Virus record (IMG/VR): IMGVR_UViG_3300037504_001427
Coordinates: 1-64,000 of that record
DNA from: a virus
Strand: one strand, 5' to 3'
DNA length: 64,000 nt
Both the position numbers and the translations under genes were made by a program. Below, in pieces: positions 1 through 64,000 of the stretch; position 1 is the stretch's first letter, and every line of letters begins with the position of its first letter. The notes under the pieces are model-generated. The model was given only the letters and a program-made list of their open reading frames with translations, was not told where the DNA came from and did no database searches.

Positions 1-670
1 CCGCACCCAGGCAGTGATCGGCTGCGGCGATCATGAGGATGGAGCAGAACTCGTCAGGCGGGATCTCCAATGACTGATACACGCCCTCTTTACTGGCCGG
101 CGAGTACCCAGCCGGGCGTCTGCCGTCGGGGGACTCGCCCCACGCATTCGCCGGACGGTCTGCGCGCGCATCCACAACGTATTCTGGGAGCGGCAGCGCA
201 AACTCACGCACGGTGCGACAGCACCCGTCAATCATCTTGGTCTCAACGATCCATTTATTCTGCCACCCGACCCGACGCCGGGTGTGATCAGTGTACGTCC
301 GACCGCGCGTGATCCGCCACCCGTCGGGCAGGCTGGCGTCGCCTCGCGCGGCCAGCTCGGCCAGCGCGGCGATCACCTGCCCGATGCTGGACGCGGACAA
401 GTATTGGGCAGGCGGTCGACCGTGGCCGGGGTCGCCGGGCCGATGATGATCGATGACCAGCGTATCGACCGGAGACGTGTAGGGCTGGCACTCGACCAGC
501 ACCACGTCGTCGGCGCCGAAATCAATCGGGTCGGCGCGATAGGCCGATCCGGGGTGGACGCGACGCCCGCCTGCCGTGGCGTGGACGACGTGCTCGCCTG
601 CATCGTGCAGCAGGCGCTCGATGGCTTCCATTTCGGGGTCTGGGGCCCCGATGATCCAGGCTCGTGACAT
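1..670 (-). CDS. DHH-like phosphoesterase family phage protein (runs off window start)
   Basis: Hand-translated from ATG 670 (RBS gaaaggag upstream): MSRAWIIGAPDPEMEAIE...VIDHHRPGDPG...SSIGQV...AAADHCLGA; no in-frame stop seen before position 1. Confidence 0.6.
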   Translation of the reverse strand, partial: MSRAWIIGAPDPEMEAIERLLHDAGEHVVHATAGGRRVHPGSAYRADPIDFGADDVVLVECQPYTSPVDTLVIDHHRPGDPGHGRPPAQYLSASSIGQVIAALAELAARGDASLPDGWRITRGRTYTDHTRRRVGWQNKWIVETKMIDGCCRTVREFALPLPEYVVDARADRPANAWGESPDGRRPAGYSPASKEGVYQSLEIPPDEFCSILMIAAADHCLGA

Positions 671-848
671 TATTTGCTCCTTTCAAAAGCGGGTGCTTAT
701 CTACCCGTCAACCCCTCTGCGCACCACGCGCAGAGGGGGAGGGGCCAGCGGCGGCCGAAAGGAGCCAAAGGCACCGCCGCTCGCTACCCCGCGACCCCAC
801 GCTGCACCATACAGCGTGGGGTAGGAGCGGGGTGGGTAGGCGCAGGCG

Positions 849-1499
849 TCAGTCGGCGCCTGCCTGCTTTGCCAATTCGGTAAGGACCATACGTCGGACA
901 GCGTCCGACGCTGGCCAGACCCTCTCCCACACGATGGTGCTCCGGAACCGCTCCAAAAGCGTCCACTTGCAACCGTGAAACCATTCGTTCACGATTGCAG
1001 GTGAGATGATCTCAGCAGCCGCAACCGCGGCAGCGGTCCATGCGTCGCCCCCTACGGCGTTGCGGCGACAGAATCCGCCCCCGTATAGCACTCCTCTGTC
1101 TCGGAGGACGTTCTGCCAGTCGGTGAGAACCTCCGGGGAGACGGCACGCCTCGTTCCCTCACCGGGGTTCATGAACCCGCCTCCCTGGCCGAGGGTGTAG
1201 GCCAAGAGGGTGATTGCGGCCCCCTCAAAGGAGCCGCCATGGTCCAGGGCTGCGATGGCCAACGCGTATTTGCGCCGGCGGTGACGGGCCTCACCGGCGC
1301 CGGAGAGACTGGCGAGTTCAGACTGGGAGTACGGAACTCCCAGTTCTTCCGCCTGCTCCGCGAGGCGTGCCTCACGGGCCTCGGCGTCGGCGGCGTCCTG
1401 GCGGGCCTGGCGCAGGCCTTCCAGGATCAGGCCTTCCAGGATCTCCTCCTCAGCGTCGGTGGTGTCGGTGTGGGTGTTGTCGGTGGCGTTGGTGATCAT
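849..1499 (-). CDS. hypothetical protein
   Basis: ORF from MITNATD with RBS gaaaggag. Confidence 0.65.
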   Translation of the reverse strand: MITNATDNTHTDTTDAEEEILEGLILEGLRQARQDAADAEAREARLAEQAEELGVPYSQSELASLSGAGEARHRRRKYALAIAALDHGGSFEGAAITLLAYTLGQGGGFMNPGEGTRRAVSPEVLTDWQNVLRDRGVLYGGGFCRRNAVGGDAWTAAAVAAAEIISPAIVNEWFHGCKWTLLERFRSTIVWERVWPASDAVRRMVLTELAKQAGAD

Positions 1500-1591
1500 G
1501 ACTGTGCTCCTTTCGGTGAGCGGGTTGTTGCCGCCAAACCCCCCGGCGCACCACACGACGAGGGGGGTCTGGTGGCCTGATGTGTCCTGGA

Positions 1592-1879
1592 TCAGGTGGG
1601 CGAGTATACGACAGCGTCTTGCCGTAGCTCGTCGTCGTCCTCCAGAAGTTCCTGGACGCTCCAGCTCTCGATTAACCCCCCATCCGGGTCCTGGTGTTCG
1701 ATTCGTGCAGACCCATCCAGGCTGCATCCGTCTCCGCACTGCTCTTCAATCTCCAGCAGTGCTTTCCTCGCTGCCTCCTCGGGCGTGGAGGCAGCGTACT
1801 CCCCGCACATATCGAGCGAGTGCCACTCGCCCTTTTCGTCGGGGGCGGCGTAGATCAGGTGGTAGTAGTTCGTGGTCAT
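1592..1879 (-). CDS. small acidic hypothetical protein
   Basis: MTTNYYHL start, RBS aggag, follows a hairpin. Confidence 0.65.
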   Translation of the reverse strand: MTTNYYHLIYAAPDEKGEWHSLDMCGEYAASTPEEAARKALLEIEEQCGDGCSLDGSARIEHQDPDGGLIESWSVQELLEDDDELRQDAVVYSPT

Positions 1880-1954
1880 TGGTGATGCTCCTACCACTTT
1901 GCCCCACGCTGCACTACACAGCGTGGGGTAGGAGCGGGGAGGGGGCAGTGGCTA

Positions 1955-2917
1955 TCAGGCGCGGCCCTCCAGCCGCTCGATCTCTGCGAGCAGAGATCGA
2001 CGCGCACGGCCGGCTAGCGCCGCCACGGCCTCGGCCACGTCGTCCTCGTCGGGATGAGGGCGGTGTTCGTCCCCATCGGGGGTCTCCCACGCGAGGACAA
2101 GACCGGCACCTTGCCAGTCGCCGAGGCGGATGCCGGGCCAGTCGGTCTCCGGCAGGTCTTGCCAGACCTCCTCCGACGCCGGTTCCTCGACGTCGGGGAC
2201 GTCGTAGTCGTCGAGCGCGTCGTTGATCGCCTCGGCGATCTCGTCGCGGATCTCGGCGGCGCGCGCGTACAGCGCCTCGTAGTCGCTGTCGGGATCGCCG
2301 ACCTCGGCTTCGCCGGCGATGTGCATCGCCTCCACCGCGTCGCGCCACACCGCGACGGTGTCGGGCGCGATCTCGGCGGTGCCGCCGACACCGTCGCGGA
2401 CGACGATCGGGTCGTCGGGGTCGCCGTCCGTGTCGGCGACGGGGCGACGGGGATACACTCCGTCGCCAGCGACGGAGCGCCATCCGCCGTGCTGGGCGTC
2501 ACCCCAGCAGGCCAGGCCGCTGCCGTCCAGGTCCTGGTCGGCGCCTGGCGCCAGCCACCCGCAGGTCAGGCAGGCTGGCAGTTCGAGGCGCCGGCCGGCT
2601 ACCTCGAGGCTGACGGAGTAGTGTGCAAAACACACTCCCCCGATCTCCTCGGGGTCGTCGGGCTCGTCGACCTCCACGGCGACGGCGGGGATGGCGGGGA
2701 CGAACGTCGTCGTGCCCCAGCACACCTCGTCGCCAGTGGTGTCGGCGAGGGCCTGGACGGCCCGCTCGACGGCGTCGTCGCCGTCCTCCCAAATTGACTC
2801 GGCCTCCTCCAGCGAGGAGGCGTGCCCCAGAATCAGGCGAGTGACCTCGGGGCTGGTGCCCCGGTTGTCGGCCCACTCGGTGCAGATGGTACGGATGTCG
2901 CTTTCGTGGATTTCCAT
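1955..2917 (-). CDS. very acidic hypothetical protein
   Basis: 320 aa, D/E-rich, RBS gaaaggag. Confidence 0.7.
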   Translation of the reverse strand: MEIHESDIRTICTEWADNRGTSPEVTRLILGHASSLEEAESIWEDGDDAVERAVQALADTTGDEVCWGTTTFVPAIPAVAVEVDEPDDPEEIGGVCFAHYSVSLEVAGRRLELPACLTCGWLAPGADQDLDGSGLACWGDAQHGGWRSVAGDGVYPRRPVADTDGDPDDPIVVRDGVGGTAEIAPDTVAVWRDAVEAMHIAGEAEVGDPDSDYEALYARAAEIRDEIAEAINDALDDYDVPDVEEPASEEVWQDLPETDWPGIRLGDWQGAGLVLAWETPDGDEHRPHPDEDDVAEAVAALAGRARRSLLAEIERLEGRA

Positions 2918-3019
2918 GTTTGCTCCTTTCGAGAGCGAGTGAAGCCCCTCTCGAGGCGGTGTCTACCACTTTACCCCACGGCGCACCACACGCCGTGGGG
3001 GGTAGAGGGGAGGGGGTCG

Positions 3020-3571
3020 TCAGGTGGCGGAGGCGACGAACACGATCCCGTCGTCAGGGTACTCCGTGGCCTCAAGGACCTTCTCCCTCTCGGGGAAAAT
3101 CTCCTTGAGGATGTGCTTCTTGCAGACCTGACAGCGCCATGCTGGCCGGGCGTTCCACGCCCGGAAGTCCCCGCCGCCGCAGATGACGTACACCACCCGC
3201 GCTCGGCGGATGGCCGCGCGCATGGCGCGCGCTGTGGTGTGGATAATTGCTTCGTGGGTCGTGGGGCGGTGAGTGTCAGGTGCCGAGAGCCCCAGTGCCT
3301 TCCGTACATCCGCAACAAAACGTGCGGGTAAGTTCTGGGTGTTCCCCTTGGCAACGGCTTCCACGCTGTCGCGGATCGCCTTCATTACATCCTTGACCCA
3401 CACGTGGCCCTCGGTCAGCACTGAGCGGTCGTTGTCCCACGCGCCCATGGGGTTGGTCCCTGGAGGTCCCGTGATCTCCCAGCGACAGCGGGAACCGAAT
3501 TTGGTGGCAATGGTGACACCGTTTAGCAACACCCTCTTGCCCAGCGCCTTCAGCTTCACAGTGTTGCTCAT
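3020..3571 (-). CDS. hypothetical protein with C-terminal Cys cluster
   Basis: MSNTVKL start after ggagg; CQVC motif. Confidence 0.6.
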   Translation of the reverse strand: MSNTVKLKALGKRVLLNGVTIATKFGSRCRWEITGPPGTNPMGAWDNDRSVLTEGHVWVKDVMKAIRDSVEAVAKGNTQNLPARFVADVRKALGLSAPDTHRPTTHEAIIHTTARAMRAAIRRARVVYVICGGGDFRAWNARPAWRCQVCKKHILKEIFPEREKVLEATEYPDDGIVFVASAT

Positions 3572-3573
3572 GG

Positions 3574-3720
3574 CTATCGGTCCTCCCTCCCAACGGAGGC
3601 GACACCGCGCCCCCAGTGATTTTCCCTTTCCCACCGTCGCGCTAGGCGATAGGCCGCGGAGCGGCTCAGCCCCGCGGCGATGGTCCCGAAGCAGGGTGCG
3701 GAAACGTAGTACTTGGCCAT
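3574..3720 (-). CDS. 48-aa hypothetical protein
   Basis: MAKYYVSAPC... with RBS gaaggag; not in ORF track. Confidence 0.5.
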   Translation of the reverse strand: MAKYYVSAPCFGTIAAGLSRSAAYRLARRWERENHWGRGVASVGREDR

Positions 3721-3764
3721 GATGTGCTCCTTCAAGAGCGTGATGCCCCGTGGGGCGGTGAGTG

Positions 3765-4952
3765 TCAGGTGCCGACCAGCCCCGCGGCGACCACACGCGC
3801 GTGCTCGCGCACGCGGTCAGACGCCGCGGTGTCGCTGGCCGCCTCCCAGAGACGGGTCTCCAGCTCGTAGCGGGCGCGGCGGTCGGAAACGCCGAGCCGT
3901 CGACGGTACTCCACGATCGCCGGCGGCGCCCAGCCTAGGCGGCGGCGACTGCGGCGCCAGCCGCGCCACTGCTCCGGCGGCAGCGGCAGCTCCAGCGCCC
4001 ACGCGTGGGCGGCGTCGGCACGGGCCTGGGCCTTGGCACGGGCCTGGGCCTTGGCACGGGCCTGGGCCTCAGCGACCGCTATCGCGTCCCACGCCGCTGG
4101 GCCGAGACGCGCAAGCAGCGCCTCGCCCAGGTGGTCCACCTCCTCGGGGTAGCCACCGACGACGCGCGACAGCGGCACCCACTCGTCGGGCGCGCTCTCG
4201 CTCGGGCGAGGCGTGCCAGCGGGGGCCTGCGTGGCCCACTCGGTCCAAGCCTGCTCGGCGCGGGCCTCGTACTCGGCCACCTCGCGCCGCCAGCGCTGCT
4301 CGGCGCGCAGCTTGCGCTGATCGGCGCGTAGTTTGCGGCGCGCCTCGATGCGCGCCGCCAGCTCAAGGACTTCGGCGGCGTCGTCGTCGCTGGCGTTCTC
4401 GGGGTCGTCGGGATCGTAGAGCATGCGCACGGCACGCGCGACGCCGGGCCTAGTCGACAGCACCCAGACGCCGTAGCCGTAGCCGTAGCGGCCACCTTCG
4501 CCGTAGCCGTAGCCGCCGTCGCCGGCGGCGAAATGCCGGTGTGCGAGTCCTTGCGCCGCGGCCCACTCCTGGGCCTCCTGGGTCGCGACCACGAGCGCGT
4601 CCCAGGCCGCGCTGGCCGCATCCTCCGCCTCCTGACGGGCATCCCATAGCGGGCACTCGGCCTTGATGAGGGCCGATGCCCGCGCGCGGGCCTCGCTCGC
4701 CCGCTCCTGCGCCGCTGCACGCGCCTCCGCAGTGCGGGCGCGGGGGATCTCCTCGTCGGCCCAGTGGGCCGCCTCCGCTGCCTCGCGGGTCGCGGCCGCG
4801 GCGGCGCGGCAGGCCGCGCGGGCATCGGCCCACGCCTGATTGGCGGCGGCGGACGCTGCCGCAAGGCGGTGGAGGCCGGGGCGGAGCGTGCCCAGCCACT
4901 CGGCGGCGTCTTTGTGCAGCGTGGGGATGGCGCTGCCGTGATGCGTGTACAT
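3765..4952 (-). CDS. Ala/Arg-rich helical hypothetical protein
   Basis: MYTHHG start after aggag; contains GYGYGEGGRYGYGYG patch and 18-bp tandem repeat (AQARAK). Confidence 0.65.
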   Translation of the reverse strand: MYTHHGSAIPTLHKDAAEWLGTLRPGLHRLAAASAAANQAWADARAACRAAAAATREAAEAAHWADEEIPRARTAEARAAAQERASEARARASALIKAECPLWDARQEAEDAASAAWDALVVATQEAQEWAAAQGLAHRHFAAGDGGYGYGEGGRYGYGYGVWVLSTRPGVARAVRMLYDPDDPENASDDDAAEVLELAARIEARRKLRADQRKLRAEQRWRREVAEYEARAEQAWTEWATQAPAGTPRPSESAPDEWVPLSRVVGGYPEEVDHLGEALLARLGPAAWDAIAVAEAQARAKAQARAKAQARADAAHAWALELPLPPEQWRGWRRSRRRLGWAPPAIVEYRRRLGVSDRRARYELETRLWEAASDTAASDRVREHARVVAAGLVGT

Positions 4953-5022
4953 GCTCTCCCCTCCTACCACAAAACCCCACGGCGCACCACGCGCCGTGGG
5001 GTGTAGCGGGAGAGAGGGGTCG

Positions 5023-5346
5023 TCAGGTGCGGACGAAACCCTCACACCCGATGACCCTCCCCTGGTCGTCCCTGACCAGTCGGCCGGGAGACAAAAGGTC
5101 GCCGCGGTCCGGGCTCGCGGCCCGGACTAGGGCACTCACTATATAGTGAGTGCCCTCCTGGGGCTCGGGGAGGCCAGTGACCTCCCCGTACTCCTCGCGG
5201 TAGACGGGAAATCCGTCCACCGTGCCGACTTGCGTGGCTTCGGTAGCCACCCGAGCGATCCCCTCCGAGGGGGGGAGGGTCACCACTGCCCCGTTGGGGG
5301 CGTGGATTGTGACTGAGTGAGGGGTGAGGTTGACCAGATTGGCCAT
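5023..5346 (-). CDS. conserved viral hypothetical protein (NLTPH family)
   Basis: MANLVNLTPH...PPSEGIARV...IVSALV...DLLSP...VRDDQGRVIG; RBS gaaaggag. Confidence 0.75.
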   Translation of the reverse strand: MANLVNLTPHSVTIHAPNGAVVTLPPSEGIARVATEATQVGTVDGFPVYREEYGEVTGLPEPQEGTHYIVSALVRAASPDRGDLLSPGRLVRDDQGRVIGCEGFVRT

Positions 5347-5437
5347 GATAGCTCCTTTCGAGAGCGTGAGTGTGTCTGCCACCAAACCCCACGGCGCACC
5401 ACACGCCGTGGGGTAAAGGGGAGGACTGCGGGGGTCG

Positions 5438-5776
5438 TCAGAACCCCGCGCAGTCGTCGCGGATGACAGCGTCGGGGAACTCGGCACGCGCTTCGCGCAC
5501 CGCGCGGGCAAAGGCGTGTCGCGCGCGGGGCCCGCGCACGGTGCCAGTATGGAGGCGCCGCGCCTCCCACAAAACCGCACGGACCGAGCGGCGCCGCTCG
5601 TCTATTGTGAGGTCAGCGATGGATGCCCACCATTCCGCTTCGACTACCGCAACGTGGCGGTAGTATCCCCGGCAGCTACTCGGCATTGCTGCCGAACTGC
5701 TGATGACCACGAGTTTGGTGGCGGTGGCGGTGGCGGTGGCGGTGTCGGTGCTGGCGGTGCTGGCGGTGCTGGCCAT
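5438..5776 (-). CDS. hypothetical protein
   Basis: MASTAST start, RBS gaaaggag. Confidence 0.6.
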   Translation of the reverse strand: MASTASTASTDTATATATATKLVVISSSAAMPSSCRGYYRHVAVVEAEWWASIADLTIDERRRSVRAVLWEARRLHTGTVRGPRARHAFARAVREARAEFPDAVIRDDCAGF

Positions 5777-5869
5777 CTGGTGCTCCTTTCGAGAGCAGCC
5801 CCTCTCGGGGCGGTGAGTGGTGCCCGTCCGCTGGGGAGGGGCAGCGACGGGGCTGGGGGGGTGCCGCCG

Positions 5870-6465
5870 TCGCCTACACACAGTGTGGCCGACGGAGGGC
5901 GCGGGTCCAGCGGTGTGTCCGCAGTGCGCGGACAGTGTGTGACACAGCCCTGCCTGCCACCCCTGCCGCCTGCGGGGCCCCCGCTGCCGGCCCTGCTGCC
6001 GTCGCCCCTGCCTGCCGTCCCTGCGGCTGCGGCTACGGCTACGGCACCGGCACCGGGCGTGCCCCGTGCGTGCGCGGGCCCCTGCCGCCTGCGGGGCCCC
6101 GCGTGCCCGTGCGTGCGCGCGGGCCCCTGGGCTGGAGGCAGGGGCCCGCCGGGGGCGGGGGCGGGGGCGTGGTGGGCGTGGTGCACGGGTCCTCCATCGG
6201 GGAGCCTGTCCGGCAGGTGCACCGTGGCCAGCGGTGTGTCCACGGGGTGCGGGCAGTGTGTGACACGGAGGCAGGCAGCAGGGGCGGGGGCAGGCGGGGT
6301 GCAGGCGGGCAGGCGGGCAGGCGGGCAGGCGGGCAGCAGGCGCACTGCGGGGCCGAGGCGGGTGCAGGCGGGGGCAGGCGGGTGCAGGCGGGCAGGCGGG
6401 GCAGGCGGGCAGGCGGGGCAGGGGCGGCAGGCAGCAGGCAGCAGGGGCGGCAGGCGGGCCTGTCC
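5870..6465. repeat. GC-extreme low-complexity non-coding region with direct repeats
   Basis: ccagcggtgtgtcc...cagtgtgtgacac at 5907-5945 and 6228-6266; cctgcc runs on the left, ggcagg runs on the right. Confidence 0.7.
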
Positions 6466-6764
6466 AAAAATCCGACAAAAATACCGAAAAACCCCCTAAA
6501 ATGTCCTGAAAACCGACGAAAAGGACATGCCGTAAGACGTAAGTGCCTGTAAATACAAGACTTACATAGGGAGGTCATGTCCTGTAAATGACCATTTATG
6601 GGACAATTAGCATCGAATTTTGCCCCGTTTTTTGTCTATTTATTCCTGAACTTGTCTGTATCTGCTGTATCATAGCACGGCAGGCCTCCGCGGGTCCGAG
6701 GTGGAATGCCGTTGCGGAGGCTATACGGTACGACACCGTGCAGCATCCACCTAGGAGTCCACCT

Positions 6765-7076
6765 ATGATCGCGTCTCCCGCCGCCTCCCCGGATCCGGTC
6801 AACCCCGACACCGAAGCGCGTATACGGGCGCGCTGCCAGGAACTGGCCGAGTTCCTAGTGGCGAAGAACCGCGCCTATGGAGATTCGGCCCTGCGCCCGG
6901 CTCGCATCTTCGCCCAGGGGAGCGCCTCGGACCTGATCCGGGTACGCATCGATGACAAGCTGAACCGCATCCGCAATCAGCCGGATGCCTTCGGCGAGGA
7001 CGCCGTGCAAGACCTGCTCGGCTACCTGATCCTGTTCCAGATCGCCACCGACATCGAAGGAGCGGCCGCAGAGTAG
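6765..7076 (+). CDS. Nucleotide modification associated domain 1 (DUF1599/Nmad1-like) protein
   Basis: KNRAYGDS...RIDDKLNRI...EDAVQDLLGYLIL; RBS aggag. Confidence 0.75.
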   Translation: MIASPAASPDPVNPDTEARIRARCQELAEFLVAKNRAYGDSALRPARIFAQGSASDLIRVRIDDKLNRIRNQPDAFGEDAVQDLLGYLILFQIATDIEGAAAE

Positions 7077-7122
7077 GGATTGTGTCCGCGACAGTTTCTG
7101 GTAATCTGCCGGCGGAGGACTG

Positions 7123-8328
7123 ATGGCCAAGATCAAGCACTGGTATTGGCAGCAGGGCCAGACCTACGGCATCCTGGAGCGCCCTCGAGGGATAGGCTTC
7201 ACCTCGAGGCCGAGCAAACCTTACATTCTGGTCACCAACGACAGCGAAAACTGGGTGGCAAAGCGCCTGGGAAACCACCACACTTGGCATGACGTCATCC
7301 ATCCATTAGAGGCGGCCGGCATCACCGTCCGCGCCAAGGCCGGCAGTCGCACCACCCTGCAGGTCGAGTGGCGCCTCCCTCTGGAATGGGCAGCCAAGGC
7401 GATCCGCAAGCGAGATAGAGAGCAGCCCGCCGGCGCGGCTGACTACGAGATCCAGGCTGCTGCCCAGAAACTGGTCGATACCGTACTGCGCGAGGTGAAA
7501 CAAGCGTCCATCCCCGAAACCAAGGTGATCCAATACGTCGGATGGGAAACCGTGCGGAAGAAAAGTGCGCACTCTCTCGACGCCATCCACCGCCTGCTCG
7601 AGAAAGCCTACGACGAGACGCTGACACACTGGAATTGGGTGTGGCTTAACCTCCGCATCAAATTCCACATGTCGGGTCCTGCATTTGGGCTCGCCTACTC
7701 TCCTGGCAGGGGGGACCACATCATCTCGCTCAATGCGCGGATGCTGGGGGCCTACACCCTCGACTCGATCTACCGGACGATCGTGCATGAGCTTTGCCAC
7801 CACTATCGCGAAGAGCGTTTTCCCCGCTCCATTGATCCACACGACAAACAATTCTGCGACGAACTCGCCAAGATCGACCGGACAATCAGCGGCGATCCCC
7901 GAGCCTGTAGACACTTCGTGGATGTTGCCGACCCAGCACTGCAGGCGCGTGTCCCAGGGCGGAAAAAGCGCCTGCCGGTGTGGGACGAGAAAGCTGGCAC
8001 CTTTCAAGTCTGGCACAAGAAAAGTGGCACCTTCTCGCTCTACTGGACACCGAACAAAGGGTATTCATGGGCGACGTGGCGTATCGGCCTGAGTGCCGAG
8101 GGCATGGTGGACATCCTCAAGCAGTTCTCCCCTAGCGAATGGTCCAAGGTCGTGATGAAGCTGCACCCCAAGAGCGCAGAAGAATGGTGGTACCGGAATA
8201 TCTCTGCTGGCCCCGTCTCGCTCTCTTTCTTCACTGCCAGAATCATAAGCGCCTTCCCTCGCGCCATGAAGCCTTTGGCTGACTATCTTCGCGAGACGGT
8301 GGCGCGCGGCTTTGAGGAGAGCAGCTAG
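7123..8328 (+). CDS. SprT-like zincin metalloprotease domain protein
   Basis: ISLN...TIVHELCH...HDKQF. Confidence 0.7.
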   Translation: MAKIKHWYWQQGQTYGILERPRGIGFTSRPSKPYILVTNDSENWVAKRLGNHHTWHDVIHPLEAAGITVRAKAGSRTTLQVEWRLPLEWAAKAIRKRDREQPAGAADYEIQAAAQKLVDTVLREVKQASIPETKVIQYVGWETVRKKSAHSLDAIHRLLEKAYDETLTHWNWVWLNLRIKFHMSGPAFGLAYSPGRGDHIISLNARMLGAYTLDSIYRTIVHELCHHYREERFPRSIDPHDKQFCDELAKIDRTISGDPRACRHFVDVADPALQARVPGRKKRLPVWDEKAGTFQVWHKKSGTFSLYWTPNKGYSWATWRIGLSAEGMVDILKQFSPSEWSKVVMKLHPKSAEEWWYRNISAGPVSLSFFTARIISAFPRAMKPLADYLRETVARGFEESS

Positions 8329-8477
8329 ATGCGGAAAAAGAAACAGAAACTGAAAAGCCTCCCGCCTGGCGCAGACGCCGGCGTTCCTCGAGCAGCCGCT
8401 GCCTATCGGTGTGCCAAAGCCACCTGCAGCAACCCGCGGCCCAACCCCCAGCCCAAAACCAAGGATGGATGGGTGGC

Positions 8478-8675
8478 ATGATCCTGCCCGCCGACCACAG
8501 CTTGGTGATGACCAATGAGCACGTCCTAGTGCAGCAGGTCGCCCAAGTCCATTGGTCCGATGCGGAGCAGGCACGGGGCAGCGTTGAGACCTCGCCGGAC
8601 ACCAAAGCCTGGCTCGCTTGGGTGAATGAAGTCGGCGGCGCGTGGTCAACGCTCGAAGATCTGGCCGACATGTAG
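8478..8675 (+). CDS. hypothetical protein
   Basis: ATGA overlap with a short basic ORF at 8329-8481. Confidence 0.4.
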   Translation: MILPADHSLVMTNEHVLVQQVAQVHWSDAEQARGSVETSPDTKAWLAWVNEVGGAWSTLEDLADM

Positions 8676-8770
8676 CGGCTGTCCAAAGGCGCGCAAGATC
8701 GGCACACAGTTGCAGGCTCTGTCCGTCACGCTATCATTGCCCCATCTGATCACCCCAGGGATTCCCACTC

Positions 8771-9253
8771 ATGTCCGATCTTCAGATGCCTCAGCAGGTC
8801 CAGAATGCTCTCCGGCAGGGTGCCGGCGACGCCGCGCTCGCCATGATGTTGGCGTCGCTGCGACAGACGATGCTGGATGTCGGCGGGGAGTATCCCGCCA
8901 GCAATGTGATGCCGTACTCCTATGCGTTCACGACCACGCTCGATGCGGACTCCTCGGGCACAGCATCCATCCGCATCACGGCAGACGCTGCGTTCATCGC
9001 GCGTTTCGTCACCGGCACCTCAGACGGCAGCTACACGATTCTGCCTCGTGTCGACGCCTCTGACCGCCAGCTCAGCAACGTGGCGCTCAACGACACGCTG
9101 TTCGTTGGCACCGCCGAGCGCCCTTTCCCGCTGGGCAAGCCGCTGCTGCTGCCGGCGAACTCCACGATCAGCTTCGACCTGGCTGATCTGAGTTCGGCCG
9201 AGAACAAGATCTACTTCTCTCTGCACGGGTACAAGGTCTACGGCACTCTCTGA
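8771..9253 (+). CDS. putative single jelly-roll capsid-like protein
   Basis: 160 aa, beta-strand pattern (ADAAFI...RQLSN...GTAERPFPL...NSTISFDL...LHGYK); virion gene context. Confidence 0.5.
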   Translation: MSDLQMPQQVQNALRQGAGDAALAMMLASLRQTMLDVGGEYPASNVMPYSYAFTTTLDADSSGTASIRITADAAFIARFVTGTSDGSYTILPRVDASDRQLSNVALNDTLFVGTAERPFPLGKPLLLPANSTISFDLADLSSAENKIYFSLHGYKVYGTL

Positions 9254-9297
9254 CTCGTCAAAAAGGACGATCCCACGGCGCCACGAAAGGCAGCACC

Positions 9298-9474
9298 ATG
9301 CGACGGAAAAGAAAGAGCAATACCGCGGGCAGGAAACGCAAGGGCACGTCCCCGATCAGCATCCCCAAAGGGCTACGCAAGGGTGACAGATTCGCTCGTG
9401 GTGGTGTGTCCTACCGTGTGGTGAGCTACGTCACACAGGACGGCAAGCGCATCCGCTACGCGCGCCGGATCTGA
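9298..9474 (+). CDS. small basic protein
   Basis: 58 aa MRRKRKSN...RYARRI; fills the intergenic gap. Confidence 0.55.
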   Translation: MRRKRKSNTAGRKRKGTSPISIPKGLRKGDRFARGGVSYRVVSYVTQDGKRIRYARRI

Positions 9475-9476
9475 GC

Positions 9477-10118
9477 ATGTTCAACGACCCAACTCGTTAC
9501 CCCGGCCACCCTTTCCCTGGCTCCCCCGCCAAGCCGGCTATTGTGCGCGATCGCTCGTCGGCGCGGAATCGGTTGTTCAATCTGCCGGAGACCGCGCCCG
9601 AGCCGGAGAGCGATCGCGAGAAGCAGGCCTTCGCGCTGCTGAAGCAAATGGCCTACTTCCTGGCCACCACCAACTTCACGGTGGCATTGCCGACACACAA
9701 CGAGCCGCATTTCTGGTCCCGGCCCATCGATCTGAGCAACACCGTCACAATCGCCGCGGCGGTGAGTCCGACATGGACCACCATAGTGGAATACGAGGTG
9801 CAGGATGGCTCGGCGGCCCGCATCAGCGGCTACGGGGTGACGGCAGAAAGCGGGTACACCTACGATGGCTCGATACTATTTCGCATCGTGGTCGATGATG
9901 CCCCGGTCGGGCTGAGCAACTGGGCCGAACAGCGCGGCAGTGTGGTACAACCGCGTGAAACCTTCATCAATCTGCCCAAGGTCGGGCAGACGGTGAAATT
10001 CCAGGCGCGTCGCGCCGTCCTCGCCGCCAGCCCCACTGATGTCACGGCCGCCTTGGTCGGGTGGACCTACCGTCCGCTACGGCGCATGGACGGTCCCGCG
10101 AATTCCACGCCGCAATGA
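9477..10118 (+). CDS. putative jelly-roll minor capsid/vertex protein
   Basis: Beta-rich C-terminal domain (YEVQDG..ARI...GSILFRIVVDDAPV...GSVVQP...LVGWTY). Confidence 0.45.
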   Translation: MFNDPTRYPGHPFPGSPAKPAIVRDRSSARNRLFNLPETAPEPESDREKQAFALLKQMAYFLATTNFTVALPTHNEPHFWSRPIDLSNTVTIAAAVSPTWTTIVEYEVQDGSAARISGYGVTAESGYTYDGSILFRIVVDDAPVGLSNWAEQRGSVVQPRETFINLPKVGQTVKFQARRAVLAASPTDVTAALVGWTYRPLRRMDGPANSTPQ

Positions 10119-10405
10119 AGTCCTACCCCGCCATGTCCTACGCCGCCGCCCACCGCTGGGAACCAGAGGCGGCGCGCCGCGGTGTCTCCAAGGTCGCGCG
10201 CGGCCGCGGCGGCTTCATGCGAGCATACCAAAAGGCCGGGCGTTTTTCGAAGCTGTCGGACGAATGGAAGCGCAAGCGGGCCGGATTCATCGCGCGCCAC
10301 TTGGCACAGGCCAAAGGCGAACGGCTGTGGAAAAACGGCGAGCCCAGCAGGCGCGCGCTTGCCCTCATCATGTGGGCCTATATGCCGAGGAAGCGCCGCC
10401 GTTGA
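10115..10405 (+). CDS. basic hypothetical virion-module protein
   Basis: ATGA overlap; GFIARH...RALALIMWAY. Confidence 0.6.
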   Translation: MKSYPAMSYAAAHRWEPEAARRGVSKVARGRGGFMRAYQKAGRFSKLSDEWKRKRAGFIARHLAQAKGERLWKNGEPSRRALALIMWAYMPRKRRR

Positions 10406-10435
10406 GATTCTGCTGGAGGTTGGTATCCTCTCAGC

Positions 10436-10690
10436 ATGAACGCTGACGAACTCCGCCAAATGTTCGAGCGCCCCGCAGGCCGCAGCGAGAGGTCTGTCGC
10501 TGTGCAGCCGCAGACGGTCAAGACACAACCGCCGGTCAAGCCGCAGCGGGCGCCGCCCCCTCCCCCAGAGGCCGACCTCATCGAGAGCGAGCCTCTGCAG
10601 CAAGAAGAGGCTCGCCAAGGCCCTCCGTGGCCATGGATGCTGCTCGGCGCGGGCATCGTGCTCTGGATACTCTGGTCGTCAAAGCGATGA
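10436..10690 (+). CDS. membrane protein with C-terminal TM helix
   Basis: Ends WPWMLLGAGIVLWILWSSKR. Confidence 0.7.
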   Translation: MNADELRQMFERPAGRSERSVAVQPQTVKTQPPVKPQRAPPPPPEADLIESEPLQQEEARQGPPWPWMLLGAGIVLWILWSSKR

Positions 10691-11856
10691 CCTTCCCTGT
10701 CCGCTGCACGCTGGGTGCCACTGACGTTCCGTGGTTCATCCCCGAAGAGCAGCGGGAGGCATGGCTCGCGCTTCCTGCAAAGGAGAAGCAGCGACGGATC
10801 GCGACGCAGGCTGCGATGCTCACCAGCTATGGGGAACAGATAATCGCGGCCATGCAAAAAGGCGGACGTGCCCAGAAGTGGGCCAAGAAGCAGGCCAAGC
10901 GTATCCAAGAGCGTGTCATGCGCGAAGCAATCAACACGGCCATCGTGCAGATCGTGGTGCACCTGGTTCTCAGCGCCACGGTCATCGGTTCGATCATCTC
11001 CGTTGGTCTGAGCGCGTACCAATCCTACAAAATGGAGAAGATCAAGAAAAAGATCAAGCAAGAGACCAAAGAAGCTGTGCGGTACCTGACAGAGTACCAG
11101 GAGCAGCGGCAAGCGGACCTCTACAAAGCATTGAGCAAAGCCTACCAGCGCGCCTACCCGGCGGCCATCCGCTTGGCCTTGAGCACCGAGCCAGTACCTG
11201 AAGATGCGGTCGAGGAATTCCGCGAGAAGATGAAAGAGGCCGCGCGTCCGGTATCCACCCGCGGACTATCCGGCTGGGCCAGCGGCTTCAAGAAGGTGAT
11301 CAATAAGGCCAAGCAGGCCGGAAAAGGTATTGCCCGCGGGGCAAAGAAGGTCTTCCGCTCCTCCTCGGGCTACGACCAGACAAAAAACGTCACCGACAGC
11401 GTCAATGAGCGCATCAAGCAGATCGTTCCCGAGGGAATCTACGAAGGCCTCGAGCAGTTCGTCAACCCGGCGGAGCACGCCTCGGGTTTCGTAGACCGTA
11501 TGACCGGCGAGGAAGTCTACCAGGCTGCGAGTGCCGAAATCAAGAAGCTGCGCGAAGGCCTCAAGAAACGCATCGACGCCAGTTACGAGCCTCTCCTAGC
11601 GGCCATCCGTAGCGAGGAATTCGATGCGATCATGGCGCGCATGGTGGCGAGTTACATCCGCAGCATGCCGGAGTTCCAGATCGTGCTGCAGGAATACATC
11701 CCGCCTCCGTCTGACTACGAGAAGGCTGTGCAAGACCCTGAATCCCCCGCCTACGACCCCGCCATCGCAGCGCTGTTTGCGAAATACCAAATCCCCCTTA
11801 TCATCGGCGCCGCAGCACTCTTCGGTGTTGCGCTGCTATGGAGAGCGCGCAAATGA
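10687..11856 (+). CDS. virion membrane protein
   Basis: Internal hydrophobic segment plus C-terminal TM and basic tail. Confidence 0.7.
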   Translation: MTFPVRCTLGATDVPWFIPEEQREAWLALPAKEKQRRIATQAAMLTSYGEQIIAAMQKGGRAQKWAKKQAKRIQERVMREAINTAIVQIVVHLVLSATVIGSIISVGLSAYQSYKMEKIKKKIKQETKEAVRYLTEYQEQRQADLYKALSKAYQRAYPAAIRLALSTEPVPEDAVEEFREKMKEAARPVSTRGLSGWASGFKKVINKAKQAGKGIARGAKKVFRSSSGYDQTKNVTDSVNERIKQIVPEGIYEGLEQFVNPAEHASGFVDRMTGEEVYQAASAEIKKLREGLKKRIDASYEPLLAAIRSEEFDAIMARMVASYIRSMPEFQIVLQEYIPPPSDYEKAVQDPESPAYDPAIAALFAKYQIPLIIGAAALFGVALLWRARK

Positions 11857-12776
11857 CTGCATTTCCCATCGTGTCCCGGACAGTCCTGCGAGGTGGCTCA
11901 GCCTACGTCCTCGGCGATCTCACGGCGGAGATCGCCTCCTCTCGTGCCCGCTCTTATGTTGCGAAGGGGAAGATCCTTCCGGGAGTACAGAAAGAGATCC
12001 AGGAGCAGGAGAAGCAGATTCGCCGGGCGGAGCACCTGATCCAGCAACTGCGCTCCTCGGGCTGGGTCCGCGTGGATGGCAAGAAACGGACTAGGGTCGT
12101 CGTGGATGGCATAAAATATAGCCGACACGGCATACTGGGGTACTACGGCACAGGGCGTCGTGGTTGGAGCAGCAACGGACAGGGAAGGCGCAGACTAAAG
12201 GACGATCTCAACAAAAAGATCGCCGTGCTGCGCAAGCGAATCGCACTCCTAAAGAAGAAAGAGGCCCCAGACAAGGCCTTCGCCGGCGAAACCATCTGGA
12301 ATGTGGTGCATAAGGGAAACTACAAGGGCTGGCGCACAGACCTGCAGAGCAAGCTCGGAAAGACGCATGATCTCTCCGCCGTGCTGCAAGCTGCCTCAGA
12401 GATGAAAGCCATGAGCGACTCGCTCAAAGCGCAGGAGAAAGAGGCCGCGCTGCAGACCATCGAGGACCAGCGGCAAGCCGATGCCGAGCGTGCAATGGAA
12501 GAATTGAGGGAGGAGGCCGCGCTGCAGGCCATCGTGGCGCAGCAGAGGCAGCAGCAACCTCATATCCCCTCCCCGGAAGAGCGGGCCTGGCAGCAGTCGC
12601 TCATCAAGAATGCGGCGGCCACGGTGCGCAAGCCGCAGCAATCTCCTCGCGGTCCACAGCCGGCCGCAGTACGCAAGCCGCCGCAAACACCTGCCGTACC
12701 GTGGGCAAAATACAAGACACCGATCCTACTGGGCGCTGCGGCAACCCTCGTCGGAGCTTTCTTGTTGCTCAAGTGA
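11853..12776 (+). CDS. coiled-coil membrane-anchored protein
   Basis: C-terminal ILLGAAATLVGAFLLLK; ATGA overlap. Confidence 0.7.
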   Translation: MTAFPIVSRTVLRGGSAYVLGDLTAEIASSRARSYVAKGKILPGVQKEIQEQEKQIRRAEHLIQQLRSSGWVRVDGKKRTRVVVDGIKYSRHGILGYYGTGRRGWSSNGQGRRRLKDDLNKKIAVLRKRIALLKKKEAPDKAFAGETIWNVVHKGNYKGWRTDLQSKLGKTHDLSAVLQAASEMKAMSDSLKAQEKEAALQTIEDQRQADAERAMEELREEAALQAIVAQQRQQQPHIPSPEERAWQQSLIKNAAATVRKPQQSPRGPQPAAVRKPPQTPAVPWAKYKTPILLGAAATLVGAFLLLK

Positions 12777-12815
12777 TATGTCGCCTTAGCGTGCAGACAT
12801 CCGAGGAGTAGTAAC

Positions 12816-13325
12816 ATGCCGATTCATCTCATCGTCGCCCAAGTAGCGGGCAATCGCCCAACATTCGCCACACGCTGCGGACTGCATGTGCACCCCAACG
12901 CCAACGTGCCTGCTCAGCAGGTAATTGGCAAGCCCACGCGGGTCGGCGTCGGAGACGAACCGTGCCCAGACTGCTTCCCTCCCAGCAATGCCGCAGACCA
13001 GCGGGCTGTCGCGCCTACCTATGACGAGAAGGGCCAGGCATGGGGCGCCGCCTACGAAGAGCCAATGACCGACAACGCCGGCAGGCGCATCGCAAAAACG
13101 GTGAATGATGTCGTGGTCAATAAAACGGAGATCGAGGAAGGCGGGATGGGCCAAGACTACATCGATGATCCCTACGGTGCCTCCTACGAACTCCAGCGGG
13201 CCGAGCGAGCAGGACAAGAGGCCGCACGTTCCGGCAAGACACGCGCTTCGTGTCCCATCGCGAAGGACTGTCCCGTGCGTCGTGCGTGGCTCATAGGCTT
13301 CGACAAGATGCAGCGGCTCCTCTGA
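12816..13325 (+). CDS. protein with N-terminal Cys motif and C-terminal Rmf/CrpP-like domain
   Basis: RAERAGQEAARSGKTRASCP...RRAWLIGF resembles ribosome modulation factor; RBS gaggag. Confidence 0.55.
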   Translation: MPIHLIVAQVAGNRPTFATRCGLHVHPNANVPAQQVIGKPTRVGVGDEPCPDCFPPSNAADQRAVAPTYDEKGQAWGAAYEEPMTDNAGRRIAKTVNDVVVNKTEIEEGGMGQDYIDDPYGASYELQRAERAGQEAARSGKTRASCPIAKDCPVRRAWLIGFDKMQRLL

Positions 13326-13340
13326 CGCGGAGGTGCGCCT

Positions 13341-13610
13341 ATGAGTTGGACCCGATGGCTCGCTGGCGGCACAACACGCTCGGCCAGCGTCGCGTTTATG
13401 AAGCGGCTCCAGGCTATCGTTCCCGCGCATATCGGCGTTGAGCTGGAATGCGCAGGAAACTCAGTGTGCATCACCTGGCATTATATCCTCAACGGGCAGC
13501 CCCGCACCTATGTGCACCAGACGGTGCTGGAACGTCTGGACCACGACCTGAGCCTCCTGGAAAAAGAACTGCCCGCACGGCTCCTCCAGATGCGTCTTGA
13601 GGACGTGTAG
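13341..13610 (+). CDS. hypothetical protein
   Basis: RBS ggagg, 89 aa. Confidence 0.6.
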   Translation: MSWTRWLAGGTTRSASVAFMKRLQAIVPAHIGVELECAGNSVCITWHYILNGQPRTYVHQTVLERLDHDLSLLEKELPARLLQMRLEDV

Positions 13611-13666
13611 CCGGTTCTATTGCTCTGCTGTCTCTTCTGCGTATCATAGACGCAGGAGGATCCGGC

Positions 13667-14278
13667 ATGGGTTATCTGGGCACAGAACTAGGCACGGAGC
13701 TAGACTCAGCCGTTAAGCGCCTGCGACACATCAATAAGGGGGCCATCTACCGCGAGGTGCTGCAGATGTCCCCGCAAGAACGTGTGGCCTATCGCAAACG
13801 CCTGCTTGCGATGTATGCAACTCTGCCTCCAGCCAAAAAACAGCAGTTCAAGGCGCTTCTGAATCGCGTGCGCAGAGACTGGGATGCCCGGAGTACAGGC
13901 CTCGGCAGCGGGGCCAGCACTGTCGCCACCATCGCGCAATTGGCCGTGACCGTCGGCACCCTCTACATCGGATACAAGCAATACGAGGACGAGAAGAAGT
14001 TTCGGAAAGAAGAGGCGAAGCGCAAGAAAGAGATGCTGGAAAAGCAGCTCAAAGCCGAAGAAAAAGAACGGAAACGAAAAGCCGCTCTGGAAAAGCAGCG
14101 CTTGGCGATGCTTGAAAAACAACTCAACCAAGAGCAGGCGCAGAGCGCCTCCAGCGCGCAGGCCGCGTCTGGTATTACCGCGACCACGGGGTTGTCCTCG
14201 ACGACGCTGCTGATACTCGGCGGGGTCGGCCTCGCGGGCTTGGGCGCCGTCTTCCTGCTCACAGGTAAGCGCCGATGA
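13667..14278 (+). CDS. membrane-anchored coiled-coil virion protein
   Basis: TGLGSG motif, charged coil, C-terminal TM followed by KRR. Confidence 0.7.
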   Translation: MGYLGTELGTELDSAVKRLRHINKGAIYREVLQMSPQERVAYRKRLLAMYATLPPAKKQQFKALLNRVRRDWDARSTGLGSGASTVATIAQLAVTVGTLYIGYKQYEDEKKFRKEEAKRKKEMLEKQLKAEEKERKRKAALEKQRLAMLEKQLNQEQAQSASSAQAASGITATTGLSSTTLLILGGVGLAGLGAVFLLTGKRR

Positions 14279-14523
14279 CCAAGATGCGTCCGGTGCTGTA
14301 CCAAAACAGCAACCCGCTCTTCTCTTTCGCCATTCCTGCGCGAGACGTGGTAGACGTGCGCAGGACACGGCGGCCTGTGGCTTCGCGGCGGGTGGTGCGC
14401 ATCCCGGCCGGTAGATATCGGCACCCGCAGCTTGGAGAAGCAAAAGCCCTTCAATACTCGACTGCGGCAGGTATCATTGCCGCAGCAGTCACCCTCTTCT
14501 GCCTGACAAGGACCACACGATGA
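14275..14523 (+). CDS. small membrane protein
   Basis: ATGA-coupled; C-terminal hydrophobic segment. Confidence 0.55.
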   Translation: MTKMRPVLYQNSNPLFSFAIPARDVVDVRRTRRPVASRRVVRIPAGRYRHPQLGEAKALQYSTAAGIIAAAVTLFCLTRTTR

Positions 14524-14825
14524 GATACAAGCACCCCAGCGGCAAGATCTACACATCCAAGCAGATGAAGCGGATGTTCCGCGGCAAACTGCCCTCGCCC
14601 GCCACCCGCAGACTGCTCGGCTACACCGATGTCAAAGAGTCGGCCAAGCCCAAGACGGCCAAGTCCAAGACGGCCAAGTCCAAGCGCAATCCGACATGCG
14701 GCGCCAAGCGCAACCCGCCGCTGACGCCGGCCCAGAAAAGGGCCCTGCACAACGCCTCGATCTGCAAAGCCCTCTCCGGCAACACCAAGCGCAGCCTGAA
14801 AGCGATCATCAAGAAGCACCGATGA
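14520..14825 (+). CDS. Lys-rich basic (core-like) protein
   Basis: KRNP twice; ATGA-coupled. Confidence 0.6.
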   Translation: MRYKHPSGKIYTSKQMKRMFRGKLPSPATRRLLGYTDVKESAKPKTAKSKTAKSKRNPTCGAKRNPPLTPAQKRALHNASICKALSGNTKRSLKAIIKKHR

Positions 14826-16480
14826 CCAACGGGAACATCAACATCCAGCGTTCTCCTCTGCCGCCAGGCGAGGCCGGCGTCGACCGCACCATCTCCAAGA
14901 TGGTCGAGTTGGCAAGGGGGCACTATGGCGCCAAAAACCCCAAGGTTCGGGCGCTAGCGCTGGATGTCGTCCGCAGGCGTGCCGCGGAGAAGGATTACCG
15001 CGGGGAAGCCATCGCCCTCTTCAACTATGTGCGCGACAACATCCGATATCTCCGCGATCCGATCGATCAGGAAACGGTCAGCGCCCCGGAAGAGACGGCG
15101 TTCAATTCGCGGGCGGGCGATTGTGACGATCAGGTCACACTCCTCATGGCGCTCCTCGGCTCGATCGGTATCCCGTCCTATCCGGTTGTGGTCGGAAAAA
15201 CCCGCGGGCACTACTCACACGTCTATCTTCGGGCCGTCATCCCTCCGGCCGGCGAAGTAATCGCCATGGATCCCATCATGCGAGGGTGGCCTGCAGGCCG
15301 CGAGGCAAAGCTGCCTGCGGTCAAAGCCTACTCGCACTACGCAGCAGGAGTCCCTATGAACATCGACGGCTTGGGCGATTACAAGACGGGGCCGAGCTAC
15401 CTCGACACCGAAAACAGCCATGCTGCAGAACTGCTGAAGACGCAGCGCACGCCATCACGTCCGGTCATTCAGGGCAGTCAGGTGGACGGTCTCGGCTCCA
15501 ACGAAGCCTCAGTCGAGGCCGAAGGATTCGACACCTACGCCGGGCAGCCGGGGTCGTTCACCACGGCCAAGCAGGACCAGTTCGGTCGCAATGACCTGCA
15601 GTCGCCTCCCATCATACCGGCCGAAAACCTCGGCCCCCTCGGTCCCATGACCAGTCGTGGGGAACGTCTTATGTCCGCCGAGCTGCCTGTGCGCAGGGAC
15701 CAGCGGGTTCCGGTGTGGGGTGCGGGCGTACCTCGAGGACAACTCCGCAAGCGTAACCCGCAGGTGACCGTGCCGGGCATGCGGCAAGCGCACAATCGTC
15801 GGGCCTTTGCGCCCCTGAGCCGCTCTCCCGAGCAGGAGGCGGCAGAACTCGACGGCATTGGCGCCTGCCTAGCCGACTTGGCATACCAGTGCTCGGGAAT
15901 GGGCGCTGACGTGTCGAAAAAGCAGCAGGACAAAGCCCGTGGTGTCGGCGTCCTCACCAAGATCAAGGAGCAGTTGACCCGACTGTTCGCTGCGCGTGCG
16001 CAGAAGTACGAGCAGCAGGCCGCAGCCCACGGTGTTTCTCCGGGCCTGCGTGGGCGACTGCGTTCCCTCACGGCACAGGCGCGAGCGCTGGCACAGAAGG
16101 CCGCCTCCCTCGCGAAGACGGCCGAATCAATCTGCACTTCCCTGAACGTGAAACCGGCGCCTCTCAGCGAAGAAGAGGTCCGCGTTGTGCACGAGATCGA
16201 GGCGCAAGAAACGCCTGTGGGGAAGGGTGCACAGAAGCGCAAGGCCGAAGAAAAGATCGCAAAAACCGCGGACGTGACGAAAGTCGCCATCGAGCCCGGC
16301 CCTCGCCTCCACTACAAGGGCACGGTCAATCGGGTCACCGACCCAAACACGCGCTCCATCACGCCTGCGCCTGCGCACACCGTGTCTGGCCTGCAGGAAA
16401 CCGTCGGCAACCCCTACATCTTCATCCCAGGCGCCCTGCTGCTGGGATACATGGGCTACGCCCTCTTCAAAGGTGCCTAG
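14822..16480 (+). CDS. transglutaminase-like cysteine protease with long tail and C-terminal TM
   Basis: VRDNIRY.RDP...GDCDD...SHVY...AMDP (Cys-His-Asp triad). Confidence 0.8.
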   Translation: MTNGNINIQRSPLPPGEAGVDRTISKMVELARGHYGAKNPKVRALALDVVRRRAAEKDYRGEAIALFNYVRDNIRYLRDPIDQETVSAPEETAFNSRAGDCDDQVTLLMALLGSIGIPSYPVVVGKTRGHYSHVYLRAVIPPAGEVIAMDPIMRGWPAGREAKLPAVKAYSHYAAGVPMNIDGLGDYKTGPSYLDTENSHAAELLKTQRTPSRPVIQGSQVDGLGSNEASVEAEGFDTYAGQPGSFTTAKQDQFGRNDLQSPPIIPAENLGPLGPMTSRGERLMSAELPVRRDQRVPVWGAGVPRGQLRKRNPQVTVPGMRQAHNRRAFAPLSRSPEQEAAELDGIGACLADLAYQCSGMGADVSKKQQDKARGVGVLTKIKEQLTRLFAARAQKYEQQAAAHGVSPGLRGRLRSLTAQARALAQKAASLAKTAESICTSLNVKPAPLSEEEVRVVHEIEAQETPVGKGAQKRKAEEKIAKTADVTKVAIEPGPRLHYKGTVNRVTDPNTRSITPAPAHTVSGLQETVGNPYIFIPGALLLGYMGYALFKGA

Positions 16481-16481
16481 C

Positions 16482-16511
16482 TTGACAAACACTACCCCAA
16501 CGCCCCATAAT
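16482..16511 (+). promoter_or_regulatory. sigma70-type promoter
   Basis: TTGACA-18 nt-CATAAT in an intergenic gap. Confidence 0.6.
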
Positions 16512-16615
16512 GCGGCCATGATGTCTGGAGCGAGACATCAACGGTGCTCTGGGCATCCTGCTCAGAGCTTTCACCCACTGCTCCTAGTGAGCTAAATAGG
16601 ATCGGAGGCTGGCAC

Positions 16616-17257
16616 ATGGCAGTCATTCCCATCGCGCACCAAGTCGCCCGGCCGATGTCCAAGCCCGTCGTGCAGACAGCGGTCACCCCACATCCGGTGG
16701 ATCTCCGGCCGGCTGGGAACACTGTCGCGCTGACCGCGCCCTCGGACAACCCGTTCGATCAGAATCGCCCGATCACGGTCAAGACGCAGGCATCCGGAGG
16801 CGGCTCGGTCGCACCGAACGGTTCCCGTTCGCTGATGACCAAGCACATCCCAGGCGTGGGCGAATCGCCGAACGCCGTGAACCAGGGCGTACCGTTCGCT
16901 CTCGGCGAAGAGGAGGAAGAGGGCCCGACCTGGGTGACGGCTGTGCAGGCCATCACCGGGGCTGCATCGCAGGTCCTGACCTCCAGCGATCAAGCCAAGA
17001 TCGAGGCCGCCCGCGCACGCGCGGAGGCGGCCCGCGCTGAGGCCGCCGGGGAAGAGGCGCGCGCTGCCGAGGCGCGTGCGCGGGCAAACGCCCTGATGCC
17101 CTCCTACAACACCGCGGTGCGCGGCACCAGCTATGGGCTCTGGGCCGTCGGTCTGGGTCTTCTCGGGGTCGTCGGGTACTTCATGTACCAGAATTCCAAG
17201 AAGAAGGGCGTCGGCCTGACGGGCCGCAAGCGCCGGAGTCGGAGTCGCAGACGATGA
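16616..17257 (+). CDS. membrane-anchored virion protein
   Basis: RBS ggagg; C-terminal TM and Arg-rich tail. Confidence 0.7.
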   Translation: MAVIPIAHQVARPMSKPVVQTAVTPHPVDLRPAGNTVALTAPSDNPFDQNRPITVKTQASGGGSVAPNGSRSLMTKHIPGVGESPNAVNQGVPFALGEEEEEGPTWVTAVQAITGAASQVLTSSDQAKIEAARARAEAARAEAAGEEARAAEARARANALMPSYNTAVRGTSYGLWAVGLGLLGVVGYFMYQNSKKKGVGLTGRKRRSRSRRR

Positions 17258-17775
17258 AATTCCTCAGTCCTTCCCCTGCGTCTGGGGCCTTCCTTCGTCG
17301 GCGCCATGCTCGCGCCATTCCGATGCGACAGCCGGTGGTTCGCATGTCGAAGCCCGCCGTGTGGCCGCTCACCAGGAACGCCGTGGGGCGCATCCGCGTC
17401 TGTCGTCCCGCCCCAGAAAGCGGCAACGAAGTGAACGGCCTCGGAGAAGCCGAGGAAGCCGCGCCGGCCGAGTGGTCTGTCGCCGTCAGCGAAGGGGCAA
17501 AGGGCCTGTTCAACACCTGGATGAACTACGAACAGACCAAGGACGCCCGCAAACAGGCGGAATATGATGCCAGAGAAGCGGAGCGTATCGCCGCCCATCA
17601 GCGTGAGCTGGCGCGCCAAGAAAGCAGCATCAGCCAGCAGGCAGAATTGCTGGCCTTGCGTCTGCAGGAGCAGCGCCAGGCCAAAAAGGGCACCGTCCCC
17701 GGTGGCAGCATGTTGCTTCCGCTCGGAATCGGAGCCGGTATCCTCGCCCTCTCGGCATTCTACTTCCTCAGGTGA
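17254..17775 (+). CDS. membrane-anchored virion protein
   Basis: NGLGE motif, coiled coil, C-terminal TM. Confidence 0.7.
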   Translation: MKFLSPSPASGAFLRRRHARAIPMRQPVVRMSKPAVWPLTRNAVGRIRVCRPAPESGNEVNGLGEAEEAAPAEWSVAVSEGAKGLFNTWMNYEQTKDARKQAEYDAREAERIAAHQRELARQESSISQQAELLALRLQEQRQAKKGTVPGGSMLLPLGIGAGILALSAFYFLR

Positions 17776-17781
17776 CCAACC

Positions 17782-18072
17782 ATGCAGCGCGATCTCAGCT
17801 ACGCCCTCGATTCCACGCTCGCCGGCCGTAACCAGGGCCAGCTCGTCAGCCAGCAGGTAGTCCAGACGCGCATGTCGCGTGTCCCTGGCCTGCAGCCTCT
17901 CGCCGCGGGCGCGCCGCGTCCGATGCTGGGGCCTGCCAACCCGGCGGCGGCTGTGTCCGGTCTGGGATTTCTTGATCCCAACAAGATCGACGGCAAGTGG
18001 CTCATGGCCGGCATCGGGCTGGTGGCCCTGATCTGGGTCATCGGTATGAGCGGCGGCAAAAAGAAGCGCTGA
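17782..18072 (+). CDS. small membrane protein
   Basis: SGLGF motif, TM, KKKR tail. Confidence 0.7.
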   Translation: MQRDLSYALDSTLAGRNQGQLVSQQVVQTRMSRVPGLQPLAAGAPRPMLGPANPAAAVSGLGFLDPNKIDGKWLMAGIGLVALIWVIGMSGGKKKR

Positions 18073-18617
18073 TGCCAGCGGGCATGCTCCAGCTCGGTAG
18101 GCTGCTCCTGCTGGAGGTACACACCGCCAAAGACGGACTCGTCGTCATCACCCCGAGACAACGAAGTATGCTCGGCCGCGCCATGAAGGGGACGTCCCTC
18201 GCCTGGGGCACTCTCGGCAGAGCGCGCCCTGAGTTGCATGTGTGCCGGATCCTCGGCAAAGCAAAAGCCGGCACCTCCATTCCAGAAACGCTGTCCCAGG
18301 CCCATGAAGAGTTCCATGGGGCATCCCCTACAGCCTTGGTCCGGGCCGAGTGCCCTACCGCTTCGTCGCGCTGTAAGCGCGTCGGCTTGGTCTCGGCGAT
18401 TGGCTATAAGGCCGTAGGAATAACCAGTCCGGTCAAGTCGACCGACAATTGGCGCCACATCTTCGGAGATACGGGACACAGCGGAAACGAAGACCAGCCG
18501 AAATCAAAAATGCCGGAATTGTTGTACGACGGCAAGAGCCTGTTCATTCGCCGGCGGCGCGGAAACACATACACCGTTGCGCTCTATGATGACGGGCACG
18601 CTTGGATCATCGGCTGA
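18072..18617 (+). CDS. hypothetical virion-module protein
   Basis: TGATG overlap; HEEFHG and WRHIFG motifs. Confidence 0.6.
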   Translation: MPAGMLQLGRLLLLEVHTAKDGLVVITPRQRSMLGRAMKGTSLAWGTLGRARPELHVCRILGKAKAGTSIPETLSQAHEEFHGASPTALVRAECPTASSRCKRVGLVSAIGYKAVGITSPVKSTDNWRHIFGDTGHSGNEDQPKSKMPELLYDGKSLFIRRRRGNTYTVALYDDGHAWIIG

Positions 18618-18734
18618 AAAACATTTGCCGCTAAAAGACGGCTGACTATACTGCCCTCAACGCATGCGAGCCTCCCTTCGGGTAGACGGCACGCAGTGTA
18701 CTAATCCACCCAGCAAGAAGAAAGAGGGACCACC

Positions 18735-20060
18735 ATGCCCGAGGTCTTTTTGTCGAATCCTGGGATGGAACTCGCCATCCTCGGAAACCCTCCAGGAGGC
18801 CGCTCCATGCGTAAGAGCCGCAAGAGCCGCAGGCAAGCGAAGCGTATCGCTTATTACGTCAATCCGCGCTCCTCTGTGATCTCCAGTATCGGCCGGGAGT
18901 TCGGCTACACTGGGGGCGACACGGTCAAGAAAATCGGCCGGCGTAAAAAGAGCGCCAAGCAGAGCGCCTCCGCTGCGCGCCGCTTCAAAGCCGTCCGTAG
19001 CATTCGTGCGGGCAGCAAAAAAGGCAAGGTCAAGCGTATCGGAACTCGCCGCCGCACCTCCATCCGGCCAAAGGACGATAATGCGTTCTTCGGCTATCGT
19101 CGTACCACCACCAAACGCCCCACCAAGGGGAAAGGGAAGAAGTCCATGGCCAAGACCAAGACTCGCAAGGCCCCGAAGCGTCGCGGGCGCAAGACTCTGC
19201 CGAAGAACGCAGCACGCGTCGGCTGGAAAAGGCGCAGCCAGAAGGTCGGCAAGACCTACAGTGGCAAGCGCGGAAGCATCCGCGTCGATCGCAAGCGCAA
19301 GAGCACCAAGGGTCGCAAGCGTGCGAAGCGCGCGCCCTACGGCATCGTTCCTCGCACCGGCAAGAAGGGCACCGTCACCTACCGCGGTCGCTTCTACAAG
19401 AAGGGGAAGCGGGGGTCGCGTCGCGTCTATTTCACGAACCCGGCCAAGATGATCACCGGCTACACCAACACCCTGATGGCGGCGCCGATGGACATCGTGC
19501 GCGAACTCAGCGGCAAGAACATGATCATGAATGCCGCCTACATCAGTGGCGGTACGCTGGCCACCTACTTCGCTGGCCAGCTCGTGCAGAACCTGCTGAC
19601 CAACGTGCCGGGTGTGAACACCGTCATGGAAAATCCGATGGCCAACCGCGTCATCACGGCAGCCATGCCGTTCTCGGTCGGCTATCTGGCCAGCGGGTTC
19701 GTCAAGAACAACAAGATCAAGAAGGCGATGGTCCTCGGCGGCGCGGCTGCCTCCATCGTGACTCTGATCTGGCCGAGTGGCCTGCGTGACGTGCTGTCCT
19801 ACCTCGGCCTCGGGCAGATGCTGAACGGCGCCGACATGCTCGCCGGCTATGTCGCCGCCCCCGGCTACCAGGGTGTCGGTGTCAACGGCTACGTCGAAGC
19901 ACCGAGCTACCAGGGTGTCGGCGGAAGCGAGATGCTTCCCGGCATGGGCAACGACGACCTGCTCGCCGGCTACGTCGAGGACGCCGGCTATCGTGGTGCC
20001 GCGCTGAACGGCTACCTCGACCAGCCTGGCTACCTGGCCGAAGCCAGCTACCTGGCCTGA
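18735..20060 (+). CDS. core-like protein: K/R-rich N-half, hydrophobic helices, GY-repeat tail
   Basis: Sequence composition; lies directly upstream of the capsid candidate. Confidence 0.7.
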   Translation: MPEVFLSNPGMELAILGNPPGGRSMRKSRKSRRQAKRIAYYVNPRSSVISSIGREFGYTGGDTVKKIGRRKKSAKQSASAARRFKAVRSIRAGSKKGKVKRIGTRRRTSIRPKDDNAFFGYRRTTTKRPTKGKGKKSMAKTKTRKAPKRRGRKTLPKNAARVGWKRRSQKVGKTYSGKRGSIRVDRKRKSTKGRKRAKRAPYGIVPRTGKKGTVTYRGRFYKKGKRGSRRVYFTNPAKMITGYTNTLMAAPMDIVRELSGKNMIMNAAYISGGTLATYFAGQLVQNLLTNVPGVNTVMENPMANRVITAAMPFSVGYLASGFVKNNKIKKAMVLGGAAASIVTLIWPSGLRDVLSYLGLGQMLNGADMLAGYVAAPGYQGVGVNGYVEAPSYQGVGGSEMLPGMGNDDLLAGYVEDAGYRGAALNGYLDQPGYLAEASYLA

Positions 20061-20194
20061 CCGATCATATCGGGCTGCGCAGTCCGAATTTCGGGAAGTA
20101 GGCTGCTCGCAGAAGTTCTGCGGGAGTGTCCAGACGAACCCCACCGCTCCACAACCAACCCAGAGGGCGAAAATCCCTCTTCAGGAGAAGCATC

Positions 20195-20776
20195 ATGCCC
20201 GTTTTCCGCAGTGTGCAGGACGCGCAGGCCGGTGAGGTCAAGCTCGAGGCTCTTCACCAGCCGATCTACGACGAACAGACCATCACCTCCGCGACGGACT
20301 ATTCGTTCTTCCAGAATCCGGCCGGCCGCAGCGAGCTGTTGACCAACGTCAACACCGCCGGTCAGCTTTCGTGGCCGAAGCGCTTCAGCGTCAAGGCCAT
20401 CCGTCTGGTGCTGGACTTCGACACCGAAGTCGCATCAGCGGTGCTGATCTACAAGAACACCCTGTTCCGCCTGAAGGTCGGCGAGAAGAACTATCTCACC
20501 ATTCCGGCCTTCATGCTGACGCCGGGCGTCGGCCTCGAGGTGTACAACACCTGGGATCTGGCGATCGCTCGCGCTTCGAACCCGCCGACCGTGTACGCCC
20601 ACAACGGTCGTCCCGAACACCGCAACATCTACTCGCTGATCCACGCGGTCTACATCCCGCCGGTGCAGAACTTCTCTGCGACCCTGTCCGTCACGGGCAC
20701 GGTGACCGCGCTGCCGACCGCGGGCATCCGCTCCTGGCTGTTCCTGGAAGGCGAGCTGCTGCGCGAAGTGCAGTGA
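20195..20776 (+). CDS. putative major capsid protein (single jelly-roll type)
   Basis: PIYD...FFQ.P...TNVNTAGQL...F.VKAI...IPPVQNF...LEGEL; strong RBS, upstream hairpin, biased codons, followed by a terminator. Confidence 0.6.
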   Translation: MPVFRSVQDAQAGEVKLEALHQPIYDEQTITSATDYSFFQNPAGRSELLTNVNTAGQLSWPKRFSVKAIRLVLDFDTEVASAVLIYKNTLFRLKVGEKNYLTIPAFMLTPGVGLEVYNTWDLAIARASNPPTVYAHNGRPEHRNIYSLIHAVYIPPVQNFSATLSVTGTVTALPTAGIRSWLFLEGELLREVQ

Positions 20777-20805
20777 GCACACTCCTCGCACTCGCGAGGA
20801 CGAAG

Positions 20806-20834
20806 AACCCCGCCGGCTGTCCGGCGGGGTTTTT
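20806..20834 (+). terminator. Rho-independent terminator
   Basis: aaccccgccgg-ctgt-ccggcggggtt followed by a T run. Confidence 0.85.
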
Positions 20835-20847
20835 CATTTGGCGCTTG

Positions 20848-21214
20848 GCGCACGTCAGAATGGCGAAAATAACGCTCTTCCCGGTTACAGCCGAGAAGAG
20901 CGTTTGGTCCGGGGACCGAAGGGCCTCTAAGACCCGCTGGACAAAAGCAAGCCCACTTTCGTGGGTTCTTCTTCGGTGTCAAGTCCCATTCACGTTGGAA
21001 CGGATTAGAGTGAGTCGCTGCTGCCACTGACGTCCGTGTGCGCCAAGCGCACGTCAGAATGGCGAAAATAACGCTCTTCCCGGTTACAGCCGAGAAGAGC
21101 GTTTGGTCCGGGGACCGAAGGGCCTCTAAGACCCGCTGGACAAAAGCAAGCCCACTTTCGTGGGTTCTTCTTCGGTGTCAAGTCCCATTCACGTTGGAAC
21201 GGATTAGAGTGAGT
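20848..21214. repeat. 168-bp direct repeat (20848-21015 and 21047-21214)
   Basis: Copies identical by eye, period 199 bp; contains several hairpins. Confidence 0.9.
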
Positions 21215-21235
21215 GGCAGCAGCGACTCAAGTCGT

Positions 21236-21700
21236 CTAGAGGGCAATGCTGTTGTCTAACATGTTGTTTTCGGCGACGGCGCGTGAGACCGTCCTGCCGC
21301 CGAGTCCGAGCTGTTGCGCGCGCTCGTCATTGAGCTTGCGTGCCGTCTGGAAGGCTTGGGCCAACTCGCGTTCGTCCCAATTTTCCTGTTCAAGCAGTTC
21401 GATAATGCTGGCTTCGCCTCTTGTCGGGGCTTCGGTGACGAAGTCATGGTAGAGCGGACGGCGCAGGCCGCGGCAGGCGGGAGCCATGGCGCGGGCCAGC
21501 AGGGCAACGCGTTGCGCATTCTCGCCTATGGGTTCAATCTTGCCCTTGAGCCAGCCGTAGAGGGTCTGGCGTGAGACACCGAAGAGCGTGGCGACCTGGC
21601 TCTTGCCCAGGCCGATGAAACGAGTGATGAGGGAGACTTGGCCTTTGGGCAGGAGTGGAATGTGGGCCACTTCGCCTGCCTCACGTTTCAGGCGTGTCAT
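21236..21700 (-). CDS. HTH (Xre-like) DNA-binding protein
   Basis: KSQVATLFGVSRQTLYGWLKG. Confidence 0.7.
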   Translation of the reverse strand: MTRLKREAGEVAHIPLLPKGQVSLITRFIGLGKSQVATLFGVSRQTLYGWLKGKIEPIGENAQRVALLARAMAPACRGLRRPLYHDFVTEAPTRGEASIIELLEQENWDERELAQAFQTARKLNDERAQQLGLGGRTVSRAVAENNMLDNSIAL

Positions 21701-21993
21701 TCGTCAACTTGTTGCCGCATCTGCTGCGCGGCGAAGTAATCCTTGAGTCGCTGCAGGCCTTCGGCGCCCAGCGCTGCGGCCAGAATGGCCACTGCTTCTG
21801 TGTCTTGTGTCTCGAGGAACTTGCGCAGGCCGCGGACGGCCATTTCCTTTCCGGCCGCCGGGCACGCGCGAACCTTGTTCGCAGCACTGAACAGCCCCAT
21901 GGCCTGGTTGATCTGGAGGTTGAGCGTGGCGCTCAGCGCGCCGGCCACCAGGTCGCTCAGCAGATCGACCTCAGCCTCGGGAAAATCAGTCAT
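21697..21993 (-). CDS. hypothetical protein
   Basis: MTDFPE start after gagg; overlaps both neighbours. Confidence 0.55.
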   Translation of the reverse strand: MTDFPEAEVDLLSDLVAGALSATLNLQINQAMGLFSAANKVRACPAAGKEMAVRGLRKFLETQDTEAVAILAAALGAEGLQRLKDYFAAQQMRQQVDE

Positions 21994-22867
21994 TGATCGC
22001 CTCGTAGAGCGACAGCTCTGTCGTCGGTTCGGGGAGAATGCGGAGGTCTGACCGTTCGTGGCTGTGCCCAAAACGGTCCACATAGAGCCCTCGATACAAG
22101 GGCTCGTTGGAGAGGATGCGGCTGATCAAGCTCGCGTGGAATTTCTTTTTCGGCTGGAAGAACGTGCTATCATTCATGATGGAGGCGATGTCTCTCACCG
22201 TGCGGCCCTGAGAGCGCAAATAGAAAGTTACTAGAACGATCTTTCGCTTGTTCTGGTCCACGGTCAGTTCGTTGTCGACCACGCGATACCCGAACGGCAC
22301 GCGACCGCCTGTGTAGCCTCCCTTGCGGGCCTTCTGGCGCAGTCCGTTGTGCGTGCGTAGCGTGATGAGGGCTGCCTCGTATTGCTTGAAGGCGGCCAGG
22401 ATCTGGCGAAACAACGCCCGCTGTGGATCGGTGCCGCCGTCCTTGAGTGCCTCCTGCTCCTGCGGCTGGACACTGTGCGTCTGCACGTCAGCGTTCCAGA
22501 GCAGTCGCAGAATCATCTCCTGGTCGGTGAGCTGCCGCGAGAGACGGTCCAGCATGTAGACCACCAAGTGCCGTGGGCGCTCGGCCGGTTGGGAGAGAAC
22601 GCTCAGCAGACAGGCGAAGAGCGGGCGTGTGGCCTGCGAGGTATCGAACCCCTTCGCGGAAAACGAGAACAGATCCTTGGCAGCGGTCGCCGCCTCCGTG
22701 ACAATGGCCGGATCACCAAGTCCATTCTGGGCGCAGTACCGCTGAATATCTTCGATCTGCGCCTCAGGAGAATAGCCATCGGCCTGCTGTCCCGTCGACA
22801 CTCGGACATAGCCCCAGCAGGTCACACTGTCCTGCGCATCAAGGATGCCATCCACCGTCTCGATCAT
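21986..22867 (-). CDS. serine recombinase (resolvase catalytic domain plus recombinase domain)
   Basis: YVRVST..Q...LDRLSR...GGRVPFGY. Confidence 0.9.
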   Translation of the reverse strand: MIETVDGILDAQDSVTCWGYVRVSTGQQADGYSPEAQIEDIQRYCAQNGLGDPAIVTEAATAAKDLFSFSAKGFDTSQATRPLFACLLSVLSQPAERPRHLVVYMLDRLSRQLTDQEMILRLLWNADVQTHSVQPQEQEALKDGGTDPQRALFRQILAAFKQYEAALITLRTHNGLRQKARKGGYTGGRVPFGYRVVDNELTVDQNKRKIVLVTFYLRSQGRTVRDIASIMNDSTFFQPKKKFHASLISRILSNEPLYRGLYVDRFGHSHERSDLRILPEPTTELSLYEAIND

Positions 22868-22870
22868 GGC

Positions 22871-23179
22871 CTACTTCTTGGGCTCGTTCACCTGGGCCAT
22901 GAGGGAGAGGTACACGCTCACGGCAACCCGCGGATCGAAATGATCGCTGCCGAAGCGATTGTAGGTGTCGAGGATCATCCTTTCTCGGCTGACCTTGTTC
23001 ACCTTGGCATAGGTGCGGCCCAGATGCGTCGCCACGTCGACATAGGGCCGGCGCTCATCCGACGTGAGATCAGAGAACACACGCAGCGGCGGCGGAGAGC
23101 CGTCCTCGTTCCGGGCCTTGCCGCGCGCCTCGTGGGCTGCGAATACCGTGGCCGCCAAAGTCGTCTTGAATTCCAGCAT
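22871..23179 (-). CDS. hypothetical protein
   Basis: MLEFKTT start after gagga. Confidence 0.55.
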   Translation of the reverse strand: MLEFKTTLAATVFAAHEARGKARNEDGSPPPLRVFSDLTSDERRPYVDVATHLGRTYAKVNKVSRERMILDTYNRFGSDHFDPRVAVSVYLSLMAQVNEPKK

Positions 23180-23688
23180 CAGTTCGTCCTCTCTGTTTCC
23201 CACGGGTTCTTGATCAGGCCCGCGGGGCTCTGTGGGTGGGTGTAGAAGTTTTCGGCGTTGATGCCGCGGCTGAGCAGCGACTGGCGCACATACGCATCCG
23301 GGTCGACCTTGTTCATCTGCTCGCGACAAAACATGATGAAGTGGACGATGACGGAGATCTCGTCCTGGCTGGTGAAGCACACCTTGTCCGTTGGCTTGTT
23401 GTCCTTGTCCACCTGATACAGGCAGACTTCATCGTGCGTCTGAGACATATCCCCGGTCTTGTGGGACTGCAGGCCGGAGAAGCGGAAGTTCTCCGGAACG
23501 CAGTTATCGGGAAACGACCCGAGGCGCGACAGCACTCGCTTCCACAGTCGTTCTGCCTTGATCCGCTGTTCGGCGACTCGGTTCTCCTGCTTCCGCAGTT
23601 CCGGCAGCAGAGAGAGGAGTGAATCGCCGGAGACGGCGAGCAGGGTGAAATAGGCATCCACCCAATAGCGCATGGACTGGGCCTTCAT
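23179..23688 (-). CDS. hypothetical protein
   Basis: Translationally coupled ORF. Confidence 0.6.
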   Translation of the reverse strand: MKAQSMRYWVDAYFTLLAVSGDSLLSLLPELRKQENRVAEQRIKAERLWKRVLSRLGSFPDNCVPENFRFSGLQSHKTGDMSQTHDEVCLYQVDKDNKPTDKVCFTSQDEISVIVHFIMFCREQMNKVDPDAYVRQSLLSRGINAENFYTHPQSPAGLIKNPWETERTN

Positions 23689-24140
23689 ATGGAAAGCTCC
23701 TCGACGCGCTCGGCATCAACCTCGATGGGTTTCTCCTGTCCCGAGGAAGGAGGGCCGTCGTCGTCCTCGCCTCCATCATCGCCCTCGTCATCTCCGAACT
23801 CATCGAAGAACCCGATACACTGCACCACCACCATGTGGCCGGGAGTGAACACGGTGTCGACGACGGTCGATTCATCATCCTCGGAGAGTCCGGAAACGAT
23901 GGTGTCCAGCGACTCTTCCAGACGGGCATCCTGGGGATCCAACTGGACGACGTGCGGGCACAGCACCGGGAAGGCGGCCACTTGAGGGGCATCGTCCACC
24001 AGCGTGAGGGCCAATACGACCTTGTTGCCGACCTCATGGGCCCCGACACTGATGATATCGGCGGTATCGGCGAATCTCGCCACCCGCTTATTGAAGTCGG
24101 AGAGGCTTTCTCGCTTCGGATTGAATACCATGATGTTCAT
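23685..24140 (-). CDS. acidic hypothetical protein
   Basis: Translationally coupled ORF. Confidence 0.6.
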   Translation of the reverse strand: MNIMVFNPKRESLSDFNKRVARFADTADIISVGAHEVGNKVVLALTLVDDAPQVAAFPVLCPHVVQLDPQDARLEESLDTIVSGLSEDDESTVVDTVFTPGHMVVVQCIGFFDEFGDDEGDDGGEDDDGPPSSGQEKPIEVDAERVEELSI

Positions 24141-24832
24141 TGGCGCTGTTCCTTTCGGGCATCGAGTAGTGCCCGCTCATAGGCTGGGCCGAGTTTGCGG
24201 AACATCTGCTCCTCGGGAGAGAGGTTCTCTCCGTCGGCGGCAACGGCAAGCCCTTCAAGCTGCGGCTCTTCGGACTCCTCCGCAATGATGATATCAGGAC
24301 CATATTTCTCTTGTCGTGCCAATTGGCGCGATATGCGGACGAAGGACGTCTGCTCTGCCCACGAGAGATCCCGCAACTCATCGCCGTGCTCAGTATCCGG
24401 CGACGCAAGGAGTATGGCGCCGCAGGTGGTCTCAACACCATCCCTGCTGACGGTGTTCCGACACAGGATCGCCTCATTCGTGGCGCCATCGGGGAACACG
24501 GCAGGACGCACGGCTCGGTAGTCGGCCCGCGTCGCGGCCTCTTGATTACAGCGAGGACACTTCAGGCCGCACTCGGCAATATCGTGCCGGCTGACAAAGT
24601 AGGCATCGTGCTCGCAAGGCACAGCGCCCAAAGGATCGCACGGAAGATAGATCGGCCCTCCGGCTGCGGCAGGTAGATCCGCTGATTCAGCGCGCTGGCT
24701 TCGATGAGACTGAGGGGACAGGCCTCGGACTTCGGCCTCACTCTTCGCCTGCAGACCAAGCCTGCGCCTGCCATAGACGACCAGCGCGATAAACTGCAGG
24801 ATCACAACGATGAGAAGGATCAGTTCGGTCAT
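24137..24832 (-). CDS. N-terminal TM, Cys-cluster (Zn-ribbon-like) protein
   Basis: MTELILLIVV...; CPRC motif. Confidence 0.6.
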   Translation of the reverse strand: MTELILLIVVILQFIALVVYGRRRLGLQAKSEAEVRGLSPQSHRSQRAESADLPAAAGGPIYLPCDPLGAVPCEHDAYFVSRHDIAECGLKCPRCNQEAATRADYRAVRPAVFPDGATNEAILCRNTVSRDGVETTCGAILLASPDTEHGDELRDLSWAEQTSFVRISRQLARQEKYGPDIIIAEESEEPQLEGLAVAADGENLSPEEQMFRKLGPAYERALLDARKEQRQ

Positions 24833-25188
24833 CCGAGCACGGCCTTCCAGAACTCGGACTCGTTTGGGCCCCAGGAGCCCAGGCGGGTCCACCCTGTTCC
24901 GTCGGCGAGGGCAACGTGCGCGACAACGCCCTCCCGCGTCACGAGCACCACGCGGAACCCGCACCGCGCGGCGAGTTGCTGACAGACGTGATTCTGCAGT
25001 GGTGCGAGGGAGTAATTCTCGGTTTTCACCTCGATCCATGCGTGCTTGCCGCGGTTGCCGCAAAGCACATCCGGCAACCCGGCCGTTTGGCCGAAACTGC
25101 CAGAAATGGGAGTCCAGAACCCGTGCGGGGCGAACCGATCAAACCAGCGGCGGAGGGCAGCCTTGAAAGCGGTCTCAGGAGTCGGCAT
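24829..25188 (-). CDS. VRR-NUC/PD-(D/E)XK nuclease (Holliday junction resolvase-like)
   Basis: E..F...GLPDV...WIEVK...LAPLQ. Confidence 0.8.
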   Translation of the reverse strand: MPTPETAFKAALRRWFDRFAPHGFWTPISGSFGQTAGLPDVLCGNRGKHAWIEVKTENYSLAPLQNHVCQQLAARCGFRVVLVTREGVVAHVALADGTGWTRLGSWGPNESEFWKAVLG

Positions 25189-25229
25189 GCCGCTATTCTA
25201 CAGCCATCGGGGTCCGTTACGAACGCATA

Positions 25230-25538
25230 TTATTGGTTACTCAAGGTCTCGTCAGCATTGGACTTACGCCCAAACCGCGGTGCAAGCGGCAGATTGACTT
25301 CCATGGTGCCTCCCAGCGAATGGAGGACACGCAAGAGAGAATCCACGGTGACAGAGGTCGGATCCTTGAGCACCCGCCGGGTCGTGGTCAACGAGACTCC
25401 GGCCATGACGGAAATCTGCGCGACCGGGATGTGCATCCCAGCCGCTCTGAGCTGCTGCCGGAACTCGCGGAACGTCTCGCGCACCTCGCTAAGCAGTTGG
25501 CGATTCTTCTTCTTAGGAATAGGAAACCGACGGGCCAT
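25230..25538 (-). CDS. HTH transcriptional regulator
   Basis: AQISVMAGVSLTTTRRVL; RBS aggag. Confidence 0.65.
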   Translation of the reverse strand: MARRFPIPKKKNRQLLSEVRETFREFRQQLRAAGMHIPVAQISVMAGVSLTTTRRVLKDPTSVTVDSLLRVLHSLGGTMEVNLPLAPRFGRKSNADETLSNQ

Positions 25539-25620
25539 GGCCGCTCCTACTTGCGTATCATAAAAGAGCGTCCGTGAATTACAAGATCACGCACCGCTCG
25601 GGTCATCGGCAAGGCGATGA

Positions 25621-26084
25621 TCATGCAGTGCTCCGAGGGTCCACCACCATGATCTTGTTGATCCGTTCCGCCAGATCGGGGTGAATGATGGCCACCACGA
25701 TCTCCTGGTCCTCGATGGCAACCTTGGTCGAAACCATAGGGGTCTGGGCCGTCTGCCTAGCCGTCTCATAGGCGTCCAGGAGCGGCCCCAGGTCAGTCAT
25801 CATACCGTGTGTCCTCGGAGCGGCATCATCACGCGCGCACTTCCGCAGAGACGCTAGGTCGAAACGGGATACGGAGACGCCTTCCACGAATCCGCACCCG
25901 GCGACCCAGACGGTGCAGCACTGGTCACTCGCCGGCTGGTCCATAATGCGGACCTCGCGTCCGATCAGCGGGGCCCAGAAGGAATTGGCTCGATTCTGCT
26001 CGGTATCGGCCACGGGCGCACGCAAGATTTCTTTCCCGTGTGCGAAGCCGCAGCCGTAGTCGTTGCCACCGCCTACTGGATATC

Positions 26085-26088
<4 letters not shown>
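25621..26088 (-). CDS. hypothetical protein starting with the array leader MRYPVG
   Basis: MRYPVGGGNDYGCGF followed by unique sequence. Confidence 0.6.
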
Positions 26089-26282
<194 letters not shown>

Positions 26283-27816
26283 CGCCCCTCCACTGTGCCG
26301 AACCCGAAGCCGAAGCCGTAGCCGTAGCCGGTGCCGTAGCCGTCGCCGAAGCCGTCGCCGAAACCGTCGCCGTAGTCGAAGCCGTCGCCGAAGCCGTGGC
26401 CTAAGCCGCGGCCGAAGCCGTGGCCGAAGCCGACGCCGTCGCCGTTGCCGTAGCCGTTGCCGTAGCCGTGGCCGAAGCCGGCGCCGTCGCCGTTGTCGTA
26501 ACCGTCGCCGAAGCCGTAACCGTCGCCGAAGCCGTCACCTACTGGATAGTTCATCGCCTGCTTCCTACTGTGCCGTAGCCGTAGCCGCGGCCGTTGCCGC
26601 AGCCGTTGCCGTAGCCCTCGCCGTCCCCGTAGCCGTAGCCGCAGCCGTCACCGTAGCCGTAGCCGAAACCGTCGCCGAAGCCGAGGCCGTTGCCGTTGCC
26701 GTTGCCGTCGCCAAAACCGTTGCCGAAACCGTCGCCGAAACCGTCGCCGAAGCCACCGTAACCGTCGCTGAAGCCGTGGCCGTAGCCGTAGCCGTAGCCG
26801 GTGCCGTTGCCTACTGGATATCTCATCGCCCCTCCACTGTGCCGTTGCCGTCGCCGAAGCCGTAGCCGTAGCCGGTGCCGCAGCCGGTGCCGAAGCCGTC
26901 GCCGAAACCGTCGCCGTAGTCGAAGCCGTCGCCGAAGCCGTGGCCGTCACCGTAGCCGTAGCCGAAGCCGAGGCCGTTGCCGCTGCCGTTGCCGCTGCCA
27001 AAACCGTTGCCGAAACCGTCGCCGAAACCGTCGCCGAAGCCACCGTAACCGTCGCCGAAGCCGTAACCGTCGTCGTAACCGTCACCTACTGGATATCTCA
27101 TCGCCCCTCCACTGTGCCGTTGCCGTCGCCGAAGCCGTCGCCGAAGCTGTAGCCGTAGCCGTCGCCGTTGCCGAAGCCGTTACCGAAGTCGTCGCCGAAG
27201 CCGTGGCTGAAGCCGTGGCCGAAGCCGGCGCCGTAGCCGTTGCCGTAACCGTCGCCGAAGCCGTAACCGTCGCCGAAGCCGTAACCGTCGCCGTAACCGT
27301 CACCTACTGGATATCTCATCGCCCCTCCACTGTGCCGCGCCCGTTGCCGTAGCCTTCGCCGTCCCCGTAGCCGTAGCCTTCGCCGTCCCCGTAGCCGTAG
27401 CCGCAGCCGGTGCCGTTGCCGTTGCCGTTGCCGTTGCCGTAGCCATTGCCGTAACCGGAGCCGGAGCCGTCGCCGAAGCCGTCGCCGAAGCCGTCGCCGA
27501 AGCCGTAGCCGTAGCCTACTGGATATCTCATCGCCCCTCCCCTTTGCCGTTGCCGTCGCCATAGCCATAGCCAGCGCCGTAGCCGTATCCGTAGCCGAAG
27601 CCGTAGCCGAAGCCGCCGCCGTAGCCGTCGCCGCCGACGAAACGATAGCCGTTGCCGTAGCCGTTACCGTAACCGTAGCCGGTGCCGCGGCCGTTGCCGT
27701 AGCCGAAGTTGTAACCGTCGCCGTTACCGGTGCCGTAGCCGCTGTCGTCGCCTACTGGATATTTCATCACCCCTCCACTGTGCCGTTGCCGCTGTCGTCG
27801 CCTACTGGATATTTCA

Positions 27817-28149
27817 TCACCCCTCCACTGTGCCGTTGCCGTTGCCGTAGCCAGCGTCGGTGCCGTAGCCGTCGCCGAAGCCGTAGCCGTAGCCGTTGCC
27901 GTAACCGGCGCCGTCGCCGTCGCCGTCGCCGTCGCCGTAGCCGAAGCCGCAGCCGAAGCCGAAGCCGTAGCCGTAGCCGTAGCCGTAGCCGCAGCCGTAA
28001 CCGGCGCCGTCGCCGTAGCCGTTGCCGTCGCCGAAGCCGTCGCCGAAGCTGTAGCCGTAGCCGTCGCCGTTGCCGAAGCCGTTACCGAAGCCGTCGCCGA
28101 AGCCGTGGCCGAAGCCGTCGCCGAACCCGCCACCTACTGGATATCTCAT
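27817..28149 (-). CDS. Gly-X repeat microprotein (longest unit, 110 aa)
   Basis: MRYPVGGGFG...GTVEG. Confidence 0.65.
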   Translation of the reverse strand: MRYPVGGGFGDGFGHGFGDGFGNGFGNGDGYGYSFGDGFGDGNGYGDGAGYGCGYGYGYGYGFGFGCGFGYGDGDGDGDGAGYGNGYGYGFGDGYGTDAGYGNGNGTVEG

Positions 28150-28840
28150 CGCCTGCTTACTGTGCCGTAGCCGCAGCCGAAGCCGGCGCCGTCGCCGTTG
28201 CCGTAACCGTCGCCGAAGCCGTCGCCGAAGCCGAAGCCGAAGCCGCCGTAGCCGAAGCCGGCGCCGTCGCCGTTGCCGTAACCGTCGCCGTGGCCGTGGC
28301 CGTGGACGAAGCCGTAGCCGTAGCCTACTGGATATTTCATCGCCCCTCCACTGTGCCGCGGCCGTTGCCATAGCCAGCGCCGGTGCCGTAGCCGTAGCCG
28401 AAGCCGAAGCCGTCGCCGAAGCCGAAGCCGTAGCCGAAGCCGTAGCCGAAGCCGTAGCCGAAGCCGGAACCGTCGCCGAAACCGTCGCCGAAGCCGGAGC
28501 CTTCGCCGTCGCCGAAGCCGTGGCCGAAGCCGTCGCCGAAGCCGTAGCCGAAGCCGCCACCTACTGGATATCTCATCGCCTGCTTACTGTGCCGTAGCCG
28601 CAGCCGTCGCCGCAGCCGTCGCCGTTGCCGTCGCCGCAGCCGGTGCCGCAGTCGTTGCCGTTGCCGTAGCCGTGGCCGTAGCCGAAGCCGTAGCCGAAGC
28701 CGTAACTGTCGCCACAGGCGTAGCCGTAGCCGTGGCCGTCGCCGAGGCCGCAGACATTGCCGAAGCCGTAGCCGTAGCCGAAGCCGCAGCCGTAGCCGTT
28801 GCCTCCACCTACTGGATATTTCATCGCCCGCGCTCCACTG

Positions 28841-29107
28841 TCATTCTTCCAGTGCCTGAAGCTCTCTCATCTCATGGATCAGCTTGGCTCGGGCTTCCGT
28901 GGCCTCTCTTACCGAGTGGAAATTGATCTTCTGCCAACCGTTGAGATCTGGCACGCCGCAATGTGTACACGGCACGCCCAGCATACGGAGACGAAAGAAC
29001 GCGCTGCCATAATCGCCGTCTCGGTATCCAGGCTTGGTGTTGACCACGCTGACCATGGAGACGTGATCCAGATTAACGGCCACATTGCCTACTTCGACAA
29101 CGTACAT
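28841..29107 (-). CDS. hypothetical cargo protein
   Basis: MYVVEVGNV start after gaaagga; CTHC motif. Confidence 0.55.
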   Translation of the reverse strand: MYVVEVGNVAVNLDHVSMVSVVNTKPGYRDGDYGSAFFRLRMLGVPCTHCGVPDLNGWQKINFHSVREATEARAKLIHEMRELQALEE

Positions 29108-29124
29108 GCACGACTTCCTTTCTA

Positions 29125-29197
29125 TGGCGGGGGAGGGACTCGAACCCTCGACCTTCGGATTATGAATCCGACGCGCTACCGCCTGCGCCACCCCGCA
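29125..29197 (-). tRNA. tRNA with CAT anticodon (Met, initiator-like)
   Basis: 73-nt cloverleaf: acceptor GCGGGG/CCCCGC, anticodon arm TCGGA-TTCATAA-TCCGA, T-loop GTTCGAG; no separate CCA after A73. Confidence 0.9.
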
Positions 29198-29198
29198 T

Positions 29199-29216
29199 TG
29201 TGTGTGTGTGTGTGTG
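29199..29216. repeat. (TG)9 microsatellite
   Basis: Read directly from sequence. Confidence 0.9.
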
Positions 29217-29229
29217 AATCTGATAATGC

Positions 29230-30255
29230 TCATCGCCTGCCTGCCACTGTGCCGAGCCCGTAGCCGTAGCCGTCGCCGTAGCCGAAGCCGCAGCCGTAGC
29301 CGTTGCCGTAGCCGTTGCCGTAGCCGTAGCCGGTGCCGTCGCCGTCGCCGTAGCCGTCGCCGCCACCGAAGCCGTAGCCATTGCCGCGGCTGTCGCCGTT
29401 GCCGTAGCCGTTGCCGTAGCCGTTGCCGTAGCCGAAGCCGAAGCCGCCGTCGCCTACTGGATATCTCATCGCCTGCCCGCCACTGTGCCGATCCCGTAGC
29501 CGTAGCCGTAGCCGTAGCCGAAGCCGCAGCCGTAGCCGTTGCCGTAGCCGTTGCCGTAGCCGTAGCCGGTGCCGTTGCCGTTGCCGTTGCCGTAGCCGTT
29601 GCCGAAACCGTAGCCGTTGCCGTAGCCGTTGCCGTAGCCGAAGCCGTAGCCGTTGCCGTAACCGAAGCCGAAGCCGCCGTCGCCTACTGGATATCTCATC
29701 GCCTGTCCGCCACTGTGCCGTAGCCGTAGCCGAAACCGAAACCGAAGCCGTTGCCGGTGCCGGTGCCGTAGCCGTCGCCGAAACCGTAGCCGTCGCCGAA
29801 ACCGTAGCAGTTGCCGTAGCCGTTGCCGTAGCCGTAGCCGCAGCCGTAGCCGAAGCCGTCGCCAAAGCTGTAGCCGTAGCCGTAGCCGTCGCCGTTGCCG
29901 TTGCCGTAGCCGTTGCCGTCGCCGTTGCCGGTGCCGTAGCCGTTGTCGCGGTCGTCGCCGAAGCCGTGGCCGAAGCCGTAGCCGCCGTCGCCTACTGGAT
30001 ATCTCATCGCCTGCCCGCTACTGTGCCGAGCCCGTAGCCGTAGCCGTCGCCGTAGCCGAAGCCGCAGCCGTAGCCGTTGCCGTAGCCGTTGCCGAAGCCG
30101 TCGCCAAAGCTGTAGCCGTAGCCGTAGCCGTAGCCGTCGCCGTTGCCGTAGCCGTCGCCGTCGCCAAAGCTGTAGCCGTAGCCGTTGTCGCGGTCGTCGC
30201 CGAAGCCGTGGCCGTAGCCGTAGCCGTAGCCGCCGTCGCCTACTGGATATCTCAT
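29230..30255 (-). repeat. Gly-X micro-gene array block B (4 units)
   Basis: ORFs 29230-29469, 29466-29699, 29696-30007, 30004-30255, ending GTVA(G/D)RR. Confidence 0.95.
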
Positions 30256-30810
30256 CGCCTGACGACGAACCCGGCGGTCCTCGGCGACGACACCGGCGGA
30301 CAAAACGTCTCGGAGGCACGTCCACTGCGGCCAGGTTGCTCGTCCCAAGTAACTGCTCAAGTAATCAGGCTGGCCGAGATAGCCATCCTCACCGCCGTCG
30401 TCAGGGAGGTCTCGGATCTTGTCCTCGATGGACAGGGTGCCGGTTGCGACGGGCTCGGCAAAGCCGTCCAAACAGGGCGCCAGGTCCGCCAAGATAGTAG
30501 CCGGAATCGGATTGTTCTCGAGATCCAGATCATCGGGATGCAAGGCAGGACCATCGTCAACAGCGACGTCTTTCTGCAAGATACCATCCAAGGCTCGGGC
30601 AAAGAGCGCTGGATGTTGAATGGAGCCATCAGCGTTCAGGTAAACGTCCGATAGAGCGGTCTGTCGTTTGTCCAGGTCATGAGCGGCAACTCGGAACTTG
30701 AGTATCCAGCGCGCTAGGCATATCCGCGTACTGGCAGAAAAAACATAGGGCTCACGCATCTGGCCCAGAGCTGCGAGCGTCCGTCGTACAGTATGTCCAC
30801 TTAGTTTCAT
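30004..30810 (-). CDS. hypothetical cargo protein reading in frame into a Gly-X unit
   Basis: MKLSGHTV... has no stop before the MRYPVG start at 30255. Confidence 0.5.
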   Translation of the reverse strand: MKLSGHTVRRTLAALGQMREPYVFSASTRICLARWILKFRVAAHDLDKRQTALSDVYLNADGSIQHPALFARALDGILQKDVAVDDGPALHPDDLDLENNPIPATILADLAPCLDGFAEPVATGTLSIEDKIRDLPDDGGEDGYLGQPDYLSSYLGRATWPQWTCLRDVLSAGVVAEDRRVRRQAMRYPVGDGGYGYGYGHGFGDDRDNGYGYSFGDGDGYGNGDGYGYGYGYSFGDGFGNGYGNGYGCGFGYGDGYGYGLGTVAGRR

Positions 30811-30890
30811 AAGGCCCAAGCTATTGGATCCGGCAATCGTGTCAAGCGTCGCGGTAGCCGAGGCCGTAGCCGTCGCTGAAGCCGTAGACG

Positions 30891-31982
30891 TCACCTACTG
30901 GATATCTCATCGCGGCCCTCCACTGTGTGGTAACCGACGCCGTCTGGGACATAAGGTATTCCAGCAATGTCGAGAGCATCTTTGTAGCCCCAATCAAATA
31001 TAGCGGCATGCCACATTTTCGGGTTGTCATGATAAAGAGACTGAAGCGGTGTGGGGCCGGGGCGCACATGGGAGCCGAACATGCAACAGACACAGCCAGA
31101 CGCCCCTCCTTTGGGCAGGATTGGGTAGATATTGTGTTGTTTTAGGTATCCGGCGATTTCGTCTTTAGTCCAAAAGCTCAGTGGATGGCAAAGCCACTCA
31201 CGGTGCGCAGTGGAGTAATAGAGTGCTCCGCGTTGGAGCCACATCATTTCGCGCGAACGCGATTCCTGTACGCGAACGCCTGTGAAATGGCCCAATATTC
31301 CTAGCTTCTTGTTTAAGCGGTGCATTGGCTTTTTCTTCAGTTCATCACAACAACGGCTTCCCGCTAAACCAATCCCGGCTTGGCGAAGCAGTTCAGCCGC
31401 CGCATGTAACTCCTGCGGAACGCGGAGTAAATGTGCGCGATTCCCAGTGGCCACATATTTGTCCACTTTTTGCCCTATGACCTTGGACCATAACGGAACG
31501 CCGACTTTTTGCCAAACCTCACGCGGACGAAGAGCCGGGTATGCGACGTGCAACGAAACGCCCCTCTCCCTCAGCCATTGCTTCCAATGTTTTATCTGCG
31601 CCTTGGTCTCTGGATATTCCAGGCGGGTATCGCTCGTGATGTGCGGGATCGCGAGCTTCAGTCGCTCGACCATAAGATGTGACAGCACGGTGCTGTCTTT
31701 CCCGCCGCTATAACTCAGCGCCCAGCAGTGCGGCAAGCGATTAAACGCCGAGTCAATTATTTTCTCGGAGAGCGCTAGCTTCTTTTCAAACGAGAGTTTC
31801 AAGCCCGCGTTGCGCATCTCCCCACGAACGGACAGCACATCACGCTGGTCCTGCGTCTTGTGCTTGCTTTGCCAGCCGCTCGGAAGATCCATCTCAATCC
31901 ACGCGCAATCGGCTGGATCACCGGCTTCATAGGCGGCTATCTGGTCAAGCGTTAGTCCGCGCCCGTCACCTGGATATCTCAT
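30891..31982 (-). CDS. PAPS reductase-family (PP-loop) protein
   Basis: SYSGGKDS, DTRLEYPET, CCDELKK.P, TGVRVQES..R, SGCVCC. Confidence 0.85.
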   Translation of the reverse strand: MRYPGDGRGLTLDQIAAYEAGDPADCAWIEMDLPSGWQSKHKTQDQRDVLSVRGEMRNAGLKLSFEKKLALSEKIIDSAFNRLPHCWALSYSGGKDSTVLSHLMVERLKLAIPHITSDTRLEYPETKAQIKHWKQWLRERGVSLHVAYPALRPREVWQKVGVPLWSKVIGQKVDKYVATGNRAHLLRVPQELHAAAELLRQAGIGLAGSRCCDELKKKPMHRLNKKLGILGHFTGVRVQESRSREMMWLQRGALYYSTAHREWLCHPLSFWTKDEIAGYLKQHNIYPILPKGGASGCVCCMFGSHVRPGPTPLQSLYHDNPKMWHAAIFDWGYKDALDIAGIPYVPDGVGYHTVEGRDEISSR

Positions 31983-33979
31983 CGCGGCCACTCATCTATC
32001 CACGAAAAGCGATCACCACGCAAGAGGCGTCCGATAACCTCATAAAACACATGGGTGTTATGGAATCCACGGCGGCGATTGCGATTATTGCCGCGGAAGA
32101 TAACCACCTGTATTCCGCATTGTTTGCAAATGTCGCACCCACAGGAATCCCAGGGGCGCTCCTCCAGCACTCGGCGAATGCGGTCTTCCGTTCCGGGGCG
32201 TTTACCAGCAAGGAGCGTATCGTATTCGACCAGATGTCGAACCAGTGTTGGGGGCGGCGATGTTTTATTGAATGTACCATAGGCGGCCAGTCCGGTCAAA
32301 CAATCATGCTCGAGCTTGACGAGGGCATTTTGGGTTATTGCCCCATCTTCGAGTAGGCGTTTTATCCGGAAACTACTGGGGCACATCTTGCTAGGATTCT
32401 TGGGATCTTCCTTGACAGCTTGGGGAACACGGATCGCCGGGTACCAACCATTTTCCGTGAGATAATTGAGGTTATTGCCTAACCATGCTTTGCGCAGCGC
32501 GGATGTACTGTCGATACTGGTAACGCCCAGATCGGCAAAGGCGCGAATAGCAGCGAGGCGTGCCAATCCGAAGAGGTGGATGCGCAGCGACGTTGGCACC
32601 ACTGCACGAACGGCCTTGACGATTTCGATCACTTCCCTCGTCGTTCTGCGCACCAAGCCGCCAAGGCCAATGTAGTCGTATCCCATTTCAACATATTGCA
32701 CCGCAGCTTTGGCGTAGGACTGCGGGTCCCATCCCTGAACAGCGCCGATAGGCGTCCAACTCAACCCGCGCTTGCGGTGCAGAGCAAGAAAGTCGCGCGC
32801 GTTTCTTATTGTCAGATCGTAGCGATATTTGTTTTGATCCTCAAAGGCAGGCACCACGAGGTGGTCCACCGAGACCCCCATGTCGAACCCGAGGCGCGTA
32901 TAGTAATCAGCCACGTCCTCTGTGGTGTAGGGTGGATCCTTCTCGGTGATATAATCGAATGCGCCGCAATCGCCCATGACCGTGTAGTCGCGGGGGACGC
33001 GCAGGTAGCGATGGATGCCCAGGGCGTTAACGGCCTTGGCCTTTTTTTTGCCCTTTTCGGCCACTACGCGCGAAACCAGAATTCCATCGTAGCGGGGCCC
33101 TGCACCGTACATCTGGTGCGCGTAGACTTGGTTGCCCCAATGACCACGCCCCCCGGAATGAGTGTCGTGTTCGAAATCGTAATTCAGGTCGACCTGATCA
33201 TCCCATTCTGGAATGAAGTAGCGGAGGCTGCGCGATGCGGACTCTTTGTGCCAGGCCTCGGAGATCGCTATCACGCGATCTAGCTCCCGCCGACCGTCTT
33301 CAAGTGATGGCAGAAGATCATCAATCCGCTGCCAGTATGCTGGTCCCTTTTCGGCATCCATGGTCATCAACATCCGCCTCACCAGTTCACCCTTCAAGCC
33401 CACCAGGGCGCAAGAGAACCGTTTCGCCTCAGGATTGGAGAGGGTGACATAGCGCATGCCAGCGATTTCGGGAAGGCGTTTGCGGATGGCGGCGCCGCAG
33501 AAAGCGATCACCGGACCAGCGCAGATGACCGATGCATCCAGGGCGCAGGCCTCCAGGTACGGGTCGCCCAGCAGCAGCAGGGTCAGATCCGCCTTGTGGG
33601 CTAGGAGTTTGCGTATGGCCTGCGGTACCTGCAGAAAATCGGCCCACTCGCGCAGGGCGGGTTTTCCCATGCCCTGGAAAGTGACCTCGTAAGGCGCGAT
33701 GATCTGATCGCCGGGGATCAGTCCGTAGCCTGCGGAGAGGATATGCAGATCGACCCAATAATCGCCTTTGGCCCGCAGGGCCTGCACGCCACGCATCAGA
33801 CGCCGGTGTTGCTGTCCGGTGTACATCTCCTCGGCCGGCAACAGATAATCCTTCAGTCCTGCTTCCAACTTTTCGAATTTCTTGGTACCCAGCAGTCGGA
33901 AATCGTCCTGGATGAGCTGCGCGTCCGGCTTGTGGGCCTTTTGGCCGGTGCAGGAGGTAATGATGAGAATGCGTTTCAT
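31979..33979 (-). CDS. dpdA: DpdA-like tRNA-guanine transglycosylase family protein with N-terminal DUF6884-like domain
   Basis: MGDCGAF, SVDH, GAVQGW, IGLGG, IHLFG, SIDS, C.C..C...RGFHN; N-terminal ITSC..K...MYTG...LSAGYGL. Confidence 0.8.
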   Translation of the reverse strand: MKRILIITSCTGQKAHKPDAQLIQDDFRLLGTKKFEKLEAGLKDYLLPAEEMYTGQQHRRLMRGVQALRAKGDYWVDLHILSAGYGLIPGDQIIAPYEVTFQGMGKPALREWADFLQVPQAIRKLLAHKADLTLLLLGDPYLEACALDASVICAGPVIAFCGAAIRKRLPEIAGMRYVTLSNPEAKRFSCALVGLKGELVRRMLMTMDAEKGPAYWQRIDDLLPSLEDGRRELDRVIAISEAWHKESASRSLRYFIPEWDDQVDLNYDFEHDTHSGGRGHWGNQVYAHQMYGAGPRYDGILVSRVVAEKGKKKAKAVNALGIHRYLRVPRDYTVMGDCGAFDYITEKDPPYTTEDVADYYTRLGFDMGVSVDHLVVPAFEDQNKYRYDLTIRNARDFLALHRKRGLSWTPIGAVQGWDPQSYAKAAVQYVEMGYDYIGLGGLVRRTTREVIEIVKAVRAVVPTSLRIHLFGLARLAAIRAFADLGVTSIDSTSALRKAWLGNNLNYLTENGWYPAIRVPQAVKEDPKNPSKMCPSSFRIKRLLEDGAITQNALVKLEHDCLTGLAAYGTFNKTSPPPTLVRHLVEYDTLLAGKRPGTEDRIRRVLEERPWDSCGCDICKQCGIQVVIFRGNNRNRRRGFHNTHVFYEVIGRLLRGDRFSWIDEWPR

Positions 33980-34758
33980 CCGGAGCGCTCCCATTCGATA
34001 ATGGCGAAAGCGTCGTGGTTGTGGATCGATTCGTGGTTGTCGGCTTCGACTCGAAACCAGGTCGTGCGCGGGTCGTCCATCAAGTGGGCGGCAATGTCCC
34101 GTACCACATCCTCGACGAACCGCGGGTTGTCGTAGGCCTGCATCGTGACGTGACGTTCGTCTGCGCGCTTGAGGATCGGATAGACCGGAGCCGAGGCACA
34201 GGCGCCGACCAGCCCTACGACCTCTTCGATCCAGATGATCTGGGGGCTGCGAATCTCAACCACGACGTCACCGCGTTGGTTGTGCGCGCCGTAATCACTG
34301 ATGGCCTTGGAGCAGGGGCACAAGTTGGTCACCGGAATGCGAACGCCGAGGACGAAGTCGAAGGCCGACCTGTCTACGGTCGCATCGAACCAGCAGTCGT
34401 AATCCATCAGGCCGGTCATGCCGGTGGCGGGGGCGGCGCGTTCGATGAAGTACGGGAAATCGACACGAACCTGGGCCCGCTCAGCGCCAAGCCGTTGTTG
34501 GAGGTCCGCCAGCAGCGCGGGAATGGTACGCATGGTCAGCTCGCCCCGATGCTCCTCGAGCGCCTGCAGGAACCGACTCATGTGAGTGCCTTTAAACCGA
34601 TGCGGCAGAGCCACCGAGAGCGAGACCTGGGCCACGGTGTGCTGAGGATCACCGCCCTGGGTCATCACTGTGATGGGGTAGCGCAGGTCCCGCACGCCAA
34701 CCCGGTCGATGGCGATGCCACGCTGATCTTCACTGGCTTGAGTATCGGCAAGATTCAC
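33976..34758 (-). CDS. folE2: GTP cyclohydrolase FolE2 (type IB)
   Basis: IDRVGV, KGTHMSRF, LCPCSK, GAHNQR, LKRADE, NPRFVEDVVR, ESIHNH. Confidence 0.95.
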   Translation of the reverse strand: MNLADTQASEDQRGIAIDRVGVRDLRYPITVMTQGGDPQHTVAQVSLSVALPHRFKGTHMSRFLQALEEHRGELTMRTIPALLADLQQRLGAERAQVRVDFPYFIERAAPATGMTGLMDYDCWFDATVDRSAFDFVLGVRIPVTNLCPCSKAISDYGAHNQRGDVVVEIRSPQIIWIEEVVGLVGACASAPVYPILKRADERHVTMQAYDNPRFVEDVVRDIAAHLMDDPRTTWFRVEADNHESIHNHDAFAIIEWERSG

Positions 34759-35435
34759 GAGGTGCCTCCTAGGCGAACCAAGAGTGGGTCAGGAATACCG
34801 GCCTCGGCAAAGCCCTTCGCCCGCAGTTGGCAGGCTGGGCACTGCCCGCAGGGCGGCACCTGGCCGTTATAGCAGGTGTGGCTGTGGGCCAGCAGATCCA
34901 GCGCGCCAACCTCTTGAGCCAGTCGCACCGAGTCGGCCTTGCTCAAGTGCATGAGCGGGGTGTGGATGGTGATGCCATGCTCCATCCCTGCACGGATGGT
35001 GCCTTGGAGCGACTGCATGGTGGTTTCCCGGCAATCCGGATAACCCGAGTAGTCGGTCTGACAGACGCCGGTAACCAGCTCGGTCACCTTAAGTTGGTAG
35101 GCCCAGGCAGCAGCAAGGGTCAAGAATACCAGGTTGCGGCCGGGGACGAAGGTGTTGGGCAGACCACGTTCAGATTCGTCACCCACCGATTGACCCTCAA
35201 CAGGATCGGAGTCGGCCAGCATGGCTGTTCCGCCGAGGGCAGCTAAGCTGCTGACGGGGACGATGCGGTGTTGAGTGACGCCTGCCTTTTCGGCAATGAT
35301 CTTGGCAGACTCTAGTTCGGCCCGATGACGCTGACCATAGTCGAAGGTGATAGCGTGCAGATTCTGGTAGCGGGAGCGCGCCCAGCCCAGACAAGTGGTC
35401 GAGTCCTGTCCGCCAGATAATACCACCACGATCAT
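34755..35435 (-). CDS. queC: 7-cyano-7-deazaguanine synthase
   Basis: SGGQDSTT, FDYGQRH, VPGRN, GYPDCR, TCY...CGQCPAC.LR. Confidence 0.95.
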   Translation of the reverse strand: MIVVVLSGGQDSTTCLGWARSRYQNLHAITFDYGQRHRAELESAKIIAEKAGVTQHRIVPVSSLAALGGTAMLADSDPVEGQSVGDESERGLPNTFVPGRNLVFLTLAAAWAYQLKVTELVTGVCQTDYSGYPDCRETTMQSLQGTIRAGMEHGITIHTPLMHLSKADSVRLAQEVGALDLLAHSHTCYNGQVPPCGQCPACQLRAKGFAEAGIPDPLLVRLGGTS

Positions 35436-38400
35436 CTATCTTCCCTCCACCGTGCTAATGCCGCCGCCGTGGCCGAAGCCAAAGCCGTGGCCGAAGCCGT
35501 AGCCGAAGCCGTGGCCGTCACCTACTGGATATCTCATCGCATCATCTCCAGGCCTCCACTGTGCCGTAGCCGTTGCCGTGGCCGTAGCCGTTGCCGTAGC
35601 CGTTGCCATAGCCGTCGCCGTAGCCGTAGCCGTAGCCGTTGCCGTAGCCGTCGCCGTAGCCGTAGCCGTCGCCGAAGCCGTCGCCGAAGCCGTAACCGTA
35701 ACCGTAGCCGTAGCCGTAGCCGTCGCCGAAGCCGTAGCCGTCGCCGAAGCCACCGCCGAAGCCGAAGCCGTAGCCGAAGCCGTGGCCGAAGCCGAAGCCG
35801 TCACCTACTGGATAGTTCATCGCCCACCTCCCACTGTGCCGAAGCCGTCACCTTCATCGCCCACCTCCCACTGTGCCGTAGCCATCGCCGTGGCCGTGGC
35901 CGTAGCCGTTGCCATGTCCTGCTGGATATCTCACCGCCTGCCGCCGGCCTCCTGATGTGGCTCAAAGAGGTAGACCTGCACCTCTGGTTCGCGCTCGAAG
36001 GCTGTCACGATCAGGGGTTTGACCTGCTGCCAGTTCAGCCCACCAAGGCCGCAGCCGAGTGGCGGAATGGCAATCGACTGAATCTGGAAGGTCTGCACGA
36101 CGGCAATCAGGTCATCCAGTCCGGTGGCGATGTCGTCCAGTTGGCTGCGCTGTCGCCAGTGGTCCTTGGTCGGGAAATTGATGATCAGCGGCGACTTGGC
36201 GCTGGTGTGCACGAACATCTTGCCCAGCTTGACCTGCCTCCGGTTGCAGGCGTCGCGGTAAGCAACGAAGTTGTCGGGCCAGGCATTCTTGAACTGGAGC
36301 GCCAGGCCCTTGCCCATCACGCCAACGGTGTTCACTGGGTTGACCAGCGCCTGAACCCGTGGTGCCCACGCCAAGATGTCGCCAGAGCAGGACTCGATCA
36401 CGGATACCTCATCGCCTGCCTGCCGCTGTGCCGAGCCCGTAGCCGTAGCCGTCGCCGGTGCCGTAGCCGGTGCCGTAGCCGGTGCCGTAGTCGGAGCCGG
36501 TGCCGGTGCTGTCGCCGTCGCCGTCGCCGTAGCCGTCGCCGAAGCCGTCGCCGAAGCCGTAGTCGGAGCCGTGGCCGTAGCCGTAGCCGTCGCCGAAGCC
36601 ACCGCCGAAGCCGAAGCCGTAGCCGAAGCCATAGCCGAAGCCGAAGCCGGCACCTACTGGGTATCTCATCGCCTGCCCGCCACTGTGCCGAGCCCGAAGC
36701 CGAAGCCGTATCCGTTGCCGAAGCCGTCGCCGTAGCCGTCGCCGCTGCTGTTGCCGTTGCCGTTGCCGTTGCCACCACCGAAGCCGTCGCCGTTGCCGAA
36801 GCCGTCGCCGAAGCCGTCGCCACTGCTGTTACCGCGACTGTCGCCGTTGCCGTTGCCGTTGCCGCAGCCGTAGCCGAAGCCGAAGCCGTCACCTACTGGA
36901 TATCTCATCGCATCATCTCCAGGCCTCCACTGTGCCGTGGCCGTGGCCGTAGCCGTTGCCGAAGCCGTCGCCGTCGCCGTAGCCGTCGCCGTTGCCGTTG
37001 CCGTAGCCGTCGCCGTCGCCGTAGCTGTCGCCGAAGCCGTATCCGTTGCCGAAGCCGTCGCCGTTGCCGTTGCCGTAGCCGTCGCCGTCGCCGTAGCCGT
37101 CGCCGTAGCTGTAGCCGTAGCTGTCGCCGTGGCCGTAACCGTAGCTGTCGCCGCTGCCGTCACCTACTGGATAGTTCATTGCCCACCTCCCATCCGTAGC
37201 CGTCACCTACTGGGTATCTCATCGCCTGCTCGCCGCTGTACCGAGCCCGAAGCCGAAGCCGTATCCGTTGCCGAAGCCGTCGCCGTAGCTGTCGCCGTAG
37301 CCGTTGCCGTTGCCGCGACTGTCGCCGTTGCCGTTATCGTTGCCGCAGCCGTAGCCGAAGCCGTAGCCGCCACCTACTGGATATCTCATCACCCACCTCC
37401 CACTGTGCCGTGGCCGTTGCCGTTGCCGTCGATGTCGCCGTAGCCGTTGCCGTAGCCGGCGCCGAAGCCGTAGCCGTAGCCGAAGCCGGCGCCGTCGCCG
37501 GAACCGTCGCCGAAACCGTCGCCGAAGCCGGAGCCTTCGCCGTCGCCGTCGCCGTCGCCGTAGCCGTAGCCGTCGCCGTAGCCGTCGCTGTCACCGAAGC
37601 CGTCGCCGAAGCCGAAGCCGCAGCCGTCACCTACTGGATATCTCATCGCATCATCTCCAGGCCTCCACTGTGCCGTGGCCGTAGCCGTTGCCGTTGCCGA
37701 AGCCGTAGCCGAAGCCGTAGCCGAAGCCGTGGCCGTAGTCGGAGCCGTAGCCGGTGCCGTAGCCGTAGCCGTAGTCGTCGCCGAAGCCGCCAAATCCGTC
37801 GCCGAAGCCGCCGCCGCCGTAACTGTCGCCGAAGTCGGAGCCGTCGCCGAAGCCGTAGCCGTCGCCGAAGCCACCGCCGAAGCCGAAGCCGTAGCCGAAG
37901 CCGTAGCCGAAACCGAAGCCGTCACCTACTGGATAGTTCATCGCCCACCTCCCACTGTGCCGTGACCGTTGCCGTTGCCGTCGATGTCGTCGTAGCCGTG
38001 GCCGAAGCCGAAGCCGTAACCGTAGCACGCCGGCAGGCGCATCGCAAAAACGGTGAATGATGCGTCGCCGAAGTCGTAGCCGAAGCCGCAGCCGTAGCCG
38101 AAGCCGTCGCCAAAGCTGTAGCCGTAGCCGTAGCCGTCGCCGAAGCCGAAGCCGCAGCCGTCACCTACTGGATATCTCACCACCTGCCCTCCACCGTGTC
38201 GTAGCCGCAGCCGTCGCCGTCGCCGAAGCCGCAGCCGTAACTGTCGCCGTAGCCGAAGCCGTGGCCGTTGCCGTCGCCGTTGCCACCACCTACTGGATAT
38301 CTCATCGCCCACTTCCAACTGTGCCGTGGCCGCGGCCGTTGCTGTTGCCGCAGCCGTAGCCATCGCCGTCGCCGTCGCCGTAGCCGTAGCCGTCGCCGTA

Positions 38401-38540
38401 GCCGTCGCTGTCACCGAAGCCGTAGCCGTAGCCGTAGCCGTCGCCGTAGCCATCGCCGTCACCGAAGCCGTCGCCGTAGCCGTCGCCGTCACCGAAGCCG
38501 TAGCCGAAGCCGCCACCTACTGGATATCTCATCGCCCACC
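35436..38540 (-). repeat. Gly-X micro-gene array block C (12 intact units plus degenerate ones, interrupted by the macrodomain gene)
   Basis: ORFs 35436-35537, 35542-35820, 35854-35934, 36409-36669, 36666-36908, 36913-37179, 37219-37389, 37389-37646, 37651-37941, 37938-38180, 38177-38305, 38302-38532. Confidence 0.95.
35931..36401 (-). CDS. Macrodomain ADP-ribosylhydrolase (DarG N-terminal/TARG1-like)
   Basis: GDIL...LVNPVNTVGVMGKGLALQFK...IINFPTKDHWR...IAIPPLGCGLGGL.W. Confidence 0.9.
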   Translation of the reverse strand: MIESCSGDILAWAPRVQALVNPVNTVGVMGKGLALQFKNAWPDNFVAYRDACNRRQVKLGKMFVHTSAKSPLIINFPTKDHWRQRSQLDDIATGLDDLIAVVQTFQIQSIAIPPLGCGLGGLNWQQVKPLIVTAFEREPEVQVYLFEPHQEAGGRR

Positions 38541-38659
38541 TTTCGCTGCTGGCGCCGGCTTGAGCCACCATCCACGCTATTGACCGTGACGGCTGAGTCA
38601 AGCCGCTCTGGCGCTCGTGTTTCAGCGGATTTCACCGATCACGCTTCTTACTGAATCGG

Positions 38660-39150
38660 CGACATTTCCATTGTTAACTCTTACTAAGAAGACTAAACAA
38701 ACCTTCTCCAAAGAAGTTACTGTTCTAAGGGCGAATTTGATCTCATTCGGTTCTGCATGAGGGTCTCCTTCAGTTTAGAATGAGATCAAACCCCTTCTGT
38801 ATACCCAGCTTTTAGAAAAATAATCAGTGATTATACTCTGTAGAAGATGTAACCTACCTTGGGGAATGTGGTTATAATTTACTATGGCATACATAAAGCT
38901 GTGATTACGGGCTGCTTAGGGCGTGATTCTGGCCAAATTCCAGTGATTATTAAGCTCTCTTTAACAGTTTTGTGAGCTATTAGCGCTTTTGCATGAGATC
39001 GACTATTTTTAACAGATCCGTTAAATTTGGTTTTTATGTAGGAGTAATCATGTGTAGCAACACCTGATTTGGTAGCGTTTTTTTTACTGAACTGTTAAAA
39101 AGAAGGGGCCGTTTTTCCTTGCAGTTAAGAAAACCAGTGGACACTGCTGG
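38660..39150. promoter_or_regulatory. AT-rich divergent intergenic region, candidate origin and promoters
   Basis: Sharp AT rise; 13-bp inverted repeat 38736-38748/38778-38790; repeated gtgatt; adjoins the primase-helicase. Confidence 0.55.
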
Positions 39151-39192
39151 GGATCCCTCCTACGGTCTTCCTCTTCCGTCGGGGTACTGCCT

Positions 39193-41967
39193 ATGCGCGA
39201 TCTCGCAGCCGCGGTCTTTCCTGACCGCGAACCACTCGTGTTGACCTTCAAGGACAAGCATGACGATCCGGCCCTCCTTGTAGACCTTCGTGCTCCCCCG
39301 AGCCATCCGTATCAGTACCTGACGTGGGGACTTCCGGGGTGGCTCCGGTATGAGGCGGAGCGCGGGGCCGTCGCTCCGGGCACGCAGTGGGCTCGTGCGG
39401 CCCACTTGCGACGCAAGCGACAGTACCCTGCAGGAACAGCAGAGGAGGTGCGGCATACCCGAACAGGCCTAGCTGCCTCCGGTCCGCGGGAAGAGTATGG
39501 CGAGGGGATACCCTATCCTATCATGGTGGCCGAGGTTGATTATCTGCTCGTACAGCCTGGGCAGGATGATCCTGAGTTGCGCCGACTGCAGCGAAACGCA
39601 CTGGCTTACGCGCTCCAGGCTGCCAACTTCCCTTTCACAGCCCTGATCGACTCCGGAGGCAAGTCGATCCATGTCGTTATTCGCCTCCTACCTGAGTCCG
39701 GCCAGCAGTTGAGTGCGGCAGAATCAGACAAACAGATAGCCGAACAACGGGCCGGTCCCCGAGGGCGTCTTTTGGCCTATTTAATGGGGATTTTGCTTGG
39801 TAAATTGGATGTCGGGGTGTTCAAAATGTCAGGGAAGTGTACAAAACTTTGTCGTATGCCGAACGGATGGCGAGGCAGAATTAGACAAGATGTGCTTGCT
39901 GTTGGACGAGCCTACACGCTCAATGAAGTGCTGACCTATTGCTGGGAGCGGGTAGTCCCTGAGGTGCGACAGGAAGCGCAGCAGCGCGGCACATGGGAGC
40001 CTGAGAACGACCTTATCCTTTCTGATTTGCGGCGCGACCTCCTGCGCCCCCATCGGCCCGGCGAACGGGGCACGCACTGGATGCACGTTGCCAAGAAGCT
40101 ATCTGCCACCGGGATCGTGGGACCAGTGTTCCATCGTCGTCCCAGTCCGAATTTGGGACCGGCGCACAACTGGACTGCCCCGCCTCTTTGGTGGGTGGCT
40201 GCTTATGCCTTTCACCACTACAGCGACGGATGGTTCTTTTCTTTCAACGACACGGACTGGACAGACGAGGCCGAGCGTAATCGGTGGTTCACATATGCGG
40301 AAGCAACTGAGGCAGTGGAAGAAGGCCGGTACAGCGGTCGCCCAGGACACGATCGTCAGCGAGAGCAGGAAGCCGACGCCATTTATGCTCGAATGCGTGC
40401 GAATGCTGCCCAGACTGCGATGGAGGCCGATAGTGACGCAGCGGCTGAGAAGGCGATCAAGAAGCAAGCCAGCGCTCTGGAGAAGGCCCTTAAGTCTGGG
40501 GAGGATGAAAACCCCATCGAGGTGGCCGTTGTCCGTTTCTTCCAGAATTACGAGGGCGGAATTCTCCAACAGCCTGAGGGAACTCCATTACCGCTGGCGT
40601 ATTCGGTGACAGAGGGGCAGTGGAAGCGCTTTACCGGCCGATGCTGGGAGGTCATTCCGCACGAGCCGTTTGAGGCCATTTTGCGGCACCATGCTTTCAG
40701 CACAGCCCCAACGACGCGCCAATTCAATGATGTTCTGCGGGAGGTCCAGCGCGACAAGCGCCTGCGATATGAGCAGCCATGGATACCCAATCTGCACGCT
40801 ACGGTGTTCTCTAACGGGACGCTGTACTTCTCCGAACGCTTCGATGTCGTGCATTGGTATGAGGGAGTGTTCCGCCTCGAGGATCGTGTCATGAGTGTGT
40901 TGCCTCACCCGTATGTCGAGGGGGCCGAGGTCCCGAAGATATGGACCGATTGGGTGGATTACTTCGTCGGCGGTGACAACGCGAAGGCGGCGTGCTTGCA
41001 GGAGTTCGCCGGGTATTGTCTGGTGAATGGAATGCCGAAGCACAAGTTCTTAATGATCGTCGGTGATGGAGGCAACGGCAAAGGCACGTTCAAGCACGTC
41101 CTCGCCACAGCCCTCGGCGAACACAATTGTACCTCCGTGGTTCTCGCAGAGTTGGCGAAGGACTTCAACCGGGCAATGCTGCCTGGGAAGATGCTTGCTG
41201 TGGACGATGAGGGCGAGGTGTTTTCTGAGGGGACATCACGCACCGCTGGATCTGGAACAGTCAGTTATCTGAAACGCTGGATAGGCGGTGATTCAGTACA
41301 GATCAATCAGAAATACAAGGACGTCACGTCTTCTATCCTGACAGCCAAGCTGTTGGTGACCACGAATACATACCCCCGCCTCGTGGATCGCTCGGAAGGG
41401 CTCTGGCGCCGGCTTATCATGTTCAGGGTGGATGCCAAGCCGGCCAACGAGATGCCGGATGTTTATAAACTCTTGGTCCCGCACATGGTTGGGGTGGTCA
41501 AGTGGATGGTTATCGGCCTGCAGCGACTGCTCGCGAATGGACAATTCACGGTGTCGGAGCAGATGTTGGAGGAGATCAATGAGTACCGCACTGAACAGGA
41601 TTCGATTGCTCTATTCCGCTCTGAGTGCATAGTGCCGCTAGATAATAGTGGGCACAGTTCAGATGTGCGAACGGCATATGCTGTCTACAAGGAATTTTGC
41701 GCCACTAATGGTATACATCCTGTTAGAAGAGTCGAGTTCAGCAAACACATGGGCGCTGTACGGGGACCTACTGTGCGGAGAAGTGTTTATTGTGTCTGGC
41801 AAGTTCCTGTAGAGAATGCTACTGCCGCCCATCCTAATTATGTACTTAGGGGGGTCAAGTGTTTGGACTCTCTTGTTCGTCATCCACATACCCTTGTCAC
41901 ATATAAACCAACTATCGCTAGCGATACTATTCCCTTTCGTCCCGACTTAAAGAAAGCGCAGGTTTGA
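39193..41967 (+). CDS. primase-helicase (N-terminal primase-like domain, C-terminal D5/P4-type SF3 helicase)
   Basis: DSGGKSIH; Walker A GDGGNGKGT; VDDE; TTN..P; LWRRL. Confidence 0.9.
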   Translation: MRDLAAAVFPDREPLVLTFKDKHDDPALLVDLRAPPSHPYQYLTWGLPGWLRYEAERGAVAPGTQWARAAHLRRKRQYPAGTAEEVRHTRTGLAASGPREEYGEGIPYPIMVAEVDYLLVQPGQDDPELRRLQRNALAYALQAANFPFTALIDSGGKSIHVVIRLLPESGQQLSAAESDKQIAEQRAGPRGRLLAYLMGILLGKLDVGVFKMSGKCTKLCRMPNGWRGRIRQDVLAVGRAYTLNEVLTYCWERVVPEVRQEAQQRGTWEPENDLILSDLRRDLLRPHRPGERGTHWMHVAKKLSATGIVGPVFHRRPSPNLGPAHNWTAPPLWWVAAYAFHHYSDGWFFSFNDTDWTDEAERNRWFTYAEATEAVEEGRYSGRPGHDRQREQEADAIYARMRANAAQTAMEADSDAAAEKAIKKQASALEKALKSGEDENPIEVAVVRFFQNYEGGILQQPEGTPLPLAYSVTEGQWKRFTGRCWEVIPHEPFEAILRHHAFSTAPTTRQFNDVLREVQRDKRLRYEQPWIPNLHATVFSNGTLYFSERFDVVHWYEGVFRLEDRVMSVLPHPYVEGAEVPKIWTDWVDYFVGGDNAKAACLQEFAGYCLVNGMPKHKFLMIVGDGGNGKGTFKHVLATALGEHNCTSVVLAELAKDFNRAMLPGKMLAVDDEGEVFSEGTSRTAGSGTVSYLKRWIGGDSVQINQKYKDVTSSILTAKLLVTTNTYPRLVDRSEGLWRRLIMFRVDAKPANEMPDVYKLLVPHMVGVVKWMVIGLQRLLANGQFTVSEQMLEEINEYRTEQDSIALFRSECIVPLDNSGHSSDVRTAYAVYKEFCATNGIHPVRRVEFSKHMGAVRGPTVRRSVYCVWQVPVENATAAHPNYVLRGVKCLDSLVRHPHTLVTYKPTIASDTIPFRPDLKKAQV

Positions 41968-41968
41968 T

Positions 41969-42844
41969 ATGCCAACGCCTATTTCTCATTCGCAAATAGA
42001 AGAGTTCAACCGATGCCAGCGCCGATGGGCGTACAGGAAGGTTCTTGGGCTTTCTCCAGATGGCGAAGACGAAACCGCCTTGCACTATGGCGACGCAGTT
42101 CACCTCGGCTTGGAGGACATCGGTCGTTCGTATCTCGAGGGCACGACGTCGACGCAGCCGCAAGCCGCACTCCTGAAGGTCCGCGAACGACTGGCGCAGC
42201 TTGGCGAACACTCATTGGTCGATCTCGCCGAGAGTCATCTCCAGGGCTTCGTACAGCACTTCCTGCCAGGGTTCCTCAGCGAGTGGCGGATCACCGCGGT
42301 GGAGCGGGAGGTCGAGCACGTCGTCGGAGAGATGCACTGGCGCGGCAAGATCGACCTGGAAGCCATCAATCAGCGCACCGGGGTGCATGCTGTCTTCGAC
42401 TACAAGACGTCCAGTGCGCAGTATGCCCGCGAGTTGACGCGCTCGATCACGTCTTCGCACCAGTTCGCCAATTACTGCATCAGCCACTGGCGCCGGAATG
42501 GGAGCTGGCCAGGCGCTGTCGGTTACATCTTCTTGGGGAAGCCCAGAACCAAGACGCCACAGAACATGTGCCGACCCGAGAATTTCTTCATGGAAGTGCG
42601 GGATGTGTCTCCGCAGATTGCTCAATTCGCCATCAGTGTGGAGCAGGCAGACAGGGCAGTGACGACTATTATGGCCCAGATCCGCTCTGGCGTCGGGTAC
42701 TATGGCGCCGGGTTCCTCGATCATGTGCCGGCTGACTTCGGCGCCTGTTCAAAGTTCGGTTCCACCTGCGGGTTCAGCGCTGGGTGCCATGCAGGAAATC
42801 CCTTGCATCAGCAGATCGCTGAGAGACAACGGCGCAGGACATGA
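41969..42844 (+). CDS. Cas4/AddB-like PD-(D/E)XK exonuclease
   Basis: SHS....RC.RRW, G.AVH, VE, GKID, DYKT, three C-terminal Cys. Confidence 0.85.
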   Translation: MPTPISHSQIEEFNRCQRRWAYRKVLGLSPDGEDETALHYGDAVHLGLEDIGRSYLEGTTSTQPQAALLKVRERLAQLGEHSLVDLAESHLQGFVQHFLPGFLSEWRITAVEREVEHVVGEMHWRGKIDLEAINQRTGVHAVFDYKTSSAQYARELTRSITSSHQFANYCISHWRRNGSWPGAVGYIFLGKPRTKTPQNMCRPENFFMEVRDVSPQIAQFAISVEQADRAVTTIMAQIRSGVGYYGAGFLDHVPADFGACSKFGSTCGFSAGCHAGNPLHQQIAERQRRRT

Positions 42845-43935
42845 ACTTGGAAGAACAACGGGCCGCCGAGCAGGCGAGATACGAGCACATCTACAGCGGC
42901 AAGGACAAACGCTTTGTCCGCTACGGCACCTCCAACCACGGCAAGAATGCCATTCCCCAGATGCGCCAGCTAGGCCTTCTTCAGGACCGCCTGGCTGATA
43001 TCGGCGGTGGGCGAGGGCAGTTTGCGCAACAGGCTCTGGCGTCTGGGGTGAAGGAGGCCTGGTCCATTGATTTCGCTTCGTCGGTAGACAAGCACGAGGG
43101 AGGCTTCCATTCAGTGAAGGCCCCAGCGCACGACCTGCCTTTGCAGGACGGGCAAGTCAGCGTTGTCACGTCTTTTGATATGATGGAGCACCTCATTCCT
43201 GAGGAGGTGCCCGCCGTGCTGCGCGAGATGCGCCGTGTGGCCACCACAGCCGCGGTGTTCTCGATCAGTTACAGCCGGAGCAGCCACACACTCCATGATC
43301 GGGGACTGCATCTGACGATACGCCCCGAACGGTGGTGGGTGCAGCAGATCGAGAAGTACATGGACCCGGTGGAGAAGGTGTTTGTTTCCGGCGGGTATAT
43401 TTTCGCGATCTTCTCTTCCGTCTCCCGACTGAATGATGAGAACTTCGCTGGAAAGGACGTGATCGTCGTCGGAAACGGCCGAGCAAGAAGGCCGTGGCAC
43501 CCGAAGGAGGTCGTGCTCCGCTTCAATCTCTTCCAGCCTGGGCCGTGCACGTTCTGTTGGTGCGCCGGCGTGGCTCACGTCGTGCGTTCAAATGCAGGCA
43601 GGGATATCTACATCGCCGAGGACCCGCGGCCCAAGAGCATCAAGTTGCGACAGCACTACAGAGAGGCTCTGGCAGAGGCGGCGAAGGTTGCGCGGAGCGT
43701 GACATTGGTCCCCTCGTTTTTTGCATCGTCACTGCAGAAGCAGCTCGGTTCTTTTCCTTCCTCTGGCCTTCAGGCGCTCCACTATCTTATGGAGAACGAG
43801 GCCGCTTCTATTTCCATATGTGGGTTCGATCTGCTCTATTCACCCTCCGTCGAGGTATGCAAAGCACATAATCCGGCGAAGGAGCACTATCTGCTCAACA
43901 CATGGGTGCAGGAGAAGAGGATCCAGGCCTTATGA
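42841..43935 (+). CDS. class I SAM methyltransferase fused to a GT29-like glycosyltransferase domain
   Basis: DIGGGRG, SFDMMEH; VIVVGNG..VVLRFN..PSSGL..GFD. Confidence 0.7.
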   Translation: MNLEEQRAAEQARYEHIYSGKDKRFVRYGTSNHGKNAIPQMRQLGLLQDRLADIGGGRGQFAQQALASGVKEAWSIDFASSVDKHEGGFHSVKAPAHDLPLQDGQVSVVTSFDMMEHLIPEEVPAVLREMRRVATTAAVFSISYSRSSHTLHDRGLHLTIRPERWWVQQIEKYMDPVEKVFVSGGYIFAIFSSVSRLNDENFAGKDVIVVGNGRARRPWHPKEVVLRFNLFQPGPCTFCWCAGVAHVVRSNAGRDIYIAEDPRPKSIKLRQHYREALAEAAKVARSVTLVPSFFASSLQKQLGSFPSSGLQALHYLMENEAASISICGFDLLYSPSVEVCKAHNPAKEHYLLNTWVQEKRIQAL

Positions 43936-44627
43936 CTTTTGTAAGATCCTATTTGCGCCAGCATCCTGTGAAAACACGGCGGATAATCGTGCTCGGTAAT
44001 GGAAGGTCGAGGCTTTACCTCCATCTGCCGAATCTGCTCCGTTGGTGTGATAAGCGAGGACACCTCCTGGTCGGGTGCAATGCGCTCTACCGTGATGTTA
44101 TCCCGCACATGCTGGTGGCGGTGGACTCCAAGATGCAAAAGGAAATAGCGCTCGCCCAGATTCAGCATCCGGGCCAATTCAAGCGCTGTTCTTTCGTGCA
44201 GGTCGACAAACGTATTGGTCGGCGCAATATCCACATTGCAGGCAGTCGGTTCATGGAGTGGCGCCCTGATTGGCAGTCGGGCCATTCCGCGGTGCACTCA
44301 GCACTTTATTGGGTGCGCAATGAAGGGAAGCAGGAGCGGATCATTGTTCACCTTGTCGGGATGGACATGTACTCGTTCCCTGGCGAGGCAAAGAAGATCA
44401 ACAATGTTTATGTCGGCACGCAAAACTATCCCAGCACAGTGGACTCTCCTGTGTGGAATGATACTTTCGGCAAAGCGTGGGCGCGCATGTTCAACTTCAA
44501 CCCGGAAATCGAGTTTGTTTATCGTATTCCGATGACCCCTTGGAACGCACCGCCGGGGTGGGACGCAAAGAACTTGACATGTTCACGGGCGGATTACCCT
44601 TGGCAATCTGACGATTCAGCCACATAG
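43932..44627 (+). CDS. Rossmann-like transferase (MptE/Maf/GT29-like)
   Basis: VLGNGRSR, GCNALYRD, LVAVD, SG.SA, LVGMD. Confidence 0.55.
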   Translation: MTFVRSYLRQHPVKTRRIIVLGNGRSRLYLHLPNLLRWCDKRGHLLVGCNALYRDVIPHMLVAVDSKMQKEIALAQIQHPGQFKRCSFVQVDKRIGRRNIHIAGSRFMEWRPDWQSGHSAVHSALYWVRNEGKQERIIVHLVGMDMYSFPGEAKKINNVYVGTQNYPSTVDSPVWNDTFGKAWARMFNFNPEIEFVYRIPMTPWNAPPGWDAKNLTCSRADYPWQSDDSAT

Positions 44628-44651
44628 CCACTTACCTTTTTGGGAATACCT

Positions 44652-46235
44652 ATGCACCTCACAGCCCTGAAGCCCACGCGGGCTTATGCGGCCCCAGAGA
44701 CCGTCTCACACGACGATCTCATGGGCCTTCTCTCCACCCAGGTACCGAACCTGTTTCCTCACGATGCTCGGCTCCCCTTGCAGGCGGTGCTCTCTGCTTT
44801 GCAGAACACGCTCCTCTCGGTGGACGGCGTGAGCGCATCCAATGTCGCCGCCCAGGCCTATGCGTGGGTGCGCGATCTGGCAGCGCGCAAGGACGCCGGC
44901 GAGTTTGTCGGGCCCATTATCATCGATGTCAGGATCGATGCCCCTCGTTTCGTCGACTCCCCGCTGCTTCCGTTGCCTCCCAAGAAGGAGCTGCGGCTTC
45001 CGGAAGGGTATCGGTACCAGCATGCGTTGCTGGCCAGGGACACGGTCTGTTATCAGGGGACGTTCCCCACCGATGATCAATCGGCCGCCACGCTGGCCCA
45101 GTGGGCAATCTACCTCTTCACCGCCCTGGGCGCCGACCAAGAAGACGCTCTGGCATATGCCTACGACTGGCTGCTTTGCCTGCGAAGCCGCGGACAAGCC
45201 CTGGATGTTGCGCGGGTGTCTTCGCAGCCAGGAGCTGATTCTACGGCCGATGGTACTCCGCCGGACAATCCTTTGTCCAATGAGAGCGAGAAGCCCGTGC
45301 CCGAGCCGACTCCAGAGGAGGCGCCGCGGGCCACCGAGAAGCTGCCCGATACCAAGGCGCCCCCGGAGGACCCTGACAAGCGGGCCGCGTTCAACCGCCT
45401 CTCGGGAAAACAGTGTGCCTCCGTCGCAGGCTTGAAGCGATCACTGACGCGGACGCACAATATGCCGTGGGAGGAGTATTGTTCGCGCTTCGGCCTGGAT
45501 CCTGACTCCGGCCTGGACTCGAGCGCTGCCCCACGGCAGCCGACCCTGACTGATGCGATACCCGCTGAGGATCCACCGCAGGGCCCTGGAGCCCCCGCGC
45601 TGCAGCAGCCTTCGGCAGAAGGCGATGGTCAGCAAATGACCCTGGCTGATGCGGGATGCGAACTCCCGCCTCCGGAGCAGCAGATGCCCACCACGTCATC
45701 ACCCACGCCCGACCTGCCTCCGCAGTGGTTCCAGCAGCCGCAGGCTCAACCGCAGCCGCAGGCGCAGCAGCCGCAACAGCAGCAGGCTCAACCGCAGTCG
45801 CAGGCGCAGCAGCCGCAACAGCAGCAGGCTCAACCGCAGGCGCAGGCTCAACCGCAGTCGCCACGACTGGTGCGGGCACAGCAGCTTGGTGGGCCAGTCA
45901 CCCTCTGGATCATGCCGCTCAATCGGCTCCCTACTATGAGTCCTGATGACCTACGACAGTGGGCTGACGCAGGCCAGATGGCCAAGCTCGCAGAACAGGA
46001 GGCGCTGAACCAACTGAGCGTACAGGACATCGCCGATGCCAAAGGGTTCCAGAAGGGCGAGCAGACGGTCCAACGGCTGTTTGGCGAGATGCTCACACAG
46101 AACCCCTACGTCATGGTGCTCGCCAACGGCTACGATTGGGTCCTCGACAAACACAGCATCGCTACCATTCTCTCTCGTGCTGTTCAGATCGTTCAGTTTG
46201 ACCGCTCCGGCACACCAGTCACCACCGTCCTTTGA
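44652..46235 (+). CDS. multi-domain protein with MucR-like DNA-binding segment and P/Q-rich linkers
   Basis: LKRSLTRTHNMPWEEYCSRFGL; QAQPQ repeats. Confidence 0.55.
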   Translation: MHLTALKPTRAYAAPETVSHDDLMGLLSTQVPNLFPHDARLPLQAVLSALQNTLLSVDGVSASNVAAQAYAWVRDLAARKDAGEFVGPIIIDVRIDAPRFVDSPLLPLPPKKELRLPEGYRYQHALLARDTVCYQGTFPTDDQSAATLAQWAIYLFTALGADQEDALAYAYDWLLCLRSRGQALDVARVSSQPGADSTADGTPPDNPLSNESEKPVPEPTPEEAPRATEKLPDTKAPPEDPDKRAAFNRLSGKQCASVAGLKRSLTRTHNMPWEEYCSRFGLDPDSGLDSSAAPRQPTLTDAIPAEDPPQGPGAPALQQPSAEGDGQQMTLADAGCELPPPEQQMPTTSSPTPDLPPQWFQQPQAQPQPQAQQPQQQQAQPQSQAQQPQQQQAQPQAQAQPQSPRLVRAQQLGGPVTLWIMPLNRLPTMSPDDLRQWADAGQMAKLAEQEALNQLSVQDIADAKGFQKGEQTVQRLFGEMLTQNPYVMVLANGYDWVLDKHSIATILSRAVQIVQFDRSGTPVTTVL

Positions 46236-46249
46236 TAGGAAGGGAAAGC

Positions 46250-47326
46250 ATGTACAATCAGGCGCACATGGCAGCCCAAGCAAACTTGGTGCAAGCCTAT
46301 GCCAATTCACCGAATGGACCGTCCGGGGCCGACCGCCCAAAGATCCCGGATGGGACGTTTTGTGGGGAGATCACGGAGGTGGCCCTCCGGACCAGCGAGG
46401 ACCCCAAGAAGAGGGGTACCTATTACCTGTTGGCCGAGTTCCGGGTCCATTCGGGGTCTGATCCCACGGCCATTGGCCAGACCTACGGACACCCGCACCT
46501 GCTCGGGAACGAGATGGCCGAGAAGAACTTGGTGCACCTCGCTATCGCCCTGTTTGGGCCGGAGTGGGTGAGCAATTTCCAGCAGGTCCCCGATTTGGCC
46601 ACCGCCCTGGCCAATTATCGTGCCGAGGCCATCGGAAGGTATGTGCTGATCGAGGCCAAGCGGAGCAGCAAGAAGGTCCAGGAGGTGGGGTACCATGAGG
46701 CTTACCCCAATGTGTACTGGAAGGAAGGCCTGCAGGGACCCATCGATATCCCAGTCGTGACCTCGATATCTCCCCCCGCAATGCCGGCACCGCAGCAGCA
46801 GATGCAGCCTCCGCTGCCTCCTCAGCAGCAGATGCCTCCGCAGCAGCAGATGCAGCCTCCGCCGCCTCCTCAGCAGCAGCAGATGCAGCCGCAGATGCAG
46901 CCTCCGCCGCCTCCTCAGCAGCAGCAGCAGATGCAGCCGCAGATGCAGCCTCCGCCGCCACCGCAGCAGCAGATGCAGCCGCCGGCTCCTCCTCAGCAGC
47001 AGATGCAGCCGCCGGCTCCTCAGCAGCAGATGCAGATGCAGCCGCCGGCGCCTCCTCAACAGCAGATGCAGCCTCCGCCACCGCAGCAGCAGCAGCAGAT
47101 GCAGCCTCCGCCGCCTCAGCAGCAGATGCAGCCTCCAGCACCGCCGCAGCCACCGGCACCGCCTCAGCAGCAGATGCAGCCTCCAGCACCGCCGCAGCCA
47201 CCGGCACCGCCGCAGCAGCAGATGCAGCCGCCGGCGCCTCCTCAGCAGCAGCAGATGCAGCCGCCGGCGCCTCCTCAGCAGCAGCAGATGCAGTCTCCAG
47301 CACCACCGCCTTTTCCCGTCCCGTGA
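46250..47326 (+). CDS. SSB-like (DUF669-type) protein with long P/Q/M tail
   Basis: IPDGTFCGEITEV...EFRV pattern, replication context; tandem cagcagatgcagcc repeats. Confidence 0.55.
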   Translation: MYNQAHMAAQANLVQAYANSPNGPSGADRPKIPDGTFCGEITEVALRTSEDPKKRGTYYLLAEFRVHSGSDPTAIGQTYGHPHLLGNEMAEKNLVHLAIALFGPEWVSNFQQVPDLATALANYRAEAIGRYVLIEAKRSSKKVQEVGYHEAYPNVYWKEGLQGPIDIPVVTSISPPAMPAPQQQMQPPLPPQQQMPPQQQMQPPPPPQQQQMQPQMQPPPPPQQQQQMQPQMQPPPPPQQQMQPPAPPQQQMQPPAPQQQMQMQPPAPPQQQMQPPPPQQQQQMQPPPPQQQMQPPAPPQPPAPPQQQMQPPAPPQPPAPPQQQMQPPAPPQQQQMQPPAPPQQQQMQSPAPPPFPVP

Positions 47327-49248
47327 CCACTATATGCGGGTTTGACACCGAGACGTATCTCATCACAGAGCGCACGCAGGCCCCTAAGCCGGTCTGCGTG
47401 ACGCTCTGCTGGGACTCTTCGCAACCGTGTATTGTCTCTACCGATGATCCGTGGCTGAGACAGTTCTTGTGGACGGATATAGTACTGGTCGGGGTCAATA
47501 TAGCTTTCGACCTTTGTGTTATGATGCGCTGGCAGCCAGATTTGATCCCCGCCTTCATTCGATTGCTGGATGAGGGGCGCATTATTGATCTTGGGATACG
47601 CGAACAGTTGCGCCACTTGGAGACTATCGGGAGGAAAGACTACCCGATGTTCGTGAGCATGGCGAGGCTTGCCGATAAATACATGGGCAAGGATCTTTCG
47701 TCCGCCAAGGAGGGAGGATGGCGTCTGCGGTACGGCACCCTCGATGGAACACCGTTTTCACAGTGGCCGCAGGCAGCGTTGGAGTATGCTTTGGAGGATG
47801 CGCGGCTATCCTTCGAGTTGTTTTTTGCTCAAGCGCAGTCGGAGAAGTATCCGACCGAGGACATCCAGGTCCGAGCGGCTGTCGTATTGGCCGTCGTGCG
47901 AATCAACGGGCTGCGGGTAGATCCTGAGGTCAATGCCCAGTATAGGGCAGACCTGGAGGAGGTTGTCGCTTCTCGTCAGGCGGCCATCGCCCACCGGACA
48001 TGGGTAGGTAAAGGAAGCCAAGAGAAACTGCGTGCCGATGTGCTTGCTGCGGTGCGCTATCAGCAGGCAACGAAGCTCGCCACACACGGCCTGGATTTCG
48101 GCCGCATAAAAGAGGCCCTTGGAGAGCGGGAGTGCCTGGTAGAACTGTCTCGCCGCGAACCAGCATTGTTTTTTGGGGCAGAGAAAACCCTGGAATTTTT
48201 GCCTCCCATAGACAAGACTCCGAAGGGGGCTATCCAGACGGGAAAGGAACAACTGGAGAGACTGTACGATGTGGTGCCCGAGTTCAGGTCCTTGGTCGAA
48301 TTGGAACACGCAGAGAAGATGCTTTCTACATATGTAAAACCTTACGCAAAACCCGAGGTTCATTCGACGTTCATACCGATGGTCACCACAGGCCGGACCT
48401 CCTCTACCAAGCCCAACATACAAAACATCCCCGACCATTATCGAGGCCAGTTCATTCCACGGGATGGGTATTTGTATGGCACTGTCGATTATTCCGCTGT
48501 GGAGTTACGCACGCTTGCCGCAACCATCCGTACATGGTTTCCGGATATTCCATGCAAACTCGGGGAGATGCTGGACCGACCAGCGGATGATGCGCACTGT
48601 TATGTTGCGTCTTTCCTTGCAGGCATCCCATACGAAGAGATCCTTCAGAATAAAAAGCAAGAGCCCTATAAGAAGTACCGCCAGGGAGCAAAAGCTACCA
48701 ACTTTGGAAAACCCGGAGGTCTCGGCCATAAAGCGTTTATGCGCTACGCCTCTGATTCGTATGGCGTTGAGTTCACCCTTGATCAAGCGAAGCAGGCCGA
48801 CCAGGCTTGGAGGAGCGCCTTCCCAGAAATTGCAGGCCATTATCTGAAGAGAAGCGCATCTCTCACAGGGAAGTTCGGCGGAAGAGGCTTGGCTCAGAAT
48901 ATCCTTGGCAGGAAAAAAGCACAGTGCACCTTTACTGAGATCAGCAACTTCCCCTTCCAGTCCCTTGCTGCGGACGGAGTGAAGATAGCCCTGTATTGGA
49001 TCTTCCGCGAAATGGTGTTGGCCTGGTGCCGCCGCAAGTATGGTGTGAACCAGCCCGATTCTCCACTGGCGTACAGTGGCCTGGCCAATTTCGTGCACGA
49101 CGAGGTACTCATGGAACACAGGAAGGAAGAGGCCGACGAGGCGTTCTCTCGACAGCAGGAATTGATGATCGCTGGCATGGAGTGTGCTTGTGAACACAAG
49201 GTACCCATCCTTGTGGAGGGGGAACTCAGCACGAGATGGTCACACTGA
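47323..49248 (+). CDS. polA: DNA polymerase family A with 3'-5' exonuclease
   Basis: FDTET, N..FD, YALED; TGRTSS..PNIQN, DYSAVELR, R..AK..NFG, QS.AAD, VHDE. Confidence 0.92.
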   Translation: MTTICGFDTETYLITERTQAPKPVCVTLCWDSSQPCIVSTDDPWLRQFLWTDIVLVGVNIAFDLCVMMRWQPDLIPAFIRLLDEGRIIDLGIREQLRHLETIGRKDYPMFVSMARLADKYMGKDLSSAKEGGWRLRYGTLDGTPFSQWPQAALEYALEDARLSFELFFAQAQSEKYPTEDIQVRAAVVLAVVRINGLRVDPEVNAQYRADLEEVVASRQAAIAHRTWVGKGSQEKLRADVLAAVRYQQATKLATHGLDFGRIKEALGERECLVELSRREPALFFGAEKTLEFLPPIDKTPKGAIQTGKEQLERLYDVVPEFRSLVELEHAEKMLSTYVKPYAKPEVHSTFIPMVTTGRTSSTKPNIQNIPDHYRGQFIPRDGYLYGTVDYSAVELRTLAATIRTWFPDIPCKLGEMLDRPADDAHCYVASFLAGIPYEEILQNKKQEPYKKYRQGAKATNFGKPGGLGHKAFMRYASDSYGVEFTLDQAKQADQAWRSAFPEIAGHYLKRSASLTGKFGGRGLAQNILGRKKAQCTFTEISNFPFQSLAADGVKIALYWIFREMVLAWCRRKYGVNQPDSPLAYSGLANFVHDEVLMEHRKEEADEAFSRQQELMIAGMECACEHKVPILVEGELSTRWSH

Positions 49249-51044
49249 AGGCGAGAATCTACTGGGCGCAATCTAGTGGCGCGGCGCACCTTCGGGTATA
49301 TCAGACCGAAACGACTGCCGAGTTGTCCAACGAGCTGCGTCAAGTCGGCACACCGGCCAATTTTGATCATGCTACGAGCGAGTGGGATTACCCCCTCACA
49401 GCAGCGGCCGTACGCACTCTGGTGGCCATCGCCGACCGCATGGGCCTGCAGGTGGAGTGGTCAGCGGAACTGAGCTCGTTTGCTGTTGAGCAGGAGCGCC
49501 TGGAGCGGTACGAGCAGCAGGTGTTCCGCTGGATCGCACCGATGATCCAGCAGTCGAACGCCCCCTTGGAGGGCTATGTTACGCAGACCTTCGGCGGGCA
49601 GATGCCACCGATGCGACACCAACAACTCGCCTACCATTGGTCCCTGCGAACAACGGGACTGCTACTGGCCCATGACCCAGGACTGGGCAAGACCCGGTCT
49701 GCGATCGATGCTGCCGCAGGATGGTACCGCCATGGCATCATCCGCCCCATGTCCCAATTCTGGAACACCGCCACCCAGAGGTGGTGTGTGGAGGGAGGCG
49801 TCCTCGTCGTGTGCCCAAAGGCGGTGATCCGGACGTGGTCCAGCCAGGCAGCTCAATGGCAATCTATGACATCGGTGGAAATCACGGGGCCGGCGGACAG
49901 GAAGCGAAAACGCGCAGGGATGGTCTCACACATACACGCCGTCAATTATCAGAGTCTACATTCGGTGGTGGGCAATCGCTATGACGGTCTTATTATAGAC
50001 GAGTCACATCGTTGTGCCAACAAGACTAAGCAGACGGATGCCGTGCAGTCCTTGTCTTTGCCGACTAAACGACGACTGCTGCTTACTGGCTCTCCGGTTT
50101 CCAATTCTCTTGAGAGCGTCTTCTTTCAGATGCTGATCGCCGATGGCGGCAGGACGCTCGGTTGCAGCAGGGCGGCGTTTCTCAACGAGTATTTCACCGA
50201 GGAGGTGGGCAACAAAGGCAGACGCAAGCATATCCCCAAGGAGGACAGCGCGCGGCGGATAGCACAGCGGATGGCTCAGAGCACCTACTTTTTACGCAAA
50301 GAAGAGGCGATTGATCTTCCGCATAAGTTGTTTACTCCCATCTATCTGGATATGACCGTAGACCAGAGGCGGTACTATGAAGAATTGCGTAAGGAAGCCA
50401 TCACCTATATCCAGGATAAGACTGTATCAGTGCCCGAGGCGCTGAGCAAGATGCATAAGCTCCTGCAGGTCTGCCAGGGAGTGGTGCGTGAGGAGGGCGG
50501 CGAATGGCTCTCTTTCACCAACATCAAGCAGGAAACCCTCCTCGAGAGCCTCACAAACGAACTCTACGGCCGCAAGGTGGTGGTGTGGTGTCGTTTCACG
50601 CACGAAATAGACAGCCTCCTTGCCCGCCTCAGCGAGCTGGGTATCTGGGCCTTGCGGTTTGACGGACAAGTGTCGCATAAGAACCGCAACCAGATCATCA
50701 CTGCTTGGAACACAGATTCTCGGTACACCGTTTTCGTCGCCCAACTCAGCATGTCTGAGGGCATTGAACTCCTAGCGAAGGACATCGAGGTGCCGTGTTA
50801 TGACTGTGAGTATCTCGGAGTGGATTACTCCTTCGTCAATTGGCTGCAGAGCCAGGATCGGATCCATCGCATTGGGCAGCGGTACCCCTGTCACTACAAG
50901 GTTTACTTGACTTCTGACGGCATCGATCGAGGGGTCTATGAGTCGCTGAGGGCCAAGCAGCAAACCAGCGATCTGGTCTACACCACGGGCAAGGAGTACC
51001 TCTTGCAGTTGCTGCGCGGAGAAAGCACGGTCGGTAGCTTGTAG
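49236..51044 (+). CDS. SNF2-family helicase
   Basis: DPGLGKT, IIDESH, LTGSP, Q..DRIHRIGQ. Confidence 0.92.
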   Translation: MVTLKARIYWAQSSGAAHLRVYQTETTAELSNELRQVGTPANFDHATSEWDYPLTAAAVRTLVAIADRMGLQVEWSAELSSFAVEQERLERYEQQVFRWIAPMIQQSNAPLEGYVTQTFGGQMPPMRHQQLAYHWSLRTTGLLLAHDPGLGKTRSAIDAAAGWYRHGIIRPMSQFWNTATQRWCVEGGVLVVCPKAVIRTWSSQAAQWQSMTSVEITGPADRKRKRAGMVSHIHAVNYQSLHSVVGNRYDGLIIDESHRCANKTKQTDAVQSLSLPTKRRLLLTGSPVSNSLESVFFQMLIADGGRTLGCSRAAFLNEYFTEEVGNKGRRKHIPKEDSARRIAQRMAQSTYFLRKEEAIDLPHKLFTPIYLDMTVDQRRYYEELRKEAITYIQDKTVSVPEALSKMHKLLQVCQGVVREEGGEWLSFTNIKQETLLESLTNELYGRKVVVWCRFTHEIDSLLARLSELGIWALRFDGQVSHKNRNQIITAWNTDSRYTVFVAQLSMSEGIELLAKDIEVPCYDCEYLGVDYSFVNWLQSQDRIHRIGQRYPCHYKVYLTSDGIDRGVYESLRAKQQTSDLVYTTGKEYLLQLLRGESTVGSL

Positions 51045-51075
51045 TTTGGGCGGCGGGGCGTATACTGCGTCCGCT

Positions 51076-52221
51076 ATGCCTACTTCCGCCCTTCCCGTCG
51101 TAGACTTCAATCGCCTGGCGGCCTTCTTGCGCCAAGCGCCGTTCGCCAACAACCCGAGATCCCCTCGTTTACCGCCTGAGCTGCGGGCCGTCTATGACGA
51201 GATCGGCTCATGGTTCTCCAGGCCCTTGACCGCCAATGACAAGCTGGACAAGCCGCCCCGTGGACGCCCGTGGCTGGTGCGAGGTATCGCGTTTATCCCC
51301 GCCCGTAATATCAGGTCGTTCTTCCGCACGAAGGCCGGAAGGTGGGATCAGGAGCGACTGGAGGACTTTGGCGTCACCAAAGAGCAGGTCCTTGCGGTCC
51401 CCGACGTGTGTCCGGGAGCGACTGAAGGGTGCGCCGCTGTGTGCTTGTCTGATGCCGGCCGGCAGGGACAGAGCGCCTCTGTCCGCGCCCAAGTGAATCG
51501 CTTGCTGTCATTCACACACAAGAGGAAGGCCTATCTTACCGTGGTGGCTATCGCTATCGCCAAGCTGCATGCCGAAGCGGCGGAGAAAGGAGCTAGGACC
51601 GGAGTGCGCCTGAATATACTGAGCGACGTGTCTTGGGAGCGAATCCCCATCGAGGTTGATCCGTATTTGGCCAAGTACCTCAATCTCGTGTTGCCCAAGC
51701 GTACGCGCCGAATCAAGGCCGGCACCTACCCCAATTTCATGGCCATGTTTCCGAAGATTCAATTCTACGATTACACCAAGATAGGGGGGAGGATGCAGGC
51801 TTTCTTGGACGGCCGCTTCCCTCCCAACTACTTTTTGACGTGGTCTTTGGCGGAAACGCGCGCCAATCGTCGGAAAGCCATGCAGGTCTTGCGCCACCCC
51901 AAGGGCGTGGTGGCCGTTGCTTTCGCTGTGCCCAGCGAACGCAAAGGGGGCCCGACTCGCCCTCTGCCGAAGGTGTTGGCGATAACAGACCGACAGCGCG
52001 GTACCCTTATTACACGCCTGGTGGTCGACGCGGACAAGCATGATGTGCGTCCGCTCGATTTGCGGACGGCCGGAGGGCCCTGCTTCGCAGGACTCCGCTT
52101 CAAGATCCCCTTGCATAAGTTGAAGGGGATGTCCACGGAACAGAAGATGGAGGCGGCTGGCGCGTTTGTTGTCGATCCTGACAAGAAGTCCATCGAGGTG
52201 ATGGACGGGAAGCGAAAATGA
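51076..52221 (+). CDS. GP88-like protein (Cys-cluster, radical-SAM-like)
   Basis: CPGATEGCAAVCL..AGR, RLNILSD, FYDYTK, GLRFK. Confidence 0.7.
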   Translation: MPTSALPVVDFNRLAAFLRQAPFANNPRSPRLPPELRAVYDEIGSWFSRPLTANDKLDKPPRGRPWLVRGIAFIPARNIRSFFRTKAGRWDQERLEDFGVTKEQVLAVPDVCPGATEGCAAVCLSDAGRQGQSASVRAQVNRLLSFTHKRKAYLTVVAIAIAKLHAEAAEKGARTGVRLNILSDVSWERIPIEVDPYLAKYLNLVLPKRTRRIKAGTYPNFMAMFPKIQFYDYTKIGGRMQAFLDGRFPPNYFLTWSLAETRANRRKAMQVLRHPKGVVAVAFAVPSERKGGPTRPLPKVLAITDRQRGTLITRLVVDADKHDVRPLDLRTAGGPCFAGLRFKIPLHKLKGMSTEQKMEAAGAFVVDPDKKSIEVMDGKRK

Positions 52222-52433
52222 GCCGACGACCCACTGTTCGCGCCGATCTCGCGGAAGCTGTTGACCGCTTGGATGAACTCCTGCGGCGCGACTTCGGGCA
52301 GGTTGGCTTCGAGTACCATATCGTCGCTCTCGGACGCACGCTCGCCGCGGCCAATACTGAGCGCTGCGCGCATCGCCCCAACCATCGTATACTCCCCAAG
52401 TGCCGTGAAGCCATAGGGTTGCGACGCCAATAA
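52218..52433 (+). CDS. hypothetical protein
   Basis: ATGA-coupled. Confidence 0.45.
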   Translation: MSRRPTVRADLAEAVDRLDELLRRDFGQVGFEYHIVALGRTLAAANTERCAHRPNHRILPKCREAIGLRRQ

Positions 52434-52474
52434 TCGAGTGTCGCACAGGGGTCCCGCAGGCTATAATGCACCCC

Positions 52475-54406
52475 ATGGACAATTCTCCGCAGAATGCCGG
52501 CCTTCCGCCTCCGACCACCATGCCGCCACCCATGGGGGCCCCGCCACCACCTGGGGGCGCTCCTGCAGGGTTCGAGCGGCCTCGAGGACGCCCGAGCGGC
52601 GATCCCGACAAGGACGAAGCGCGCCTGCGGCGCCAGAAGGAACGGGAACGGCTGGGCAAGTTTGTTCCGCCTTCTGCCCGAGACCATCGATTCCTGCTCT
52701 ACGAGCGGAAGAAGGGCAAGGCCCGAGGTAAACTCGTTACCGAGGTCTTGCTCTCCGACGTGGAGGATGTACTCGGAGACGAACCGGCCCATTCTGAGAT
52801 CCTGTCGTTTCTGGCCACTCGGCTGACGGAAAAGGGCTACAATCAGGGCCACTTCGAGGCTGTGGTTGCTGACCGAAAGCGAGTCCCTGACCGCGATTAC
52901 TCTGCGTTCCCCGTGGTTGTCGGCGAGACTGAAGAGGGCTTCGACGAAGATAACTCTGACGATGATGAGGATACCTACATGCCGCCGTTCCCGTATGTTC
53001 AGCAGCCCATGCAGCAGTACCCGCCCCCACCACCACAGGACAACATGGCACTCACCCTGGTCGAGCGACTGATGGACCGGCTCGACCGGCAGCCGCAGCA
53101 GGATTCCGGCACGGGCCTGATGCAGGTTCTGCTGCAGCAACAGCAGCAGGCCGCAGAGGAGCGACGCAGGGAGGACGAGCGTCGGCGCGAGGAGGAACGC
53201 AAGGCCGAGGAGCGCCGTGAGGAACAGCGCCGTGAGGAACAGCGGTATCGGGAGGAGCAGGAGCGCAAGCGTGAGGAGGAGCGCCGCCGATCTGACCATC
53301 GGTGGATGGAGATGATGCTCGGCCTCGGCACCACCGCAATCCCAGCCGTGGCGGAACTCTTCAAGCCGAAGAGCAACGAGATGCTGCCGTTCCTGGTGGA
53401 TGTGATCAAATCCCACAACGCTCGGGACAACAGCACGACGGCCTTGGAGGTCATGCAGCAGAGCGCCAAGGAGCAGGTGTCCCTCCAGGGCGAGATGATG
53501 CGGTCCATGGTGGCCTCGCAGTCCGAGGCACAGTCGGGTGTTCTCAAGGCCATTTTGCCCCTGATGGCACAGACCTTCCAGGATCTGTCCACTGTCAAGG
53601 AAGAGGAAGGCGACACGATCAGTCGCGTCCTCAAATTCGCCAACAAGATGCAGCCTATGCTCGAGCGCATGCTCAAGCCGCAGGCGACACCTATGCCGCA
53701 AACGCCGGCCCTTGCCCTTCCGCACCAGCAGCAGACGCAGTCGGCGGAGGAGACGGAAAGCGAAGGCGAGGGTGAGACTGAGGAGGCGGTGACCGAAGAC
53801 AGCCAGGCCCTCATCAGCCAGGTGCTTTATATCACAAAGGACCTGCAGCAGAATGCAGTCGGAGTGGATGAGGCTGTGCCCAAGGTCATGGAGGCGGCCA
53901 ATCTGATTCCGCAGGACATGCGGCCCGCCATTGCCGTCGGTGATACCCAAGCACTGCTCCAAGCCGCATGGCCAGTCATCGAGGAAGATACAGTACTCCG
54001 CACATGGCTGACGGGCAGTGCCGATGTGGTACCCTATCTGGAATTCTGTCTGCAGGCCGTGCAGAAGATCTATCGTTCCGAGTGGTCGGAGAAGGTTCCG
54101 CAGACGTGGCTGGTCGACCACATCAAGCACCTCCTGGCCCAAGAGAAGGAACCGTGGGTCAAGGATTCGGCACAGCAGCCGCATCTGGAGAACACGCTCG
54201 CTGCTCTCCGCGGAGGGCCGATCAAGGAGCAGCCGCAGACGACAGAGGACCAAGCGCCGGCGGACCAACCCCCGGCGGCCCAAGCGCCGGCGAGGAAGCG
54301 CAAGTCCCCACCGCCGGCTCCTCCGGAGCAAGACGACGAGGCCACCCAAGACCAAAACCAAGATCAAGACCAAGGCCAGAACCAGACCGCGGGCTCGTCG
54401 CAGTGA
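52475..54406 (+). CDS. large Q/E/M-rich coiled-coil protein
   Basis: Long ORF; TATAAT at 52462. Confidence 0.75.
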   Translation: MDNSPQNAGLPPPTTMPPPMGAPPPPGGAPAGFERPRGRPSGDPDKDEARLRRQKERERLGKFVPPSARDHRFLLYERKKGKARGKLVTEVLLSDVEDVLGDEPAHSEILSFLATRLTEKGYNQGHFEAVVADRKRVPDRDYSAFPVVVGETEEGFDEDNSDDDEDTYMPPFPYVQQPMQQYPPPPPQDNMALTLVERLMDRLDRQPQQDSGTGLMQVLLQQQQQAAEERRREDERRREEERKAEERREEQRREEQRYREEQERKREEERRRSDHRWMEMMLGLGTTAIPAVAELFKPKSNEMLPFLVDVIKSHNARDNSTTALEVMQQSAKEQVSLQGEMMRSMVASQSEAQSGVLKAILPLMAQTFQDLSTVKEEEGDTISRVLKFANKMQPMLERMLKPQATPMPQTPALALPHQQQTQSAEETESEGEGETEEAVTEDSQALISQVLYITKDLQQNAVGVDEAVPKVMEAANLIPQDMRPAIAVGDTQALLQAAWPVIEEDTVLRTWLTGSADVVPYLEFCLQAVQKIYRSEWSEKVPQTWLVDHIKHLLAQEKEPWVKDSAQQPHLENTLAALRGGPIKEQPQTTEDQAPADQPPAAQAPARKRKSPPPAPPEQDDEATQDQNQDQDQGQNQTAGSSQ

Positions 54407-54906
54407 TTATTGTGATCACCAACAAGCGAGGCTTGTTGGTACACCCTCTGCAGCAGACTTCCAGGCTGGAGATCCTTCCTCGGGCAGCACCGGGTCCGGG
54501 GGAGGATTTCGCATTGGGCCTACGTTACTTCACGGCGCCCACACACAACACACCTGACGGCTGGGCCTTCAATTTTGTGCATGGGGTATCACTACCGTTC
54601 TTGTCGGCCACACAGCCACCGCTGGAGGGGTTGAGAAAAGTCGCGGATGCCCTGCTCCAGATCGGCCCTGATGGCAAGGTCCTCGGGGAGGCGGAGCGCG
54701 TCTTCGGACTGCTGCGCAATCAAGAGCAGTCGGTAGAGCAATCGGTTTTTGACCAGGCGTGGAAGGACCTATCTCGTCTCTTCCGGCTTTATAGGCTGCT
54801 CTGCCAGCGCATTCTGGAGCAGGCCGAGGGCACGGTCCCCTTGGAGGAACCATTGAAGTATGTTCTCCGGATCGACCTTCTCACCGGCGGAGGAAGAGCA
54901 GGATGA
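54403..54906 (+). CDS. hypothetical protein
   Basis: GTGA-coupled start. Confidence 0.55.
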   Translation: MIIVITNKRGLLVHPLQQTSRLEILPRAAPGPGEDFALGLRYFTAPTHNTPDGWAFNFVHGVSLPFLSATQPPLEGLRKVADALLQIGPDGKVLGEAERVFGLLRNQEQSVEQSVFDQAWKDLSRLFRLYRLLCQRILEQAEGTVPLEEPLKYVLRIDLLTGGGRAG

Positions 54907-55210
54907 AGCCGAGGGCTGCCGCGACACCGAGGGCAGCACCAGCGGCGGATCCGCCAGCCTCGATGTAGTTGACCTCGGAGAAGTCCTCCGCCAGTCCAAC
55001 TTGCTTGGGATCTTGGTTTCCCGAACGCAGGATCAGGTCTGCGGGACGCCCACCGAGCGAGGAGTCTTCTCTCCGGTGCGCCCCCGCCCGGAGTTTCTGC
55101 ATCGAACGCAGCGTCTGCGTATGGACGGCGCCGCCGCTTCGGATGCCGTTGTTGATCTCTTCCAGCGTCGCTTGGCCGAATTCCTGCGGGATGTTCCTGG
55201 TGGGGGTCAT
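54881..55210 (-). CDS. small membrane-anchored protein
   Basis: C-terminal TM followed by RR. Confidence 0.65.
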   Translation of the reverse strand: MTPTRNIPQEFGQATLEEINNGIRSGGAVHTQTLRSMQKLRAGAHRREDSSLGGRPADLILRSGNQDPKQVGLAEDFSEVNYIEAGGSAAGAALGVAAALGFILLFLRR

Positions 55211-55527
55211 TGGCTCACCTCGTATTCGGCGTCTTTGACGACGGGTTGGTCGCGTTTTTCTTGTCGCTGAGAGAATTCACTCAGGAGGACCAGCGTCATG
55301 ACTGGGCCCAGGATCTCGGAAGCCGAGGAGAGGATGTGGTGCAGCCGGAGGTCTTTGACTTCCTCTTTCTTCTCTGCGATCTTTCCCCACAGTGCCAGGC
55401 CGATGAATCCGGTCACCACCCAATAGCGTGCGGCCAAGCGCGCGAGGGGGCTACGGATAACCCCTTCTGCGCCGAGGTTGCCGAGCAGGCCGAGCAGGCG
55501 GTCCATGTTTTTGTCACTGAGGTTCAT
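55207..55527 (-). CDS. small membrane protein
   Basis: Hydrophobic segments; coupled to neighbours. Confidence 0.6.
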   Translation of the reverse strand: MNLSDKNMDRLLGLLGNLGAEGVIRSPLARLAARYWVVTGFIGLALWGKIAEKKEEVKDLRLHHILSSASEILGPVMTLVLLSEFSQRQEKRDQPVVKDAEYEVSQ

Positions 55528-56287
55528 CCAGCTCCTGCGCCGCTTTCAGAAGTCGCGTGTTGTCTGTAGTATATACACGCTTCCACGGACCAGCAAGCGA
55601 GTTGGCGGTGTGCTGATAGACGACGGTACCCAGCAGCACAGTGTCTCTGGAGTACCACACCTGCCCGCCCTTTTTCACCTGTTGGTAGCGGCGTAGGAGA
55701 CCGCTCTCTGTCGCCTCTTCGCGTATGGCAGAGATCTCGGCCTTGTCTTCGTCCACCATCCTGGTCAGTCCGTCATCGCGAACATACGGCGCCTGGTCGG
55801 CGAGCTGCTGCATGAAGCCCACAGCCTCTTGTTCGTCCATCGCGAGTGCCTTCGCGATCTCTCCGTGGACCATCCTTATCCGGTGCCGCTCTTTTCTTTT
55901 CTTCCCGTCTTGAGTGCCCGAGCCCTTTATCTCCAGCACCACATCCTCCGGAAAAGTAAGGCGCACTTTTCCGGTCAGGATTGCGGCCACCACCGCAGGA
56001 GAGAGGGAGACCATCTTGCCCGATTGCATGGCCTCCAGGTCGAACTCTGCGTGCTCCTCGTCGTACAGTGCGCCGACGTCTCTGAACCGCTGTACTTCCG
56101 CCAGGTTTTCTTGGCAGAGTGCATGCACGCAGTCTCTGAGTGCCGCAGGCGGCCCGCGGAAGCGAAACTTCTTCGGCAGGTGGTTGAACGCCCGGATTGT
56201 CGGCCGCTCACAGGTCCAGTGCCAGGGCGGGTTGCGCCTTTTCCAGCAGCGGTAGATGAGTTCTTTTGCGACGACGCCGCTCATCAA
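55514..56287 (-). CDS. hypothetical protein
   Basis: 257-aa ORF in operon. Confidence 0.65.
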   Translation of the reverse strand: MMSGVVAKELIYRCWKRRNPPWHWTCERPTIRAFNHLPKKFRFRGPPAALRDCVHALCQENLAEVQRFRDVGALYDEEHAEFDLEAMQSGKMVSLSPAVVAAILTGKVRLTFPEDVVLEIKGSGTQDGKKRKERHRIRMVHGEIAKALAMDEQEAVGFMQQLADQAPYVRDDGLTRMVDEDKAEISAIREEATESGLLRRYQQVKKGGQVWYSRDTVLLGTVVYQHTANSLAGPWKRVYTTDNTRLLKAAQELDEPQ

Positions 56288-56297
56288 TCACTCACCG

Positions 56298-56549
56298 TCA
56301 GGAGGTGTAAAGCAGAAAGGCGGTGATCGCCGCGCCGGCAAAGAGCACCTTCCATGGGACCGTGCCACGCGCGGTTTCTTCCACTGTGGCAGGCGCAGCA
56401 TCCGATGCCAGAACGGAGCGTGTGGCGGAGGTCGAGAGAGGGCGCGGGGCCGGCATTTCCACACCGTGCGTCGCCCGCTCTGCGACCTGCGTGGTCACCC
56501 GAGTGGGCATGGGGGTCAGCATGAATTGGTCGGCGTGGTTGCTCAGCAT
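56298..56549 (-). CDS. small membrane-anchored protein
   Basis: RBS ggagg; C-terminal TM. Confidence 0.65.
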   Translation of the reverse strand: MLSNHADQFMLTPMPTRVTTQVAERATHGVEMPAPRPLSTSATRSVLASDAAPATVEETARGTVPWKVLFAGAAITAFLLYTS

Positions 56550-56577
56550 GGTGCCTCCATGGTACGAGGTCGATCGG

Positions 56578-57099
56578 CTAGATCAACAGTTCCTTGGCGA
56601 AGCGTGGAGCCATGCGCCAAGTGGGTTTTACGGCTGGCGTATTGACCAGCCGCGTGAGGGCCGCATCAGCGAAGTCGGGGTCTTGCGCCTTGAGCTTGGC
56701 CACTTCTTCGTCCACCCAAGCCGTGAGCGGCTCTTGGTCCTGCGCGTCTGTCGGCTGAGCCGCGGGGTCGAACCACTGCTCGATCCCTCTCGGGCGAGTG
56801 AGGTAGGCGCTTACAGCGGCGAGCGTGAAGCTGCCCGGATAGACGGCGTTCGCCTCCACGGACTTGGTGTTGCGTTTGAACCAGGCGTAGCTCGACGCGG
56901 CCATGGTGGCCAGGGATGCGACGAAAAGCACGGGACGCCATTTGACGTAGAAATCCCATGCATCGAATCCCTTTCGAACGAACAGTGCTCCGCGCTCTCT
57001 GTTTTGCTCGTAGTAGGGGATCTTCTTGCGCACATAGCGCATTTGCCCGGCCGGAATGCCGGCCTCTACTATCTTGATGATGCTGCTCACGCTCGTCAT
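56578..57099 (-). CDS. membrane protein
   Basis: Two hydrophobic segments. Confidence 0.65.
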   Translation of the reverse strand: MTSVSSIIKIVEAGIPAGQMRYVRKKIPYYEQNRERGALFVRKGFDAWDFYVKWRPVLFVASLATMAASSYAWFKRNTKSVEANAVYPGSFTLAAVSAYLTRPRGIEQWFDPAAQPTDAQDQEPLTAWVDEEVAKLKAQDPDFADAALTRLVNTPAVKPTWRMAPRFAKELLI

Positions 57100-57635
57100 G
57101 GTGATTCCTCGGTTTTCTGTTCCTGGTCGTCGGTATGGGTTTCCCCACCGAAAGCGGACTTGCCGAGCAACACGGCACTCAGGACCGCGATGACCAGCCA
57201 GGTGAGGATGTTCGTCACGAGGGCGGTGCGGGAGGTGCTCATGTCCTCGACCTTTTTTGCGAGGTTGTTGACCGCCTCCTGGTTTGCTTTGTCTCCTACT
57301 TCGCGGCCGATGAACTCTTTGAAGTTCTCCATGCGCTCACGGAGAAGAGCGGTGTCGCCGCGTTGCGCGTAGACGAGGGAGTAGATCTGACGAGTGAGCT
57401 TGTCCAATTGGAGGTGACGGCGCTCATTGCTGGAGGCAATGGCCTGCAGGTTGTCGCGCGTTGCGCGGCTCATCTGCGCCAAGTCGTCCTGCGTTTTGGC
57501 GACGAGCGCGAGCGCCAGACGCCCGCTGGAGTCATTATCCCCTCCCATCGCTTCCGGCGGTACCGGGATGTTTCCACTCCTGGTACGCTGGTACGGCTGT
57601 ATTTCTGGCCAAGTGCGTAGTTCGTCGTTACTCAT
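57096..57635 (-). CDS. coiled-coil protein with C-terminal TM
   Basis: ILTWLVIAVLSAVLL. Confidence 0.65.
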   Translation of the reverse strand: MSNDELRTWPEIQPYQRTRSGNIPVPPEAMGGDNDSSGRLALALVAKTQDDLAQMSRATRDNLQAIASSNERRHLQLDKLTRQIYSLVYAQRGDTALLRERMENFKEFIGREVGDKANQEAVNNLAKKVEDMSTSRTALVTNILTWLVIAVLSAVLLGKSAFGGETHTDDQEQKTEESP

Positions 57636-57704
57636 GGCGCGGCTCCCAAGGCTGCCCGACGCCTCGCGTGGTATCTTCGATGCACCTGCGAGCCGCGGAG
57701 ATCA

Positions 57705-58277
57705 TCATGAGTCCTTTGAGATCAGTCCCTCTGACCCGAGGGAGTTCCTTTTGTAGTGCAGGCCGATTGTGCTGACGATTGCGTCGCCAGTCATGGTATC
57801 TGCGGCATTATTTGCGTCACGAATAAGATCAAAGACAATTTGGTCTCCGATTTTGATGTTCGTGCCGGTGATCGTGCCGAGTTCGTGCGTCTTCAGGTCC
57901 CATTGGGCCGTTGGAGTTGCCGCAGTCAGTCCGACAGTCGTTTCAGAGATGACCGTAGTGTTTGTTCCGTCTGGATGACGAATCTGGTAAACGAAATTCC
58001 ACCTGACATCCCCAGATGGTGCGGCAGCCGCGCTCCCCCAATGGATATGGATGCTCAGGTCCGTCCCTTCCGCATAGTCGTGCGGAATCTCTTTCCAAGT
58101 TCCGACATATTCGTCGGAACTATCGTCAAATGCTGCAATTTCTGCGTAGGAAGAACCAGCATAAGCGATGATGTCTGGAGAACTGCTAGAACCCGGACCA
58201 GTCGCTCGCACTAAGTCGAGCGGATTGTAATCAATATCCCCATATTCCGCTTCGGCGTCTGTTAGTCTGAATGACAT
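57705..58277 (-). CDS. beta-sandwich virion (spike/decoration) protein
   Basis: IPHDY..GT....HIHW...VRW...LIRDA....DT..GDA pattern. Confidence 0.55.
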   Translation of the reverse strand: MSFRLTDAEAEYGDIDYNPLDLVRATGPGSSSSPDIIAYAGSSYAEIAAFDDSSDEYVGTWKEIPHDYAEGTDLSIHIHWGSAAAAPSGDVRWNFVYQIRHPDGTNTTVISETTVGLTAATPTAQWDLKTHELGTITGTNIKIGDQIVFDLIRDANNAADTMTGDAIVSTIGLHYKRNSLGSEGLISKDS

Positions 58278-58285
58278 GGTGTATC

Positions 58286-58645
58286 CTAATCTGTTATCCT
58301 GTACTTCTCAGTCCAGGCGCTGCTTTCTCTGCGCTCAAACACAAGGTCATTGCCATCGCGTTTGATGCGCCACGAGCCGTCGGTTGTTGTGTCCCCGAAG
58401 TAGAACACGCTTGTTGAGGTAGCTTCGATGTCGCTATTAGGCCGCAGTGCTCCACTGACGGCCCAATTGCCCGTGAGCGTTTGTGCGTTCCAGGTCGCGC
58501 TGCCGAGCACCAGGTTATCTGAGCCATCCGCCTGGAGCAGATTGAGGGCAGTGCCCGCGGCGTTACGCTGGAGCATCTGGATGTTGTTCAACAGCTCAAG
58601 TTGCGTGCCCGTGAGCAGGCCTTCCGGGAAGTCAGTCAAGCTCAT
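58286..58645 (-). CDS. fibre/spike-associated protein
   Basis: YFGD.TTDGSWRI..DG.DLVFERRES..W. Confidence 0.55.
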   Translation of the reverse strand: MSLTDFPEGLLTGTQLELLNNIQMLQRNAAGTALNLLQADGSDNLVLGSATWNAQTLTGNWAVSGALRPNSDIEATSTSVFYFGDTTTDGSWRIKRDGNDLVFERRESSAWTEKYRITD

Positions 58646-59883
58646 TGTGGACCTCCGGCAGTCCGCTCAAAGCTGACCGTCCATGTTCCTGTGGCGGGCG
58701 GAGTCACCAGCAGGCGCAGGATCTGGTTTGCACCAGCACCCGAAACGTCGGCAGAGACGGTGAAGCCCTCGGCAACCAGGCTCGTGCCCGCGGCGCTTCC
58801 CGAGGCTGCTGTCGCGTCTGTGGACGGGTCACCATCGTGGATATACCGGGCATCGAATTCGGCGTAGGCACCGTTGGTGGTATCCTCGAGGTAGGCCTGC
58901 CAGCGAGCGCCCCGGAAGTCATCGACGGAGAAGGAGTCGATTACGTTGGCGACACTGTTGGTGAGCGCGATCTGGTTGCCGAACTGGTAGGCGGGGTCCC
59001 CGTCTGCGGCCACCCATGTGAGATAGAAGGTTGATCCCGAGCGGGTGATATAGGCCACGTCCACCGAGTCGGCATCCGGCGAAAGATCCGGCTGGATACC
59101 GCCGACATAGGCCCAGTTCGTGCCGCTGAAACTCAGCGTGTGACCACCACCCTGGGTGAACTCAATGCGGATGGTTGCGCCGTCTGGCATATTGGACGGT
59201 TCATTCAGGGTCACATTACCCGCGGTCGTCCGTCGGTAGACGGTGCCGAGTGTCGCCCCCAGCGTCTGGCCGTCCATATCGATGGATATGGTGTCACTAT
59301 CCAAGACCACTATCGTTGGATCCAGTGTGGTCGGACTCCACGCGGTGCTCGTGCCGTCGTAAATCAGCGCCTGCTGGTTTGTGGGGGCGGTGGCGCTGAC
59401 GTCTACGTTGCGGATCTTTTCGACAGTGTTTGCCCCCGCCGGGCCTGTGGCATCACCAGCAAGTGAGGCGCCAGCGCCCCCTCCACCATCGCCGACCCAG
59501 TTGCTCCGGCCTTCACTGAGTGAGGCATTGGTCACAGCGAGGGCAGCGTAAGTGCTGAGCTGGCGGCTCTGCAGTAGGTAGCCCGGCTGCAGGAGCGTCC
59601 AGAAGGCACCGGGAGCAGCGGTGATTGCCTCCTGGTAGAGGCCCTCGATGAGCACGCCCGTCCCGGAGTAGATCTCTATTTGATAGGGATTCGCGATAGA
59701 GGCCCCAGAATCATCGTAGAGCAGACTGACCGCGAATTCCAGCCCAGAGCGGGAGAGTCGGTCTCCAGGAACAAGCGTCAGCCCGAGGATCCGATGGCTG
59801 AGCAATGGCGCGAGGACACCGTTGACCGCGGTTTTCAGAGCAGAGAGGTTTGCTGCTGTGATGAGCTTTGTCGTCGTGGTCAT
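58642..59883 (-). CDS. spike/fibre protein 1
   Basis: T/S/G-rich beta repeats; N-terminal domain shared with 60212-61726. Confidence 0.65.
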   Translation of the reverse strand: MTTTTKLITAANLSALKTAVNGVLAPLLSHRILGLTLVPGDRLSRSGLEFAVSLLYDDSGASIANPYQIEIYSGTGVLIEGLYQEAITAAPGAFWTLLQPGYLLQSRQLSTYAALAVTNASLSEGRSNWVGDGGGGAGASLAGDATGPAGANTVEKIRNVDVSATAPTNQQALIYDGTSTAWSPTTLDPTIVVLDSDTISIDMDGQTLGATLGTVYRRTTAGNVTLNEPSNMPDGATIRIEFTQGGGHTLSFSGTNWAYVGGIQPDLSPDADSVDVAYITRSGSTFYLTWVAADGDPAYQFGNQIALTNSVANVIDSFSVDDFRGARWQAYLEDTTNGAYAEFDARYIHDGDPSTDATAASGSAAGTSLVAEGFTVSADVSGAGANQILRLLVTPPATGTWTVSFERTAGGPQ

Positions 59884-60211
59884 TTGCGCTGTTGCTCCAG
59901 CGCTTTCATGCGGCGCTCGAGGTCAGCCAAGCGCTCCTCAATGGATGCCGGCCCCTGCACCGACGGCTCTGGTCGATAGACGCGTTCCTTGCCGTATCCC
60001 TTCGGACCCGTCCGCGCACAGAGCATTTTGTCATGTTCAACAAGGACGATGTCTTGTTGCGTCGCTTTTGCGATCACTGTCTGTGCTGCTTCGTCGGAAG
60101 TCTTGCACAACGGCACCAGCGTGGCGCCGTCCTTGCGAGCGGTTTCGATTTGACTTGGTATGTCGCGCAGAAAGTTTCTGGCTCGGCGGAGGATCTTTTC
60201 AGTGCTCATCA

Positions 60212-60212
<1 letters not shown>
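59880..60212 (-). CDS. hypothetical protein with C-terminal coiled coil
   Basis: IEERLADLERRMKALE. Confidence 0.6.
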
Positions 60213-61726
<1,514 letters not shown>

Positions 61727-61759
61727 CTGCTCTCATTGTCCTTTTTTCAGAGGTTCGTG

Positions 61760-62269
61760 CTATCGGTTTTTTGCCGCTATCGCCAACCCCAAATCTGCCA
61801 GTTCGTCTTTCCCGAAGGTGAAGAGGCAAGGCAGGAACTTGTGATTGATTCGCGAAGCAGTTTTGGGGGGATTTCTGCACACCTTCAGGGGCAGGCCCCC
61901 CTGACGTGCGACCACACCGAAGAGCGGGGGAGGGAGATTCTCGCGCCAAGGCAGTGTATTGCCAAGCGCATGACGAAGGCGGCGCCGATAACTCGCAGCC
62001 GCCTCTGGCTTGGTGGAACTCACCTGGATGATGCCGCCTGGCGCCAGATGCTTGAGCCACGGCTCTGGATCCTGTTCCGTACTGAGGAGAATAGCATCCG
62101 CTCCGTTGATGGGGATGGATGTATCGACGGACACATCCTTCCATTTGGACACCTCTTCCTGCATCACTTCACGCTGTGGTCCAGCCACCAGTACACGGCT
62201 GTTGGGAGGCAAGTACAGCACAGGCAGCAGCCCCAAGCATTCCCGGAGACGGTGCGGACAGACCTGCAT
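61760..62269 (-). CDS. degenerate SAM-fold (spermidine synthase-like?) protein
   Basis: RVLVAG...DAILL...LAPGGII; weak resemblance only. Confidence 0.35.
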   Translation of the reverse strand: MQVCPHRLRECLGLLPVLYLPPNSRVLVAGPQREVMQEEVSKWKDVSVDTSIPINGADAILLSTEQDPEPWLKHLAPGGIIQVSSTKPEAAASYRRRLRHALGNTLPWRENLPPPLFGVVARQGGLPLKVCRNPPKTASRINHKFLPCLFTFGKDELADLGLAIAAKNR

Positions 62270-63621
62270 TACTTCAGGAGGAGAAAGGCCAAGAGCCCGC
62301 CTGCCGCAACTGCGGCAGTCGTGGGAATCCCGAGGTCGAAGAGCCCGCCGGCCTCTGGCATGGAGTTGCTGACCGTTTCTTGCGCCTGCTGGATCCCTGT
62401 CCGGTATTCGGTCTCCAGTTCAAGGAGCTGCTGATCGATGGTATCGATCTCACGAAGCAGCGCTGGATCGTTCGGTCGGCTGACCAGAAGCGTCTGTATT
62501 TCAGCCTTTTTCGCTGTGAGTAAGGCACGTTGGCGCGCATAGGAGTCTTTGATGTCGGCCACGGTGCTGTCGAAGACGTTCTTGGCCGTGCCGATGTGGG
62601 CAATCCAGGCGGCCACCAACAAAGCCACCGCGGCGAGCCCCATGCCGCCGAGGGCGAGGGAGACTGCTTGTGCCGATATTCCCAGGCCCGGCGCATTCTG
62701 CTGCCACAGGCCAAGGGGGCTAAGCAGTTGCTTGCACTGATTGTCCGTCTTCTGCATCTCCACGCGCAGCCGACCGGCCGCTTTGGGATTCAGTGCATCA
62801 ATGCCGCGCAGGAGGGCAACGGCTTCGGTGCGCCGCTTGAAGAGCTGGTCGACTTTGGTCTGCAGTTGGCGCAGGATGGCCTGTCCGGAGGCGTAGCTCA
62901 GCGTTTGCTGCACCCCACCAAGGATGTAGTCGGCTTGTTGGTAGGCACGTTTTTGCTGCTGCCAGACGTCGGAGGCGATGCCGAGCACCTCATGGAGCAC
63001 CGCATTCCATCCGATGCCTTTCAGGAAGGCGTCGAAACTGGCGCGCAGGGTCTCGTCGCCCTGCGCATAGGCACCGAATTCTGGCGGAATCGTCCAGAGA
63101 GGCACGCGGAAGGCTTCTGCCTTGTCTGTGACGACTGCCTCGACGGCGGCGAAGAGGTATGCCGGCGGCAGCACGTCTTTTCTCAGGCAGTCGTGCACCC
63201 ACTTCAGAACGCCGAAGGAGACGGCTCCGTAGGCGCCGGGAGTGAGGCCCTCGACCCGAATGGGGCGGTATGAGGCGACTCCAGTGGCGCCCCGGTCTTG
63301 CAGCAGGAATTGCTGCACTGTCGGGCCGTAGTTCTCGACGAAGCGCCAGAAACCCTCCAGCATTCGTTGCTTCGTCTGCCCCTGCATGGCGGCTTCTATG
63401 GCCAAGTATCTGGCCTGTGCCTCCGGCGGCAGACGATTCTGGCGTCCCTGCTTCAGCAGGGAGTGTGCTTCACCGAGAGCGAAGGTGACCCCGACCGTGT
63501 TGGGAATTTGGCGGATCGGGACGATGATGTGCTGGTTCAGTGCGTTGAGGAGGATGCCACTCCGAGCATCGGAGACATCGCCATTCAAAGCACTGGGGGT
63601 GTAAGGTACTGGATAGGACAT
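62269..63621 (-). CDS. membrane-anchored virion protein
   Basis: PGLG motif, internal and C-terminal TM. Confidence 0.7.
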   Translation of the reverse strand: MSYPVPYTPSALNGDVSDARSGILLNALNQHIIVPIRQIPNTVGVTFALGEAHSLLKQGRQNRLPPEAQARYLAIEAAMQGQTKQRMLEGFWRFVENYGPTVQQFLLQDRGATGVASYRPIRVEGLTPGAYGAVSFGVLKWVHDCLRKDVLPPAYLFAAVEAVVTDKAEAFRVPLWTIPPEFGAYAQGDETLRASFDAFLKGIGWNAVLHEVLGIASDVWQQQKRAYQQADYILGGVQQTLSYASGQAILRQLQTKVDQLFKRRTEAVALLRGIDALNPKAAGRLRVEMQKTDNQCKQLLSPLGLWQQNAPGLGISAQAVSLALGGMGLAAVALLVAAWIAHIGTAKNVFDSTVADIKDSYARQRALLTAKKAEIQTLLVSRPNDPALLREIDTIDQQLLELETEYRTGIQQAQETVSNSMPEAGGLFDLGIPTTAAVAAGGLLAFLLLK

Positions 63622-63740
63622 GCACGGACTCCTGCGGGGGCATTTATACCTGCAGAAGGGCTCCGTACAAGGCGGCTAGTGGTCTTTCATGACGACGTGC
63701 GCGACGGCTCGCCACAGACGGCGAACTCAATGAGGAACGG

Positions 63741-63992
63741 TCAATTGTCTATTTTCGACTCGATGGCCTTGTTGTGGGCAGTCGCTTCTTCATTGTAGGC
63801 GTTTACCGCTGCCTCCAGGTGCAGGATGTAGCCCATGAGCAACTGCTCGTTTTCAGTAGGAGGCGCGCCGGTATCGAGTTCCTCACGAGGGTCAGCCTCT
63901 GTGTCGATCTTGATGAGTGGCCATTTGCCGACATCGTGTCCCTCCCGGACGCAGCCGACCAAGAGGACACAACAGATCAGAATTCGGACCAT
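63741..63992 (-). CDS. lipoprotein (o-spanin-like)
   Basis: Signal peptide with lipobox LVGC. Confidence 0.5.
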   Translation of the reverse strand: MVRILICCVLLVGCVREGHDVGKWPLIKIDTEADPREELDTGAPPTENEQLLMGYILHLEAAVNAYNEEATAHNKAIESKIDN

Positions 63993-64000
63993 GATTCGAC

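Follow-up and report, generated by a model that had tools for sequence, protein, structure and literature searches.

An exact 36-bp copy of a distant gene within a chain of Gly-rich micro-genes in a viral genome

The viral genome IMGVR_UViG_3300037504_001427 carries two identical copies of a 36-mer, ACGCCGGCAGGCGCATCGCAAAAACGGTGAATGATG, both on the + strand. One copy (13075-13110) lies within an ordinary coding sequence, and the other (38027-38062) interrupts a member of a family of short, Gly-rich micro-genes. We consider the second copy to be probably the product of a one-off, homology-independent ectopic copying event during break repair or replication that was kept for its intact reading frame. 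The analysis centered on a 64,000-nt window (bases 1 to 64,000) and was extended to the full IMG/VR record of 87,639 bp, which has a 96-bp terminal repeat.

An exact and isolated copy

The two copies are identical at 36 of 36 positions, and k-mer self-comparison of the whole genome (87,639 bp) returned these two and no more, in agreement with the perfect match reported in an earlier, sequence-only reading of this DNA. No further copy was found in the window even when three mismatches were allowed, and 100 shuffles of the sequence gave 0 matches. The bases that neighbor the donor and recipient copies differ at both edges; the identity ends there, and the placement of the insert is unambiguous. 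No target duplication accompanies the 36-bp insert. The whole-genome self-comparison also showed that the 36-mer is the sole exact repeat that joins a Gly-rich array to unique sequence. The full 36-mer was absent from other IMG/VR contigs, and its core was found neither as a CRISPR spacer nor as host sequence in 185,579 prokaryotic (GTDB) genomes.

A recipient built of chained coding units

The recipient site falls within a minus-strand cluster of micro-genes (35436-38532) whose products are rich in Gly, Tyr, Phe, and Asp and carry an MRYPVG head and a GTVEGR tail. The family has 39 members genome-wide, grouped in clusters at 25.6 to 30.9 and 35.4 to 38.5 kb and, outside the window, at 72.8 to 75.0 and 78.4 to 80.2 kb. 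Each micro-gene starts with ATG/GTG-AGA/AAC-TAT-CCA-GTA-GG (M-R/N-Y-P-V-G), continues into a Gly-X tract in which Tyr, Phe, Asp, and Asn are frequent, and ends in ...G-T-V-E/A-G-R(R), with a GGAGG ribosome-binding site inside the tail codons and a stop codon that overlaps the following start (ATGA, GTGA). Units are 63 to 333 bp long, with a conserved junction of stop, ribosome-binding site, and start and with variable Gly-X tracts. Judged by this gene layout, the array is a chain of predicted protein-coding micro-genes that would be translationally coupled, and it is not a CRISPR locus.

The units matched no family in Pfam, NCBIfam, or PHROG, and structure prediction indicates that they are disordered (Atlas pLDDT, 0.40). 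Within or beside the clusters are a macro-domain gene and a queC/folE2/dpdA-like/PAPS-reductase set; the macro-domain gene (35931-36410) is enclosed by the cluster that hosts the insert. Between 35.3 and 39.3 kb, a sigma-70 promoter scan returned nothing, and terminator-like sites occurred at chance level.

The recipient micro-gene (37938-38180, minus strand) encodes 80 aa from a GTG start that overlaps the upstream TGA. It is the third unit counted from the 38.5-kb end, as had been stated for the presumed promoter end of the array. Within it, the insert begins 118 nt inside the gene, in the variable Gly-X tract, and contributes 12 stop-free codons that keep the frame, changing the peptide from ...GYDFGD-G-YGYG... 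to ...GYDFGD-ASFTVFAMRLPA-CYGYG... (ASFTVFAMRLPA being flanked by partial codons in the minus-strand reading). Deletion of the insert in silico brings back the Gly-X reading ...FGDGYGYG.... The insertion is clean, in frame, and free of duplication, as originally described. The 12 added residues are mildly hydrophobic (mean Kyte-Doolittle value, +1.2). When random genomic 36-mers were placed at the same site, ∼80% likewise left the frame open. A foreign (non-Gly-rich) insert is present in 1 of the 39 units, and among the 38 short family members, no other non-Gly-rich stretch extends beyond a few residues.

The donor gene (12816-13325, + strand) encodes 169 aa and has a C-terminal Rmf/CrpP-fold domain (aa 126 to 166) that matched PF04957 of Pfam at 29.1 bits and NF041886 of NCBIfam at 36.6 bits (cutoff, 28). 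The donor 36-mer spans codons 87 to 99 (NAGRRIAKTVNDV) and falls outside this domain. A search for homologues of the donor protein in a database of 5.8 billion proteins returned the self match only, and IMG/VR yielded one 13-residue match and nothing more. We take the array to be the recipient because the 36-mer lacks the hexamer periodicity typical of the array (Gly-X) and because its deletion yields a normal unit; copying in the direction from array to gene was rejected on the same two observations, by parsimony. Since the donor ORF is on the + strand, RNA from the minus-strand array would be antisense to the donor mRNA, an orientation that the predicted reading frames bear out.

Sequencing support for both junctions

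One public sequencing run (X1), a tidal-flat metagenome from 2020, contains the region, with 93% of the words sampled from it. In this run, one Logan unitig (37933-38056; depth, 55.7) crosses the left edge with 94 nt of array and 30 nt of insert, and another (38033-38113; depth, 53.6) crosses the right edge with 30 nt of insert and 51 nt of array. Other pieces of the array have depths of 50 to 80× and the unique flank 74×, a comparison that tells against a rare chimera and is not independent replication, since the run may be the source sample. Contigs end within the insert, since the 36-mer exceeds the k of 31 and the donor has it too; the donor continuation shows up at 38062 as a loose end. 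In none of the contigs of this run is 38026 joined to 38063, as it would be at an empty site, although a minority empty allele may exist. Read mapping across the edges had been proposed as a check; both edges are indeed present at about 55×, but in unitigs rather than reads, each of which ends within the insert.

The junctions are abundant in the library and do not represent a rare chimera, and the insert is fixed, or close to it, in the population sampled. A chimera of assembly or library might be suspected from the metagenome-assembly origin of the record, the highly repetitive recipient, and the occurrence of the sequence in one run only. We nevertheless consider such an artefact very improbable: an independent k=31 assembly of the run contains both junctions at a depth like that of the array and flank, it has no empty-site contig, and a 36-bp insert correctly flanked on both sides is atypical of de Bruijn artefacts.

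A second exact patch

The self-comparison revealed a further exact pair of 70 bp; the two copies are directly oriented, and their flanks are unrelated. One copy (24663-24732, + strand) lies within a 231-aa minus-strand gene (24137-24832), past its N-terminal hydrophobic helix and downstream of a VRR-NUC-like gene. The other copy (genome positions 65078-65147) is inside a GT1 glycosyltransferase gene of 534 aa, where the patch (residues about 445 to 468) is overlapped by the GT1 domain match (residues 360 to 461) and has the native-frame reading ...KSEACPLSLIEASALNQRIYLPQ.... At 24.7 kb, the same bases are read in a different frame. The glycosyltransferase gene, in which the patch overlaps the GT1 domain match and has its native frame, is therefore the donor.

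The 70-bp copy is same-sense to its donor, its recipient is outside the arrays, and its length is no multiple of three; copying is therefore not array-specific, antisense-directed, or codon-aware. The earlier statement that the 36-bp insert was the only one of its kind holds within the arrays, where it affects that single unit, and fails genome-wide, given the patch at 24663-24732. Self-BLAST of the full genome, which had been recommended as a check, was run at high sensitivity and showed no older, diverged patches beyond the two exact ones; the 70-bp patch itself came from the k-mer self-comparison.

Origin of the inserted copies

None of the four junction comparisons made for the two events showed any microhomology (0 nt), and neither event has a target duplication at its junctions. 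Local alignments between 15-nt flanks and insert ends were no better than those obtained with random donors (lowest p, 0.045; others, at least 0.19; n = 12). In the reading that we favor, a break or stalled fork would have arisen where one micro-gene runs through its (GCCGTA)n-like tract, and it would have been sealed, without use of homology, by a 36-nt copy of a stretch at a distance of 25 kb in this viral genome or in a sibling of it. Two routes would be likeliest: end joining that took up a short piece of self-DNA, or brief DNA synthesis that made a copy whose ends were then ligated. Genes for Ku and for an ATP-dependent ligase are both missing from the virus; the joining enzymes would therefore come from the host or be of an unrecognized kind. 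Out-of-frame inserts would uncouple the downstream genes and be lost, whereas this variant may have survived because 36 nt preserves the frame and hence the predicted translational coupling of about ten downstream genes. Given that ∼80% of random 36-mers are tolerated, a clean, in-frame insert needs only a 1-in-3 chance in length plus purifying selection. The insert itself would then be neutral or nearly so, and both its antisense pairing with the donor mRNA and the hydrophobic stretch of 12 residues would be mere side effects of the event.

The sequence-only reading had offered a template switch as the simpler alternative to spacer capture, and of those two, it is indeed the nearer. In the classical microhomology-primed form (MMBIR/FoSTeS), a polymerase would anneal at 13.07 kb, copy 36 nt, and return. 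Such a switch would yield a perfect copy from the same genome in the same orientation; the recipient is repetitive, GC-rich, and likely to stall a polymerase, the virus encodes a family A polymerase and a primase-helicase, and templated insertions of the MMBIR type are well documented (PMC8421209). However, with no microhomology at any junction, flank homeology at chance level, and a template that is distant (25 kb, or 40 kb) rather than local, we regard it as plausible but unlikely. Because the junctions lack microhomology, a break at which DNA was captured or copied without homology fits them better than a microhomology-primed switch does. A selected function is a good deal more doubtful, whether the early array transcript would act as a 36-nt antisense regulator of the mRNA of the Rmf-like gene or the 12 residues would confer a new role on the peptide. 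The array RNA would be complementary to the donor mRNA over all 36 nt, and selection for pairing could also account for the perfect identity; the reading frame is kept, the population sampled is fixed or nearly fixed for the insert, and the residues added to the peptide are mildly hydrophobic. Against this, conservation offers no support, as relatives were not found, the second patch has the same sense as its donor and so cannot act as antisense, the RNA fold at the insert does not stand out (z = 0.35), and most random 36-mers would be equally tolerated.

We also examined the end structure of the two patches. CGGCAGG occupies positions 5 to 11 of the 36-bp patch (38031-38037, + strand). The 70-bp patch (24667-24673) has it at the identical offset, as do the donors (13079-13085 and genome positions 65082-65088). 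Both patches also have ATC at positions 15 to 17, and the extended motif C..CGGCAGG...ATC is confined genome-wide to the four patch and donor sites. Among random segment pairs, a run of at least 7 bases at equal offset occurred in 0.2% for the left-left comparison (p = 0.002) and in 0.9% over the four anchored comparisons (p = 0.009), in a post hoc test on two events only. Seen from the minus strand, both fragments stop 4 nt beyond CCTGCCG; the opposite ends of the patches differ (36 versus 70 nt). Two patches in 88 kb with a common end-anchored motif hint at more regularity than chance mishaps would give, and we treat the motif as a lead, not a finding.

A regular, motif-anchored process, akin in principle to the making of prespacers, in which a nuclease or primase would generate short self-DNA fragments that are then inserted without homology and without a CRISPR array, seems improbable to us, though not fanciful. 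To our knowledge, no Chi of known kind has the sequence CGGCAGG or CCTGCCG. Candidate versions are a Chi-like nuclease stop that leaves a 3' end 4 nt past CCTGCCG and primase-defined 5' flaps. The minus-strand geometry matches that of RecBCD, which cleaves 4 to 6 nt 3' of Chi (PMC5041463), the + strand view gives a shared, defined 5' end as in primase-initiated flaps, and a four-Cys PD-(D/E)XK exonuclease is encoded. The motif lies at the same end of both patches, and its extended form is found at their four sites only; however, the events number two, CGGCAGG occurs 29 times in the genome with no patches at the other sites, and an integrase-like partner was not found in the genome. If it does operate in this virus or its host, motif-anchored capture would be a Cas1-independent route by which genes are remodeled, perhaps seeding antisense pairing between early and late transcripts.

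This exonuclease (41969-42844, + strand) is the protein previously called Cas4-like. It matched PF12705 of Pfam (E = 3.4e-21) and has one N-terminal cysteine (C16) and three C-terminal cysteines (C260, C267, and C273). Its top PHROG matches are phage exonucleases, and a "CRISPR/Cas associated" family appeared only at E = 4e-4. On its sequence features, "Cas4-like" is a fair label. The gene lies between primase-helicase and methyltransferase genes, upstream of genes for the family A polymerase (PolA) and an SNF2 helicase, and because of these neighbors, we assign it to a replication/recombination module. The observation that such a nuclease is encoded nearby and that Cas1 is not seen proved correct: the PD-(D/E)XK protein is 3.9 kb off, and a search for Cas1 (PF01867) in the 87.6-kb genome (which may be incomplete, at 59% by CheckV, despite its terminal repeats) gave no match at E ≤ 0.1, with positive controls. 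Nor was there a match to reverse transcriptase (RVT_1) in the genome, where the only Rfam family detected was one tRNA-Met, with no CRISPR repeat family.

A CRISPR array consists of direct repeats (about 21 to 48 bp) that alternate with unique, similar-sized spacers. New spacers are inserted at a repeat boundary with duplication of one repeat, so that an array holds many different inserts, and their acquisition involves Cas1-Cas2, trimming by Cas4, and RecBCD-derived prespacers. The suggested likeness to spacer acquisition rests on a fragment of spacer-like length (36 bp), its position in the third unit, toward the promoter side of a repetitive locus, and the Cas4-like nuclease gene nearby. 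The array architecture, however, fails every defining repeat-spacer feature. Its units are coding genes and not repeats and spacers, and the lone insert, in 1 of 39 units, sits inside a variable coding tract instead of at a repeat boundary, with no repeat duplicated. Cas1, reverse transcriptase, and CRISPR RNA families gave no match in the genome, no matching spacer was found in the 185,579 prokaryotic genomes, and the second patch is outside the arrays, same-sense, and 70 bp long. The likeness was not upheld, and we find it scarcely credible that CRISPR-like acquisition placed a spacer in this array to yield a guide RNA.

Comparison with known insertion processes

Diversity-generating retroelements combine a reverse transcriptase with a pair of template and variable repeats that show adenine-specific differences. 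Such an element was rejected as a candidate, with no RVT_1 match and with copies that are 100% identical. MITE- or REP-like elements have terminal inverted repeats, a target-site duplication, and multiple copies; this candidate was also rejected, with two copies only, no target duplication, and no occurrence in IMG/VR or the GTDB genomes. In MMBIR/FoSTeS, switch points have microhomology of at least 1 to 2 nt and usually more. Our insert resembles the products of these processes in being templated elsewhere in the genome and in having a stall-prone repeat tract as its recipient, and it differs from them in the lack of microhomology at the switch points and in a template 25 kb distant.

The closest parallels are fragment capture and distant templated insertion. 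Capture of DNA fragments at genomic breaks by bacterial NHEJ has been shown experimentally in Sinorhizobium (PMC6379672), and distant templated insertions at eukaryotic breaks are known from yeast and human cells, many of them without microhomology at either end (PMC11724301). Recognized routes include MMBIR, hybrid synthesis plus NHEJ, and the capture of extrachromosomal fragments (PMC11724301). The features in common are an exact copy of tens of base pairs from a distant site, 0 nt of microhomology, no target duplication, and an intact donor. Unlike the induced-break assays of those studies (PMC11724301, PMC6379672), we observe fixed variants in a wild phage genome, and unlike known cases of fragment capture, the virus lacks Ku and an ATP-dependent ligase and has two events with a common end-anchored motif.

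The insert is thus a mutational scar of a known kind, unusual only in its zero microhomology, in the second event, and in the shared end motif. As a single event, it is minor, having lengthened one of 39 redundant peptides by 12 residues. Its value is as a natural, fixed, homology-free ectopic insertion in a phage, a class known mainly from eukaryotic induced-break assays and one bacterial NHEJ study. Taken with the 70-bp patch, it suggests that viral genes repeatedly gain small in-frame novelties through short ectopic copying, a source that has been under-described. The shared end motif, if upheld more widely, would point to a fragment-making enzyme.

Relatives of the virus and similar genes

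The array junction motif and a degenerate MRYPVG-head pattern had no match in IMG/VR, and the head pattern gave only chance matches to unrelated proteins in JGI metagenome contigs and GTDB genomes. The primase has no close relative, with the best matches at 26 to 28% identity. A search with an array unit returned no match at E ≤ 0.001, for which composition filtering is probably responsible. The ESM Atlas contains viral clusters of similar composition, unnamed, which we record as a lead only. No chained arrays were found by blastn in cultured phages, where the matches were lone Gly/Tyr/Asp-rich genes annotated as "lamprin" or "fibroin-like."

A motif common to the two ectopic patches

The longer of the two ectopic patches is a 70-bp exact direct copy, by sequence identity, at 24663-24732; its second copy lies beyond the window at genome positions 65078-65147 (1078-1147 of stretch L015). 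The source is part of a GT1 glycosyltransferase gene, and the recipient is an unrelated 231-aa gene on the minus strand (24137-24832), where the patch is read in a frame that differs from the donor's. Neither microhomology nor a target duplication was found at the patch edges. Counted from the left end, this patch and the 36-bp copy at 38027-38062 share CGGCAGG at positions 5-11 and ATC at 15-17, an agreement with a chance probability of about 0.002-0.009. The CGGCAGG sites in patches and donors are at 13079-13085, 24667-24673, and 38031-38037 in the window and at 65082-65088 in the genome; outside patch and donor sites, the extended motif (CGGCAGG plus ATC) has no further occurrence in the genome. 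The gene that donated the 36-mer (12816-13325) lies in a plus-strand block of unknown-function genes and encodes an orphan protein of 169 aa with a predicted C-terminal Rmf/CrpP-fold domain (ribosome modulation factor-like).

Micro-gene arrays

The 36-bp copy sits within one of 39 translationally coupled micro-genes, each with an MRYPVG head, a Gly-X tract, and a GTVEGR tail that contains the ribosome binding site of the next gene. These form clusters at 25621-30910 and 35436-38532 and, in stretch L016 beyond the window, at genome positions 72.8-75.0 and 78.4-80.2 kb. The final gene of the first cluster (25621-26088, minus strand) opens with the family head, MRYPVGGG, but then runs on as a nonrepetitive protein of 155 aa with no match in Pfam, NCBIfam, or PHROG. 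A tRNA-Met (CAT) gene (29125-29197, minus strand) lies between micro-gene units of the same cluster. Searches of IMG/VR, JGI metagenomes, and GTDB genomes turned up no homologous arrays. Cultured or assembled phages have single genes of similar composition in their early regions (2492-2806 of L023, MW202748.1; 1511-1924 of L024, Ralstonia phage NK-7), suggesting that Gly/Tyr/Asp/Asn-rich low-complexity phage proteins constitute a broader, uncharacterized class.

Other repeats in the window include a perfect 168-bp tandem duplication (20848-21015 and 21047-21214, 31-bp spacer) in a gap where gene blocks converge, and paralogous gene segments at 59474-59890 and 61317-61733 (84% identity across 417 bp, 1.8 kb apart). 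A perfect 28-bp palindrome, AGGGCACTCACTATATAGTGAGTGCCCT, occupies 5129-5156, with a half-site that we take to resemble a T7-type phage promoter core.
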